51,907 nucleotides of DNA, from NCBI GenBank assembly GCA_031418115.1, contig JANOWT010000101.1:1-51907 (forward strand). The letters are read 5' to 3'. This document shows positions 1 to 51,907 of the stretch, piece by piece (the stretch's first letter is position 1; each line of letters starts with the position of its first letter). The stretch is from Gemmatimonadota bacterium. Its GTDB lineage: Bacteria; Gemmatimonadota; Gemmatimonadetes; Gemmatimonadales; Gemmatimonadaceae. The notes beneath the pieces were generated by a model, which saw nothing but the letters and a program-made list of their open reading frames with translations, searched no databases and had not been told where the DNA came from. The translations under genes were made by a program, and so were the position numbers.

Positions 1-897
1 GCGGGTCTCACCGCGGGCCGCTTTCGCGACTCCGACGGCGAGGAGTACGGCGTCACGCTCCGGCTCCCCGGCGACGCACGCAAGGATGCATCGGCGCTCG
101 ATCGGCTCTGGGTGGGTTCGGTGACCGGAGCGCAGGTGCCCCTGCGTCAGCTGGCGTCGTTCAGGTTCGAGACGTCACCTCCGGCGATCCAGCACTACGA
201 CGGCGAGCGCGCGGTGACCGTGTCGTCGCAGGTGCGGACCGGATTCAACACCGACCGGGTGACGCGCGCGCTGCTCGCGAAGCTCGACTCCTTCCCGCTC
301 CCGGTTGGCTACCGGATCGACGCAGCGGGTGAGATCGCGAGCCGTGAGGAGAGTTTCGGCGGGCTCGGGGCCGCGATCCTGATCGCGACCTTCGGCATCC
401 TCGCGATCCTCGTGCTCGAGTTCCAGACCTTTCGTGGAATGCTGATCGTCTCGAGCGTGATACCGCTCGGCGTGATCGGCGGGCTCGTCGCGCTCTGGCT
501 CACGGGATACACGCTGAGCTTCACGGCGGTGATCGGGTTCGTCGCGCTCATCGGGATCGAGATCAAGAACTCGATCCTTCTCGTGGACTTCACCAATCAG
601 TTGCGCGCGACCGGGGTGGGGCTGCGCGAGGCGATCGAGAAGGCGGGGAAGATCCGCTTCGTTCCTATCGTGCTCACCTCGGCGACCGCCGTGGGGGGGC
701 TCTTTCCGCTCGCGATCCAGGGGAGTTCACTGTATTCGCCGCTGGCGATCGTGATCATCGGTGGGCTGGTCAGTTCGACTCTATTGAGCCGACTGGTGAC
801 GCCCGTGTTGTACGAACTCCTCCCTCCGATGCCGCACGACGTGCGAGCGAAGACGGTCACCGAGCGGCTGCCGGAGGCGGCACGAGTCGTCAGCTGA
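1..897 (+). CDS. RND (AcrB/AcrD/AcrF family) efflux transporter permease, C-terminal part (5'-partial)
   Basis: Frame is open from base 1. C-terminal RND motifs are present: IxHYDGERAVTVS, multiple TM helices, GIEIKNSILLVDF, R-F-V-P-IVLTS, PLAIVIIGGL. Confidence 0.93.
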   Translation, partial: AGLTAGRFRDSDGEEYGVTLRLPGDARKDASALDRLWVGSVTGAQVPLRQLASFRFETSPPAIQHYDGERAVTVSSQVRTGFNTDRVTRALLAKLDSFPLPVGYRIDAAGEIASREESFGGLGAAILIATFGILAILVLEFQTFRGMLIVSSVIPLGVIGGLVALWLTGYTLSFTAVIGFVALIGIEIKNSILLVDFTNQLRATGVGLREAIEKAGKIRFVPIVLTSATAVGGLFPLAIQGSSLYSPLAIVIIGGLVSSTLLSRLVTPVLYELLPPMPHDVRAKTVTERLPEAARVVS

Positions 898-2173
898 CCT
901 TCTTGGTCTTCTTCTTGAGGAAATCCATCAGGATGAACTGCCCCAGCGTCATGGTGTTCGTGAAGTAGGCTCGGCCACGCGTGATCGCGCTGACCATCTT
1001 CACGAACTCCACCAGCGCGGCATCGCGCGCGAGCATGAAGGTGTTCACTGGGATCGCCGCTTTGCGGCAGGCGGCGACCTCGGTGAGCGTTTCCTGCAGC
1101 ACGAACGCGTCGAGGCCCATCGAGTTCTTGTAGATGCGCCCATCAGGCATCGTCAGTGCGCTCGGCTTGCCGTCGGTGATCATCACGATCTGTCGCATGT
1201 CCTTCTTCTGGGCCATCAACAGCCGACGCGCGAGCTTGAGTCCCTCGGCGGTGTTCGTGTGATAGGGCCCCACTTGCGCCTTGGCGAGCGCGCCCATGGG
1301 GATCTCCTCGGCGGAGTCGTGGAAGAGCACGATCTTGATCGTGTCGCCGGGGAATGAGGTCTGGATCAGGTGCGTGAGTGCGAGCGCGACCTTCTTGGCG
1401 GGCGTGAAGCGGTCCTCGCCGTAGAGGATCATCGAGTGCGAGCAGTCGAGCATCAACACGGTCGCGCAGCTTGACCGGTACTCGCTCTGCCGCACCATGA
1501 GGTCGGAGTACTCGAGGTCCATCGGCACGTCGATGGAACCAGTGCGCAGCATCGAGTTCTTGAGCGTTTCGTTCACGTCGAGGTTGAGCACGTCGCCGAA
1601 CTCATACGGCTTGCTCCCCGCGTCGGACTCGATGCCGGTGGCCAAGTGCGGCGTGTCGTGCGAGCCGAAGTTGCTCTTGCCGAGCCCGCCGAGTATGCCA
1701 CGCAGTGACTTGTAGCCGAGGAAGTCGATGCCCTTGCTGGTGAGGTCGAACTGCACGTCCTGCGCGGCCGCCTTGGCGAGTCCACCTGGACCGAACACCG
1801 ACTGATGCCCCGCCGGCGCCTGTGGCGGCTGTGCCATCTTGAGGAAGCCCTCCTTGATGAGCCGCTGCACGATCTCGTCGAGGAGCTTGGAGAGCTTCTC
1901 CTCGGAGATGTCGTCGCCGTCGCCGCGGAGCGCTTCGAGCATCTCGGGCGTGAACTGGCCGCTCTGAATGAGCGAATCGAGGATCGCCTGGCGAAGCGCG
2001 TCCATCGAGCGGTCGCCGCCCTGGTCCTCCTCCTCGTAGCCCCATGGGTTCGACGGCCCGCCCCCGGCGAATCCTGACTGGAGCAGGAAGTCCGCGAGGT
2101 TGTCGAGCAGCGACTGAAGGTCCACCGCGTCGGCGGACTCGGGGCTGAACTTCGAATACGTGTGGAATCGCAC
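890..2173 (-). CDS. VWA domain protein (likely partner of ChlI/MoxR-like AAA+ ATPase)
   Basis: MIDAS motif DCSHS plus HTNT and MITDG. GGAGG SD lies upstream of the GTG. Confidence 0.9.
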
Positions 2174-2363
2174 GCCGGATGCCTCCTTGGCCTGATACTA
2201 ACGGCGGTGTTGGTCACGGGTTCCGGTGTAGGAGATTCCGGTATGCAGTGACGCTGGTCACCAGCGCCGTATTCCCGCACGGGCATTCGAGAGTATACTG
2301 TAAGTACGGAACCGACTCGGCCTTATTCAACGCCCTCCGCAGGTCCCCTCGACCCTCGATCCC

Positions 2364-3581
2364 ATGCCTTCGATCCGATTGCGTCCAATGCTCGTGCTCG
2401 GACTCGCGCTCGGTCTCATCCTCGCACCCTTTATCGCCTCCGCGCAGGCCGACCCGACCGCCGCGCAGGCACCGAAGCCCAAGACGTGGAAGTTCGCCCC
2501 GCGATTCGTCGTCGGTGCCGAGTACGACGACAACGTCTTCCTGCTCCCGGCCAGCAAGCGCCCCGATCCGGCAGCGCCGTCACCAGCGGAGCTTCTCAGC
2601 AGCCGCTACACCGGGATGGAGTCCGCCGCTGACCTGATCACCACGGTTGTGGCCACGCTGGCCATTCGTGGAGCGGGTCTCGGTGGTCGGGACCTCACGC
2701 TCACGCCTGAGTTCGACTACGAACTCTACGCCCGCAGTGGCGAGCGAAGCAACGCGGCATTCGGGCTCTCGGTCGAACAGCTCCTGCGCAAGGAAGGTCG
2801 TGTCCGCATCCGCGCACGGCTCCAACCCAGCTACTTCTCGCGCAACTACCTCTCCGATGCGGTGGATGCGAATCTCGACGGCGACATCCAGGCAGCCGAG
2901 CGCGTCTATTCTCGCGGCGAGTACTCTGAATCCGACCTGCAAGTCGACTACCGCCGTCGGCTCTCGAAGGCGAGCACTTCGCATCCGTTCGGCGCCTGGC
3001 TCCTCGTTGGTGCAGGCTTCGCGGACCGCACTCATGACGCACCGTTCGCCGCGCGCGATTTCAGCGGCATCACCGGCACGGCGCGGTTGCAGTTCGACCT
3101 GCCTCACGGCGTTGAGCTCGTGACATCCTACGATCTCGCGTCGCTCGGAAGTCCCCGGACGACGCAGGTGATCCTGCTCGACGAGCCCGTCTACGGCCAA
3201 GACCTGAACGGCAACGGCAACGCTACCGATCTGAACGCGCGTGCGGTCCGCACGGTCGACCGCTCACGCGTCGAGCAAGCGATCGGGGAGACCGCACGGT
3301 TCAACTTCACGAAGGCGACGGACCTCGAACTATCGGTGGAGTATCGCTGGCGCACGTTCACGTCAAACGAGCCGTACGATGTGGCCAACAATGGGCGCCG
3401 CGACCACCGGATGCAGGTGGGAGTCGAGACGTCGCATCGCGTCAACGGCATCGTTCGGATCTTCGGCGGCGGCGTGTACGGAAAGCAGAACCTGAATCGC
3501 CGCATCGACCTCGGAGCCGAGGGTGCGGTGGACGACTACAACAAGCTGCAGTTGCACGCCGGCCTCCGACTGACGCGCTGA
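2364..3581 (+). CDS. Outer-membrane beta-barrel protein, putative polymer-export porin-like
   Basis: Sec signal peptide (..ASA|Q), first strand ending EYDDNVF, alternating amphipathic strands, terminal strand LHAGLRLTR, two DxDxDG-like loops. Confidence 0.75.
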   Translation: MPSIRLRPMLVLGLALGLILAPFIASAQADPTAAQAPKPKTWKFAPRFVVGAEYDDNVFLLPASKRPDPAAPSPAELLSSRYTGMESAADLITTVVATLAIRGAGLGGRDLTLTPEFDYELYARSGERSNAAFGLSVEQLLRKEGRVRIRARLQPSYFSRNYLSDAVDANLDGDIQAAERVYSRGEYSESDLQVDYRRRLSKASTSHPFGAWLLVGAGFADRTHDAPFAARDFSGITGTARLQFDLPHGVELVTSYDLASLGSPRTTQVILLDEPVYGQDLNGNGNATDLNARAVRTVDRSRVEQAIGETARFNFTKATDLELSVEYRWRTFTSNEPYDVANNGRRDHRMQVGVETSHRVNGIVRIFGGGVYGKQNLNRRIDLGAEGAVDDYNKLQLHAGLRLTR

Positions 3582-3601
3582 ACCGACCTCACCACACCGA
3601 C

Positions 3602-4696
3602 ATGACCAAGACCAAGAAGCCGCGCCGGATCCTCTTCGCCGGCTACGCGCCGGTGCACTTCATCTGCTTCCAGCCGCTGTACGAGCGTCTGCGACGGATG
3701 CGCGGCATCGAGATCGTGCTCTCGGGCGGGCGCGACGTCATGCCGGAGGGGAATGGGAAGCTGACCGCGAGGGCGCTCTATGCCCCGTTCCGCCTGCCCC
3801 CCGACCGCATCGTTGAACTCGATCGGATGCGGAAGCAGACGTTCGATCTCGTCTTCTGCGCGCACGTCTCTGGCTATTTCCCGAAGGACGAGCAGGAGCG
3901 GATCCAGCTATTCCACGGCGTCTCGTTCCGGAACATGGCGGTGCGGCGCGACGTGCTCGTCTACGACCGGCTCTTTCTCACTGGGCCGTACATGCGGCGT
4001 CTCTTCACCGAGTCGCAGATGCTGCGAGACCGCGACGCGAAGCTCGTGAACATCGGCTTCCCGAAGCTCGACCGCCTGGTGAACGGCGAGCTCGACCGCG
4101 CGTCGATCCTCCGGCGCATCGGCTTCTCCGGGCGCCGTCCGGTCATCCTCTACGCGCCCACCGGGCAGAAGGACAACTCGCTCGAGCACACGGGCGAGGC
4201 GGTGCTGGAGCGCCTGCGCGCTACGGGGAAGTACGACATCCTCATCAAGCTCCATGACCATCCCCGCGACCGCGGCACCGATTGGCCGACACGCCTGAAG
4301 CCGCTGCTCGATCGCCACACCAAACTCGCCACTGGGCTCGATGTCGTGCCCTACATGTACGTCGCCGACCTCCTGCTCACCGATGCGTCATCGGTATCGA
4401 GCGAGTTCTCGCTGCTCGACCGGCCGATGGTCTTCCTCGACGTGCCGCAGTTGCTCTCGGCGATGACCAAGAAGGGCGTCGCTCTGGATCTCGATACCTG
4501 GGGACGAAAGGGTGGCGTGACGGTGCGTTGGCCCGATGATGCGGTGGAGGCGATCGGCTGGTCGCTCGCGCACCCAGGCCACGCGAGCAAGCTACGTCGC
4601 GCGATGGCGCGCGACCTGTTCTACAATCCCGGCCACGCCACCGACGCTGCACTCGACTGGGTGCTCCAGCGCTTGCGTTCGCTCGACGAGGCCTGA
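3602..4696 (+). CDS. CDP-glycerol/CDP-polyol glycerophosphotransferase family protein (TagB/TagF-like)
   Basis: QLFHG, GFPKLD, ILYAPT, IKLH and DLLLTDASSVSSEFSLLDRPMVF match the TagF family pattern, including both catalytic His positions. Confidence 0.88.
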   Translation: MTKTKKPRRILFAGYAPVHFICFQPLYERLRRMRGIEIVLSGGRDVMPEGNGKLTARALYAPFRLPPDRIVELDRMRKQTFDLVFCAHVSGYFPKDEQERIQLFHGVSFRNMAVRRDVLVYDRLFLTGPYMRRLFTESQMLRDRDAKLVNIGFPKLDRLVNGELDRASILRRIGFSGRRPVILYAPTGQKDNSLEHTGEAVLERLRATGKYDILIKLHDHPRDRGTDWPTRLKPLLDRHTKLATGLDVVPYMYVADLLLTDASSVSSEFSLLDRPMVFLDVPQLLSAMTKKGVALDLDTWGRKGGVTVRWPDDAVEAIGWSLAHPGHASKLRRAMARDLFYNPGHATDAALDWVLQRLRSLDEA

Positions 4697-4698
4697 GT

Positions 4699-6465
4699 AT
4701 GGAGGCCACCCCGCGCCGCCCGCTGCGCCGCATCATCGAGATGCTGCGTCCGCATGCGGCCGGTGAGGCGCCTGCGTTCGCTAGGGGTGCGCTCCTCGGC
4801 CTCTTGACCGTCGTGTTGCACGTGCTGCGTCCGTGGCCGCTGAAGTGGATCGTCGATGGCCTTGGCGGCACTCCGGTAGCGGATCCGCGCTGGCTCGTCC
4901 TCGCCTTCATCGGGCTCGCCGCGGCGGGCTCCGTCGCGGCGTATGGTCAGGCGATGATCCTCAACGGACTCGGCAACCGGATCCTCTATCGATTCCGGGA
5001 GCGCCTGTTCAGTCATGTCCTGCGGCAGCCGTTGGCCTTTCACGAGACGCGCGAAGTCGGCGAGCTGATGACGCGGATCGTCTACGACACGACACGTCTG
5101 CGGCGCGGCCTCAATGGGATGCTCGTGCGGATCGTGCAGACGATCGCACTCTTCGTCGCCTCGATGGCGGCGCTGCTCTGGATCGACCCGCGACTCGCCG
5201 GGGTGCTGCTCGCCGGCGGAGGTGTCGCGTTGCTCATGATGAAGCGTCGCGGACAGCGGATCGCCGCAGTCGCGAAGAAGCAGAGAACCAAGGAGGGTCT
5301 GCTCGCCGCACTCGTCGGCAGCGAGCTCATGGCGGTGCGCGAACTCCAGGCCTTCGGGTTCGGCGGCAGTGCGGTCGCTGCGCGATTCGCTGCGCGCAAC
5401 GGCCGCAGCATGCGCCAGGAACTGAAGCTGCAGCGACTCTCCCTTGGACTCTCGCTGCGCGTGGATGTCGCGGTCTCGGCGAGCATCGCGGTCGCCATGT
5501 GGCTCGGCGCCTCGGGCGTCCGCTTCGGGGAGCTCACCGCGGGCGACCTCGTGCTCTTCCTGTCGTATGCGCTGGCCCTGCGCGCGCCGTTCGCGGACTT
5601 CGCCGTAGCGACCGCGCGGATCGGCCGGACCTTCGCCTGCGCCGAACGGCTCGACCGCATCATGCGCCGCGGGGTCGCGATCGCGGATCGGCCGGACGCG
5701 GTCGGCGCGGACGGCATCCAGGGTGCGCTACGCTTCGAGAAGGTCTCGCTGTTGATGCCCAAGCGCAGGCGGACCGACCGGAAGTGGGCGCTCGAGAAGT
5801 TGGAGTGCGACTTCCCAATCGGTCGGCGCGTCGCAATCGTCGGTGGGAACGGGGCCGGCAAGTCCACGCTGCTCTCGCTGGTGCTCCGCCTCGCCGATCC
5901 CTCCCGTGGCCGGATCCTCCTCGACGACCGCGACCTGCGAGACTACGCGCTCGAACCGCTCCGGCGTCGGATGAGTGTGGTCTTCCAGGACAGCGTGCTC
6001 ACCGGCGTGAGCGTCCGGGACAACATCGCGCTGGGCGACCAGAGCGCGACGCTCGACGCCGTTCGCCTCGCGGCGGAGCAGGCGGGCGTCGCACGGTTCA
6101 TCGAACGCCTGCCGCAGGGCTACGACACGATCGTCCGCCGAGGCGGCGACCTCTTCTCGGGCGGCGAGCGGCAGCGCATCGCACTGGCGCGCGCGCTACT
6201 GCGCGACGGTCGAGTCTGGCTGCTCGACGAGCCGACCACCGGACTCGACCACCGGTCGGCGCTCGAGCTCACGGACCGGCTCCTCGAGGTGACTCAGGGC
6301 CGCACCGTGCTCTGGGTGACGCACGACCCGGAACTGCTCGCACGGATGGACCTCGTGCTGGAACTCGGAGCCGGCCGCGTTCGGTTCTGCGGCACTCCGT
6401 CGGACTTCGCGGGTCGGGCTGCACCCAGCGCGCCGACGCCGATCAACAGCTCACCGGAGCACTGA
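4699..6465 (+). CDS. ABC exporter, fused TMD+NBD (MsbA/PglK-like)
   Basis: N-terminal TM helices, Walker A GGNGAGKST, Q-loop VFQD, signature FSGGERQR, Walker B LLDE, H-loop VTH. Confidence 0.93.
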   Translation: MEATPRRPLRRIIEMLRPHAAGEAPAFARGALLGLLTVVLHVLRPWPLKWIVDGLGGTPVADPRWLVLAFIGLAAAGSVAAYGQAMILNGLGNRILYRFRERLFSHVLRQPLAFHETREVGELMTRIVYDTTRLRRGLNGMLVRIVQTIALFVASMAALLWIDPRLAGVLLAGGGVALLMMKRRGQRIAAVAKKQRTKEGLLAALVGSELMAVRELQAFGFGGSAVAARFAARNGRSMRQELKLQRLSLGLSLRVDVAVSASIAVAMWLGASGVRFGELTAGDLVLFLSYALALRAPFADFAVATARIGRTFACAERLDRIMRRGVAIADRPDAVGADGIQGALRFEKVSLLMPKRRRTDRKWALEKLECDFPIGRRVAIVGGNGAGKSTLLSLVLRLADPSRGRILLDDRDLRDYALEPLRRRMSVVFQDSVLTGVSVRDNIALGDQSATLDAVRLAAEQAGVARFIERLPQGYDTIVRRGGDLFSGGERQRIALARALLRDGRVWLLDEPTTGLDHRSALELTDRLLEVTQGRTVLWVTHDPELLARMDLVLELGAGRVRFCGTPSDFAGRAAPSAPTPINSSPEH

Positions 6466-6466
6466 G

Positions 6467-7690
6467 ATGCAAGCCGTCATACTCGCCGCGGGAATGGGCA
6501 GCCGCCTCAACTCGATGACTGGCGGCGGCTCCAAGGCGCTCGTCGAGATCGGTGGTCGCCCGCTGCTGTTGCACACGCTCGAGGCCCTCGCCGACCACGG
6601 CATCGGGCCCGTGCTCGTGATCGTCGGTCACGAAGCGCATGCGTTGCAAGAGGTCATCGGCGACCGCGCTGAGGTCCTGCTCAACGAGCGCTTCGCAGAG
6701 ACCAATAGCCTCTACTCGCTCTGGCTGGCACGCGACTGGATCAAGGGTCCCTTCGTCCTGCTCAACTGCGATCTGTTCTTCGACCCGGCTATCCTCGACG
6801 ACCTGCTCGAGCAGACCGGCAACGTGCTCGCGTACGACTCGACGTCATCCCGTGGGCGCGAGCAGACGAAGGTCGCGCTGAAGGAGCGGCGCGTCGTCGA
6901 CCTTGGCAAGGATCTTCCGACGAACTCGGCTCGCGGCGAGAGTCTCGGCATGATCAAGTTCGACGCCGAGGGTTCCCGCGCGATGATCGCGACGGCCAAG
7001 CACCTCATCGAAGATGGGCAGGAGAATGCGTGGGTGATCGAGGCGACACGCAGTGTCTGCAAGGAGATCACCCTCTACGGACTCAACATCGCCGGCAAGG
7101 CCTGGACCGAGATCGACTTCCCCTACGATCTCGACGTCGCGCGGCGCGAGGTATGGCCGGTCATCTGGCGTGGACGCTGGCGGAAGCAGGTGTACTGGAA
7201 GCGCACGCGGTGGGCGGCGATCGCCGCGGCCGTCGCGATGATCGCGCTGCTCGGCTGGTTCGCGAGCACGCAACTCGGGCCCGGCAGCGTCGATTGGGAG
7301 ACCGTGGAACTCGGTGGCGCCGAGATGGTGCGTGTCGTCCGCGTCGACGGTGAGCAGCGGTGGTGGAACGCACCGATCGACGTTCCGGTCACCGCGAGCG
7401 TTGAAGGCGCCGAGGCCGACATCCAACTGCGTCTGGTGCATCCCGACGGCAGTCCGGACTCGTTGCGGTTCGTCGTCGCGATCACGATCGACGGCCATCC
7501 CGCCGATTGGCGTGCGCTCACCTCACTGCCGGACACGAGCGCACATCTGGGCGATCTGCGATTGGGCGACCGCGACCGTATCCGGCTCGAGCTCGGCCCG
7601 GGCAAGCACACGGTGGTGGTCATGCTCGCAGAGGGCCACGGACAGCGCATGCTCGTGCGCGTGAGGCAGCCGGTCGTGCGCGAGGACTGA
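6467..7690 (+). CDS. LicC/PntC-like phosphocholine/phosphonate cytidylyltransferase fused to a TM helix and C-terminal beta-rich domain
   Basis: AVILAAGMGSRL, K in GSKAL, NERFAETNSLYSL, LNCDL, WTEIDFPYDL. These are followed by a basic stretch, a hydrophobic helix and about 140 aa of beta-rich sequence. Confidence 0.85.
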   Translation: MQAVILAAGMGSRLNSMTGGGSKALVEIGGRPLLLHTLEALADHGIGPVLVIVGHEAHALQEVIGDRAEVLLNERFAETNSLYSLWLARDWIKGPFVLLNCDLFFDPAILDDLLEQTGNVLAYDSTSSRGREQTKVALKERRVVDLGKDLPTNSARGESLGMIKFDAEGSRAMIATAKHLIEDGQENAWVIEATRSVCKEITLYGLNIAGKAWTEIDFPYDLDVARREVWPVIWRGRWRKQVYWKRTRWAAIAAAVAMIALLGWFASTQLGPGSVDWETVELGGAEMVRVVRVDGEQRWWNAPIDVPVTASVEGAEADIQLRLVHPDGSPDSLRFVVAITIDGHPADWRALTSLPDTSAHLGDLRLGDRDRIRLELGPGKHTVVVMLAEGHGQRMLVRVRQPVVRED

Positions 7691-7762
7691 GTTCAGGAAC
7701 AGGGACACGCGACCGGCGGCCCTGTCATCGCGGTCATCCCCCGGCGAGCTTTCGGAGCCCCG

Positions 7763-8998
7763 ATGACTGCCCCCCTCGCGTCCCGCTCGCTCAACCCATT
7801 CCGGACCCTCGCCAAGTACCGGAACTTTCGGATCTTCTGGCTCGGGCAGACGACGTCGCTCGTCGGTTCGTGGATGCAGACGGTGGCCGTAGGATGGACC
7901 GCGCTCGAGCTCACGAACGACGCCTTCATGGTCGGGCTCGTCTCCGCAGCGAACACCTTCCCGATCCTCATCTTCTCGCTCCCCGGCGGCGTCGTCGCCG
8001 ACCGCAACGAGAAGTTGCGCGTGGTGCGGATCGCGCAGGCGCTCATGCTGGCAGAGGCGGCCGCGCTCTGGGCGCTCTCGTTCACGGGGCATCTCACCAT
8101 CGGTTGGTTGCTCGCGCTCTCGCTCTTCGGCGGGCTGCTCGCCGCCTTCGAGATCCCTGCGCGCCAGTCGCTCATGGTAGAGCTGGTCGGCAAGGAGGAC
8201 ATCGCGCAAGCGATCGGCCTCAACTCCACCGGCTTTAATCTCGCGCGCGTACTGGGCCCGAGTGTCGCGGCCGTCGTGATCGCACGACTCGGCGTGTCGT
8301 GGACCTTCGGACTGAATGCCGTCAGTTACCTCGCCGTGCTCGTCGGTCTCGCGATGATCACGTTGCCAGAGCGGCGCGCGGCGGCGCGGCAGGGCGTGAG
8401 TCACGTGCAGGGAATGCGTGAGGCGATCCGCCACGTCCTCGACACGCCGCCGCTGCCCATGCTCCTCGCCATCGCGACGGTCTTCTCGGTGCTAGGCGTG
8501 CCGGTGATCACGCTCTTGCCGGTGATCGCGCGCGATCAACTCGGGCTCGGCGCCGACGGCTACGGCGCGCTCATGGCCTGTCTGGGACTCGGCGCGGTGG
8601 TGGGCGCGCTCGCGATCGCCGCCACGGGCGGCGGTGCACAGCGCGGAAAGGTATTCCGCGCTGCGTCGTTCAGCTTTGCGTTGCTGCTACTCGTCTTCTC
8701 GTTCGTGCGGGAGCCTGTGCTCAACGGCGTGTTGCTCTTCGCGATCGGTGTCGCGATGATCCTCAACAACGCACTCGTGAATGCGCGGTTGCAGGAGCTC
8801 GTCCCCGATGCGATCCGTGGGCGCGTGCTCTCGCTCTACGTCATGGTCTACGTCGGTGGTTCCCCGATCGGCTCGTTCGTCGGCGGCTGGGTGGCGAGCG
8901 TGGCCGGCGTGGACTGGGCGATCGGAGGCGGGGCGGTGCTGATGCTACTCTTCGCGCTCTGGGCGTTCCGGCGGCATCCCATGCTTGCGGCGCACTGA
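7763..8998 (+). CDS. MFS transporter (12 TM, DHA3/MFS_3-like)
   Basis: RNFRIFWLGQ..S..GSWMQ, GGVVADR, PARQS, NLARVLGP, RGRVLS motifs. Confidence 0.92.
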   Translation: MTAPLASRSLNPFRTLAKYRNFRIFWLGQTTSLVGSWMQTVAVGWTALELTNDAFMVGLVSAANTFPILIFSLPGGVVADRNEKLRVVRIAQALMLAEAAALWALSFTGHLTIGWLLALSLFGGLLAAFEIPARQSLMVELVGKEDIAQAIGLNSTGFNLARVLGPSVAAVVIARLGVSWTFGLNAVSYLAVLVGLAMITLPERRAAARQGVSHVQGMREAIRHVLDTPPLPMLLAIATVFSVLGVPVITLLPVIARDQLGLGADGYGALMACLGLGAVVGALAIAATGGGAQRGKVFRAASFSFALLLLVFSFVREPVLNGVLLFAIGVAMILNNALVNARLQELVPDAIRGRVLSLYVMVYVGGSPIGSFVGGWVASVAGVDWAIGGGAVLMLLFALWAFRRHPMLAAH

Positions 8999-10408
8999 CC
9001 GGCCGTACTGCCCGGTCTCCGACCGCGAGAGTTTCCGACGCGCGACGAGCGCTTCGAGTACGAGTTCGCACGCCACCACTGAGTCGGCGTCATCGGTCAC
9101 GCCGAGCCCGGCCGCAGTGATCTGATCGATCAGTCCGGGCACGGTCGCGAAGCCTGCGCGCGCCACCGCGGCGCTCGCATCGTCACTCACCTGCAGCGCC
9201 TGCCCGCGGTCGAACCACATCACGATCTCGTCCAGGTCGAGCGTGTTGTCGCGCTCGGTGAGCGTCGCGTCGGCGGCGCGGCGGATCAACTCGCGTGCGA
9301 TCACCGCTCCGCCGATCAACTCGCCCTCGTATTCGAGTTCGATCTTGCCTGTGATCGCCGGCAGGGCCGCGTAGATGTCAGCGAGGCGGGGGACGATCTC
9401 CTTCTCGCCCAGTCGCACCGCGCGACGCTCGGCGTTGGAGATCACGTTCTCGAGCAGCGAGATCGAAAGTCGCTGTGAGACACCCGACCTCTGGTCGATC
9501 CGCTTCTCCTGCCGCGCCTCGAAGGCGACACGCTCCGCGACTTCCGAGACGATCTCGGGCAGGCGCAGCGGGAGTCCGTCGCGCTTGGTCCACGCTTCCT
9601 GCTGCGTGATCGTCATCGCGAGGTCGACCGTCGCCGGATAGTGCGTGATGATCTCGCTGCCGATCCGGTCCTTGAGCGGCGTGATGATCTTGCCGCGCGC
9701 TGTGTAGTCCTCGGGGTTGGCCGTGAACGCAAGGACCACGTCGAGCGCGAGGCGCACCGGGTAGCCCTTGATCTGCACGTCGCCTTCCTGCATCACGTTG
9801 AACAAGCCCACCTGCACCTTGCCGGCGAGGTCAGGGAGTTCGTTCAGCGCGAAGATCCCGCGGTTGGCGCGCGGGAGCATGCCGTAGTTGATCGAGAGCT
9901 CGTCCGAGAGCAGGTGACCGCCGCGCGCCGCCTTGATCGGGTCGAGGTCGCCGATCAGGTCGGCCACCGTGACGTCCGGCGTCGCGAGCTTCTCCACGTA
10001 GCGTTGATCGGGTGTGAGCCAAGCGATCGGCGTCTCGTCACCCATCGTGGCGAGGCGATCGCGGCCGTACTTGCTGATCGGCGCGAACGGATCGTCGTTG
10101 GTCTCGCTTCCGGCGATCACCGGCAGCTGCGGGTCGAGCAGTGTGGTGAGTGCGCGCAGGATGCGCGACTTGGCCTGGCCGCGGAGTCCGAGCAGAATGA
10201 AATGGTGCTTGGAGAGCAGCGCGTTCACGATCTGCGGCATGACCGTGTCCTCGTAGCCGAGGACGCCCTTGAAGAGCGGCTTACCGTCGGCGATGCGTGC
10301 GAGGAGGTTGGCGCGGATCTCGTCGCGGACCGAACGGCCGCGGCGTTCCGGCGCGCCGAAGGGAGAGCGCGCGAGGGCGCCGAGGGTGGTGGGAAGCGAA
10401 GTCGTCAC
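8945..10408 (-). CDS. Magnesium-chelatase (ChlI)/MoxR-like AAA+ ATPase
   Basis: Walker A variant GLRGQAKS, ANRGIFALNELPDL, TANPEDYT, PLKDR. Start trimmed to GTG 10408; a TATACT -10-like box lies at 10433-10438. Confidence 0.88.
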   Translation of the reverse strand: MTTSLPTTLGALARSPFGAPERRGRSVRDEIRANLLARIADGKPLFKGVLGYEDTVMPQIVNALLSKHHFILLGLRGQAKSRILRALTTLLDPQLPVIAGSETNDDPFAPISKYGRDRLATMGDETPIAWLTPDQRYVEKLATPDVTVADLIGDLDPIKAARGGHLLSDELSINYGMLPRANRGIFALNELPDLAGKVQVGLFNVMQEGDVQIKGYPVRLALDVVLAFTANPEDYTARGKIITPLKDRIGSEIITHYPATVDLAMTITQQEAWTKRDGLPLRLPEIVSEVAERVAFEARQEKRIDQRSGVSQRLSISLLENVISNAERRAVRLGEKEIVPRLADIYAALPAITGKIELEYEGELIGGAVIARELIRRAADATLTERDNTLDLDEIVMWFDRGQALQVSDDASAAVARAGFATVPGLIDQITAAGLGVTDDADSVVACELVLEALVARRKLSRSETGQYGRSVRRKHGMPPERPEREE

Positions 10409-10478
10409 GGGCGTCTCTGGAAGGTCTGTCAGAGTATAACGCGCGGACCGAGTAAGCAGTTCGCCGGTCCGACCGGCG

Positions 10479-12179
10479 TCAGAGCTTGAACCGCTGCACC
10501 GCGGCGTCGAGATGGGCCGCCACTGCCTGGAGGCTCCGGGCACCGTCCGCCATCCGGTGCACACCCGCCGCCTGCTCCTCGTTGAGCGCGCTCAGTTCCT
10601 GAGCCGTCGCGGCGTTCTCCTCCGCGGTCGCGGCAAGCGCCCCGACGACGTCCGAAAGGTGCGCGGCGCGCTGACCCTGTTCGCCCGTCGAGCGACCGAT
10701 GCGCGTCGCGGACTCAGCCGACTTGTGCGCCTGCTCATCCACCGCCGCGAGCACGGCTTCCGAATCCCCGAACGCATTGCGCCCCTCACGCACCGCGTCC
10801 TTCACGCGATCGAGGCGTTCGCCGATCTCGTCACCCGTGTCCTCGACCTCGATCGCGAGTGTCCGGATGTGCGAGAGCGCGGCCTGGCTATCGCGCGCGA
10901 GCTTGCCCACCTCGTCGGCGACGACAGCGAAGCCGCGTCCATGCTCGGCCGCGCGCGCTGCTTCGATCGCGGCATTGAGTGCGAGCAACTTGGACTGCGT
11001 GGCGATCCCCGCGATCACGTCGGTGAACTCCCGGATGCCGTGAGACTTGGTCGCCAGCGCCTCGAGCGACGGCGCAGTTTCGGCCGCAGCCGTGGCGATC
11101 TCGTCCATACGCGAGGCGACGATCGCCATCGCGCGTCGGCCCTGCGCAGTTCGCTCCTCGACGGCGCGCGCCGCCGATACCGTCAGCGCGCCCTCGCGCG
11201 CGATGTCCTGAGCGTGCGACGCCACCGCCTGAGATGCGTCGAGAGCCTCGGTGACGCTCGTCGTCTGGTCGGCGGCGGCCGACGCGATCCCCTGCGCCGC
11301 AAGCGCGATCTCGAACATCGCGGTGTTCAACTGCTCGGTGCCGTCCGCGAGTTCCTTCGCGGTGGCGGTCATGGTCTTGGAGCCTGCGGCGATGTCGGTC
11401 ACGACCGCGCGGAGCGCATCACGCATGCGGCGGAACGAGTCCGCGAGGTCACCGATCTCGTCCTCGCTCTGGTGGGTGACCTCCACCGAGAGGTCGCCGT
11501 TGGCGATCCGCGCCGCCGCTTCCTCCAGCCGACGGATCGGTCGTACGATGGCCGAGCGGACGATGAGCGGCGCGCTCGCGAGGATGGCGAGCAGCACGAT
11601 CAGCGCCGCGAGGCTCGTGCGTCGCCGATCCGCGACGAGCGCTCCTTGGGCTTGAACGAGCGCCTCCGCCTCGGACTCGAGGTTCGCCACGATCCGATCG
11701 ATGAGGTCGGTGGGCGCGCGGTCCTGACCACGCACCAAGCTGTCGACCTGGAACGGATTCCGGCCCTCCGCACCCTCGAAGCGTGCCAACGCGACCGCGT
11801 ACGCAGCGTCGAGTTCCAGGTACGCCCGACGGAAGGCGCGCACCTGTGCATGGAGCGAGTCGCTCGTCGCGCCCGACGCGAGCGTGTCGGTCAGCGCGAG
11901 CACGTCGACCCTCAGCGCCGCGAACTGTTGCGTGTACCGTACCCGGTCGCGCGCGACAGCGCCGCGCAGCAGGATGTTCTTCCATTCCTGCACCTGCTTC
12001 TTGAACGCGACCTGCATCTCGCGCGCGACCGATTGCTCGCGGATCTGGCGATCGAGGATGCCGCGGTAGCCGCGGTCGAGCTCGTTGAGCGAACCGAGCA
12101 GGTAGAGTGAGGTGAGTGCGGCGGCGACGATCGCGGCGCCGAGGATGGCGTACAGCTTGGCGCCGAGCGACAGACGCAG
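10479..12179 (-). CDS. Methyl-accepting chemotaxis protein (TM1-4HB sensor-TM2-HAMP-signalling domain); start codon uncertain
   Basis: IATQSKLLALNAAIEAARAAEHGRGFAVVADEV hairpin tip and HAMP (P..L....RIANGDL..EDEIGDLA). The frame extends upstream of ATG 12017 through TM1 (LRLSLGAKLYAILGAAIVAAALTSLYLL). Confidence 0.88.
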   Translation of the reverse strand: MRLSLGAKLYAILGAAIVAAALTSLYLLGSLNELDRGYRGILDRQIREQSVAREMQVAFKKQVQEWKNILLRGAVARDRVRYTQQFAALRVDVLALTDTLASGATSDSLHAQVRAFRRAYLELDAAYAVALARFEGAEGRNPFQVDSLVRGQDRAPTDLIDRIVANLESEAEALVQAQGALVADRRRTSLAALIVLLAILASAPLIVRSAIVRPIRRLEEAAARIANGDLSVEVTHQSEDEIGDLADSFRRMRDALRAVVTDIAAGSKTMTATAKELADGTEQLNTAMFEIALAAQGIASAAADQTTSVTEALDASQAVASHAQDIAREGALTVSAARAVEERTAQGRRAMAIVASRMDEIATAAAETAPSLEALATKSHGIREFTDVIAGIATQSKLLALNAAIEAARAAEHGRGFAVVADEVGKLARDSQAALSHIRTLAIEVEDTGDEIGERLDRVKDAVREGRNAFGDSEAVLAAVDEQAHKSAESATRIGRSTGEQGQRAAHLSDVVGALAATAEENAATAQELSALNEEQAAGVHRMADGARSLQAVAAHLDAAVQRFKL

Positions 12180-12299
12180 GGAAACGCGGGGAGTTATCTG
12201 GACCGTTCCAAGGGGTGTGCGGTGCGGGAATCTCTCAGAGACCGGGCCACGGCGATATGCCGAGTGTGTAAAGCGACTGTCACGATCGCTCGGACTTCG

Positions 12300-14396
12300 T
12301 CACGCGACCGCGCGGATCTCGACGAGGTTGTCATAGAAGACGGGGCCCGCACCCATATCAGTGAGGCGCTGGCTCGTCGTCGCATTCACATTGCGGCCGT
12401 CCGTAGAGAGCTTGGCCCACCAGACACCTGGCGCCCACGCCACTCCTTCGCGGATACCCTCCCGAACGCGCGCGCGCGCCTGGAAGTGCCCGCGCTCGTT
12501 CTCGACCACGACCATCACTCCGTCGGCGATCCCGCGTCGCTCGGCGTCGCGCGGGTGCAACGCCACCTCGGGCTCGCGCGCGGCGCGCTGCAGCGGTCCC
12601 ACGTTCACGAAGCTCGAGTTCAGGAACTGGTGCGCCGGCGACGAGATCAACGTGATCGGGAATCGCGCCGCGAGCGCTGGGACGTTCTCGGGAAACTCGT
12701 GCGGTGGCGTGAAGTTCGGCAACGGGTCGAGTCCCATCTCCTTCATGCGCTCGGAGTAGAACTCGCACTTGCCGCTCGGTGTGCGGAAGCCGCCGTCGGC
12801 GAACGGTGCATAGGGCGACGGCACGGAGAGGCGGACCCAGCCGTTCGCCTTGAGCGCATCGTACGTGACCGACGCCATGCGCGGGTCGGTCGTGTCGAGT
12901 GAGGCGCGCACGAGCGTATCGTCGTCGTCCTGCAGGCACGCGTGATCGAGTCCCATGCGCGCCGCAAGACGACGGAATATCTCGGTATTGGGCAGCGCCT
13001 CACCGAGCGGTGCGATCGCCGGCAGGTTGAGCGAAGCGTACAGATGCCCGTAGGACCAATGCACGTCGAGATGTTCGAGCTGCGTCGTCGCCGGTAGCAC
13101 CCAGTCCGCATAATCGCAGGTGTCGGTGCGGAAGTGCTCGAGGACGACCATGAAGAGGTCCTCGCGCTTCATGCCGTCGATCACCGCGAGATGATCGGGC
13201 GCGATCGCTGCAGGGTTCGAGTTGTAGACGATCATCGCGCGCACGGGCGGACCACCCACTCCCGCGTCGGGGGCGGCAAGTGCTTGTCCGAGCAGCGACA
13301 TGTTGACGGTGCGCGTGCCTGGCGGGATGAGGTCGGGACGCTGCAGCGCTTCCTTGTTGTACGCGAAGTTGCCGCTCGACGAGAGCTGCACGCCTCCGCC
13401 GGCGCGCCGCCAGTGGCCAGTGACCGCCGGTAGGCAGGCGATCGCCCGTACCGCCATCGCACCGCCGCCGTGGCGCTGGAGTCCATAGTTGAGGCGCACG
13501 AACGCCGCCTTCGCACGTCCGTACTCGCGCGCGAGCTCGACGATGCGCGCTTCGGTGAGTCCGGTGATCGCCGCGACCCGCGAGGGCGGATACTCCTTCA
13601 CGCGTTCGCGCAACAGCTCGGAACCGAGCGTGTGGCGCGCGAGATAGTCGTCGTCCTGCATCCCTTCGGCGAAGAGCACATGCATCATGCCGAGCGCGAG
13701 CGCGCCATCGGTGCCCGGGCGGATGCCGATCCACTCGTCGCACTGCTCGGCCGTGCGCGTGCGGATCGGGTCGATGCAGATGACCTTCACGCCCTTCGCC
13801 TTGGCCTCGAGGATCTTGGGCCAGAGGTGAGGATTGCTCGTGAGCGTGTTCGTGCCCCAGAGGATCACGAGATCGCTGAGCGGCACTGCTTCGGTGTCGG
13901 CGCCGATGCTCGCGCCCACGGTCATGCGCATTCCCATCATGCCCGCGGTCGCGCAGATCGTGCGGTCCAAGAGCGACGCGCCGAGCACGTGGAAGAAGCG
14001 GCGGTCCATGCCCTCGCTCTGCAGCAGGCCCATCGTGCCGGCATACGAATACGGCAGGATCGCTTGAGGACCGTCGCTCGAGGCACGGATCGCATTCAAC
14101 TTCGCGCTGATCGCATCGAGCGCTTCATCCCAAGACGCTTCGACGAACTCACCGCGGCCCTTCGGTCCCACTCGACGCAACGGCGTCAGCACGCGGTCGG
14201 CGTGATACGTGCGCTCCAAGTAGCGATTCACCTTGGTGCAGAGGAATCCCTGCGTGAAGGGGTGTTCCGGATCGCCCTGGATACGCGTCGCGCGCCCGTC
14301 CTCGACCGTCACGAGCGTCGCGCAGGTGTCGGGGCAGTCATGTGGGCAGGCGCCGCGAATGACGCGCGCGATGTTCGTCGAGGCGGTGGAGGGCAT
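12300..14396 (-). CDS. Molybdopterin-dependent oxidoreductase (DMSO reductase superfamily, cytoplasmic)
   Basis: CPHDCPDTC..GFLC Fe-S motif, DTCDYADWVLPAT, C-terminal dinucleotide-binding domain (LNSSF, HPRDA, NVNATT). No Tat signal. Confidence 0.92.
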   Translation of the reverse strand: MPSTASTNIARVIRGACPHDCPDTCATLVTVEDGRATRIQGDPEHPFTQGFLCTKVNRYLERTYHADRVLTPLRRVGPKGRGEFVEASWDEALDAISAKLNAIRASSDGPQAILPYSYAGTMGLLQSEGMDRRFFHVLGASLLDRTICATAGMMGMRMTVGASIGADTEAVPLSDLVILWGTNTLTSNPHLWPKILEAKAKGVKVICIDPIRTRTAEQCDEWIGIRPGTDGALALGMMHVLFAEGMQDDDYLARHTLGSELLRERVKEYPPSRVAAITGLTEARIVELAREYGRAKAAFVRLNYGLQRHGGGAMAVRAIACLPAVTGHWRRAGGGVQLSSSGNFAYNKEALQRPDLIPPGTRTVNMSLLGQALAAPDAGVGGPPVRAMIVYNSNPAAIAPDHLAVIDGMKREDLFMVVLEHFRTDTCDYADWVLPATTQLEHLDVHWSYGHLYASLNLPAIAPLGEALPNTEIFRRLAARMGLDHACLQDDDDTLVRASLDTTDPRMASVTYDALKANGWVRLSVPSPYAPFADGGFRTPSGKCEFYSERMKEMGLDPLPNFTPPHEFPENVPALAARFPITLISSPAHQFLNSSFVNVGPLQRAAREPEVALHPRDAERRGIADGVMVVVENERGHFQARARVREGIREGVAWAPGVWWAKLSTDGRNVNATTSQRLTDMGAGPVFYDNLVEIRAVA

Positions 14397-14473
14397 GCTC
14401 TCGAGTCCCGGGCTGGAGTGGAATCGGACCAGTGCAAGCTAATGCGCCGCCATGATACGGCGACGATGATGCC

Positions 14474-14498
14474 TAAACCATTATCAGGGAATGGGTTA
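14474..14498. promoter_or_regulatory. 25-bp palindromic site (TAAACCATT-N7-AATGGGTTA), IHF-like/unknown regulator
   Basis: 8/9 inverted match. The same spacing recurs at 14593-14617 and 21596-21620. Confidence 0.45.
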
Positions 14499-14592
14499 CA
14501 GAGACCTGCAGTGTGTGAACCCGTCGATGACCTGGTCGGCGGCGCCCGAGCGCTCGTAGCGGAATAGCCGAACCTTAACGTCTTCTTAATGC

Positions 14593-14617
14593 CAAGACGT
14601 TGTCGAGTAACGACTTA
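14593..14617. promoter_or_regulatory. 25-bp palindromic site (CAAGACGTT-N7-AACGACTTA) just upstream of a -35 box
   Basis: Inverted repeat with the same AAnnnnTT-N7-AAnnnnTTA frame, ending 15 bp before TTGACC. Confidence 0.45.
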
Positions 14618-14632
14618 TGGGCCTCCTGCTTA

Positions 14633-14661
14633 TTGACCGCAAGAGCCTTCCTATTTAGATT
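14633..14661 (+). promoter_or_regulatory. sigma70-type promoter for the small lipoprotein gene
   Basis: TTGACC (14633-14638), 17-nt spacer, TAGATT (14656-14661). Confidence 0.7.
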
Positions 14662-14729
14662 CCGCCGCTGTGCCGAGACCGCGAACGACTCGCGTGACGT
14701 CGCACCACCCCCTACGGAGAAGTGTTCCA

Positions 14730-14936
14730 ATGAAGCGTATTGCCTTTGTCGCGTCCCTGTTCGTGTTCGCCGCTTGCGCCCCCAAGGCCGAAGAGACGCC
14801 TGCGACGGAAGCCGCAGCCGCTCCGGCGATGGGTGCGGACATGATGATGGATTCGACCAAGATGGATTCGACGAAGATGGATTCGTCGGCGATGGCCGCG
14901 CCGAAGATGGATTCGACCGGCATGAAGAAGATGTAA
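14730..14936 (+). CDS. Small Met-rich lipoprotein with MDSTK-type pentapeptide repeats (68 aa)
   Basis: GGAGA SD at 14716-14720, MKR + hydrophobic stretch + lipobox FAAC, own promoter and terminator. Confidence 0.85.
   Translation: MKRIAFVASLFVFAACAPKAEETPATEAAAAPAMGADMMMDSTKMDSTKMDSSAMAAPKMDSTGMKKM
14847..14921 (+). repeat. 15-bp coding repeat ATGGATTCG(ACC/ACG/TCG)NNN, 3 tandem copies + 1 spaced copy
   Basis: atggattcgaccaag, atggattcgacgaag, atggattcgtcggcg ... atggattcgaccggc. Confidence 0.85.
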
Positions 14937-14958
14937 GCTGCTTCCTCACGGAAGCGAC

Positions 14959-14995
14959 GAACGCGCGATCCCTCGGGATCGCGCGTTCTGCTTTT
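14959..14995 (+). terminator. Intrinsic terminator after the lipoprotein gene
   Basis: gaacgcgcgatcc-ctcg-ggatcgcgcgttc followed by tgctttt, preceded by a small gcttcc/ggaagc hairpin. Confidence 0.8.
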
Positions 14996-15024
14996 GTCCC
15001 CTTCGTCGCGCGCCGCGCCGATGC

Positions 15025-16008
15025 CTAACTGGTCGCCACGTCCGTTGTGACCAGTGGTGCGACCCATGCAGGAGTCGTCGCCGATTCCGACCGGACCGTG
15101 ACTTCGCTGCCGAGTACGACTTCGCGGCGCACCATCGCGATCGCGAGCGCACCGCGCGTGGCCGAGACCACACTCGTGCGTACCTCGCCGACATCGGATC
15201 CCGCTGCATCGATCACGCGCGCACCGACCGCGAGTGGGGTCGCACTCGTGAGCACTCGGAGCAGTCGATTCACGTGGCCGCGGAAATGGATCCGCGCGAC
15301 GACCTCCTGCCCCGTGTAGCAGCCCTTGTTGAACGAGATCGCGCCGAGGTCGTCGAGCGCAGCCTCCTGCGGGATCGTCTCGATGTCCATCTCCCTGCCC
15401 CAAGCGGGGAGCCCCGCCTCGACGCGCAGCACGTTCACTTCGTCGGGCGACGCGGTGCGCGTCCCCGCGTTGGCGAGTGCTGTGCGCAGTTCTGCGACGC
15501 GCGCCCGTGCGCCGAAGACGTCGAAACCGGGCGCGCTGATGTCCGTCGAGCGCACGACGTAGCAAGACGCCTCGCCCTCGCCGCTCGTGTAGCCCTCGAA
15601 CGCGCCGAGCGCGTTGATCCGGCTGACCTCCGCTTCGTCGGCTGCGCCACTCAGCGCGTGCGCGAGGACCGTCGCCGCACCGTCACCGTGCACACCCACG
15701 CAATCCATTGACTCCGTGACGACGGCGTACTTCGCCAGTCGCGGGTTCACGAACTTCCGGATCATCGCGATGAATCCGTCACCCGCGGCCGCGTCGCAGT
15801 CGACGAGCAGGTCGGTCCCGCGATCGAGGACGCGGCAGAACGCGATCACGCGCCCCTTTGGTGTGAGTGCGGCCGCCCGATGCCCCGTGCCCTCACGGAG
15901 CGCGACGACATCGTTCGTGACGAGCCCACCGAGAGCTTCCTTGGCTTTCTCGCCAGAGAAGGTCATGCGCATCCGGTCACCGCGTTCTACCAGGAACGCC
16001 GCGGTCAT
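15025..16008 (-). CDS. ygfZ: Folate-binding protein YgfZ/GcvT family (Fe-S cluster maintenance)
   Basis: KGCYTGQEVVARI signature. ATG overlaps the upstream stop (ATGA). Confidence 0.9.
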   Translation of the reverse strand: MTAAFLVERGDRMRMTFSGEKAKEALGGLVTNDVVALREGTGHRAAALTPKGRVIAFCRVLDRGTDLLVDCDAAAGDGFIAMIRKFVNPRLAKYAVVTESMDCVGVHGDGAATVLAHALSGAADEAEVSRINALGAFEGYTSGEGEASCYVVRSTDISAPGFDVFGARARVAELRTALANAGTRTASPDEVNVLRVEAGLPAWGREMDIETIPQEAALDDLGAISFNKGCYTGQEVVARIHFRGHVNRLLRVLTSATPLAVGARVIDAAGSDVGEVRTSVVSATRGALAIAMVRREVVLGSEVTVRSESATTPAWVAPLVTTDVATS

Positions 16009-16694
16009 CGCCGCCCACCGAAGCTGACGCCGGTGAGCTCTCGCACGCGATCGGGCGTGAGGTCTCCGAGCGACTCGACCCACGCATCGCCCTCGAGTGC
16101 CTCGTGCGCTGGGAGCGGACCGACGCCGACACTCGCAATGCCCGCGGCGCGCGCCGCACGAAGTCCCACTACAGTGTCCTCCACCGCGAGCGCACGAAGC
16201 TGCTGGCCGGGAAAGAGTTGCCCAACGCGCGCGAGCGCTGCGAGCCAAGGCTCGGGCGCCGGCTTGGACGGGGTCACATCCTCCACCGTGATCACCGGGC
16301 GAAAGAGCCCCTCCAGTCCGGCGAGCCCCAAGATGAACTCCACTTCACGGCGCGACGCGCGCGTCACCAGCGAGAGCCGGCAGTGCGACGCGAGCCGCTC
16401 GAGCGCCGGGCGCGCATCAGGCGTGAGTGGGAGCCCCTTGCCCGCGCGCGCCGCGAACGAGCGTTCGGCGCGCAGGCGGCCGAGCTCGACCGCGGTCTCG
16501 TCATCGGGCGCGCCGGCCGCACGGCGAATGCGACGCACCGCATCCTCGGTCGCGAGGCCGGCCGCGAGCGCGAGTAACCGCGCATCCACGGCGATCCCCT
16601 CGACCGCGAGCGATTCCACGAGCGCAGCGCGGCGCGCCGCCGCAGTGTCGGCGACAACGCCCTCGAACTCGATCAGCAGGACCGGGACATCCAT
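16005..16694 (-). CDS. HAD-superfamily phosphatase-like protein (beta-PGM/CbbY type) with degenerate motif I
   Basis: LLIEFEGVVADT (DxDG replaced by EFEG), LVT, SKPAPEP, VEDTVVGLRAARAAG. Confidence 0.82.
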   Translation of the reverse strand: MDVPVLLIEFEGVVADTAAARRAALVESLAVEGIAVDARLLALAAGLATEDAVRRIRRAAGAPDDETAVELGRLRAERSFAARAGKGLPLTPDARPALERLASHCRLSLVTRASRREVEFILGLAGLEGLFRPVITVEDVTPSKPAPEPWLAALARVGQLFPGQQLRALAVEDTVVGLRAARAAGIASVGVGPLPAHEALEGDAWVESLGDLTPDRVRELTGVSFGGRR

Positions 16695-16705
16695 AGTACG
16701 GAATC

Positions 16706-18031
16706 CTAACGGGGCTGCTGCGCTCGGGCGTAGCTCTCGTCCAGCAGTTCGACCGGATGCCGCGCCCGCACCCCACTCCCCGCGAGCCCAAGGCCCCCGC
16801 CGATCTGCATGAGGCAGCCCGGGTTGCCCGTGGCGACGATCTCGGCCCCTGACTCGGCGATCCGTGCGAGCTTCGGCGCGAGCACACGCTCGGCGACCTC
16901 CGGAAGGACGAGATTGAATATTCCTGCACTGCCGCAGCACTGGTCGCTGTCAGCGAGCGGCACCAGCCGGATGCCGCTCGCGGCCTGAAGCACCGCGAGC
17001 GGCGGCTCGACGATCCGCTGGGCATGCTGCAAGTGACAGGGCGCGTCGTACGCGACGCGAGGGAGGTCCTCCGAGATGGCAGCATCCGAACGATCGGCGC
17101 GTGACACGGCGAGCGGCCCCGCGCTCGCGAGCAACTCATGCACGTCGCGCACCTTTGCGCCGAACGCGAGCGCTCGACCGGCCCATGCGGGATCGTCGGC
17201 GAGCAGATGCCCGTACTCTCGACACATCGCACCGCAGCCGGCCGAGTTGAGCACGATCACATCGGCACCGGTGCGCTCGAAGGCCGCGATGTTCTCGCGT
17301 GCCAGCGCGCGTGCGGTCGCGGCGTCACCGGCATGTGCATGCAGCGCGCCGCAACAAAGCTGGTCATCAGTGGCGCGCATCGCCCATCCGTTCACGGTGA
17401 GCGTGCGCTCAGTCGCCCGATTCACGCTGGCGAACAGCCCTTCCATGACACAACCCGTCAACAGCGAGGCGGTGCCGCGCGCGCCGTCGCCGCGTGCGTC
17501 GTATGCGGCGCGCCGGGGGCGCGCCGTCGAGGAGAGCATCGCGAACGGCATGGCGAGGCGTGTCGGCAGCAGTCGCGCGAGCAGCGCGGCAACGCCACTG
17601 CCGCGCACGATCCGCGCGAGCGCGAGCGCGGGCCGCAGCGCCCACTCGTTGGCGAACACGCCGAGCACCACGCGCGCGACGAGCGGTAGCGGACGGTGCG
17701 GCAAGAGCGACTCACGCGTTGCCTCGATCAACTGGCCGTAGGGCACGCCGCTCGGGCAGGCTGTCTCGCAGCCGCGGCAACCCAGGCACTGATCCAGGTG
17801 CTTCCCCACGGCGGGATCGTCGGGGCGCACGCTGCCGTCGAGCAGCGCGCCCATGAGCAGGAGGCGACCGCGCGGCGAATCGTTCTCGTCCTCGAGGGCG
17901 AGGTAGGTAGGGCAGGCTGGAAGGCAGAAGCCGCAGTGGACGCAGGAGTCGAGCCCCGCGCGCGCGCGCTCCAGTGGGGCGAGCCGGTCCGTGTGCCCGT
18001 GCGCCCATGCACCAGCCTCGTGCACGCTCAC
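16706..18031 (-). CDS. glcF: Glycolate oxidase iron-sulfur subunit
   Basis: CVHCGFCLPAC and CLGCRGCETAC ferredoxin motifs, two CCG domains, NPGC. GTG overlaps the glcE stop and has a GGAGG SD. Confidence 0.88.
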   Translation of the reverse strand: MSVHEAGAWAHGHTDRLAPLERARAGLDSCVHCGFCLPACPTYLALEDENDSPRGRLLLMGALLDGSVRPDDPAVGKHLDQCLGCRGCETACPSGVPYGQLIEATRESLLPHRPLPLVARVVLGVFANEWALRPALALARIVRGSGVAALLARLLPTRLAMPFAMLSSTARPRRAAYDARGDGARGTASLLTGCVMEGLFASVNRATERTLTVNGWAMRATDDQLCCGALHAHAGDAATARALARENIAAFERTGADVIVLNSAGCGAMCREYGHLLADDPAWAGRALAFGAKVRDVHELLASAGPLAVSRADRSDAAISEDLPRVAYDAPCHLQHAQRIVEPPLAVLQAASGIRLVPLADSDQCCGSAGIFNLVLPEVAERVLAPKLARIAESGAEIVATGNPGCLMQIGGGLGLAGSGVRARHPVELLDESYARAQQPR

Positions 18032-18969
18032 GCGACCTCCCCCAGCAGGCCGCGATTGAGCACCTGTGCCGGATCGAATCTCGCGCGCAAGCGGAGCGAG
18101 AGCGCGTCCCACCGCCACCGCAGTGCACGCGCGGTGGGCGCATGCGTCCTGCGCACTTCATCCCAAACGGTCGGCGCGCTCGGGCGGATCGTGCCGATCG
18201 CACGCAGGGCTGCACGCGCCGCAGCGACGTGCGCCTCGTTCCCGCCGAGTCGCACGATCCAGAGACGGTCGTCCTGACTGTCGTCGTCGTGCCCGCCGCC
18301 ATCCGGCGAACTCGCGGGCGAGAGGTCGGCTGCGACGTTCACGCAGGCGAGTGGCGCGAACGGGCCGCGCGCGAAAGTCTCGATCACCGCCCGCGCACCA
18401 GAGGGAACCTCGACGGTCCAACTCTCGTCGACGACTGGTCGGGCGCGCAGTCGAAGGTGCACATGCGTGATCAGGCCGAGTGTTCCCCACGAGCCCGTGA
18501 TGGCGCGCGTGAGGTCGAACCCCGCGACGTTCTTCACCACACGCCCGCCGGCGGCGACGATCCGTCCTGTGCCGTCGACGCATTCGAGACCGAGCACCAG
18601 ATTGCGCGGCCGCCCGAGCCGCTCGGCGAATGGTCCGGTCGTCGCGGTCGCGATCGTCGCGCCGATCGTTCCGCGGTCGTCGCCCCATGGGAGCAATGGG
18701 CACCACTGCCCGTGCGCGCGCGTCGCCTCGTCCAGTTCCGCGATCGTCGTGCCCGCACCCGCCGAGAGCGTGAGGTCCTCTGGGCGGTACTGCGTGATGC
18801 CGGCGAGCTGCTCGGTCGAGAGCTCGGTGTCGGCCTGCACCGAGTGTCCGGCCGTGAGCCAGGTGCCGGCGCCTACGAGCCGCAACACGCACCCCGCAGA
18901 GGCCGCTTCGCGGACCATCACCGCTGCCTCGACGGCGGTCTTCGGATCGTACCGCGGCATGGTGATCAT
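18028..18969 (-). CDS. glcE: Glycolate oxidase FAD-binding subunit
   Basis: GGRVVKNVAGFDL..GSWGTLG and C-terminal FDP..LNRG; lies between glcD and glcF. Confidence 0.85.
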   Translation of the reverse strand: MITMPRYDPKTAVEAAVMVREAASAGCVLRLVGAGTWLTAGHSVQADTELSTEQLAGITQYRPEDLTLSAGAGTTIAELDEATRAHGQWCPLLPWGDDRGTIGATIATATTGPFAERLGRPRNLVLGLECVDGTGRIVAAGGRVVKNVAGFDLTRAITGSWGTLGLITHVHLRLRARPVVDESWTVEVPSGARAVIETFARGPFAPLACVNVAADLSPASSPDGGGHDDDSQDDRLWIVRLGGNEAHVAAARAALRAIGTIRPSAPTVWDEVRRTHAPTARALRWRWDALSLRLRARFDPAQVLNRGLLGEVA

Positions 18970-20420
18970 CGCGCCACCGCGACGTGCGCCGTTGGCCGTG
19001 CCGCGACCGCACCGTGCCATTCACGGCACGCACGCACCGGCACGACCTTGCCGGGGTTCGCTCTGCGGTCGGGATCGAAGACCGCGCGCAGTGAGCACAT
19101 CGCGTCGAGCGTGTCGGGCGTGAAGAGCTGCTCCATGTACGGGAGCTTGTCGAGCCCCACACCGTGCTCGCCGGTGATGGTGCCTCCCGCGGCGATGCAC
19201 AGTGTCATGATCTCCTGCATCGCCGCATGCACGCGCGCCGACTCGGTCGCATCGTGCGCGTCGTACGGGATGTTAGGGTGCAGGTTGCCGTCGCCGGCAT
19301 GGAAGACATTGCAGATGCGCACGCCGTGCCGTTCGCCGATCGCCGCGATCTCGTCGAGCAACTCCGCGAGTCGCGAGCGCGGTACCACGGCGTCCTGCAC
19401 CACGAGGTGCGGTGCCACGCGCCCCATGGCGCCGAAGGCCTTCTTGCGACCCTGCCAGAGCCGCGCTCGCTCGGCGGCGTCGTGCGCAACGCGCACACCG
19501 CGCGCTCCGGCCTCGCGGCAGAGTCGCTCCACCGCTCGCGCGTCGTCCTCGAGGCCGGCCGCTGCGCCATCCACCTCGATGAGCAGCACCGCCGCCGCAT
19601 CGCGCGGATACCCCGCGGCATAGACGCTGGATTCCACCGCCTCGATCGTCGGCTGGTCCATGAGTTCGAGTGCCGCCGGCAGGATCCCCGCGGCGATGAT
19701 GCGCGAGGTCGCGTCGGCGGCGTCGCGCACGCGCATGAAGTCCGCCAGCAGTGTGATCACGCGTTCGGGATCTGGCGTGAGACGCACCGTGACGTCTACG
19801 ACCACACCGAAGCAGCCCTCACTTCCGATGAACGCGCCGAGCAGGTCGTAGCCGGCACCGGTGCCGTCGTCGCGGTCCACGTCGCCGCGGTCGAGCGTGA
19901 CCACCTCACCGCTCGGCAGCACGACAGTGGCGCAGAGGGCGTGGTCGAGTGTCACACCGTACTTCAGGCAGTGCGGGCCGCCCGCGTTCTCGGCGATGTT
20001 CCCGCCGATCGTGCACGCGGTCTGCGACGAAGGGTCTGGCGCATAGTGCAGTCCGTGCGGCGCCGCCGCTCGAGTGAGCGTCGCATTGACCACACCGGGC
20101 TCCACTGTCGCGGTGCGACCGATCGGGTCGAACGCGATGATGCGCTTGAGCCGGTGCAAGCCGAGCAGCGTGATCTCGTCGGCGAGCGCACCGCCGGAGA
20201 GCCCGGTGCCCGCGCCGCGTGCCACGAAGGGCGCGTCGGCGGCGGCGAGCGCGCGCACGACCGCGATGAGTTCGTCGCGAGTGCCGGGAAAGACCGCGAG
20301 TGCCGGCGCGCGCTGGAGTCCCGGGAGCGCGTCGGAGCGGTACACGAGCAGTTGGGTCGCGCGCGCGATCACGTGCGCGTCCCCGACGATGCGGCCGAGC
20401 TCCGCGGCGAGGGAGGTCAC
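18966..20420 (-). CDS. glcD: Glycolate oxidase FAD-linked subunit
   Basis: ARGAGTGLSGGA, PDPSS, ENAGGPHCLKYG, HAGDGNLHP, GEHGVG. Confidence 0.9.
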   Translation of the reverse strand: MTSLAAELGRIVGDAHVIARATQLLVYRSDALPGLQRAPALAVFPGTRDELIAVVRALAAADAPFVARGAGTGLSGGALADEITLLGLHRLKRIIAFDPIGRTATVEPGVVNATLTRAAAPHGLHYAPDPSSQTACTIGGNIAENAGGPHCLKYGVTLDHALCATVVLPSGEVVTLDRGDVDRDDGTGAGYDLLGAFIGSEGCFGVVVDVTVRLTPDPERVITLLADFMRVRDAADATSRIIAAGILPAALELMDQPTIEAVESSVYAAGYPRDAAAVLLIEVDGAAAGLEDDARAVERLCREAGARGVRVAHDAAERARLWQGRKKAFGAMGRVAPHLVVQDAVVPRSRLAELLDEIAAIGERHGVRICNVFHAGDGNLHPNIPYDAHDATESARVHAAMQEIMTLCIAAGGTITGEHGVGLDKLPYMEQLFTPDTLDAMCSLRAVFDPDRRANPGKVVPVRACREWHGAVAARPTAHVAVAR

Positions 20421-20434
20421 GACGGGAAGCTATA

Positions 20435-20470
20435 CGAAGGGGGCCCGGATTCGCATCCGGACCCCCTTCG
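20435..20470. terminator. Strong hairpin between the sigma gene and glcD (probable terminator)
   Basis: cgaagggggcccggat-tcgc-atccggacccccttcg, 16-bp stem with one mismatch. No clear U-tract. Confidence 0.6.
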
Positions 20471-20521
20471 ATGACGCCGCGTGATCACCGGGCACGCGAC
20501 GACGACCCTTTCACCGTGCGA

Positions 20522-21415
20522 TCAGGTGACCGCCCAGAAGCCGGCGAGGGACCGACCCTCGGGCGACGTGCGGAGCTTGTCGAATGCGCGCTCGCGGATC
20601 TGACGGATGCGCTCGCGAGTCACGCCCATGAGTGCGCCGATCTTCTCGAGCGTCATCGCTTCGGCGCCCTCGTCGAGTCCGTAGTACAGGTTGAGGATCT
20701 TGCGCTCGCGCGGCGTGAGGTAGTGGCGGAACACGCGGTCGATGCACTCGCGCATGAGCTTGAAGTCGGTCCGTTCCTCGATCTCCACGCCGTCGCCGCC
20801 GGCGAAGCGCTCGCCGAGCGTACAGGCCTCGCGATCGGACCGATCGACTGGTGCGTCGAGCGAGAGTTCGGTGGACGACATCTGCTTGGCGACGCGGACC
20901 TGCTCAGGGGTCTCGTCGAGCAACCGGCCGATCTCGGAGTCGGTCGGGTCGCGCTTGAGCACCTGGGCCAGCACCGTCTCCGCGCGCGAAAGGCGGATCA
21001 ACTGCGAGTTCTGATTGAGCGGGATGCGGACCGAACGCGTCTGCTCCGCGAGCGCCTTGAGGACAGCCTGGCGCACCCACCACACAGCGTACGAGATGAA
21101 CTTCACGCCCTGGTCGGGATCGAACTTGCGGACCGCCTTGAGCAGTCCTTCGTTGCCGATGGCGACGAGCTCGGAGAGGTCGAGGCCATGGCCCTGATAC
21201 TTCTTCACGTAGCTGATCACGAACCGGAGGTTCGCGGTGACGAGCCGCTCGGCGGCGGCTTCGTCGCCCTTCTGGGCCAGTCGTGCCAGACGTCGTTCTT
21301 CGTTGACGTCTGTGATCAGCGGGAGCTTCTGGATGTCCGAGAGGTACTGGTCGAACGCGGAAGAGGGTGAGGAACGGAAGTAGCCCTTTGATCTCGACTC
21401 GGTCGCGTGCTGCAT
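20522..21415 (-). CDS. RNA polymerase sigma factor, sigma70 RpoD/RpoS-like, lacking region 1.1
   Basis: Region 1.2 DQYL, LVTANLRFV, KFDP..GVKFISYAVWWVRQ, region 4 TLEKIG..GVTRERIRQI. Start trimmed to ATG 21415. Confidence 0.92.
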   Translation of the reverse strand: MQHATESRSKGYFRSSPSSAFDQYLSDIQKLPLITDVNEERRLARLAQKGDEAAAERLVTANLRFVISYVKKYQGHGLDLSELVAIGNEGLLKAVRKFDPDQGVKFISYAVWWVRQAVLKALAEQTRSVRIPLNQNSQLIRLSRAETVLAQVLKRDPTDSEIGRLLDETPEQVRVAKQMSSTELSLDAPVDRSDREACTLGERFAGGDGVEIEERTDFKLMRECIDRVFRHYLTPRERKILNLYYGLDEGAEAMTLEKIGALMGVTRERIRQIRERAFDKLRTSPEGRSLAGFWAVT

Positions 21416-21552
21416 ACCCAACCCCATAACCGCGTGTGAAGGAGAGGTGATGTTGTGACCAACATCACACTGGACGCATTCAGGGACGTTCGGTCCGGCT
21501 CGGACTGCCCGGGAAGCCAAGCCTATACGAAGTGAGCGAGTCCGGTCAACAC

Positions 21553-21568
21553 CCAAGAAGTGTGCCAA
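21553..21568 (-). promoter_or_regulatory. Possible sigma54 -24/-12 promoter upstream of the sigma gene
   Basis: Minus strand reads TTGGCAC-ACTTC-TTGG (consensus TGGCAC-N5-TTGC; one mismatch at -12). Confidence 0.4.
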
Positions 21569-21595
21569 CGCGACAGCGTCCCGCCGTCAATGCGC

Positions 21596-21620
21596 CATCC
21601 CGTTGATATTCAACGAGTTA
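21596..21620. promoter_or_regulatory. Palindromic IHF-like site (CATCCCGTT-GATATTC-AACGAGTTA)
   Basis: Core cgttga-tat-tcaacg is a perfect inverted repeat; each strand nearly matches WATCAANNNNTTR. Confidence 0.5.
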
Positions 21621-21627
21621 GGGCCGC

Positions 21628-22722
21628 TCACAAATGTTCGAGCGCGCGCAGGGTATCAGCGTCGTTCACCCTCACTCCGTACTGCGTCTCGCTCCCGGCC
21701 ATCTCGCCGAGTGCTCGAGGAAGCGCGAACTCGACGTGACCGCCGCGCGATTTCTTGTCGGTGCGCGTCGCGGTGACCACCTCAGAGGGGCTAACGCCAT
21801 CGGGTAGGCGCACCGGAAGGCCTGCGGCGTCGCAGACGGTAGCGATCGCATCAGCGAGCCCGCGCTCGGCAAGATGCAGACGCTCGGCGAGGAGCGCCTC
21901 GGCGACCATTCCGATCGCGACCGCTTCGCCATGCGCCACGCCGTAGCCGGTCACGTGTTCGATCGCGTGGCCGATCGTATGTCCGAAGTTGAGCACTTTG
22001 CGCAGCCCGCTCTCGCGTTCGTCCTGCCTCACGACCTGCACCTTGATCTCGATCGACCGACGCACGAGGTGTAGCTGCGTGGCGTCGTCGGGGGTGTCGG
22101 CGTGCAGGATCTGGCGGAGCCCGGCAGCGATCCATGAGAAGTAGGCGGCGTCGGCGATAACGCCGTGCTTGATCGCCTCGGCGAGACCGAAGCGCAGTTC
22201 CCGCGGCGGCAACGTGGTGAGGAGCCGCGGATCGGCGACCACCAGCGTGGGGTGATGGAAGGCACCGACGAGATTCTTGCCTGCCGGCGTGTCGACGCCC
22301 GTCTTGCCGCCGATCGAGGCGTCGATCATCGCGAGCAGCGTCGTCGGCACCTGGATGAACGGCACGCCGCGCAAGTACGTCGCGGCGACGAAGCCCGCGA
22401 GGTCGCCGGTGACGCCACCGCCGAGCGCGACGATCACGGTGTCGCGGCCGCATCCGGCGGCGATGAGCTGATCGCTCAGCGTGGCCCAGCTCTGCCGCGT
22501 CTTGTGGCGCTCGCCAGCGGGAAAGGTGAGAAGCAGCGGCGCGGGGTCCATTCCGCTGAATGACGTGCGCGCTCTCTCGCCGTGAAGTGCGGCCACTGTC
22601 TGATCGGCGATGAGCGCGACGCGATGCCCAGGGGCGCGTCCGCTCACACGCGCACCGAGCGAGTCGAGCGCACCGGGCGCGATCTCGATCGTCGCGCCGT
22701 GGAGCGTCAGCGACTGGGGCAC
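21628..22722 (-). CDS. aroB: 3-dehydroquinate synthase
   Basis: ALGGGVTGDLAGF, PTTLLAMIDASIGGKTG, LNFGHTIGHAIE, HGEAV. Confidence 0.96.
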   Translation of the reverse strand: MPQSLTLHGATIEIAPGALDSLGARVSGRAPGHRVALIADQTVAALHGERARTSFSGMDPAPLLLTFPAGERHKTRQSWATLSDQLIAAGCGRDTVIVALGGGVTGDLAGFVAATYLRGVPFIQVPTTLLAMIDASIGGKTGVDTPAGKNLVGAFHHPTLVVADPRLLTTLPPRELRFGLAEAIKHGVIADAAYFSWIAAGLRQILHADTPDDATQLHLVRRSIEIKVQVVRQDERESGLRKVLNFGHTIGHAIEHVTGYGVAHGEAVAIGMVAEALLAERLHLAERGLADAIATVCDAAGLPVRLPDGVSPSEVVTATRTDKKSRGGHVEFALPRALGEMAGSETQYGVRVNDADTLRALEHL

Positions 22723-22723
22723 G

Positions 22724-23275
22724 TTACCAGGTCACTTCACCGGCGCCAGCGCGCCGGTTGGCGACCCGCGCGAGCACGAACAGCAGGTCCGAGAGGCGGT
22801 TGAGATAGACGATCACGATCTGCGGGATCTCGGCTTCGCGTTGCAGATGGATCACCGCGCGCTCGGCGCGTCGACAGACGGTGCGTGCGACGTGCAGCGC
22901 AGCGGCCTTCGGTGTCCCACCCGGGAGGATGAAGGCCTTGAGCGGCTCGAGTTCGGCTTCGCCGTCGTCGATCGCCTGCTCCATCTGCGCGATGCGTGCG
23001 TCGGAGATGCGAGCCTTGCTGAGCTGCTCCTTCATCTTCTCGAGATCAGGAGTCGCGAGGAGCGCACCCAGCGCGAAGAGGTCACGCTGCACCGGCGCGA
23101 TCACCTCGTCGATGCGCGGCATCATCTCGACGGAACGTGCCATCCCGATCACGGCGTTGAGCTCGTCGATCTCGCCATAGGCGGAGACGCGGGGATGGTC
23201 CTTGGGGACGCGGCCACCGCCGAAGAGGCCGGTGTCGCCCTCGTCGCCGGTCTTGGTGTAGATCTTCATCGTCAT
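22724..23275 (-). CDS. pduO: ATP:cob(I)alamin adenosyltransferase (PduO type)
   Basis: KIYTKTGDEGDTGL, RTVCRRAER, YLNRLSDLLF. Confidence 0.93.
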   Translation of the reverse strand: MTMKIYTKTGDEGDTGLFGGGRVPKDHPRVSAYGEIDELNAVIGMARSVEMMPRIDEVIAPVQRDLFALGALLATPDLEKMKEQLSKARISDARIAQMEQAIDDGEAELEPLKAFILPGGTPKAAALHVARTVCRRAERAVIHLQREAEIPQIVIVYLNRLSDLLFVLARVANRRAGAGEVTW

Positions 23276-23329
23276 GGGTGGAATCTAAATGGTGAGGTCA
23301 CTGAGCGGCCGGATCGAACCGCAGGAGTG

Positions 23330-24304
23330 TCAGGTACGAACGGCCTGGGTCGTGCGAGTGGACGGCTGATAGCTGTCGGGGAAGAGCACGGCGAGATGCG
23401 CTTGCAGTCGTTCCGGGGAGCCGGGTGTCCCGCGATTCGCGCACCAGGCGTCGAGTGCGCGCCCCAGGACTGCGGCCGAGGGCCGGTGGGCTGGATCCTT
23501 CTGGATGGCTCGCGCGATGAGCGCCTGGATCTCGGGGTCGGCGTCGGGGAGTCGCATGGAGAGATCGGGCGAGGGGTTGACCACCACCTCGTCGATCGCG
23601 GCCATGGTCTCGTCCTCGGTGAAGAGGGAGCGCAGCGCGAAGAGTTCGAAGAGCACGACACCCATGGCGAAGACGTCGGTGCGAGCATCGACCTCCGCGC
23701 CCATGAGTTGTTCGGGGCTCATGTAGTGTTTCTTGCCGAGAAGCAGCGGACGCGAGGCGGCGGGGTCGAACATGGTGCGGGCCTTTGCGATGCCGAAGTC
23801 GGTGAGTTTCACGTGTCCGTCCCACGTGAGCATGACGTTGCCGGGCGAGACGTCACGATGCACGATGTCGAGTCGGTCACCGGAGTCGTCGACGAAGTGA
23901 TGGGCGAAGTCGAGCGCGCGGCAGATGCGGCTGGCGCAGTACGCGGCGACGTCGGTCGGCATCGGGATCCGCTGCGCCCGGTGCGTGTTGATGAGCGTCC
24001 GGAGCGTCAGCCCCTTGATCAGTTCCATCGCGATGAACAGCGAGTCGTCCGATTCACCGAGCTGGTAGATCTGCACGATGTTGCCGTGCACGAGGTTGGC
24101 CGAGAGCTTGGCCTCGTCGATGAACAACTGGCGCCATTCGGAGTGCCTGACGAAGCGGTCGTGGATGATCTTGACCGCCATCCGCTTGCTGAAGCCAGCG
24201 ACACCCATCTGCTCGGCTTCGTAGACGGTCGCCATGCCGCCACGTGCCACCTCGCGCACGAGGCGGAAGCTGCTGGCAACGCGGAGTTCCTTGTCGACGG
24301 TCAT
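23330..24304 (-). CDS. Hanks-type Ser/Thr protein kinase, catalytic domain only
   Basis: RGGMATVY, AVK, HRDVSPGN, DFGIAK, YMSPEQ, TDVFAMG. Confidence 0.93.
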   Translation of the reverse strand: MTVDKELRVASSFRLVREVARGGMATVYEAEQMGVAGFSKRMAVKIIHDRFVRHSEWRQLFIDEAKLSANLVHGNIVQIYQLGESDDSLFIAMELIKGLTLRTLINTHRAQRIPMPTDVAAYCASRICRALDFAHHFVDDSGDRLDIVHRDVSPGNVMLTWDGHVKLTDFGIAKARTMFDPAASRPLLLGKKHYMSPEQLMGAEVDARTDVFAMGVVLFELFALRSLFTEDETMAAIDEVVVNPSPDLSMRLPDADPEIQALIARAIQKDPAHRPSAAVLGRALDAWCANRGTPGSPERLQAHLAVLFPDSYQPSTRTTQAVRT

Positions 24305-24367
24305 GCGGATGGAGTCGGAGTGAGAGTGCCCGTTGTCCGGGCGGCTTCAGGCGGCGAACTTAATAAG

Positions 24368-25387
24368 ATGGGAACCCACGAAATTCGCGACCTGACCATC
24401 ATCGGAGCCGGACCGGCGGGGCTCTTCGCGCTCTTCTACGCTGGCATGCGTGGGGCCTCAGCGCAAATCCTCGACGCCCTCCCGCAGCCCGGCGGTCAGC
24501 TCAACGCACTATACCCGGAAAAGCTGATCTTCGACGTCGCCGGCTTCCCGAGAGTCCTCGCGAAGGACCTCGTGACCTCGCTCGTGCAGCAGGCCGGGCA
24601 GTTCGGCCAGCCGATCCATCTCGGGCAGCGGGTAATCGGCCTGGAGGAGGCCGACGGGGTCTTCACCCTCGTCACCGATACCGATCGATTCCCGTCTCGC
24701 GCGGTGATCATCGCCGCCGGGATCGGTGCCTTCTCGCCGCGGCGTCTGCCACAGGCGTGCGCCGAACCGTGGTACGGGAAAGGGATCCACGACGTCGTGC
24801 TCGAGCCGAGGCAGTTCTCCGGTCAGCATGTGACGATCATCGGCGGCGGAGACACGGCGTTCGACTGGGCGCACCAGCTCGAAGGCGTCGCGAAGTCGAT
24901 CACGCTCGTGCATCGCAGCGATCGGTTCCGCGCGCACCAGGCCACGATCGACACGGTGATGGCTTCGGCCGCGGCGGGCCGCAGTGCGGTCCACACCTTC
25001 CACGAACTCGCCGACGTGATCGGGGAGGACGGGCAGATCGTCGCGATCGATCTGAAGGACATCAAGGCCAAGACCACCAAGCGCATCACGTGCGACGTGG
25101 TGCTCCCGATGCTCGGCTTCGTGAGTGACATGGGGGCGCTCCTCTCGTGGGGGCTCACGGTGGAGAAGGACGAGATCGCCGTGTCGCAGACGATGGAGAC
25201 CGGCCGACCGGGGATCTGGGCCTGTGGCGACGTGAACACCTTCCCAGGCAAGCTCAAGCTGATAGCGACGGGCTTCGCCGAGTCGTGCATCGCGGTGAAC
25301 CAGGCAGTGCACTGGGTGTATCCGGACAAGAAAGTGAATCCGGGGCACTCCTCCAACCTCGCCGTCTTCGGCCAGAAGGACGATTGA
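24368..25387 (+). CDS. Ferredoxin-NADP+ reductase (thioredoxin-reductase-like, YumC type)
   Basis: IIGAGPAGL, GGQL..LYPEKLIFDVAGFP, IIGGGDTA, HR..FRAH, GKLKLIATGF, PGHSS. No redox CxxC. Confidence 0.9.
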   Translation: MGTHEIRDLTIIGAGPAGLFALFYAGMRGASAQILDALPQPGGQLNALYPEKLIFDVAGFPRVLAKDLVTSLVQQAGQFGQPIHLGQRVIGLEEADGVFTLVTDTDRFPSRAVIIAAGIGAFSPRRLPQACAEPWYGKGIHDVVLEPRQFSGQHVTIIGGGDTAFDWAHQLEGVAKSITLVHRSDRFRAHQATIDTVMASAAAGRSAVHTFHELADVIGEDGQIVAIDLKDIKAKTTKRITCDVVLPMLGFVSDMGALLSWGLTVEKDEIAVSQTMETGRPGIWACGDVNTFPGKLKLIATGFAESCIAVNQAVHWVYPDKKVNPGHSSNLAVFGQKDD

Positions 25388-25391
25388 CGCG

Positions 25392-27665
25392 ATGATCCGG
25401 CGCCGTTCCGGCCTGGCGGGACTGGCGCTGCTGCTCTCGGCGGCGTCCGCCATCGGCGCGCAGGAGACCCGGTGCGAGCGCGGTGATGTCGAAGTGCGGT
25501 CGCTCGCGTTCTCGGGCAACCGGGCGTTCAACGACGCCACGCTCGCGATGGGGATCGTGACGACGCCGTCGACCTGGGCGCGGCGCGTACTCCGTCTGGT
25601 CGGCACCAAGCACTGCCTCGACCAGAAGGAGTTCCCGCTCGACGTCCTGCGCCTCACGTTCTGGTACCGCAATCACGGTTTCATCGACGCGACGGTCGAC
25701 ACCGTCGTCACGCGTGTGGGCGTGAGACGCGTAGCCGTCCGGTTCGACATCATCGAGGGCTCACCGGTGGTGGTCGACACCGTGCGCTTCGAGGGACTCG
25801 ACGCCGTGCCCGAGCGCGCGCGGATCATCGCCGGGCTCCCGTCACGCGTTGGCGGTCGGTTCGACCGCTACTCGAACCGCGCCACGAAGGACACGATAAC
25901 CCGGCGGCTGCGCGACGGGGGCTACCCCGACGCCGAAGCGTTCCTCGGTTACGATCTCCGCACCACCGCGCGCTCGGCCACGGTGATCTTCTCGGTGCTG
26001 CCGGGTCCGCGCCGCCGCATCGGGAGGATCGATCTCAAACGCACTGGTCTCAACGGGCGTCCCCCTGAGGTGACGGAACGGTCGGTGCGGCGACTCGCGG
26101 GGCTCGAGCAGGGCGACCTCTATCGCGAGCGCGATCTGGAACAGGCCAAGCGGACGCTCTATCAGAGCGAGGCGTTCACGCAGGTCGAGGTACAGCCCGG
26201 CCCCGTAGGCACCGACTCGCTGTTCACCGTCGACATCGACGTCACCGAGGCCGCGTTGCGTTCGGCGCGACTCGGCGGCGGTTGGGGGACGCTCGACTGC
26301 TTCCGCACGACTGCTGAGTTCACTGAGGCCAACCTGTTCAAGACGGCGACCCGGCTCGAGCTCCGGAGCCGCGTCTCGAAGATCGGAATGGGAGATCCGC
26401 TGGGCGGTGCCGAACGGCTCTGCAGCCGGACGGCGACCGAGGACACGTACGGGCGGTTCCTCAACTACTACACCAGCATCACGCTGAGCCAGCCCTCGCT
26501 GCAGCGCGCGAGCTTCGTACCGACGCTCTCGCTCTATTCGGAACGGAGGTCAGAGTTCAAGGCGTTCCTGCGCACCGCGCCGATCGGTGCGAGCCTCGCG
26601 CTCAACCGGTCGGTGCCGCGGCGATCGCTCAACCTCGGCTACAGCATCGAGCTCGGGCGCACCGAGGCGCAGCCGGCGCTCTTCTGCGCCGTCTTCAGCG
26701 TCTGCGTCGAGGACGACCGGCTGGCGTTGCAGCAGCTCCAGCGTGTCGCGGTGCTCAGTGCCGCAACCAGCTATGAGCGCGCTGACAACGCGGGCGATCC
26801 TTCGCGTGGCGTCGTGGCGCGCGGCGACGTGCGCTACGCGTCGAAGTTCACCGGCTCCGACGAGGCAGTGCAGTTCGCGCGCATCACGTCCGACGGCACC
26901 GTGTACCGTCCGCTCGGTCGCGACATCGTGCTCGCGGTGCGCGTTCGGGTCGGTGGTGTGCTCGGCCCCACGCTCGCGCTCGACAAGAATGCGAGCTTCG
27001 TCCCGGCGCAGGAGCGTCTCTTCGCGGGCGGTCCCAGCACCGTGCGCGGCTTTCAGCAGAACGAACTCGGGCCGGCGGTGTACATTCCAGAGCGCTACGA
27101 CACCATCTCGGTGGCGACCGGACTGCCCGTGACCGGTGCGATCGCGATCGGACAGCAGGTTTGGTTCCGCTCCGACAGTGCGTCGCCGCAGCGGGCTGTG
27201 CCGACCGGTGGCAATGCGATGGTCGTGGGGAATCTCGAGCTCCGCTTCGTGAGCCCGTTCCTCGCCGAGTTGCTCAAGTGGACGGCGTTCGTCGACGTCG
27301 GCCGCGTGTGGAACCGTGGCGCGGGATCGGAGCGCCTCCAGTTCGCGACGCTCGCCGCGACACCGGGTTTCGGCGTGCGGATCCGCACACCGATCGGCTA
27401 CCTGCGTGCCGATCTCGCGTACAACCCGTACGAGCGTCCGTCGGGTGCGGCCTATTTCGACGCGCCGCTCACCGAAGGCGGCGCGCTCTATTGCGTGAGT
27501 CCCGACAACACGCTCGCCGTGACCAAACAGGTCGATCCGGCGAACGCCTCGCGCACGATCCTCACACAGGTCGCAGGCATCTGTCCCAGCAGTTTCCGGC
27601 CACCGCGCGGCAACAGCTTCCTCAGTCGCCTGCGTCCCTCGATCGCGATCGGACAGGCGTTCTAG
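25392..27665 (+). CDS. tamA: Omp85/BamA-TamA family outer-membrane protein
   Basis: Signal peptide, POTRA-like repeats, RLFAGGPSTVRGF loop-6 motif, C-terminal IGQAF; directly upstream of tamB. Confidence 0.85.
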   Translation: MIRRRSGLAGLALLLSAASAIGAQETRCERGDVEVRSLAFSGNRAFNDATLAMGIVTTPSTWARRVLRLVGTKHCLDQKEFPLDVLRLTFWYRNHGFIDATVDTVVTRVGVRRVAVRFDIIEGSPVVVDTVRFEGLDAVPERARIIAGLPSRVGGRFDRYSNRATKDTITRRLRDGGYPDAEAFLGYDLRTTARSATVIFSVLPGPRRRIGRIDLKRTGLNGRPPEVTERSVRRLAGLEQGDLYRERDLEQAKRTLYQSEAFTQVEVQPGPVGTDSLFTVDIDVTEAALRSARLGGGWGTLDCFRTTAEFTEANLFKTATRLELRSRVSKIGMGDPLGGAERLCSRTATEDTYGRFLNYYTSITLSQPSLQRASFVPTLSLYSERRSEFKAFLRTAPIGASLALNRSVPRRSLNLGYSIELGRTEAQPALFCAVFSVCVEDDRLALQQLQRVAVLSAATSYERADNAGDPSRGVVARGDVRYASKFTGSDEAVQFARITSDGTVYRPLGRDIVLAVRVRVGGVLGPTLALDKNASFVPAQERLFAGGPSTVRGFQQNELGPAVYIPERYDTISVATGLPVTGAIAIGQQVWFRSDSASPQRAVPTGGNAMVVGNLELRFVSPFLAELLKWTAFVDVGRVWNRGAGSERLQFATLAATPGFGVRIRTPIGYLRADLAYNPYERPSGAAYFDAPLTEGGALYCVSPDNTLAVTKQVDPANASRTILTQVAGICPSSFRPPRGNSFLSRLRPSIAIGQAF

Positions 27666-27668
27666 CGC

Positions 27669-30600
27669 ATGGGACGCCGCCGCCTCGTCGCCCTCGTGAG
27701 CGCCCTGCTGATGCTCGTCATCGGCGCGGCGGTGATCGGAGCGTTCGCGACCGCGACGCAGAGCGACCGTGGTCGCGACTTCATCCGGCGTGTCGTTCAG
27801 GCGCAGTTGTCGAGGTCCGTGAAGGGCACCTTCCATTTGGGGACGCTCAGCGGCTCGTTCATCACGGACCTCGCGGTCGACTCGATCGAGATCCGCGACG
27901 AGGCCGACTCACTATTCGCGGCCACGGGCCCGATCCGCCTCACGTTCGACCCGCGCGACCTGATGGACGGCCGCCTGATCATCCGGTCTGTCGAGATCGC
28001 GAGGCCTCACGTTGAGATGCGGCGCGAGCAGAATGGCGCCTGGAACACGGACAGGATCTGGCCGAGACCCGAGGTCCCGCGGCGCATCAAGAGTCGGGCG
28101 TCGTTCGCCAGCGTGCTCGTGCTCGAGCAGATCAGGGTGACCGCAGGCGAATACTCCGCGACCCAACCGTGGGCACCTGCCGACTCGCTGCGCGGCGCGG
28201 CGCGGGACTCGGCGATCACGGCCGTGCTCAACGACGGCTACTCCGAGACCCGTCGAGCCGGCCCGCGACGATTCACGCGGACCTTGCGCTGGCGCGGCAT
28301 CAATGCCGACATCCCTCGCCTACGCCTCGCGTATCCCGATTCACTGGGCCGATTCTTCGAGATCGCGCGCCTCGACGCTGTTGAGTCGAACCCACCATTC
28401 GACTTCCGTGACGTGCGGGGCACGGTGCGCTGGATAGGCGACTCGATCTGGTTCGACCTCCCCCACTTCGCGCTCACCAACTCGTCGGGTCGCGCGAACG
28501 GGAAGGTCTGGATCCAGCCCGGTGTGATGACGCACTATCAGGTCCACGTCGAAGGCGATTCGGTCGCCCTCGCTGACGTGGCGTGGATCGCGCCGTCGCT
28601 GCCCACCGAGGGCAACGGGCGGATGACGCTCGACATCAGCAACGCACGCGGCATTCCCAATGGGCTCGTGTACGCGATCAGTGGCATGGACGTGCGGTCA
28701 CACAAGTCCCGCGTGCGCGGCAAGATGACCTGGGTGATCGGCGGGCCGGTCGCGATCCTGAAGGACGTCGACATCGAAGGGCTTCCGATCGACTTCGACC
28801 TGATCGAGCGGTTCAATCAGGGGCCGTTCCCGTATCCGTTCGCCGGACAGATCACCGCCCGGATGCGGGGCCGTGGCGGTCCGCTCAACCGGTTCATGAT
28901 CGACGACCTGCGATTCCTCTACCGCGACGGCAACGTCGCGGGCGCGGTCTCGCAGGGACGTGCGCGCGGCGAGCTCGACATCCTGGTGCCCGCCAACGCG
29001 ACCTTCCGTCGCTTCACCGTGGAACTCGACTCGTTCGACCTGCGCACACCGCAGGCGATCAACCCGGGCTTTCCCGCACTCGCGGGGAAGATGGCGATGG
29101 TCGCGGTGCTCGATTCCTCCTGGTTGGACGTGCGGTTCTCCGACGCTGACCTCACGCATCGCGACGGCGATCTCCCCGAGTCCCGCTTCACCGGGAGTGG
29201 TCGGCTCACGTCGGGCGAGATCGAGATGGCCTACGACGTCGCGTTCGACGCGCAGCCGATCTCGATGACGACGCTCGCGAAGTCGTTCCCCGGTATCCCT
29301 CTCCGCGGCGAGTTCTCGGGGCCGCTCAAGGTGTCGGGCACGCTGCGCGACCTCTTGGTCGTTGCCGACCTGTCGAGTGAGGCCGGGCGCATCGAGGCCG
29401 ACGTCCGGCTCGACGCCGAGGCGCCGCGCTACCGGCTCACGGGCGAGACCCGACTCACGCAGTTCGATCCGCAGGTCGCGTTCGATGACCTGAGCATGCC
29501 GAGCGGCGAGCTCACGGCGCGATTCGTCGCTGACATCCGCGGCGACTCGCTCGCCGATCTCGAAGGGAGTGCCTCGGTGGTCGTCGATCGCTCGACGCTC
29601 TCCGGAGTCCGCATCTTCGCCGGCGACTCGCGCATGCGGTTCGCCGACGGAAAGGTGTACGTGGACACGCTGCACCTCGAGACGACCGCACTCGAGCTCG
29701 TTGCGTCGGGTGCGCTGGGCCTGCATGCGGGACGCACCGACTCGGTGATAGTGCGTGCTCGCGCCGACTCGCTCGGTGGGTTCCGTCGCTGGATCGCATC
29801 CAGCGTGACCGATTCGCTCGCCGGCGCGTTGCGTCTCGACGGGATCGCGAAAGGTTGGGTGCGCGACTTCGCGTTCGACGCGACGCTCGACGGAGCGGGG
29901 CTGCTCAGCGGCGCCTCGAGCGCGCGCCTGATCACGGGGGACGCCGAGCTCACTGGGCTCCCGACGACGCCGAAGGGGACGCTGACGATCGCCGCCGACA
30001 CCATGCGCGCCGCCGGGTTCGCGATCGATCGCGCGTTCATACGCGCGACACTCGACGGCACGGAGCGCAGCACGATCGACCTCGACCTGACCGCAGCCAA
30101 CGGCACGCGCGCCGAAGCGCGAGCGCTCGTCGCGCGATCGGCGGACACGTTGCAGGTGGTGCTCGATTCGCTGATGTTGCGCACCGGACAGCAGCGCTGG
30201 TCGCTCGCCTGGCCCGCCACCTTCACGAGCGGGCCTCAAGGATTCTTCGTCGACTCGTTCCAGATCGGGGGGCGCGACTCCTCGATGTTCCGCATCGCCG
30301 GCCAGCTGCCCCGCGACGGCGCGCTCGACCTGGCGTTCCGTGCCCGTGGACTCCCCGTCGCCGACCTCGCCCAGTTGCTCCAGGTCACCGGCACGCAGGA
30401 AGGAACCGTCGATCTCGACGGCCGGTTGCAGGGCACGCGCGCCGTTCCGACGTTGGACGCGCGCGCCTCGTTGCGGAACGGACTGATCGCCGGCGTGCGC
30501 CTCGACACGCTCGACTTCACTGCGACCGCCGTCGCCGATGCGCTGCGCTTCACCGCGGCGCTGGGTCAGCCGGCGCGGCCGATGATGCGCGCTGAAGGGA

Positions 30601-32201
30601 CCCTGCCGCTCGCACTGCGTCTTGACGGTGCGGGTCCCGGGATGCTGGAGGACGCACCGGTGAGCGCGACCTTCCGCGCCGACACGGTGAGTCTCCGCCT
30701 CTTCGAGTCGCTCACCAAGCGCAACACCGGCGATCCCGGGAACTTCGCGCTCACACTCGATCTCAGTGGCACCTGGAGCGATCCGAGGCTCGACGGCCGC
30801 CTGCTCGTGCGCAACGGCGACCTGGCGATCACCCCGCTCGGCGATGTCCGGTGGCGCAATATCAACGCCGACATCGGGCTGATCGGCGACAGTCTCGCGA
30901 TCCGTCGCCTCTTGGCGACGTCGAGCGTGGAGGGACGCGATGGTCGCGCATCGATCTCCGGCTGGATGACGATCGACGACCTCGAGAATCCGAGATTCGA
31001 CCTCACTGCGCGCGCCACGGCGTTCCACGCATACAAGGTCCGCAACGTCGCCGACATCGATCTCTCGGACAGTCTGCGGATCGACGGCACGCTCAGTGCC
31101 GCGACGCTCCGCGGTGGTCTCACGGTCGACCGTGCGATCATCAGCATTCCGGAGATCGCGACCAAGAGCGTGATCTCGCTCGTCGAATTCGATCGGTTCG
31201 GCGTGATCGACACCACGCGACTCCTCGATCGTCGATTCGCGCCGACGGCGCTGCCGGTCATCGTCCGCAACCTCACTGTGCGCAACGTGCCGATCCGGAT
31301 GGGGCGCGACGTCTGGCTGCGGTCGGAAGAAGCGAACATCAATCTTGGTGGGCAGGTCTCGATCACGCGCGCGCAGGACTCCCGCGGTCGCGCTGATCGT
31401 GAGGCGCAGATAGCCCTCACCGGCGCGCTCCAGACCGTCCGCGGCAGCTACCGGCTCGACCTCGGACCGGTGCAGCGCACCTTCGAGGTGGAGCGGGGAG
31501 AGATCCGCTGGTTCGGCGACGCTGACTACGTGTTCAATCCGTCGCTCGACATCGGCGCGTTGCACACGGTGCGTCAGTACAGCAAGCAGGGATCGCAGCC
31601 CGATGTGCGTGTGCGGGTCAACATCGGCGGGACGTTGCTCGAGCCGACGGCGTTGCTCTCCACGCCAGACTCGTCGCGCGTGAAGTCCGCCGACCTCATC
31701 AGCTATCTCGTCACCGGCGGACCGAGCTTCGAGATCGGCGGCCGTAGTACCAACTACACCTCAACCGCCGCGCGCGTGCTGATCAGTTCGCTCGGGAGCG
31801 TGCTCGGCGGCAAGGCCGGCGGACTCTGCGACGACGCGCGTCTCTCCACCTCGGGGATCGAGGAGGGGGGCCAAGGGATCCGGGGCAGCACGGCGGCCGT
31901 GCTCGAAGGAACACGCTTCAACTGCGGAAAGCAGTACGGCGACCGCGCGTTCGTCCGCCTCGACGCTGGTCTTTGCCAGGTGGGCCAGTTGGTGCAGGGC
32001 GGTGGCGGTGGCACCGCGAGCGCCCTGGCGAACTCGATCGGCGTAAAGATCGACTATCTGTTGCAGCGCGGCCTTACGCTCTCAGCCGGCGTCGAGCCGC
32101 CTACGAGCGCGGTGCTCTGTTCGCAGAGCATAAACGCGCGTGGCTTCGTCCCCACACCGAAGCAGTTCGGATTCGACCTCTTCCGCGCCTGGCGCTTCTA
32201 G
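27669..32201 (+). CDS. tamB: Translocation and assembly module TamB (AsmA-like, DUF490)
   Basis: N-terminal TM anchor, 1510-aa beta-taco-like repeats, C-terminal NPSLDI..VNIGGTL.EP..S..DLISYLVTG, ends in WRF. Confidence 0.87.
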   Translation: MGRRRLVALVSALLMLVIGAAVIGAFATATQSDRGRDFIRRVVQAQLSRSVKGTFHLGTLSGSFITDLAVDSIEIRDEADSLFAATGPIRLTFDPRDLMDGRLIIRSVEIARPHVEMRREQNGAWNTDRIWPRPEVPRRIKSRASFASVLVLEQIRVTAGEYSATQPWAPADSLRGAARDSAITAVLNDGYSETRRAGPRRFTRTLRWRGINADIPRLRLAYPDSLGRFFEIARLDAVESNPPFDFRDVRGTVRWIGDSIWFDLPHFALTNSSGRANGKVWIQPGVMTHYQVHVEGDSVALADVAWIAPSLPTEGNGRMTLDISNARGIPNGLVYAISGMDVRSHKSRVRGKMTWVIGGPVAILKDVDIEGLPIDFDLIERFNQGPFPYPFAGQITARMRGRGGPLNRFMIDDLRFLYRDGNVAGAVSQGRARGELDILVPANATFRRFTVELDSFDLRTPQAINPGFPALAGKMAMVAVLDSSWLDVRFSDADLTHRDGDLPESRFTGSGRLTSGEIEMAYDVAFDAQPISMTTLAKSFPGIPLRGEFSGPLKVSGTLRDLLVVADLSSEAGRIEADVRLDAEAPRYRLTGETRLTQFDPQVAFDDLSMPSGELTARFVADIRGDSLADLEGSASVVVDRSTLSGVRIFAGDSRMRFADGKVYVDTLHLETTALELVASGALGLHAGRTDSVIVRARADSLGGFRRWIASSVTDSLAGALRLDGIAKGWVRDFAFDATLDGAGLLSGASSARLITGDAELTGLPTTPKGTLTIAADTMRAAGFAIDRAFIRATLDGTERSTIDLDLTAANGTRAEARALVARSADTLQVVLDSLMLRTGQQRWSLAWPATFTSGPQGFFVDSFQIGGRDSSMFRIAGQLPRDGALDLAFRARGLPVADLAQLLQVTGTQEGTVDLDGRLQGTRAVPTLDARASLRNGLIAGVRLDTLDFTATAVADALRFTAALGQPARPMMRAEGTLPLALRLDGAGPGMLEDAPVSATFRADTVSLRLFESLTKRNTGDPGNFALTLDLSGTWSDPRLDGRLLVRNGDLAITPLGDVRWRNINADIGLIGDSLAIRRLLATSSVEGRDGRASISGWMTIDDLENPRFDLTARATAFHAYKVRNVADIDLSDSLRIDGTLSAATLRGGLTVDRAIISIPEIATKSVISLVEFDRFGVIDTTRLLDRRFAPTALPVIVRNLTVRNVPIRMGRDVWLRSEEANINLGGQVSITRAQDSRGRADREAQIALTGALQTVRGSYRLDLGPVQRTFEVERGEIRWFGDADYVFNPSLDIGALHTVRQYSKQGSQPDVRVRVNIGGTLLEPTALLSTPDSSRVKSADLISYLVTGGPSFEIGGRSTNYTSTAARVLISSLGSVLGGKAGGLCDDARLSTSGIEEGGQGIRGSTAAVLEGTRFNCGKQYGDRAFVRLDAGLCQVGQLVQGGGGGTASALANSIGVKIDYLLQRGLTLSAGVEPPTSAVLCSQSINARGFVPTPKQFGFDLFRAWRF

Positions 32202-32202
32202 C

Positions 32203-33708
32203 GTGAGCGGCGCGGAGCACGCCCCGCATCCGCAGCGCGACTCAGGCGAGCGTCCCGCGGTGCTCCTTCGCTCGGCCGCGTTGCGCTCCCTCGTGGCGGG
32301 TGCCTCCGACGCGATCTACGTGATCGACTCCGACGGGGCGCTGCTCATGGCCAACGCCGCCACCGGAGCGCTCCTCGGTGCGCCGTGCGAGCAGCTCGTC
32401 GGCCGTACGGCGTTGGTCTACGTCGACACGCCGGACCAGGCGCGGGTGGAGCATGAGATGCGCAGAGTGCTCGCGGGCGAACCGCGTCGACTCGAGTGTG
32501 CGGTGCTGCGTACCGACGGCACGCGCCGTTTGATCTCGGTGGCCGCCACACCGGCGTACGACACCGGCGTCGTCACCGGTGCGTTCTGTGTGGCGCGCGA
32601 CGTGACCGAAGAACGCCAGCAGGCCGAAGCACTGGAACGTGCCGAATCGAGGTACACGCGGCTCTTCGAGATCGCCGAGGACGCGATCGCCACGATGGAC
32701 GAGGCGGGGGTGCTCACATCGGTGAATCGCGCGTTGGAGGAGGTCGCGGGGCGGACGCGCCAGCAGATGGTCGGGCGGCACTTCATCGAGTTCGTCGAGG
32801 AGCAAGAACGCTCGGGGATGTGGCAGGTCTTCGCGTCCGCGCTCGCCGGAGAGCGACCCGCTCGTGAGCTGCACTTCACGGGCAGGGATGATCGCCGCGG
32901 CGTCGCCACGGTACGTGCGGCCCCGATCACCGAGCACGAGCGTGTCGTCGGGGTGCTCGTGGTCGTCCGCGATGTGACTGAGGAGCACCGTTTGGTGGCG
33001 GAGGTGGTGCGGCGCGAGAAACTCGCGGCCCTCGGCGAGATCGTCGGCGGAGTGGCGCACGAGATCAACACGCCGCTCACGGGGATCCTGGCCTTCGCGC
33101 AGATCCTCCTCGCCCGCGGTGTACCCGATGAGGCCGCACGGCAGGCCGCCGAGACGATCGTCGCCGAGGCGAAGCGTGCGGCGCGAATCGTCGCGTCGCT
33201 GCTGACCTTCGCGCGGCAGACGCCCACCGATCGCTCGCGAACGGATGTGAATCAACTGCTCGGTCAGACGGTCGAGCTTCGACGGATCGCGCTCGGGAAC
33301 AGTGGCATCGACATCGTGGTCGACCTCGACCCCACCGTGCCGGTCACCTGGGCCGACGCCGGACAACTGCAGCAGGTCTTCCTCAACCTGATCGCCAATG
33401 CCGAGCAGGCACTGAGCGCCGCCGTGTCGCGGCGGATCGTCGTGAGCTCGAGACGTCAGGGCGAGCGCGTCGTCGTCGGCGTCCGTGATTCGGGATCCGG
33501 CATTGCGCCTGAGCATCTCCCGCACATCTTCAATCCATTCTACACGACCAAGCCGCGGGGCATCGGGACCGGTCTCGGCCTCTCGATCTCCGACGGCATC
33601 GTCCGAGGCCACGACGGGACGCTCCGCGTGCAGTCGGAGCTGGGAGCAGGGGCGCTCTTCGAGGTCATTCTCCCGGTCGTCTCCCCACCCGTGCCGGTCC
33701 CGGTCTGA
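32203..33708 (+). CDS. Cytoplasmic PAS-PAS sensor histidine kinase
   Basis: Two PAS domains (ending RDVTE), H-box GVAHEINTPL, N-box NLIANA, DSGSGI, FNPFYTTK, GTGLGL. No TM segments. Confidence 0.92.
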   Translation: MSGAEHAPHPQRDSGERPAVLLRSAALRSLVAGASDAIYVIDSDGALLMANAATGALLGAPCEQLVGRTALVYVDTPDQARVEHEMRRVLAGEPRRLECAVLRTDGTRRLISVAATPAYDTGVVTGAFCVARDVTEERQQAEALERAESRYTRLFEIAEDAIATMDEAGVLTSVNRALEEVAGRTRQQMVGRHFIEFVEEQERSGMWQVFASALAGERPARELHFTGRDDRRGVATVRAAPITEHERVVGVLVVVRDVTEEHRLVAEVVRREKLAALGEIVGGVAHEINTPLTGILAFAQILLARGVPDEAARQAAETIVAEAKRAARIVASLLTFARQTPTDRSRTDVNQLLGQTVELRRIALGNSGIDIVVDLDPTVPVTWADAGQLQQVFLNLIANAEQALSAAVSRRIVVSSRRQGERVVVGVRDSGSGIAPEHLPHIFNPFYTTKPRGIGTGLGLSISDGIVRGHDGTLRVQSELGAGALFEVILPVVSPPVPVPV

Positions 33709-33712
33709 GCGC

Positions 33713-35059
33713 ATGGCCAGCATACTGATCATCGACGACGAGGTCGCGATCGCCACGGCGTTCGCCATGTTCTTCCGGCATGACGGCGCCCATCAGGTCA
33801 CCGAGGCGCACAGCGGTCAGGAGGGCATTGACGCGTATCGCCTGTTGCGTCCTGACCTCGTGCTCCTCGACGTCCGTCTGCCGGACATGACGGGATTCGA
33901 CGTCCTCGACGCGATCCGGGACGACCATCCGGTCGTCATCATGGTGACCGCGTACGGCGACGTCCAGATGGCCGTTGACGCTCTGCACCGCGGCGCCGAG
34001 AACTTCCTCACCAAGCCGGTCGACCTGAGTCATCTCTCGGCGGCCGCAGAACGTGCGCTCGAGAAAGCGCAGCTGCGGCGGCTCAGTCGCTGGCTCACGA
34101 GCAAGCGCGGGGACGGCAAGGGCGTCATCTTCGGCGCCTCACCGTCCATGCGCGAGCTGCAGGCGCAGGTGCAACTGCTCGCGGGGAGTGATCGCACGAC
34201 GGCGCTGGTGCTCGGAGAGAGTGGTGCCGGCAAGGGTCGCACGGCCGAGCTGATGCACGCGCAGAGTCCGCGGGCCGCGCATCCGTTCGTCGAAGTCAAC
34301 TGCGCGACGCTGCGTCCTGAGTCGCTCGACGCCGAGCTCTTCGGCGTGGAGGGGGACGCGAGTGGTCTCCGGGCCTCACTCGGTGCGTTCGAGGTGGCCG
34401 ACGGCGGAACGCTGTTCCTCGACGAGATCTGTGACCTCGACCTCGCACTTCAGCCCAAGCTCGTGCGGGTGCTCGAGGGAAAGGGGTTCCGGCGGGTCGG
34501 CGGCAGCGCCGAGTTCACCCCGAACGTTCGCGTGATCGCTGCGTCGTCGAAGGATCTGAGCGCGGAGGTCGCGGCGGGCCGCTTTCGTGAGGATCTCTAC
34601 TACCGCCTCGCGGTGATGCCGATCCAGCTGCCACCGCTCCGGGCTCGGGCCCGCGAGGACCTCGTGGAACTCGTCGCGGCCGTGCACGATGCCCTCGCGT
34701 CGTCGGTGCCGGGTGCGCCGACCATGATCACGGACGAGGCGCTCGATGCGCTGCTTCGGTACCCGTGGCCCGGGAACATCCGCGAGCTGCGCAATGTGAT
34801 CGAGCGCGCGATGCTCGTCGCCCGCGGCCATTCCGCGATCGATGTGCCACACCTGCCGCGCGAGGTCCAGGGCGCCACCGGGGGTGCCGTCGCGCATCAC
34901 GAGCCACATTCGCTCGCCGACGTCGAGCGGGCGCATATCGATCGTACGCTGCGCGCCCACGCGCACAACCGCACGTACGCCGCGCGCGAACTCGGTATCT
35001 CGCGCGCGACGCTCATCAAGAAGATCCGCCAGTACGATCTGCCGGAGAAGCCGCGATGA
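33713..35059 (+). CDS. NtrC/AtoC-family response regulator (REC-AAA+-Fis HTH) lacking GAFTGA
   Basis: IIDDE, LLDVRLPD, KP, GESGAGK, GGTLFLDEI, FREDLYYRL, WPGNIREL, AARELGISRATL. Confidence 0.92.
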   Translation: MASILIIDDEVAIATAFAMFFRHDGAHQVTEAHSGQEGIDAYRLLRPDLVLLDVRLPDMTGFDVLDAIRDDHPVVIMVTAYGDVQMAVDALHRGAENFLTKPVDLSHLSAAAERALEKAQLRRLSRWLTSKRGDGKGVIFGASPSMRELQAQVQLLAGSDRTTALVLGESGAGKGRTAELMHAQSPRAAHPFVEVNCATLRPESLDAELFGVEGDASGLRASLGAFEVADGGTLFLDEICDLDLALQPKLVRVLEGKGFRRVGGSAEFTPNVRVIAASSKDLSAEVAAGRFREDLYYRLAVMPIQLPPLRARAREDLVELVAAVHDALASSVPGAPTMITDEALDALLRYPWPGNIRELRNVIERAMLVARGHSAIDVPHLPREVQGATGGAVAHHEPHSLADVERAHIDRTLRAHAHNRTYAARELGISRATLIKKIRQYDLPEKPR

Positions 35060-35095
35060 ACGTCACACTGCGGCGAGTCCACTTTGGGAGGACAC

Positions 35096-35281
35096 ATGAG
35101 TGAACGCGATGTGATGGTCTGCCGGTCGTGTGGCAGGGATGAACGCGCCTCGGAGGGATATCCGTGCGAGCGCTGCGGCACCTTCATCTGCCAGGTCTGC
35201 TCGCTGCGTGGCGTGACGATCTGCGCCAAGTGCACCGACGAGGTCGCGAAGGGCGCGCCCGCGACGATCGCGCAGTCATGA
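35096..35281 (+). CDS. Small 61-aa protein with four CxxC pairs (putative double Zn-finger)
   Basis: GGAGG SD at 35087-35091; CRSC, CERC, CQVC, CAKC. Confidence 0.8.
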   Translation: MSERDVMVCRSCGRDERASEGYPCERCGTFICQVCSLRGVTICAKCTDEVAKGAPATIAQS

Positions 35282-35282
35282 A

Positions 35283-36278
35283 GTGCGCGCTGCAGCCGCC
35301 GAGTCGCCGCCGGTGACCTCACTCGCGCGCTTCGGTCTCGCGGTCGGCCACGCCTCCGACATCGCCGGCGGCACGGGCTGCACCGTCGTGCGCGGCATTA
35401 GCGCGCCGCATCGGGCCGCCGTGGCCGTGATCGGTCGCGCCACAGGCTCGCGCGAACTCGCGCTGCTCGAGCCCGGGCATCTCGTCGAACGCGTGGATGC
35501 GATCCTTCTCGCAGGGGGCTCGGCCTACGGCCTCGATGCCGCGGCCGGCGTGATGCGCTGGATGGAAGCACATGGCCGCGGCTTCCCGGTCGGTGCGGGC
35601 GTGGTGCCGATCGTGCCGGCGGCGGTGCTCTTCGATCTCGGTCCATGCGGTCGGTTCGACGCGCGTCCTACCGCGGCCATGGCGGAAGCCGCTTGCGAGA
35701 GCGCGACGGCGGATGCGATCGCTGAAGGTGCGGTGGGTGCGGGGACAGGACTCACGGTGGGGAAAGTGCTCGGGAAGGACGGCGCGATGAAAGGCGGCTT
35801 CGGTCTCGCCGTGCTGGAAGCCGCGGGTTGCGCGGCCGCGGCGTTGGTCGCGGTGAACGCATTCGGGGATGTTCGCGACGCATCCGGTCGGATCATCGCC
35901 GGCGCTCGACTGCCCATTGGGGCGTTCGCCGACACGGCTCGCGTCCTCTCCGCCGGCGGGGCTGAGCGCGCGTTCGGCGCGGCCGCACCGGTGTCCACTC
36001 CCAACACCACACTCGCGGTCGTCGCCGTCGACGCGGCCTTCTCGCGCGTCGAGCTCCAGCAGATCGCGCGCGCGGCCACCGCGGCCTATCACCGTCGCAT
36101 CTCCCCCGCAGGGTCGAGCTTCGACGGTGACATCGTCTTCGCGCTCTCACCGATGGAAGGGCCCCGCGCGCCACTGGTGCAGGCCGAGATGCTCGTGGTC
36201 GCCGCACTCGAAGAAGCGATCGAACGCGCGGTGCGGCTCGCCCGAGGGCGCGACGGCGTCCCCGGTCTCGCCGACTAG
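35283..36278 (+). CDS. Peptidase family S58/P1 (DmpA-like L-aminopeptidase/D-esterase)
   Basis: VGH, TGCTVV, LAGGSAYGL, GAVGAGTG, VNAFGDV, autoprocessing N|TT, FDGDIVFA. Start may be GTG 35313. Confidence 0.88.
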   Translation: MRAAAAESPPVTSLARFGLAVGHASDIAGGTGCTVVRGISAPHRAAVAVIGRATGSRELALLEPGHLVERVDAILLAGGSAYGLDAAAGVMRWMEAHGRGFPVGAGVVPIVPAAVLFDLGPCGRFDARPTAAMAEAACESATADAIAEGAVGAGTGLTVGKVLGKDGAMKGGFGLAVLEAAGCAAAALVAVNAFGDVRDASGRIIAGARLPIGAFADTARVLSAGGAERAFGAAAPVSTPNTTLAVVAVDAAFSRVELQQIARAATAAYHRRISPAGSSFDGDIVFALSPMEGPRAPLVQAEMLVVAALEEAIERAVRLARGRDGVPGLAD

Positions 36279-36297
36279 CGGTCGTTAGTCGCGGCCC

Positions 36298-36723
36298 CTA
36301 GGAGACCATCCCGCCTATCGCGGGAAGCGCGACCACACCGGAGCGCACGTGCAGCAGCAGCTCGGCGCAAAGGTCGCCGTCGAGTACCACGCGCATCACG
36401 TGTGTTCCCGCCTCTTGGATCGGCAGGTCGATCGCGGCGATCACCGGCACGTCGAGCTCGGTCGCACCTGGCGGCGGCGTCCCTACCTCGAGCTCGCCCG
36501 AGGAGGACCAGATCTCGTCCCCCGTAGGACCGAACCAACCGAACGCCAGCGTGTGGCGGCCGATGTCGTCAGGCAGCGCCTTGAGCCGGACGATCATCGT
36601 CGCTCTCGGGTGCACGGCCGGGACCGTGGCCACCTGAAGCGCGTCGAACACGCCGAGGATGTTGAGCTTGCCTTCCTGCGAGATGTTCGCAGCGTCGGCG
36701 AAGAGGGCGAATGAGACATGCAT
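36298..36723 (-). CDS. Conserved hypothetical beta-sandwich protein (DUF6941-like)
   Basis: FALFADAA...GKLNILGVFD N-terminal motif. Confidence 0.72.
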   Translation of the reverse strand: MHVSFALFADAANISQEGKLNILGVFDALQVATVPAVHPRATMIVRLKALPDDIGRHTLAFGWFGPTGDEIWSSSGELEVGTPPPGATELDVPVIAAIDLPIQEAGTHVMRVVLDGDLCAELLLHVRSGVVALPAIGGMVS

Positions 36724-36782
36724 CGGGGGAACATAGCCTCTCGAGCGGTCCTTCGCCTTCGACCCGCTGTTAGCTTTCGTTC

Positions 36783-37682
36783 GTGCCCACCGCCGAGCAT
36801 CCGCTGCCGCATCATCGCAAGATCTCCCACATGACCGAGCTGAGTCTCGTCCTCATGTCGGTCATCTGGGGTGTGAACTTCTCGGTCGTAAAGTACGGGA
36901 CGCAGGTGATGGAGCCGCTCGCCTACAACGCACTGCGCATGTCGCTCGGCTGCGCGGTGTTGCTCGCGCTCGCGGCCTGGCGCCCGGCGACGCGGGTGAC
37001 CAGCGCCGATCGCTGGCGCCTCATGATGCTCGGCGTGCTGGGGCACTGCGTCTATCAAATCCTCTTCATCTCGGGCATCGCGCGCACACGCGCCGGCACC
37101 GCCTCGCTCGTGGTCGCGGCGAGCCCTGCTGCGGTCGCGCTCGTGGCGCGCGCGTTCGGCCACGACAAGCTCTCGTCGCGCGCGGCAGCCGGGCTCGGCC
37201 TCTCGATCGTCGGGGTGTTCCTCGTGCTCGGCGGTTCGGTGAGCGCCGACGGTTCCGGTCACCTCGCCGGTGACCTCATGATCCTCTGTGCGGTCATCTG
37301 CTGGGCCTTCTACACCAACTGGCTCGTGGCCTTCACGCAGCGCGTCGACGCCGTGCAGGTCGCCGCCTGGACGCTCGTCGGTGGTGTGGTGCCGCTCACG
37401 CTGATCGCGATACCGCAGTTGCTGCGCGTCGACTGGATCGCGATCACGCCGCTCACCTGGGCGTCGGTCTTCTACTCGGGCGTCATGGCGATGGTCGTCG
37501 CCTATCTGCTCTGGTACCGCGGCGTGCACCTCATCGGACCCACGCGCACCTCGATGTTCGGCAACCTCCAGCCGATCGTCGCGGTCGCGGTGGCGTGGAT
37601 CGTGCTCAATGAGGTCCCGACGCTCTATCAGGGTGCCGGCGCCGCGACAGTGCTCGGTGGTCTGTACCTCTCGCGCCGATGA
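36783..37682 (+). CDS. DMT/EamA family transporter
   Basis: IWGVNF, two EamA repeats, about 10 TM, NLQPIVA. Start could be ATG 36831. Confidence 0.9.
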   Translation: MPTAEHPLPHHRKISHMTELSLVLMSVIWGVNFSVVKYGTQVMEPLAYNALRMSLGCAVLLALAAWRPATRVTSADRWRLMMLGVLGHCVYQILFISGIARTRAGTASLVVAASPAAVALVARAFGHDKLSSRAAAGLGLSIVGVFLVLGGSVSADGSGHLAGDLMILCAVICWAFYTNWLVAFTQRVDAVQVAAWTLVGGVVPLTLIAIPQLLRVDWIAITPLTWASVFYSGVMAMVVAYLLWYRGVHLIGPTRTSMFGNLQPIVAVAVAWIVLNEVPTLYQGAGAATVLGGLYLSRR

Positions 37683-38374
37683 AGCAGGTCGTCCTCTTCG
37701 ACATCGACGGGACTCTGCTCCTCAGCCACGGCTCGGGCCGCGTCGCGATGGAAGCGGCGCTCATCGCGACGTTCGGGTCGCCGGGACCGTCGACCTACCG
37801 TTACGACGGCAAGACCGACAAGCTCATCGTCCGTGAGACGATGCGCGCCGACGGGTTCAGCGACGAGGTGATCGACGAGCGCATGCCGATCGTCCTCGAG
37901 CGGTACCTCGACGGGCTGCACGTCGCCCTCGCCGACGCGACGCGCAAGGCGTACGCGCTCCCGGGCATCCATGAGATCGTCGACGAGGTCGAGCGCGCCG
38001 ACGACCTCGTGCTCGGACTCCTCACCGGAAACGTCGTGACTGGCGCGCGCGCCAAACTGCGCGCGGTCGAGCTCGAGTTCGACCGGTTCGTGGTCGGCGC
38101 ATTCGGGTCGGACCACGAGGACAGGCCGCAACTCCCGCCGATCGCGCGCGAGCGGGCCAGTGCGCTGCTCGGATACGACGTGCCGGGCGACCGACTCGTG
38201 ATCATCGGCGACACGCCCGCCGACGTCCACTGCGGCCGCGGCGTCGGCGCGCGCGCGATCGCCGTCGCCACCGGCGGCTACACAGTGTCGCAGCTCGCCG
38301 AGCATGACCCCGCTGCGACCTTTGCGGACCTTACCGACACGGCGCGCGTACTCGAGGCGATCCGTCATGCGTGA
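37679..38374 (+). CDS. HAD-superfamily hydrolase (phosphoglycolate-phosphatase-like)
   Basis: LFDIDGTL, LLTGN, IIGDTPADV. Confidence 0.9.
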   Translation: MKQVVLFDIDGTLLLSHGSGRVAMEAALIATFGSPGPSTYRYDGKTDKLIVRETMRADGFSDEVIDERMPIVLERYLDGLHVALADATRKAYALPGIHEIVDEVERADDLVLGLLTGNVVTGARAKLRAVELEFDRFVVGAFGSDHEDRPQLPPIARERASALLGYDVPGDRLVIIGDTPADVHCGRGVGARAIAVATGGYTVSQLAEHDPAATFADLTDTARVLEAIRHA

Positions 38375-38957
38375 GGTCGAGCTCAAGGGACTCGTGCCCG
38401 ACATCGCTGCGACGCGTGCCGCGCTGCGTGCCGCTGGTGCCCGACTCGTCTACAAGGGCCGGCTCGAGGACAAGCGCTACGACTCCCCCGAGCGAGCGCT
38501 CGCGCTTCGCGATCATGTGCTGCGACTCCGCGTCTACCGTGACACCGCGGTGCGCGCGATGCTCGACTGGAAGGGGCCCACGACGTATCAGGACGGTTAC
38601 AAGGTCCGTGAGGAGCACTCGGTGAGCCTCGGCGACCCCGACGATCTCGCACTGATGCTCGACCGGCTGGGCTACGTGATCACGCGCGAGATCGACCGGG
38701 AGATCGAGCAGTACACGGTGGTCGGAGCGACGGTGCGGTTGGAGCAGTACCCCCGCATGGACGTGCTCGCCGAGGTCGAGGGCGAGCCCGAGGCGATCGA
38801 GCACGCGATCCAACTGCTCGGGCTGCCGCGAACGTCATTCACCACCGAGCGCCTCCCCGACTTCGTGCGGCACTACGAGGACCGTACCGGCCAGCGTGCC
38901 GCGATCTGCGACCGCGAGCTCACGGGAGACTACCGCTACTCCGCGACCGATGCCTGA
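38367..38957 (+). CDS. CYTH-domain protein (class IV adenylate cyclase/triphosphatase family)
   Basis: N-terminal EVELK (ExExK), LRLR, KGP..KVREE, EVEG. Confidence 0.85.
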   Translation: MREVELKGLVPDIAATRAALRAAGARLVYKGRLEDKRYDSPERALALRDHVLRLRVYRDTAVRAMLDWKGPTTYQDGYKVREEHSVSLGDPDDLALMLDRLGYVITREIDREIEQYTVVGATVRLEQYPRMDVLAEVEGEPEAIEHAIQLLGLPRTSFTTERLPDFVRHYEDRTGQRAAICDRELTGDYRYSATDA

Positions 38958-39444
38958 GTTCACGCTCCCCGAGTTCACGCGCTCGCTGCGCGCGCTCGCG
39001 GTGCCGTCGGCGCCGGACTCCGATCACGACCGCGTATTCAAGCCATTGATCCAGGCGCGGACTGCGGCGCACAAGGTGCATGCTGTCGAGGCGCAGGTCG
39101 CGGCCTTCGATGCAACGCGCCTCGAGCGCGAGTGGCGAGAGGCGATCGTTGCCTTCGCGTCGGCACGCCATGCGAGATCGGCGCCCGACCGTCGCGCGCT
39201 CGAGGCCGAGCTCGACACGCTCGCCGCGCCGCTCTGGTCCGCACTGAGAGCGCTGCAGCAGAGCGCGGTCGCCACGCGCACGGTCACCGCCGCCGACCGC
39301 AAGGCAGCGTGGGAGCGCTGGGTGCTCGCCGTGCAGCAGGTGTTCAACACCGCCGACGATTGGTGGCGCGCGGCGCTCCCAGTGCTCGGTGACTCACGCG
39401 GACGCCGCGGCGCGCTCTGGCGTCGCGTGCTCAGGAGACCCTGA
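38950..39444 (+). CDS. Hypothetical alpha-helical protein
   Basis: Fills the gap between the CYTH gene and acpS, with overlapping start and stop at both ends. Confidence 0.7.
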   Translation: MPEFTLPEFTRSLRALAVPSAPDSDHDRVFKPLIQARTAAHKVHAVEAQVAAFDATRLEREWREAIVAFASARHARSAPDRRALEAELDTLAAPLWSALRALQQSAVATRTVTAADRKAAWERWVLAVQQVFNTADDWWRAALPVLGDSRGRRGALWRRVLRRP

Positions 39445-39824
39445 TGATCCTCGGCATCGGCTTCGATCTCGTCGCGATCGCGCGCGTGGAGGCCATGCTC
39501 GCGCGCAAGGAGCAACGCGCGCTCGACCGGCTCTTCACGGCGCATGAGCAGGCGTACGCCCTCGCGCGCGCGCGACCGGCGATGCACCTCTCGGCGCGTC
39601 TCGCCGCCAAGGAGGCCGTCTTCAAGGCCCTCACCGGCAGCGACGAGGCCAAGTTGATCGGCTGGAAAGAGGCCGAGGTGCGGCGCGGCGACGAAGGGCC
39701 GCCGGTGCTGCACTTCACCGGTCGCGCGGCGGCGCGCGCGGCCGAGCTCGGTGTGGTACGTGTGCACCTGACGCTCTCGCACACCGACGAGACCGCGGGC
39801 GCGGTGGTCATCCTCGAGTCGTGA
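39444..39824 (+). CDS. acpS: Holo-[acyl-carrier-protein] synthase
   Basis: GIGFDLV, AAKEAVFKAL, LTLSH. Confidence 0.95.
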   Translation: MILGIGFDLVAIARVEAMLARKEQRALDRLFTAHEQAYALARARPAMHLSARLAAKEAVFKALTGSDEAKLIGWKEAEVRRGDEGPPVLHFTGRAAARAAELGVVRVHLTLSHTDETAGAVVILES

Positions 39825-40644
39825 GGATCCCCGGTTGGCTCGCCGACGGACGCGAGCGCATCTGCATCCAGACCGCGCCGGCCACCACGAACCCCAGCGC
39901 GATCATCTGCGCCATGGTGAAGGTGCCGAAGAACCGGTCGTCCTTGGCGCGGAAGAACTCGACGATGAACCGCTCAGTGCCCTGCAGCACGCAGTACGCA
40001 CCGAAGAGCCAGCCCATCGCGTGCTTGTGATCACGCATGCGCCAGAGCACGAAGAACATGGCGAGGCCCATCGCGACCTCGTAGAGCTGCGTCGGATGCA
40101 CGGCGAGCACCATGTTCGACGGCATGTCGGCGAAGCCCTTGAGGCCGAACTGCTGGGTGAGGTTCGCGACCGTGCTCGCCGGTGCTCCCTCGGGGAACGC
40201 CACCGCGAGCGCTCCATTCCACGGAGTGCCGTAGTCGTCGCCCACCGCCCAGCAGCCACTGCGTCCCACGGAGTACGCGGCAGCGAGTCCGGGAGCGCAC
40301 GCATCGGAGATCTTCGCGAAACTGTCCTTCTTGATCAGCACGACGATCACGCTGCCGAGGATGCCGCCCATCAGGCCTCCCCAGAAGACGAACCCCGCGC
40401 GGCTGAAGATCGCGCTGATGTCGCCAACGAGCACCGCGTAGTAGATCTTCGCGCCCAAGAGTCCGCCCACCACCGCCGCCACCGTGATGTCGCCCATGAT
40501 GTCTGAGCCCCAACCGCGGCGATCGAGTTCCTCGGTCGCGACCATCTGGCCGATCACGAAGGCGAGCAGCATGGCGAGCCCGAAGCCGGTGAGCTCCAGC
40601 GGGCCGACGTCGTAGGCGAACGGATGATGAGTGGTCGGATTCAT
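39808..40644 (-). CDS. lgt: Prolipoprotein diacylglyceryl transferase
   Basis: G..FWGG, GRSGC..GDDYG, HPTQLYE, RFIVEFFR. Confidence 0.92.
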   Translation of the reverse strand: MNPTTHHPFAYDVGPLELTGFGLAMLLAFVIGQMVATEELDRRGWGSDIMGDITVAAVVGGLLGAKIYYAVLVGDISAIFSRAGFVFWGGLMGGILGSVIVVLIKKDSFAKISDACAPGLAAAYSVGRSGCWAVGDDYGTPWNGALAVAFPEGAPASTVANLTQQFGLKGFADMPSNMVLAVHPTQLYEVAMGLAMFFVLWRMRDHKHAMGWLFGAYCVLQGTERFIVEFFRAKDDRFFGTFTMAQMIALGFVVAGAVWMQMRSRPSASQPGILTTRG

Positions 40645-40713
40645 GAAGGAAACCTATCCGCCGATCGCGTCCGCGTCACGCATCCGAGTCACCCAGCCGC
40701 GTACCAAGCCGCT

Positions 40714-41760
40714 TCACGAATCCACCGCGACGAGGCCCGGGATCGGGAGGGACGAGTGGGCATTGAGGGAGGCGCCGTCGCGCTGGCCCTGTGCGAAGCG
40801 GAAGAGTCCGGCCGCGGCGATCATCGCGGCATTGTCGGTCGCGAGTCGCGGACTTGGCGCGAACACCCGGCCGCCCAACTCGTCGGCCGCACGCTGCATC
40901 GACGCGGCGAGCGTACGGTTGCAGGCGACGCCACCGCCGAGCACCATGCGCGTGCGGCCGTACGCACGCGCGGCACGCATGGTCTTGGCCACAAGCGTGT
41001 CGACGAGCGCATCCTGAAAGGCGCGCGCGATGTGCGCGCGGTCCCGTTCTAGATCGTCGCTCGCCCGGACCGCGTGGAGCACGGCGGTCTTGAGACCGCT
41101 GAACGAGACATCGAAATAGTCGTCGTCGCCGAGGCGTTGACCGCCGTTGAGCATGGGGCGCGTGAACCGGAAGCGCGCCGGGTCGCCCTCATGCGCGAGC
41201 TTCTCGATGTGCTTGCCGCCAGGGTAGGGGAGACCCATGAGCTTGGCGGTCTTGTCGAACGCCTCGCCCGCCGCATCGTCGCGCGTCTGACCGAGCAGAC
41301 GGTACCGGCCCCAGGTCTCGACGTCGAGCAGCAGCGTGTGACCTCCCGAGACGAGCAGGGCGGTGAAGGGAGGCGTGGCGTCAGGATGCTCGAGCGCGGT
41401 GGCGAAGAGATGCCCTTCCATATGGTGCACGCCGATCACCGGCTTCCCGAGCGACTCGGCCAGCGCCTTCGCGTAGCTCACTCCCACCAGCAGCGCTCCC
41501 ACGAGTCCGGGCGCGTGCGTCACCGCGATCGCGTCGATGTCGGAGAACGTGCATCCCGCCTCCGTCAGCGCGCGGCGTGTCACCGGTACGATCGCGGTGA
41601 GATGCTCGCGCGACGCGATCTCCGGCACGACCCCACCGAAGATGCGATGCACGTCCTGCGACAGGATCACGAGTGATTCCATCGCGGGCACTGTGGCGGT
41701 CCCGCTCACGACCGCAGCCGACGTCTCGTCGCAGGAGCTCTCGAGGCCGAGTATGCGCAT
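40714..41760 (-). CDS. tsaD: tRNA N6-adenosine threonylcarbamoyltransferase
   Basis: ILGLESSCDETSAAV, GGVVPEIASREH, HHMEGH, DDAAGEAFDK, TDNAAMIA. Confidence 0.97.
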   Translation of the reverse strand: MRILGLESSCDETSAAVVSGTATVPAMESLVILSQDVHRIFGGVVPEIASREHLTAIVPVTRRALTEAGCTFSDIDAIAVTHAPGLVGALLVGVSYAKALAESLGKPVIGVHHMEGHLFATALEHPDATPPFTALLVSGGHTLLLDVETWGRYRLLGQTRDDAAGEAFDKTAKLMGLPYPGGKHIEKLAHEGDPARFRFTRPMLNGGQRLGDDDYFDVSFSGLKTAVLHAVRASDDLERDRAHIARAFQDALVDTLVAKTMRAARAYGRTRMVLGGGVACNRTLAASMQRAADELGGRVFAPSPRLATDNAAMIAAAGLFRFAQGQRDGASLNAHSSLPIPGLVAVDS

Positions 41761-41804
41761 GGTGGGGCGGTCCGGCGCGTGTGCACGCGCCCGACCAACG
41801 TCTG

Positions 41805-42416
41805 TCAGGGCCGCGGTTCCGCGAGCAGCCGCTCGAGGAACGCGATGTTCGCCTCGCTCGACCAGTCGTCGGCACCGATGATGCGCCGGCGGATCAGTCC
41901 GTCGCGCCCGATGATGAACGTCTCAGGGACGCCGGTGGTCTGGTACGTCTGGCGGATCTTCCCCGGAGCGTCGTGGAGGATCTCGAACGTCAGTCCAAGC
42001 TCCTCGGCAAAGGCTTTCATCCGTGGTTCCATCCCCGGATCATCCACGCTCACGGCGACGATCTTGAGTCCTTTGGGACCAAGGCGCTTCTCGAGCCGCT
42101 CCATGGAGGGCATCTCGATGCGGCAGGGGCCGCACCAGGTGGCCCAGATATTGAGCAGCACGACCTCGCCGGCATAGTCGTCGATTCCCTTCGCAACGAC
42201 GTCGCTCGTGCCGGCTCCTGCGGCGGACCCCGCTGCAGTGCGCGAGGCCGTGTCCGCGCCACGCGTGGGCAGCGTCACCGCGCTGAAATCGGGCGCCTCT
42301 CCGCCGATCCTGATCGGAAAGAGCTCGTCGTTGAGCTGCCTGGCCACCACCCACATGCCACCAGCCAACACGGAGACGACTCCGCCGACCACGAGCCACT
42401 GATTGCGAAGGTTCAC
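41805..42416 (-). CDS. Membrane-anchored TlpA/ResA thiol-disulfide oxidoreductase
   Basis: N-terminal TM, APDF, NIWATWCGPCRIEMP, GVPETF. Confidence 0.92.
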   Translation of the reverse strand: MNLRNQWLVVGGVVSVLAGGMWVVARQLNDELFPIRIGGEAPDFSAVTLPTRGADTASRTAAGSAAGAGTSDVVAKGIDDYAGEVVLLNIWATWCGPCRIEMPSMERLEKRLGPKGLKIVAVSVDDPGMEPRMKAFAEELGLTFEILHDAPGKIRQTYQTTGVPETFIIGRDGLIRRRIIGADDWSSEANIAFLERLLAEPRP

Positions 42417-43096
42417 GCCTGTTCCGCGCAGAGCGCTCGTAGCGCGCGAATCTCCGCCTTGGGATCCTTGGCCGAGAAGACCGCATTGCCCGCCACGAAA
42501 GTGTCGGCGCCGGCGCGCCAGCAGCCGGCGAGCGTTTCGCGCGCGATGCCGCCGTCGACTTCGAGCACCGCTCGGCTCCGTGCCTCGTCGAGGATCGCAC
42601 GGGCGCGCGCGATCTTCTGCACCGACGCCGGGATGAACTTCTGCCCGCCGAAGCCCGGGTTCACGCTCATGATCAGCAGGAGATCCAGATCAGCCGCGAT
42701 ATCGCGGACGGTCTCGAGTGACGTGCCCGGATTCATCGTCGCACCGGCCATCGCGCCGAGCTCCTTGATGCGCATCAGTTGGCGATGCAGGTGCGGTGCG
42801 GTCTCCACATGGATCGTGATCGTCGCGGCACCGGCCTTCACGAACGAGTCGAAGTACTTCTCGGGCTCGACCACCATCAGGTGACAATCGAGCGGGAGCT
42901 TGGTCAACTTGCGACAGGTCTCGATCACCTTCACACCGAACGTGATGTTGGGCACGAACACGCCGTCCATCACATCGACGTGCAGCCAGTCCGCGCCGCC
43001 CTCCTCGATCATCGCGAGCTCCTCGGCGAGCTTGCCGAAGTCGACCGAGAGGAGTGACGGGGCGATTCGGATCCTTCGCGACATCCCCGGCGACAT
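42413..43096 (-). CDS. rpe: Ribulose-phosphate 3-epimerase
   Basis: IAPSLLS, HVDVMDG.FVPN, MSVNPGFGGQ, VDGG. Start is 43096 (TGATG overlap) or 43084. Confidence 0.96.
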   Translation of the reverse strand: MSPGMSRRIRIAPSLLSVDFGKLAEELAMIEEGGADWLHVDVMDGVFVPNITFGVKVIETCRKLTKLPLDCHLMVVEPEKYFDSFVKAGAATITIHVETAPHLHRQLMRIKELGAMAGATMNPGTSLETVRDIAADLDLLLIMSVNPGFGGQKFIPASVQKIARARAILDEARSRAVLEVDGGIARETLAGCWRAGADTFVAGNAVFSAKDPKAEIRALRALCAEQA

Positions 43097-44424
43097 CACT
43101 GTGCTCCCCGGCGCAGACGCGCCGCGAATGAACCATCGGTACCGTGGCGCTGCGGCAGGACGCGAAGGCGTCCGGCGTCGAGCACCGCGGCCGGCACGGC
43201 ACCCTCGGGTGGTGGCTCGAGCGTCCAATCGGGATGCTCAGCGAGGAACGCCTCCACCTGCGCGTCGTTCTCCTCGGGCTCGAGCGAACAGGTCGAGTAG
43301 ATCAAGAGGCCGCCCGGTACGACGGCATTGGCTGCGGCGCGCAGGATCGTGCGCTGTGCCGCGGCCATGACCGCCAAGTCCGAGACGCGGAGCCGCCACC
43401 GTGCATCGGGATGCCGACGAAAGGTGCCAGTGCCGGTGCAGGGCGCGTCCACAAGCACGGCATCGAATGTCCCCAACGTGGCCGCGTCACGTGCATCGCA
43501 CACGACCGCCGTCACGTGGTCGAGTTCGAGCCGGTCGATCGTCTCCTGCAAGCGCTGCAGTCGCGCCTCGCTCGAATCGGCGGACGTCACGTAACTCGCC
43601 GTGCGCGCCAGCTCGACGGTCTTCCCGCCTGGCGCGGCGCAGAGGTCGGCGACCTTCGCGCCCGCCGGGACCGCCGCGTACTGCGTGACGAGCGTCGCAG
43701 CCGGATCCTGCACGAAGCAGCGTCCCTGCTGGAAGGCGCCGAGCGACGTGAGCAGAGTGCCGGACGAGAGCTGAAGCGAATCGCTCACCAGTGGCACGTC
43801 GCTCACCTGCACGCCCGCTGCTTCGAGCATCGCCTCGAGCTGCTCGCGCACCACGCCCCACGGACGGACGATCAGCGAGCCTTCGCGATTGTTCGACTCG
43901 AGTAGCGCACGCGTCTCTTCGGCCCCCCAACGCGCGACCCATCGGGCGACGAGCCAGCGCGGATGCGAGAGCTCGATCGCGAGCGCCTCCACTGGATCGG
44001 TCGGCAGCACAGTCGCGAGATCATCCCGCTCGCGGTCGAGCCGGCGCAGCACGGCATTCATGAGCTTACTCGCCCCCATTCCATGACGATGCTTGGCAAG
44101 TTCCACCGTCTGCGCGATCGCCGCATAGGGCGGCACGCTCCCCATGTGGAACAACTGATAGGTGCCGAGTCGCAGCAGGTCCGCGAGGTCGCTGTCGAGC
44201 CGAGCGATGCCGCCCTTCACGCGCGGGGCGAGAAGGTGGTCGATGAAGCCGCGACGGCGCAGCATGCCCCAGACGAGCTCCTGGGTCCAGCGACGATCGC
44301 GCGGGTCGAGTGCTGCGGCGCGACGGTCGAATGCGGCGTCGAGCAACATCCCGCCGCGCAGGTCGGCGAGAGTGTCAGCGGCGGCGACGCGGGCGTCGGT
44401 GACCATCGAGAGCGAGGAAGGCAT
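43096..44424 (-). CDS. rsmB: 16S rRNA m5C967 methyltransferase
   Basis: NusB-like N-terminus, VQD, DLCAAPGGK, DAPCTGTG, YSTCS. Confidence 0.94.
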   Translation of the reverse strand: MPSSLSMVTDARVAAADTLADLRGGMLLDAAFDRRAAALDPRDRRWTQELVWGMLRRRGFIDHLLAPRVKGGIARLDSDLADLLRLGTYQLFHMGSVPPYAAIAQTVELAKHRHGMGASKLMNAVLRRLDRERDDLATVLPTDPVEALAIELSHPRWLVARWVARWGAEETRALLESNNREGSLIVRPWGVVREQLEAMLEAAGVQVSDVPLVSDSLQLSSGTLLTSLGAFQQGRCFVQDPAATLVTQYAAVPAGAKVADLCAAPGGKTVELARTASYVTSADSSEARLQRLQETIDRLELDHVTAVVCDARDAATLGTFDAVLVDAPCTGTGTFRRHPDARWRLRVSDLAVMAAAQRTILRAAANAVVPGGLLIYSTCSLEPEENDAQVEAFLAEHPDWTLEPPPEGAVPAAVLDAGRLRVLPQRHGTDGSFAARLRRGAQ

Positions 44425-44439
44425 ACCCGTGCAATCTAG

Positions 44440-45396
44440 TCACCTTGAGCCCTGCGGTCCCCCTGCGAGTTCCCACCGGTCCCCCTCGGCCACGCCGCGC
44501 CCCTGTGCCCAATCGAGGGCCGCCAGCCGCCTCTTCCCGGAGGGGTGCACCGACTCCACCGCGACCGCGCCGGTCCCGCACGCGATGATCATCCCCATCT
44601 CGCCGACCGCGAGGACCTCGCCGGCATCGCCGTGCTGGTCCCTGATCGCACGGGCACCATAGAGCCGGACCTCGCCACCGCGCAGCATGCCCCAGGCTCC
44701 GGGTTTGGGGTCGTAGGCGTGGATCGCGCGCACGACCTCGACCGCGGAACGGGTGAAGTCGAGCCGCGCCTTCTCCCGATCGATCTTCGGCGCGAAGGTC
44801 ACGAGCGCCGCGTCCTGCGGCATTTCCTCGATGCCGCCGAGATCGAGCATCGTCACCGCCTCGACGATTGCTTCGGCGCCCATCTCCGAGAGTCGTTCGG
44901 TGAGCTCGCCGGCGGTCTCCTGATCGTCGATCCCGGTGCGCAATGAGAGCAGCACCGGCCCTGCGTCCATCCCGAGCACCATCCGCATGATGCATACGCC
45001 GGTCTCGGCATCGCCGGCGAGCATCGCCGCCTGGATCGGCGCCGCTCCGCGCCAGCGCGGCAGGAGCGAGGCATGGATGTTGAGCGTGCCGAGTCGCGGC
45101 AGGTCGATCACGTCCTGCTTGAGGATGTGTCCGTACGCGACGACCACCGAGACGTCGGGCTCGAGTGCACGCAGCTGTGCGAGGAACTCCTCGCCACGCG
45201 GCCGCTCGGGCTGGAACACCGGGATCCCTTCCTCGAGCGCGACCTGCTTCACGGGCGACGGCACGAGCGTCGAGCGCGACCGTCCCTGCGGCCGATCGGG
45301 CTGCGTCACCACACCGACGACGTCATGCCCCTCACCGATGAGCGCGCGGAGGGGCGGCGTCGCGAAGTCGGGTGTCCCGAAGAAGAGGATCCGCAC
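44440..45396 (-). CDS. fmt: Methionyl-tRNA formyltransferase
   Basis: FFGTPDFA, VTQPDRP, NIHASLLPRWRGAAPIQ. Confidence 0.97.
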   Translation of the reverse strand: MRILFFGTPDFATPPLRALIGEGHDVVGVVTQPDRPQGRSRSTLVPSPVKQVALEEGIPVFQPERPRGEEFLAQLRALEPDVSVVVAYGHILKQDVIDLPRLGTLNIHASLLPRWRGAAPIQAAMLAGDAETGVCIMRMVLGMDAGPVLLSLRTGIDDQETAGELTERLSEMGAEAIVEAVTMLDLGGIEEMPQDAALVTFAPKIDREKARLDFTRSAVEVVRAIHAYDPKPGAWGMLRGGEVRLYGARAIRDQHGDAGEVLAVGEMGMIIACGTGAVAVESVHPSGKRRLAALDWAQGRGVAEGDRWELAGGPQGSR

Positions 45397-45401
45397 AGGG
45401 G

Positions 45402-45505
45402 AGGGATGAGGGCCGAAGGATGCAAGTTGAAAGATGAGCGAAAGGTCAGGATGCGAAAGGGCGGCCCGACCGGGCCGCCCTCCTCACATCTCCCATCTCA
45501 CATCT
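45402..45505. repeat. Inverted heptamer repeat tracts flanking a hairpin (def-fmt intergenic)
   Basis: agggatg agggccg aaggatg caagttg aaagatg (45402-45436) and ctcacat ctcccat ctcacat (45483-45503). Confidence 0.7.
45458..45481 (-). terminator. Hairpin/putative terminator between def and fmt
   Basis: agggcggccc-gacc-gggccgccct, perfect 10-bp stem with only a short T run on the minus strand. Confidence 0.6.
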
Positions 45506-45514
45506 GTAGTTCGA

Positions 45515-46057
45515 TCACAACTCGTCGTGATCATCCTCACCCGGCGTGAGGATCCGCAGTCCATCCGGATACTTTCCCTTCTCCTCTTCCCACGCCGTCA
45601 TCGCTGCGCGCTTCTTGAGGAAGCTCAGGTGGTCCACGAAGAGCTTCCCGTGCAGATGGTCGATCTCGTGCTGCAGACAGACCGCCAGCAGGTCGCGCCC
45701 CTCGACCTCGATCACCTCGCCGTTCCGATCGAGCGCCCTCACCTTCACCCACTGCGAACGTTCCACCCAGCCGAAGATCTCGGGGATCGAGAGGCACCCT
45801 TCCTCCCATTTGATCTTGCCCGTGCGGTCGATGATCTCGGGGTTGAAGAGCGCGTACGCCTGCTCCTCCACCTCGACCACGCAGAGCCGCTCGCTGCGGC
45901 CGATCTGCGGAGCCGCGAGCCCGACGCCCTGCGCGGCGCGCATCGTCTCGAACATGTCGTCGGCGAGCGCGCGCAGGTCATCCGTCACCTCGGTCACGGG
46001 CGTCGTCTCCTTTCGCAGGATCGCAGCCCCCAGCACCGTGATGGGGCGGATCGCCAT
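45515..46057 (-). CDS. def: Peptide deformylase
   Basis: GVGLAAPQIG, EGCLS, QHEIDHLHG. Confidence 0.97.
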   Translation of the reverse strand: MAIRPITVLGAAILRKETTPVTEVTDDLRALADDMFETMRAAQGVGLAAPQIGRSERLCVVEVEEQAYALFNPEIIDRTGKIKWEEGCLSIPEIFGWVERSQWVKVRALDRNGEVIEVEGRDLLAVCLQHEIDHLHGKLFVDHLSFLKKRAAMTAWEEEKGKYPDGLRILTPGEDDHDEL

Positions 46058-46058
46058 G

Positions 46059-46418
46059 TCAGAGCGCCGCGTCGTCGCCGCCGACGGCAGCGATGCGGCC
46101 ACGCGTCACGACGAGCTTCGACTCACCGCTGCGGATCGTCACATGATCGCCCAGGCCAGAGACGGGCTGGCCGTCCTTGAGCCCTTCCTTGATGTGGATC
46201 ACTTCGCCGACGATCCCGCCCGCGGTGACGACCTGGTCGCCCTTCTTGATCGACATGACCTTGGACTCGTGATCCTTGCGCTGCTTGGACTGCGGCCGGA
46301 TCACGAGAAAGTAGAAGATCGCGAAGATCGACCCGAACATCACGAACGAGCCGATAGGCGAAGGGCCGGTGGCCGCAGCCGCGGTGGTCTGGGCGAAGAA
46401 GGTCGGAAGCATGGTCAT
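46059..46418 (-). CDS. yajC: Preprotein translocase subunit YajC
   Basis: IFYFLVIRPQ, KKGDQVVTAGGIVG. Confidence 0.95.
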   Translation of the reverse strand: MTMLPTFFAQTTAAAATGPSPIGSFVMFGSIFAIFYFLVIRPQSKQRKDHESKVMSIKKGDQVVTAGGIVGEVIHIKEGLKDGQPVSGLGDHVTIRSGESKLVVTRGRIAAVGGDDAAL

Positions 46419-46498
46419 AGGACGGTCGCTTGGGGGATCCCGCTTGTACGTGCGTCTGCAAATCTACATTCGCACTCGCCCGCGCGCCTATGAGCGTC

Positions 46499-47635
46499 TC
46501 ATCGGACCAGCATCGCGTCGCCATACGAGTAGAAACGGTAGCCGTCCCGCACCGCCACATCGTAGGCATGCATCGTGAGCTCGTACCCGGCGACGGCCGC
46601 GACGAGCATGAGCAGTGTCGAGCGCGGCAGGTGGAGGTTCGTCACCAGAAGGTCGGCCGAACGCGGACGGTACGGCGGCCGGATGAAGATCGACGTCTCA
46701 GCGCTCCCGGCGCGGAAGCGGCCGTCCTCACCCATTGCGCTCTCGATCGTGCGCAGACTCGTCGTGCCGACCGCGCAGATGCGTCCGCCGCCCACGCGAG
46801 TGGCGTTGAGCAGTGCCGCCGTCGCGGCGGGCAGGTCGTACCACTCCTCATGCATCACGTGCTCCGCAGGGTCCTCGGCCTCGATGGGCTTGAACGTCCC
46901 CGCACCCACATGCAGCAACACTTCGGCGCGACGTATGCCCTGCTGTTCGAGCAGGTCGAGCAACTCCGGCGTGAAGTGCAGCCCCGCCGTCGGTGCCGCG
47001 ACGGAGCCCTCCTCACGTGAGAAGACCGTCTGGTAGCGTTCGGCGTCGCTCTGCGCGTCGGCGCGGTCGATGTACGGCGGCAGCGGGATATGTCCGTGCG
47101 TCGCGATCGCCGCGTGGATCGCCGCGCGGAGCGCCGTGCGCGCGGACACTGTTCCCTCGCCGGATGCACCGGTGCCCTCGCCCGCTGACTCGGTGCTCTC
47201 GCGCGCCGGGGACAGATGCAAGCGCACCCGACGAGTCCCGCGCGCGGTCGCCTCGAGCATCTCGGCGTCGAACCCAGGCGCCACGTGCACGCGTCTCCCG
47301 GGCTTGAGCTTGCTGCCGGGCTGCACCATCGCCTCCCAGGTGTCGTCGTTGAGCTCGCGCAACAGGAACACCTCGGCGCTCGCACCCGAGTCGCGGTGGC
47401 CGAGCAACCGCGCGCGGAAGACACGCGTCGTGTTGAGTACGAGCGCATCGCCGGCGTTCAAATAGTGTGGGAGCTCGCGGAACACGCGGTGTTCGATCGT
47501 CCCAGCCGCACGGTCGAGGACCATGAGACGACTCTCGTCCCGTCGTGCGGCCGGCGACTGGGCTATCTGCCCCGCCGGGAGCGCGAAGTCGTAGTCCGAC
47601 GTGCGCAGACCACGGACCGTCGTTGGCTCGCTCAT
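46499..47635 (-). CDS. queA: S-adenosylmethionine:tRNA ribosyltransferase-isomerase
   Basis: DYDFALP..IAQ, PLPPYI, YQTV, GSVAAPTAGLHFT, YRFYSYGDAM. Confidence 0.96.
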   Translation of the reverse strand: MSEPTTVRGLRTSDYDFALPAGQIAQSPAARRDESRLMVLDRAAGTIEHRVFRELPHYLNAGDALVLNTTRVFRARLLGHRDSGASAEVFLLRELNDDTWEAMVQPGSKLKPGRRVHVAPGFDAEMLEATARGTRRVRLHLSPARESTESAGEGTGASGEGTVSARTALRAAIHAAIATHGHIPLPPYIDRADAQSDAERYQTVFSREEGSVAAPTAGLHFTPELLDLLEQQGIRRAEVLLHVGAGTFKPIEAEDPAEHVMHEEWYDLPAATAALLNATRVGGGRICAVGTTSLRTIESAMGEDGRFRAGSAETSIFIRPPYRPRSADLLVTNLHLPRSTLLMLVAAVAGYELTMHAYDVAVRDGYRFYSYGDAMLVR

Positions 47636-47660
47636 GCGTCGCGCCGCGGCACGGAACGCG

Positions 47661-48692
47661 TCAGAAGAGGTCGGCCTGCGGAGCTGGCGTCGTCGCCGGC
47701 GGCTGATACCCGAAGTGCCGGTACGCCTGCGGCGTGGCCATGCGGCCGCGCGGTGTGCGCTGAAGGAAACCGTTCTGCACGAGGAACGGCTCGTAGACCT
47801 CCTCGATGGTGTCGGCGTCCTCGCCCACGGCAGCGCCGATCGTGCCCACACCCACCGGACCACCGTCGAATTTCTCGATGATCGCGCGCAGGATCCGCGC
47901 GTCCATCTCATCGAGCCCGAACTCGTCCACGTCGAGCATCGCGAGCGCCTCGCGCGCGACTTCGAGTGTGATGTGTCCCTCGGCCTTCACCTGCGCGAAG
48001 TCCCGCACGCGCCGCAGCAAACGGTTCGCAACGCGCGGCGTGCCTCGTGCCCGTCGTGCGAGCTCATGCGCACCGCCGGTGTCGATCCCCGCCGCGATCA
48101 CCGCCGCCGTGCGATGCACGATCTCCTCGATCTCGTCCACCGGGTAGTAGTTCATCCGCAGTTCGATCCCGAAGCGCGCACGCAACGGCGCGGTGAGCAT
48201 CCCCAGCCGTGTCGTTGCGCCGATGAGCGTGAAACGCTCGATCGGCATCGTGATGGTCTGCGCCTTGGGGCCCTCGGAGAGCCGGATGTCGATCTTCCAG
48301 TCCTCCATCGCCGGGTAGAGGAACTCGTCGATGATCGGGCGGAGGCGGTGGATCTCGTCGATGAACAGGATGTCGCCGGCCCGCAGGTTGGTGAGCGTCC
48401 CGACCAGATCACCCGGCTTCTCGAGCGCCGGCCCCGACGTGGTGTGGATGTTCACGCCCATCTCGCGCGCGATCAGCTCGGCGAGCGTCGTCTTGCCGAG
48501 GCCCGGCGGTCCGAACAAGAGCGTGTGATCGAGCGGTTCCTTTCGCCCCATCGCTGCATCTATGTAGATGCGCAGCGCGTCCTTCACCTTGCCCTGACCG
48601 ATGAACTCCGCGAGTCGCTGCGGACGCAGTGAGAGTTCGACGACCGATTCGTCGGCGATCGACTCGGGGGTGGTGATCTCGGCGCGGCTCAT
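47661..48692 (-). CDS. ruvB: Holliday junction branch migration helicase RuvB
   Basis: [38 protein letters not shown]. Confidence 0.98.
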
Positions 48693-48703
48693 GAGCTGGG
48701 AAT

Positions 48704-49309
48704 CTACTTGGCGATCGCCGCGAGCGAACGACGGATCAGATCGGCGGTCGACTCACCCTTCGGCGCACCTTCTAGCGTGGCGCGCACGGCGCGTTCGGCG
48801 TCGGTCGGAGCGTAGCCGAGTGCGACGAGCGCGCGCACCGCATCGCTGCCGGGGCCGGACGGTGCGGTGGCGCGGCTCGGCGCGGCGAGATCCTCGACGC
48901 CCGTCCCTTCGAGCTTGTCGCGTAGCTCGAGCACAAGGCGCTCAGCGAGCTTCTTGCCGACGCGCGGGACCTGCGTGAGTGTCGCCAGATCGCCAGCGCG
49001 GATCGCACGCACCAGTCGATCACCGGTGAGCGTGGAGAGCAGGTTCATCGCGAGCGACGGCCCCACACCGGTGGTGCCCATCAGTCGCTGGAAGAGTCGG
49101 CGTTCTTCCGCGGTCGGGAAGCCGAAGAGCAGCCACGCATCCTCGCGCACGACCATCGCCGTGTGCAGTGAGACGTCGCCGCCCACTCGGGGAAGCTTCT
49201 CGAGCACGCTGAGCGGAACCAGCACCTCGTACGCGAGGCCGCTCGCGGTCATGATCTCGATCCGGTCGAGGCCGCCGGCGACGAGCGTGCCTTGGATGCG
49301 AGCGATCAT
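48704..49309 (-). CDS. ruvA: Holliday junction branch migration protein RuvA
   Basis: [32 protein letters not shown]. Confidence 0.96.
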
Positions 49310-49827
49310 CGCGCACTCCGGGGAGCGAGAGTGCCCGTGCGCGCCGCGAGTGCGTGCGTGAGCGCCTGTCGCATGGCACAGGTGAGCGCGGCGGCGACGC
49401 CGTCGGCGGCGTCGGCGGGCTGGGGCGCGCTCTTGAGTCTCAGCAGCTTGGTGATCATGAACTGCACCTGGGTCTTGGTCGCGTTGCCCGTGCCGGTGAT
49501 CGCCTTCTTGATCTCGGCCGGCGGATACTCGTGGATCTCGACACCGGCATCGGCACCGGCCAGCAGGATCACGCCGCGCGCGTGACCGAGGACGATCGTC
49601 GTGCGCACGTTGCGAGCATAGAAGACGTCCTCGACCGCCATCGCGTCTGGCTGGTGCCGCGCGAGCAGTTCGCGCACGCCGTCACTGATGTCCTTGAGCC
49701 GTGCGGAGAGTGGCCGATCCGGTTTGGTGCGGATCACTCCGCACTCCACGAGCGCCGGCTGTGTCCCGGTGCGCACCACACCGTAGCCGGTGACGGCCGT
49801 GCCGGGGTCGATGCCGAGGATCAGCAC
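49306..49827 (-). CDS. ruvC: Crossover junction endodeoxyribonuclease RuvC
   Basis: ILGIDPG, AVEDVF, GHARGV, DAADG. Confidence 0.96.
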   Translation of the reverse strand: MLILGIDPGTAVTGYGVVRTGTQPALVECGVIRTKPDRPLSARLKDISDGVRELLARHQPDAMAVEDVFYARNVRTTIVLGHARGVILLAGADAGVEIHEYPPAEIKKAITGTGNATKTQVQFMITKLLRLKSAPQPADAADGVAAALTCAMRQALTHALAARTGTLAPRSAR

Positions 49828-49885
49828 GAGGCTGCTCTGTCGGTGCCGCTGCGAGTGCCTACGCCGGTACGCCCGCCGGTGCGGC

Positions 49886-50629
49886 TCACCCCGCCGTGAT
49901 CTCGGAGATGTCGATGTCGAAGTTCGCGTCGACCTTCTGCACGTCGTCGAGATCCTCGATCTGTTCGAGCAGCTTGATCAGCGCATCGGCCGCGCTGCCT
50001 TCGACCTTCACGGTGTTCTTGGGGATCCACGCGAGCTCCGCCTCGGTCGCGACGAGGCCGGTCTTCTCGAGCGCCTGCTTGACCGCATGGAGGTCCGACG
50101 GCGCCGTGGTGATCACGAACTGCCCGTCCTCCGCCGCGAAGTCCTCGGCGCCGGCATCGAGCACCTGTTCCATCACGCTGTCCTCGTTGCGCCCGTTCGC
50201 CGGGACGTAGATCTGTCCCTTGCGGTCGAACATGAACGACACCGAGTTGCTCGCGCCGAGGTTGCCGCCGTACTTGGAGAGTTTGAATCGCACCTCAGCG
50301 ACAGTACGCGTGGGGTTGTCGGTGAGCGCCTGGATCATGAGCGCCACGCCGCCCGGGCCGTAGGCCTCGTAGAGCACCTCGGTGTAGTCCATGCCCTCGA
50401 GCTCACCGGTGCCCTTGAGCACAGCGCGCTCGATGTTCTCCTTGGGGCACGACTGCGCCTTGGCGTTCTCGATCGCGGTACGCAGTCGAGCATTGCCGTC
50501 GGGATCGCCGCCGCCGGCCTTGGCCGCGACGGTGACCTCACGGAGCACCTTGGTGAACATGGCACCACGCTTCTTGTCCGTTGCTGCCTTGTAGTGCTTG
50601 ATCTGCTTCCACTTGCTGTGGCCGGCCAT
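49886..50629 (-). CDS. yebC: YebC/PmpR family protein
   Basis: MAGHSKW, YEAYGPGG, TDNPTRT, DLDDVQKV. Confidence 0.96.
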   Translation of the reverse strand: MAGHSKWKQIKHYKAATDKKRGAMFTKVLREVTVAAKAGGGDPDGNARLRTAIENAKAQSCPKENIERAVLKGTGELEGMDYTEVLYEAYGPGGVALMIQALTDNPTRTVAEVRFKLSKYGGNLGASNSVSFMFDRKGQIYVPANGRNEDSVMEQVLDAGAEDFAAEDGQFVITTAPSDLHAVKQALEKTGLVATEAELAWIPKNTVKVEGSAADALIKLLEQIEDLDDVQKVDANFDIDISEITAG

Positions 50630-50643
50630 TGAACTGCAGGTCT

Positions 50644-50664
50644 GAGGTGGGAGGTGGGAGGTGG
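50644..50664. repeat. Heptamer tandem repeat (GAGGTGG)x3
   Basis: Read directly; lies 15-35 nt upstream of the yebC start. Confidence 0.85.
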
Positions 50665-50818
50665 CAGGGGCGCGCCCTGCGCACTTCGCCGAGTCAGAAA
50701 GATACCGTGCTCGCCAGCCGACTGTAGAGGCGCTACGTGGCGATCAAAGCATGGCTCGCCGGACCCCTGAATGAAGCGAGGCGACCCCGACCCCGGAGCC
50801 GCCCCACTTCGCAGTTTC

Positions 50819-50850
50819 CCTCACACCTCACACCTCACACCTCACACCTC
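50819..50850. repeat. Heptamer tandem repeat (CCTCACA)x4.5
   Basis: Read directly; immediately follows the stop codon of the upstream OMP gene. Confidence 0.9.
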
Positions 50851-51907
50851 TCAGTTCCACCGCACCGTCAGCCCACCCCTCATCCCCGTCACGTCCGTCG
50901 CGATGCCGCTCCCCGTGTCATACAGGTTGCCGATGCTGTAGCCGACCGACGGAAAGAGTCCGAAGTTGCCCGCGTTCAACCGTAACCGCACACCGGTGTT
51001 GAACATGTTGCCGGCCTTCACGCCGCCCACCTGCCAGAGGCGCATCTCGACGCTCGGCTGGATCAACAGCCCACCTGCAGTGATGCTCATGCCGGCGTTG
51101 AGGCTCGCGATATTCTCCTTCGGTGCGGGGCCCGCGTACTGCTGGCCGGCCATGCGGAACAGGTTCCACCCCGAGAGCGAGAGGCTGTTGTTGCGCACAG
51201 GGAACGTCCACGATCCCGACGCGATCAGTCGGTCGCCCGTGCTGTAGATCGTCGTGTCACCGGCGACATCGTCGCCGAACGCCGAGTACGAGAGGCCGAG
51301 CTGCACCTGTCCGTCACCTACCGGGCGATCGAGACCGAGATTGAGGCGGTACTCGTCGGCAGGCTGGAACCGGAACTCGGCGCTCGCGTCGCCGAACGCG
51401 GCGAACTCGGTCGATTTCCGCATGCTCGCGCCGGCGCCGAGGTTCCAGCTGCCGATCGCGCGGGCGAACGCGATGCCCCCGGTCCCCGCGAGCCCGTTGC
51501 CCATCGACGAGATCGGGTAGCCCAGGAAGTCGTTGCCGATCTGGCCCGCCGCGACAACTTGGCCTGCGGGGATCGTGTACTGGCCGGTCGGGATATTGAA
51601 CCCGAAAGTGAAGATGAGCGTCTGGTCGGCGAACGCGTAGTTACCGCGCACCTGTGTATCAGTGAGGCCCTTGATGCTGCTCGTCGAGCTACCGCCGGTG
51701 ATCACGTCCGTGATGGCGTACGCGGTGGTGATGTCCATGGTGAAGCGCTCGCTGAACGGCAGCGCGAACACGATCGGGATGGCAGTTTGCGCCACCGTGG
51801 ACTTGTTCCCGGCGGTCTCCAAGGAGTAGGACGTCGACTGGAGCGCCACGGCGACGGATGTACTCCGGAGCCCCTGCGCGGGCGCGAGAGCCGGCAGCAT
51901 GACGGTC
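50851..51907 (-). CDS. Hypothetical outer-membrane beta-barrel protein (probably 5'-partial)
   Basis: Frame is open to the window end; tail of a signal peptide (..ALAPA|Q), amphipathic beta-strands, terminal GLTVRWN. Confidence 0.72.
   Translation of the reverse strand, partial: TVMLPALAPAQGLRSTSVAVALQSTSYSLETAGNKSTVAQTAIPIVFALPFSERFTMDITTAYAITDVITGGSSTSSIKGLTDTQVRGNYAFADQTLIFTFGFNIPTGQYTIPAGQVVAAGQIGNDFLGYPISSMGNGLAGTGGIAFARAIGSWNLGAGASMRKSTEFAAFGDASAEFRFQPADEYRLNLGLDRPVGDGQVQLGLSYSAFGDDVAGDTTIYSTGDRLIASGSWTFPVRNNSLSLSGWNLFRMAGQQYAGPAPKENIASLNAGMSITAGGLLIQPSVEMRLWQVGGVKAGNMFNTGVRLRLNAGNFGLFPSVGYSIGNLYDTGSGIATDVTGMRGGLTVRWN

Follow-up and report, generated by a model that had tools for sequence, protein, structure and literature searches.

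What do four closely packed genes achieve for a diderm bacterium when they combine a TagF-type phosphotransferase with an activating enzyme, an ABC exporter and an outer-membrane barrel? The genes (Table 1) lie in a window, the whole stretch of DNA analyzed here, of 51,907 nt from a Gemmatimonadota contig. All four occupy the forward strand, with intergenic gaps of 20, 2 and 1 nt. A first-pass annotation had reported this arrangement, had named the four families, and had proposed a self-contained pathway that activates, transfers, flips and exports a unit of a teichoic-acid-like surface structure. Open reading frame calls, HMM searches and fold comparisons agree with the arrangement and the families, the barrel standing as a prediction.

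Table 1. Features of the four-gene cassette, in window positions
Feature	Position	Strand	Basis
Gene 1, predicted outer-membrane beta-barrel, 405 aa, unnamed family	2364-3581	+	Signal-like N-terminus, weak family matches, alignment A5
EF-hand-like loop, aa 168-179, predicted Ca-binding surface loop	2865-2900	+	Sequence, alignment A5
Gene 2, single-domain TagF-like GT-B phosphotransferase, 364 aa	3602-4696	+	PF04464, structure model
His105, putative catalytic base in FHG-V-S-F	3914-3916	+	Motif
His218, equivalent of TagF H584/TarL H433	4253-4255	+	Residue-level alignments
Gene 3, type IV (MsbA-fold) ABC half-exporter, 588 aa	4699-6465	+	ABC_membrane and ABC_tran domains
Gene 4, whole activator, 407 aa	6467-7690	+	
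Nucleotidyltransferase domain, PntC/IPCT/LicC fold, aa 1-240	6467-7186	+	Structural and PDB matches
Asn100, in place of amine-binding acid	6764-6766	+	Alignment to PntC/LicC
Single predicted transmembrane helix, basic N-side	7205-7276	+	Hydrophobicity, K/R distribution
All-beta periplasmic domain, about 135 aa, conserved W/R	7280-7690	+	High-confidence all-strand model, alignment A6

Conservation and genomic setting

Each of the four genes is under purifying selection, with dN/dS values of 0.07–0.24 against two relatives. The complete set occurs in 35 of 48 informative related loci, and the genes are thus conserved together, as the first-pass annotation had supposed. Within 7.5 kb of the transferase, an activator is encoded in 48/48 of these loci and an ABC membrane domain in 45/48; a barrel is identifiable in all but six. 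The invariant core of the cassette is the transferase plus the activator. Fusions are found among relatives, joining the activator to TagF (P0242, P0249), the ABC membrane domain to TagF (P0244, P0247) or TagF to the ABC protein (P0250), and one relative has a tandem TagF–TagF (P0241). Pairwise identities of TagF correlate with those of the activator (Spearman 0.88) and of the ABC protein (0.87), the pairs not being independent.

Gene order is kept among relatives, and the genomic insertion sites are many, with variable flanks. No glycosyltransferase, Wzx/Wzy, Wzm/Wzt or Kps protein was recognized among 53 scanned flanking proteins, no OPX partner occurs in the cassettes or scanned flanks, and KpsC/S (PF05159) was not found in the host genome (91% complete). 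On the strength of the conserved order, the 48-locus survey, the flank scan and the lack of a PF05159 match, we reject the idea that these genes are a leftover of an ordinary LPS or capsule locus. The cassette can indeed be called self-contained, given its joint conservation in relatives and scanned flanks in which no capsule, LPS or teichoic-acid gene was recognized.

Within the phylum, 8 of 401 genomes carry the cassette. Its spread is patchy and covers at least seven named phyla, including many uncultured Gram-negative bacteria; the only named cultured strain among the carriers seen (L101) has a cluster of distant type. In each of five carriers, the cassette copy is the sole PF04464 gene. 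A sister cassette arranges the same barrel and a related ABC protein around a different enzyme set. An Rfam search of the window gave zero matches, as did a scan of positions 2100–7900 for sigma-70 promoters and terminators, and plasmid searches found distant relatives only, in other contexts. Among the titles and abstract beginnings listed by a search of mainly open literature, none describes the cassette.

The transferase, the activator and the substrate

Gene 2 scores 66.9 bits against PF04464 (cut-off 22.1). Its structure model (pLDDT 92.9) has TagF as best structural neighbor (Z 26.5, rmsd 3.2 Å over 327 residues), and model residues 6–363 align to TagF 351–723 and TarL 207–561. The structural alignment leaves gene 2 without the N-terminal segment that bears the membrane helix in TarL, whose amphipathic helix α4 spans 171–205. 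Both catalytic histidines had been attributed to this protein. The family and His218 are confirmed by PF04464 and by alignment: TagF H584 is the residue read as Ala in mutant entry 3l7m, and K-x-H-D-H around His218 is kept in 156/156 motif matches among 160 loci. His105 is a putative counterpart of the first catalytic histidine, proposed by motif; the residue-level alignments begin downstream of it. F104-H105-G106 agrees with the W-H-small motif and, like it, follows a beta-strand, and FHG[VLI]SFR around His105 is kept in 157/158 motif matches among 160 loci. According to PMC10901376, W-H-small carries TagF H444 and TarL H300, and polymerase donor loops read "PL" in the glycerol type and "GAF" in the ribitol type; the loop of gene 2, V/L/I-S-F, is neither.

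Fold searches with gene 4 return PntC (Z 30.6), followed by IPCT and LicC (27.1 for both). Catalytic R13, K23, D102, K148, E215 and D217 are retained and invariant in 97/97 homologues, as is Asn100. The residue counts do not draw on row L086 of alignment A4, which contains the wrong half of its protein. Asn100 occupies the position of LicC Asp105 and of PntC Glu104, which is among the catalytic and amine-binding residues of PntC (PMC6697681). The earlier description of a LicC/PntC-like cytidylyltransferase holds for the fold, whereas Asn100, the lack of a choline kinase in five carriers and the rarity of PEP mutase speak against a LicC/PntC-type substrate. At the position of PntC Glu196, the register differs between two alignments, and activator Glu192 is present in 76/97 homologues, so the case against an amine rests mainly on Asn100. 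In IPCTs, too, the residue corresponding to Asn100 is neutral, and the E-x-x-K...K motif of the activator recurs. IPCT/DIPPS (NF041135) is the NCBIfam family matched by 26/27 activators and the best match of the window copy, although at 91–93 bits against a cut-off of 580.

Because Asn100 is invariant and genes for choline kinase and PEP mutase are mostly missing, we consider a neutral polyol phosphate a more probable substrate than choline or aminoethylphosphonate. Choline kinase (PF01633) occurs in 0/5 carriers, and PEP mutase exceeds the TIGR02320 cut-off in 1/10, on another contig. Tailoring with phosphocholine or aminoethylphosphonate is accordingly disfavored. Glycerol phosphate is a possible substrate that we would hold loosely, and the same can be said of another polyol or sugar phosphate; inositol-1-phosphate seems slightly less probable, and an amine phosphate or phosphonate is unlikely. 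Inositol-1-phosphate synthase is absent from the host genome and from three genomes of the same genus. The enzyme is found in 189/201 genomes of the phylum (a count that includes unpublished genome G201, on which nothing else rests), so its presence in 4/5 carriers means little. For a Gtp1-like route to glycerol-1/2-phosphate, PF13685 gives one weak match per genome in 5/5 carriers (E 5e-10 to 4e-6); the host match falls on window positions 21631–22722, which we take to be aroB, and is uninformative. A TagD-type enzyme exceeds the TIGR01518 cut-off in 0/5 carriers, an APH scan of five carriers gave mostly weak matches, and a profile of kinases from a distant clade of relatives found nothing in the host genome.

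The exporter, the barrel and the periplasmic domain

The ATPase of gene 3 has intact Walker A/B, Q-loop, signature and H-switch motifs. It had been called an MsbA/PglK-type exporter. The type IV fold and intact ATPase agree with this, but its scores lie far below the NCBIfam cut-offs for MsbA (258 against 602 bits) and PglK (109 against 1000 bits), so the protein is to be classed as a type IV exporter and not as a true MsbA or PglK. The cassette ABC proteins form a clade separate from the other exporters of the genome in a quick tree (SH-aLRT 99).

Three related loci (L070, L078, L085) have no cassette ABC protein, and no orthologue was found elsewhere in those genomes; across the distant clade, the ATPase is degenerate or lost. 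Where the ABC protein is missing, the cluster may contain a DUF4956-like membrane protein (L070 and L078, E 1e-3 to 5e-4) or an MFS gene (L100 and L101). L085/G226 has neither an ABC protein nor an evident substitute downstream, its upstream side being cut by the contig end. These losses, the degenerate ATPases and the other membrane proteins in the clusters, together with the lack of any priming or lipid-carrier enzyme, make the lipid "flip" the weakest of the steps first proposed. Flipping of glycolipids is within the reach of both MFS and type IV ABC proteins, so their interchange would be compatible with a lipid-linked product.

The barrel has a hydrophobic segment at aa 3–29 and an alternative ATG at 2388. 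It has no Pfam match and no PDB sequence match, and it scores 25 bits against TIGR03014 (EpsL/PEP-CTERM barrel; cut-off 275). Among its Atlas neighbors, a minority of members carry SlipAM/BBP2 families, and BBP2 is found on 43% of one neighbor cluster. The alignment of homologues contains many conserved Arg/Asp columns. The EF-hand-like loop is absent from one subclade, and homologue L079 gives a Pfam EF-hand_5 match at E 0.085. Three barrel types occur beside the core: the family in the window, phosphate-selective porin O/P, and AlgE alginate-export. Profile comparison of the window's barrel with one porin O/P member and one AlgE member found no homology.

The first-pass annotation had overlooked the C-terminal transmembrane helix of the activator and the beta-domain that follows it. 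K/R residues are richer before than after this helix in 54/54 homologues; with this basic N-side, the topology prediction places the C-terminus in the periplasm. The domain of the window copy has no Pfam, PDB or Atlas match, the match lists of the activator fold searches being filled by the catalytic domain. In L092 the domain is a separate gene, and a profile search for it among short proteins returned 11 unnamed matches.

A possible route to an exported phosphodiester chain

We tentatively favor, at a little less than an even chance, a synthase-like cassette that would make and export an anionic phosphodiester chain. The activate and transfer steps proposed earlier fit the folds of genes 4 and 2. 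The membrane-anchored nucleotidyltransferase would convert CTP and a housekeeping polyol phosphate to CDP-X, from which the TagF-like enzyme, using its two histidines, would transfer X-phosphate with release of CMP. This enzyme has no membrane segment of its own; the ABC protein and the activator, to each of which it is fused in relatives, would keep it at the membrane. Units would be linked into a chain at the inner membrane, with no lipid carrier dedicated to the task; in the 48 loci and scanned flanks, neither a priming enzyme nor a kinase or glycosyltransferase belongs to the four-gene form. The ABC protein would be the inner-membrane conduit, ATP use being optional across the family. The periplasmic beta-domain of the activator would lead the chain, in the way BcsB leads cellulose, to the Arg-rich barrel and so to the outside. 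AlgE is a known polymer-export porin (PMC9603273). Several observations weigh against this reading. TagF-family enzymes need an acceptor, which the cassette does not encode, and some act once as primases (PMC11666461); the donor loop is unlike either characterized polymerase motif; L085/G226 lacks the ABC protein, and six loci have no identifiable barrel; and the sister cassette has the barrel without the activator or its periplasmic domain.

A bolder form, which we regard as possible but doubtful, is a carrier-independent "TagF synthase": a soluble TagF-like polymerase docked on a type IV ABC channel and fed by an anchored activator, the periplasmic domain of which bridges to an anion-conducting barrel. 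If true, it would add an envelope-polymer route beside Wzx/Wzy, Wzm-Wzt/Kps and GT-2 synthases, diderms would secrete a teichoic-acid-like polymer, and the ABC protein and barrel would be an exchangeable export chassis for other enzyme payloads too. If the favored chain-export reading is correct, four genes would be a minimal set for making and secreting such a polyanion in Gram-negatives, reconstitutable in a laboratory strain. The unnamed barrel family, the periplasmic domain and a large uncharacterized PF04464 branch would gain roles, and the PntC/LicC/IPCT fold a wider substrate range. The natural ATPase losses and the transporter and barrel swaps offer a useful test of synthesis–export coupling.

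Tailoring of envelope lipids, the reading closest to the first-pass annotation, is an alternative that we consider rather improbable but serious. The TagF-like enzyme would place one or a few X-phosphates on an existing lipid acceptor (a phospholipid, glycolipid, LPS core or Und-PP glycan made elsewhere), the ABC protein would flip it, and the barrel would anchor or display it. The ABC protein has the MsbA fold and, in the four-gene form, an intact ATPase, yet it is lost or ATPase-degenerate in many relatives. No porin O/P or AlgE barrel is known to move lipids. The donor loop without polymerase motifs would suit a single transfer, and TagB and CpsA are single-transfer PF04464 primases acting on lipid acceptors (PMC11666461), but the transferase here has no N-terminal membrane segment and the host genome no KpsC/S. 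Distant paralogous TagF–activator pairs do lie amid glycosyltransferase-like genes in other Gemmatimonadota (L022, L023, L025). The Sinorhizobium meliloti msbA2 operon sets a precedent: it is compact, has four genes with an MsbA-like exporter among their products, and yields an uncharacterized polysaccharide (PMC3687685). It relies on glycosyltransferases and an acyltransferase, however, and a barrel is missing.

The product of the cassette could instead be small: a phosphodiester solute or an oligomer of a few units, comparable to di-myo-inositol phosphate or glycerophospho-inositol. The cell would release it into the periplasm or the medium, where it would act as an osmolyte or would chelate cations; NdvA/ChvA export cyclic glucans in a similar way. 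The match of most activators to IPCT/DIPPS, although far below cut-off, and the interchangeable transporter slots point this way. So do a Na/Ca exchanger gene at the cassette site in three non-carriers and histidine-phosphatase, PhoD and phytase-like partners that could strip a terminal phosphate. Yet a small solute gives no obvious reason for a dedicated barrel and a periplasmic domain, inositol-1-phosphate synthase was not found in the host genome, and the domain scan of the cassette proteins found no CDP-alcohol phosphotransferase domain. Compared with the IPCT/DIPPS compatible-solute pathway, which shares the neutral pocket residue and the E-x-x-K motif, the cassette has a TagF-like transferase in the place of DIPPS, and export genes besides. 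We judge the solute reading unlikely. Very improbable, in our view, is phosphorus scavenging or sensing, in which an organophosphate would enter through the barrel and be sensed or recycled by the module together with neighboring two-component systems, no product being exported. In favor, phosphate-selective porins, PhoD, phytase fusions and two-component regulators occur in the distant clade; its ABC ATPases are degenerate, and its kinase-fold proteins have Asn where the catalytic loop should have Asp. The four-gene form, in contrast, lacks a conserved regulator or hydrolase. Both enzyme families, moreover, run in the CTP-consuming synthetic direction.

The preferred chain-export reading is best placed against known systems, from which the cassette departs as a route without the usual capsule or teichoic-acid machinery, likely across both membranes. 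With the wall teichoic acid pathway (TagO/A/B/F/D, TarL, TagGH, LCP) it shares the TagF fold, the second catalytic histidine (His218), a putative first one (His105, by motif) and, as predicted, a CDP-activated donor and an anionic phosphodiester product. Unlike that pathway, it belongs to a diderm and includes a predicted outer-membrane barrel. Its activator has the PntC/IPCT/LicC fold where that pathway uses TagD, and a type IV ABC protein stands in the place of TagGH; neither the cassette nor the scanned flanks contain linked priming enzymes, TagD, TagGH or LCP. Group 2 capsules (CpsA/C/D, Bcs3) also combine a TagF-like domain with ABC-linked export in Gram-negatives (PMC5974469, PMC11666461), but their polymerases have GT-A/GT-B partner domains and need KpsC/S, KpsMT and KpsD/E, none of which accompanies the single-domain transferase in the cassette or scanned flanks. 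The Lic/Pnt pathways share the activator fold and catalytic Arg/Lys/Asp (PMC6697681), and the distant clade, like them, has kinase-fold and MFS genes; the cassette lacks LicA and LicD, and its activator is fused to the helix and periplasmic domain.

In layout, an inner-membrane conduit, a membrane-anchored periplasmic domain and a barrel resemble BcsA/B/C, Alg8/AlgE and PgaA and the EpsX/WzpX translocons (PMC9603273; see also PMC9601211). AlgE-type barrels fill the barrel slot in two relatives. In contrast to synthase-dependent export, the polymerase would be a GT-B phosphotransferase and not a channel-forming GT-2, the conduit would be an ABC protein, and there is no OPX or co-polymerase. The pneumococcal gtp1-3/wchX genes may offer an earlier example of a LicC-fold activator working with a polyol-phosphate transferase, Gtp2 and WchX presumably filling these two roles. 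These genes, described in PMC1391919, comprise a CDP-polyol pathway of their own next to a glycerol phosphotransferase, but they decorate a Wzy-dependent capsule.

Core enzymes of the cassette

Re-examination recovered the same four ORFs that the first-pass annotation had listed, separated by the same gaps of 20, 2 and 1 nt. The transferase scores 66.9 bits against PF04464, and the top structural neighbors of its model (pLDDT 92.9) are TagF, TarL, Cps3D and Bcs3. Model residues 6–363 correspond by structural alignment to TagF 351–723 and TarL 207–561; the protein starts at its GT-B domain and therefore lacks the segment bearing the amphipathic helix a4 of TarL. Of the proposed TagF-type enzyme with both catalytic histidines, the fold holds, as does H218, which aligns with TagF H584 and TarL H433, whereas H105, in an FHG motif, fits the first catalytic histidine by motif only. 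P186 aligns with P395 of TarL, assigned to the cytidine pocket in PMC10901376, our source for residue roles. Of the 158 motif matches obtained from the best 80 of 213 genome and best 80 of 272 metagenome loci, 157 share a V/L/I-S-F donor loop, unlike either the PL or the GAF loop of the wall teichoic acid (WTA) polymerases.

Residues 1–240 of the activator have the fold of PntC, IPCT and LicC (Z 30.6, 27.1 and 27.1, respectively), and R13, K23, D102, K148, E215 and D217 are invariant in 97/97 homologues. Equally invariant (97/97) is N100, aligned at the position of PntC Glu104 and LicC Asp105, residues that touch the substrate amine or occupy that position according to PMC6697681; two IPCTs carry Met or Cys there. 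For PntC Glu196, a second amine contact, the alignments give no consistent counterpart. The LicC/PntC-like assignment is sound for fold and catalytic residues but not for the amine-binding acid at the N100 position. Among genomes holding an orthologue of the cassette (carriers), choline kinase was found in 0/5, TagD above cut-off in 0/5, and PEP mutase above cut-off in only 1/10, where it is unlinked to the cassette. Inositol-1-P synthase occurs in 4/5 carriers, yet also in 189/201 genomes of the phylum, and was not found in the cassette's own genome or in 3/3 other genomes of its genus (g1). The four-gene form has no kinase, suggesting as substrate a phosphate ester supplied by housekeeping metabolism.

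The first-pass annotation missed two further parts of the activator: a predicted transmembrane helix at residues 247–270, positive-inside in 54/54 homologues, and a C-terminal 135-aa all-beta domain, modeled and predicted to be periplasmic, for which the library gave no match. In one MAG the activator gene appears as two ORFs, through a frameshift or an assembly error.

Export components and interchangeable parts

The ABC protein keeps all ATPase motifs and falls below the cut-offs for both MsbA and PglK, so the earlier label of MsbA/PglK-type exporter is reduced to that of a type IV ABC exporter. In a quick tree, cassette ABC proteins cluster separately from other exporters of the genome. The predicted barrel belongs to an unnamed family that is weakly connected to EpsL and to barrels of the BBP2/Slam type, and has numerous conserved Arg and Asp residues and EF-hand-like loops. 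It is present in 11/401 phylum genomes, namely all eight carriers and three others. A sister cassette in three non-carriers runs from this barrel through a DUF1611-like P-loop gene and an M36-like peptidase to a CapA/PGA_cap-type phosphoesterase; a related ABC exporter gene follows on the two sufficiently long contigs, L193 and L194. Together, the ABC protein and the barrel appear to form an export chassis that can be exchanged.

Within the cassette's own clade, three loci (L070, L078, L085) lack the ABC gene, and a search of the corresponding genomes revealed no orthologue at another site (best identity 23–27%); a DUF4956-like gene takes the following position in L070 and L078. A distinct clade of the TagF tree (support 100/99), mainly from Planctomycetota and Pseudomonadota, has a short activator without the anchor in 16/17 rows, ABC proteins whose ATPase motifs are degenerate or whose ATPase domain is lost, and porin O/P or AlgE as barrel. 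Its additional genes encode kinase-fold proteins, a second TagF-like domain, MFS proteins, a histidine phosphatase and two-component proteins. The APH-fold proteins (440–470 aa) adjoin ATPase-degenerate ABC genes at L091, L098, L100, L101, L103 and L104, and carry a catalytic-loop Asp-to-Asn change in 6/7 aligned rows; they are likely pseudokinases. The transferase also occurs naturally fused with the activator, with the ABC protein in either order, and with a phytase-like domain. The core of the cassette is the transferase and the activator.

Distribution and genomic setting

We compared the best 80 of 213 genome and best 80 of 272 metagenome loci, a set that includes near-copies, of which 48/160 were informative (at least 2 kb upstream and at least 5 kb downstream of the transferase). 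All 48/48 have the activator, and 45/48 have an ABC membrane domain. The four families occur together in 35/48, and 27 shorter loci are complete too. Thirteen informative loci lack this barrel: 7 carry another one, and none was identifiable in the remaining 6. One of the seven was called by eye as a divergent member; the rest were assigned to porin O/P or AlgE, either from Pfam matches or because they cluster with members that had been scanned. By database matches, close relatives are Gemmatimonadota MAGs, which places the host, by inference, in that diderm phylum. Complete cassettes, in two gene orders, were also recovered from records whose titles name Bacteroidota, Elusimicrobia and Planctomycetales, possibly mixed bins.

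Orthologues are found in 8/401 phylum genomes, in 4/36 other genomes of the same genus, and in 1/251 genomes of the family of L101 (Craurococcus roseus JCM 9933), the one cultured carrier found, which has the cluster type of the distant clade. GC and GC3 are similar to those of neighboring genes, with GC3 slightly lower in the barrel gene, and dN/dS is 0.07–0.24 in all four genes against two relatives. Flanks vary widely. Among the 53 of 75 immediate neighbors scanned, about one-third of them without a Pfam match at E 1e-8, no glycan-pathway gene was recognized, in keeping with the view that this is not a fragment of a standard LPS or capsule locus; the 22 omitted as already scanned or repeats (VWA, MFS, hslU-like, argF-like and others) include a GT2 on the opposite strand in L092. 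A Na/Ca exchanger gene alone occupies the VWA–MFS gap in two non-carriers from the same genus, and in a third it adjoins the MFS gene; no exchanger orthologue was found in the cassette's own genome. The exchanger at this site and the EF-hand-like barrel loops hint at a calcium link, possibly by chance. The cassette behaves as an accessory element.

Coordinates of features in the window and in related loci (L) and proteins (P)
Feature	Location	Remark
VWA-domain gene and MoxR-like AAA ATPase gene	window 890-2173 and 8945-10408	opposite strand; flank cassette and MFS gene
Na/Ca exchanger gene	L189:3344-4315; L190:3627-4598; L192:5236-6207	at site of window 2173-7763
Sister cassette	L193:7574-14173; L194:3-6199; L195:1-4030	M36-like peptidase and CapA phosphoesterase fused in L193
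Activator gene as two ORFs	L062:6059-7282	
Small secreted protein	L032:5375-5740	others also
Phosphatase-type partners	P0261, P0262; L185:3063-4124; L100:14895-15578; L158:7168-7719; L068:14178-14660	
Family F8 lipoprotein	L035, L053, L055, L056, L061, L069	

Candidate pathway and its alternatives

The most economical reading, which we hold tentatively, is synthase-like making and export of an anionic phosphodiester chain. The activator would activate a neutral polyol phosphate, and the transferase would link units via phosphodiester bonds at the membrane. The ABC membrane domain could then offer the anionic chain a passage, the activator's periplasmic domain might guide it, and the barrel would release it outward; these chemical steps are drawn from family knowledge. 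That the cassette instead tailors an existing lipid, which is then flipped, seems to us less likely. A small phosphodiester solute as product is improbable, and a role in phosphorus scavenging or sensing very improbable. In its operation the cassette would resemble a teichoic-acid pathway or a capsule pathway of the TagF-like kind.

The cassette had been said to fit no recognized pathway, and membership tests indeed placed it outside the WTA, group 2 capsule, Lic, Pnt and IPCT/DIPPS systems. The comparison drew on PMC6697681, PMC5974469, PMC11666461, PMC1391919, PMC7729866, PMC9603273, PMC3687685, PMC8250860 and PMC10901376, with PMC9601211 as a further listed paper; PMC1391919 may hold a pneumococcal precedent for the activator–transferase pairing. 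We found no description of the cassette in the literature searched, which excludes most subscription papers. Every part lies within or resembles a known family, whereas their arrangement had no description in that literature; that the cassette forms a distinct class of envelope-polymer pathway is possible, if doubtful.

Several other proteins accompany the cassette or its relatives. Many Gemmatimonadota cassettes have, between barrel and transferase, a basic secreted protein of about 120 aa with several conserved Cys, which has no family match and is absent from the window. Phosphatase-type partners adjoin or are fused to relatives: a phytase-like propeller behind a hydrophobic segment, PhoD, a histidine phosphatase, an ORF that may be tyrosine-phosphatase-like but has no Pfam match, and NUDIX. 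At six Gemmatimonadota genome loci, a predicted lipoprotein of about 230 aa with an Ig-like domain (family F8) lies beside or near the cassette in either orientation.

Follow-up and report, generated by a model that had tools for sequence, protein, structure and literature searches.

Why is a cytidylyltransferase of the LicC/PntC fold joined through a predicted membrane segment to a domain that should lie on the other side of the membrane? The question is posed by a 407-residue protein of a Gemmatimonadota bacterium (GenBank assembly GCA_031418115.1), encoded in contig JANOWT010000101.1, of which we analyzed a stretch of 51,907 nucleotides, hereafter the window. We consider in turn whether the fusion is genuine, what the enzyme is likely to make and what the outer domain might do.

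The fusion gene and its predicted membrane topology

The 407 codons of the reading frame contain no internal stop (Table 1). A search limited to proteins of 223-713 aa gave 714 relatives, and the best 120 of these comprised 119 full-length fusions of 405-417 aa plus one partial gene. Given 119 full-length relatives the fusion is real and an assembly artefact was ruled out; the fused gene is genuine and conserved. A first-pass annotation had noted that its proposal would fall if homologues were always split or if the tail were cytoplasmic, and neither was found to be so. Contigs (not reads) from four runs agree weakly with this, showing no insertion or deletion; X2 comes from what may be the source study, X4 covers the stretch but could itself be the source DNA, and the X10 pieces leave 7223-7239 unbridged. 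The fusion was still present at about 38% identity in locus scans, and no split form was found in the operon loci. Named relatives belong to Gemmatimonadota, with distant ones labelled Planctomycetota and Deltaproteobacteria; "choline kinase" and "phosphocholine cytidylyltransferase family" are the names that the sources give to relatives. Neither a promoter nor a terminator consensus was found.

Table 1 Features of the fusion gene, its operon and related loci (window positions unless a locus is named)
Feature	Position	Strand	Evidence or remark
Whole gene, bitopic nucleotidyltransferase (P0001), 407 aa	6467..7690	+	ORF and 119 full-length relatives
Nucleotidyltransferase domain, residues 1-232, PntC/LicC/IPCT fold	6467..7162	+	PF12804, structure matches
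Trp/Arg-rich juxtamembrane helix, residues 233-248; predicted to run on unbroken from the last enzyme helix into the membrane helix	7163..7210	+	AlphaFold2
Predicted single transmembrane signal-anchor, residues 249-268, likely uncleaved	7211..7270	+	Hydropathy, A-x-A test
Unnamed jelly-roll beta-sandwich, residues 270-407, predicted periplasmic	7274..7687	+	Model, fold search, conservation
First operon gene: signal peptide and predicted outer-membrane beta-barrel, weakly EpsL-like	2364..3581	+	TIGR03014, barrel Pfams in relatives, synteny
TagB/TagF-family CDP-polyol:polyol-phosphate transferase, 364 aa	3602..4696	+	PF04464, E 2e-18
MsbA-like ABC exporter, membrane domain and ATPase, motifs intact here	4699..6465	+	1 nt before the target gene
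ABC protein without ATPase domain	L082:4824-5954, L083:2791-3912		Actinomycetota-type loci
Optional Cys protein	L007:5212-5577, L008, L052:1615-1977, L064:6713-7075, L142:1634-1960		

The motif WTEIDFPYDL occupies residues 213-222 and the stretch WRGRWRKQVYWKRTR residues 234-248; an uncharged run then begins at W249 (nt 7211), and 139 aa remain beyond residue 268. The best 19-residue Kyte-Doolittle window of the protein scores 1.95, at residue 250. Across 119 relatives the segment is rich in Ala and of only moderate hydrophobicity; every one of them has 16 or more uncharged residues in a row, with a 19-residue score of at least 1.2 in 105/119 and at least 1.6 in only 59/119, and their mean K+R count is 8.9 before the segment and 2.2 after it. 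At the level of sequence the protein thus has the marks of a bitopic inner-membrane protein (one helix, a positive-inside charge distribution and an exported outer domain), which strongly argues for the N-in/C-out topology that had been proposed, with the enzyme inside and the tail outside. Since relatives of the tail follow signal peptides or lipoboxes, the outer domain is very likely periplasmic. A strict A-x-A cleavage site was found in 4/119 fusions, and in 1/16 of another set, versus 35/60 secreted tandem relatives (described below); a looser test let nearly all pass (116/119, 14/16 and 55/60) and was thus uninformative. The rarity of the strict site in the fusions makes the helix a likely uncleaved anchor, and release of the domain by signal peptidase was set aside on the same test.

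Distant matches to the end motif of the enzyme numbered 31, of which one was a false motif. Among the 30 enzyme-bearing representatives kept, the 19-residue score was at least 1.5 in 26 and 1.3-1.4 in two, and the other two (P0159 and P0244) had no membrane helix. The enzyme motif of P0238 and the partial match P0190, which has cadherin-like repeats, were set aside as false matches. P0159, in which the enzyme and outer domain lack the membrane helix and are followed by a signal of lipoprotein type and by HEAT-like repeats, stands as one sequence only and is possibly a gene-calling join.

The enzyme, its likely substrate and the operon

Residues 1-232 matched PF12804 (E 4e-18). The best sequence match was 6pd1 (E 2e-21), with 1jyk and 2xme also found, and Foldseek placed the domain on 6pd2 with an rmsd of 2.0 A, whereas identity to the PntC, LicC and IPCT structures is only 21-27%. 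The elements of the GT-A-like fold of LicC/PntC/IPCT-type cytidylyltransferases are present, namely the GxGxR loop, catalytic Lys, Asp and ExD metal ligands (conserved as G9-x-G-S-R13, K23, D102, E215 and D217), and the metal and nucleotide residues are invariant. The closest structures and the CDP-using neighbour strongly suggest that the nucleotide is CTP.

The amine site is formed by E104 and E196 in PntC and by D105 and D192 in LicC, as described in part of Rice et al. (PMC6697681). In the fusion N100 and V190 stand where PntC has E104/E196; N100 is invariant, and the second site, taken as the hydrophobic residue after W189 with an alignment register uncertain by one residue, is hydrophobic family-wide. 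As both amine-binding acids of LicC/PntC are replaced, choline or aminoethylphosphonate is an unlikely substrate. No PEP mutase scored over the cut-off in six operon genomes tested (91-99% complete), no TagD did so in five, and no choline kinase was found in the bacterium's own genome (91% complete). Hence, in the strict sense, the earlier assignment to a LicC-type (choline) or PntC-type (aminoethylphosphonate) enzyme is not supported. Inositol-phosphate synthase was not found in the own genome (G000) or in 5/6 congeners (genus g1); it is present in 4/5 operon genomes tested and also in 279/301 phylum genomes (the tally for this enzyme takes in one unpublished genome, G157, on which no other result depends), and was dropped as a substrate clue because it is near universal in the phylum. 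There are no precursor genes in the operon, so that a housekeeping polyol phosphate would be likeliest, and with moderate confidence we take the substrate to be a non-amine polyol phosphate from central metabolism. Glycerol-3-phosphate is favoured because it fits the PF04464 partner, and CDP-glycerol is the best guess for the product, at roughly even odds. The known glycerol-phosphate cytidylyltransferases are of the TagD type, a different fold.

The gene closes an operon in the order barrel, transferase, ABC exporter, cytidylyltransferase, with gaps of 20, 2 and 1 nt. The barrel, of about 400 aa with almost no periplasmic extension, matched TIGR03014 far below the cut-off (E 7e-6); two conserved Asp/Asn-rich loops in it are like calcium-binding Dx[DN]xDG motifs. 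The transferase scored 66.9 bits against PF04464 (cut-off 22.1). Its H218 aligns to TagF H584, and its FHG (104-106) resembles WHG by motif only; the PF04464 family and its histidines are described in part of PMC11666461.

Across 50 loci, several of them duplicates, the barrel, transferase and ABC genes were all present in 13/13 loci having at least 4.6 kb of upstream DNA, and an ABC gene lay beside the fusion in 41 and was missing in two of the 43 loci with 600 bp upstream; none was found in G182. Five distant loci (L074, L076, L077, L078 and L080) encode an ABC protein whose signature motif, Walker B and switch have degenerated. An MFS gene (7763-8998) was rejected as a member of the system because, of 31 loci that extend far enough downstream, only 4 have it. 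In the loci read, the operon was found to contain neither an OPX nor a co-polymerase gene. The operon likewise has no initiating transferase or lipid-anchor gene, and for this reason the transferase may add just one unit instead of building a polymer, which would suit its TagB-like size. There is a strong case that the cytidylyltransferase product would feed the TagF-like transferase, and the four-gene cluster likely makes and exports a teichoic-acid-like surface polymer without the usual export adaptors.

Some loci carry, between barrel and transferase, an optional secreted protein of 110-120 aa with several conserved cysteines and no family (Table 1), which is absent from the window. In the window a VWA-domain gene and what looks by eye like its AAA+ chelatase-like partner (890-2173 and 8945-10564, minus strand) flank the operon and MFS gene, a block that looks inserted between them; L006 and L003 carry further insertions nearby.

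The distribution of the fusion is patchy, with full-length genes in 5/301 phylum genomes and in 8/401 of a larger sample. The transferase was found in exactly the same 8/401 genomes, and the barrel in all eight plus three more; the eight genomes are kin and the genes linked, so this co-occurrence is no statistical test. In the three additional genomes, which lack the outer domain, the barrel heads a different operon. Hence, the barrel does not need the outer domain, and barrel plus ABC have the look of an export module that can be combined with various enzymes. In these three (L158:9574-16170, L159 and L160; G047, G226 and G210) the barrel family and a related ABC protein flank DUF1611-like P-loop and M36-peptidase-like/CapA (PGA_cap) genes, a second, unexplained cargo for the module.

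Soluble forms of the enzyme also exist. L082 and L083 encode a soluble 255-260-aa enzyme with the same transferase, close relatives of which are named Actinomycetota, and an ABC membrane domain without ATPase (Table 1). L083, the only one of these loci bounded on both sides (a tRNA marks one limit), has no barrel, and L082 stops at a contig edge; in L092 the soluble enzyme and transferase lie in another context. In a quick tree that also held 18 other LicC-like proteins, the soluble and bitopic enzymes grouped together as a single clade (SH-aLRT 99).

The predicted outer jelly-roll domain and its relatives

Modelled alone (pLDDT 94.7) the outer domain is predicted to be a jelly-roll, in agreement with the beta-rich, CBM-like tail foreseen in the first-pass annotation. 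Its fold matches are jelly-roll domains at Z 8-9.6 and 4-17% identity, including CEX esterase (6hfz; Z 9.6, rmsd 3.7 A, 124 aligned), CBM35 (2w1w_B; Z 9.4, rmsd 3.1 A, 116 aligned), BcsB (5eiy_B; Z 8.6, rmsd 3.2 A, 110 aligned), CBM51, CE2 accessory domains and, by Foldseek, Eph receptor domains. The jelly-roll is a common arrangement, and the matches include proteins that do not bind carbohydrate; as a shared jelly-roll at Z 8-9.6 shows no function, none can be inferred from the fold. The domain shares the fold of CBM6/35/51, but its sequence places it in none of the named CBM families. None of 39 domain rows matched a Pfam family at E < 0.002, the PDB gave no sequence match, and atlas matches were all under 0.9.

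The outer domain is under purifying selection, with dN/dS of 0.10-0.22 over six pairs (0.06-0.12 for the enzyme). W299, R322, G379, R398 and R400 are invariant in 39/39 rows and R369/R371 nearly so, and strand alternation suggests that the conserved residues share one sheet face. Net charge averages -3.9.

A profile built from the 39 rows matched 447 representatives. Among the best 150 of these many were proteins of about 300 aa carrying two tandem copies, and of the M-starting matches of 265-345 aa in the same 150, 60/66 have a hydrophobic N-terminus, and most hold the domain twice in tandem. The profile of this tandem family matched the fusion domain at 99.3% in hhalign. The family (P0174 and relatives, alignment A4) is secreted and, in contrast to the fusion domain, strongly basic (+15); its named members are from Eisenbacteria and Hydrothermota and its atlas clusters from Fidelibacterota and Bacteroidota. 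In P0170 the PgsW protein of poly-gamma-glutamate systems (TIGR04332, 317 bits) is fused to the tandem domain, a link that consists of this single sequence, in which the fusion may reflect adjacent genes. A PgsW search of the own genome gave no match, but the control likewise matched in no genome. No longer fusions of the tandem family scored, and a plasmid search with P0174 and P0197 gave no match.

Lipobox proteins with a single distant copy of the domain were found in 11/13 genomes of one family. In L125-L132 (e.g. L130:4860-5657) this lipoprotein sits in a conserved housekeeping cluster, adjoining yicC-, gmk- and coaBC-like genes (names by eye). Three secreted proteins of 1,500-2,000 aa (P0197, P0236 and P0263) carry several domain copies and helical repeats; by eye they end in a C-terminal barrel, a BcsC/PelB-like layout, with no Pfam or NCBIfam match. 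The barrel-like tail of P0236 was considered as kin of the window's barrel and had no detectable relation to it (0.1%).

Possible roles of the fusion and known counterparts

Our preferred reading, to which we give a probability of about 45%, is that the fusion provides precursor at the export site inside and handles product outside. The enzyme would make a CDP-polyol, most likely CDP-glycerol, at the cytoplasmic face of the inner membrane, the neighbouring TagB/TagF-like transferase would use it, the ABC protein would move the anionic polyol-phosphate product outward, and the arginine-bearing jelly-roll domain would bind the product and hand it on before exit through the barrel. We favour this reading because outer-domain relatives are exported, the operon and co-occurrence are kept, and R322, R398 and R400 are invariant. 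The PgsW fusion was counted in its favour because poly-gamma-glutamate is another anionic polymer, as was the soluble enzyme found with the same transferase and no barrel at the bounded L083. Against it, the outer domain is net acidic, its fold matches include non-carbohydrate binders, and the PgsW link is one protein; the operon has no acceptor or anchor gene, its ABC protein is missing in two loci and ATPase-degenerate in five, and the barrel occurs elsewhere without the outer domain. Moreover, TagD-type enzymes have a different fold, P0159 and P0244 do without the membrane helix, and inositol-phosphate synthase is present in most operon genomes tested, albeit also in most of the phylum. We suggest only tentatively that the outer domain might bind product as a membrane-proximal relay, with the fusion mainly co-localizing supply and export.

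It is also conceivable, if unlikely, that the protein is a transmembrane feedback sensor, in which periplasmic product binds the outer domain, shifts the long helix and tunes precursor synthesis to export; such a sensor, which the first-pass annotation had raised in carbohydrate-binding form, can coexist with the preferred reading. AlphaFold2 predicted a single helix (residues 219-269) that starts right after the metal-binding E215/D217 motif and crosses the membrane, followed by a 10-strand beta domain (277-402). Residues 233-249 showed no amino-acid change (dN = 0) in 5/6 close pairs, tighter than the enzyme, and the full-length best matches stay within 405-417 aa. However, the linker of distant relatives, although basic, varies in sequence and length, the invariant P231 should kink the helix, and soluble relatives share both helix and proline. 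The membrane residues are poorly conserved (57% column identity), the pTM of 0.63 for the full-length model leaves the domain orientation not fixed, the outer domain is elsewhere free-standing and secreted, and a basic Trp-rich interface is expected for any anchor.

The fusion might instead be passive, read-through having joined a once-separate secreted gene such that its signal peptide now anchors the enzyme and the domain keeps an envelope role of its own, without product contact. The linker and hydrophobic segment do resemble a signal peptide, the domain follows one in the tandem relatives, soluble orthologues exist, and the lipoprotein relatives lie among housekeeping rather than polymer genes. 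We nevertheless regard this origin as rather improbable, as several phyla retain the fusion down to about 38% identity, no split form was seen in the operon loci, and the domain evolves under purifying selection and has invariant arginines. A wider proposal seems distinctly doubtful: that diderms export a teichoic-acid-like polyol-phosphate by an ABC protein and a lone barrel without OPX or co-polymerase, that the precursor enzyme is the periplasmic receiver, switched across the membrane by product load, and that the outer domain is a new polyanion-binding family common to poly-gamma-glutamate systems.

A direct trans-envelope adaptor, with the outer domain docked on the barrel and bridging to the ABC exporter, had also been suggested in the first-pass annotation and now appears very unlikely. 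The barrel is present in all eight fusion genomes, the operon lacks an OPX or co-polymerase gene, and the large secreted relatives pair several domain copies with a barrel-like C-terminal part (by eye). Nevertheless, only about 8 residues separate the helix from a 138-residue jelly-roll that is far shorter than the span of Wzc-Wza (roughly 160 A in the relevant part of PMC9601211), the helix is apparently uncleaved, with no conserved site at which cleavage could release the domain, and the barrel hardly extends into the periplasm and also serves operons without the outer domain. Complex prediction with barrel (A5) and outer domain (A3) scored 0.26 and 0.00 against a mark of 0.32; controls were not folded, making this evidence neither way. 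Least probable is an ordinary LicC/PntC role in activating phosphocholine or aminoethylphosphonate for surface decoration: PntC and LicC are the best structural and sequence matches and database names agree, but the amine-binding acids are replaced by N100 and a hydrophobic residue throughout the family, and PEP mutase and choline kinase were not found in the tested genomes.

In the literature searched (few subscription papers; titles and abstract starts) no description of this architecture or operon was found, and the parts available of PMC1391919, bioRxiv 10.1101/2025.11.11.687785 and PMC8542988 hold nothing specific to this system. Each part of the protein has a known counterpart, and the combination and the outer-domain family appear to be undescribed. 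The work defines an unannotated domain family (447 representative matches, no Pfam) and an enzyme architecture mislabelled in databases as choline kinase or phosphocholine cytidylyltransferase, and may reveal that CDP-glycerol is made by a second enzyme fold. For now the chemistry counts as a known type, and the host organisms are uncultured. The four-gene operon, at 5.3 kb, is small enough for whole expression, so that two questions become testable: whether an ABC exporter and a barrel are enough for a diderm to export a teichoic-acid-like product, and whether a nucleotide-activating enzyme can be controlled from the periplasm.

PntC of Treponema denticola (6pd1/6pd2), LicC of Streptococcus pneumoniae (1jyk) and IPCT of Archaeoglobus fulgidus (2xme) share the fold and the catalytic metal and nucleotide residues of residues 1-232, whereas the 407-aa protein adds a membrane helix and outer domain and replaces the amine-binding acids. 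In IPCT-DIPPS (4mnd), too, a cytidylyltransferase with this fold is joined to a membrane part. Its partner, however, is a multi-pass CDP-alcohol phosphotransferase, whereas the 407-aa protein has one helix and a non-catalytic-looking outer domain, and its transferase is a separate TagF-like gene; the score against NF041135 was 91 bits (cut-off 580), and no CDP-alcohol phosphotransferase domain or neighbour was found. The jelly-roll fold is shared with BcsB of cellulose synthase and with CBM35, CBM51 and CE2 accessory domains, at 4-17% identity and with no profile match. BcsB sits in the periplasm, anchored to the membrane, as the partner of a polymer synthase; unlike the outer domain, it is not fused to a precursor enzyme. 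In its exporter the operon differs from teichoic acid and group 2 systems, being MsbA-like where these have TagGH or KpsMT. Wall teichoic acid synthesis (TagB/TagD/TagF) and teichoic-acid-like group 2 capsules (CpsA, Cps3D) also bring together a PF04464 transferase, a cytidylyltransferase and an ABC transporter, as a portion of PMC11666461 describes, but the cytidylyltransferase here is not of the TagD type and the operon has no Kps, OPX or co-polymerase gene. The composite OPX/beta-barrel translocon EpsX/EpsY and EpsL-type barrels likewise have a barrel that stands alone, of about 400 aa, within a cluster for a surface polymer, whereas the operon described here encodes the barrel without a short OPX or co-polymerase partner.
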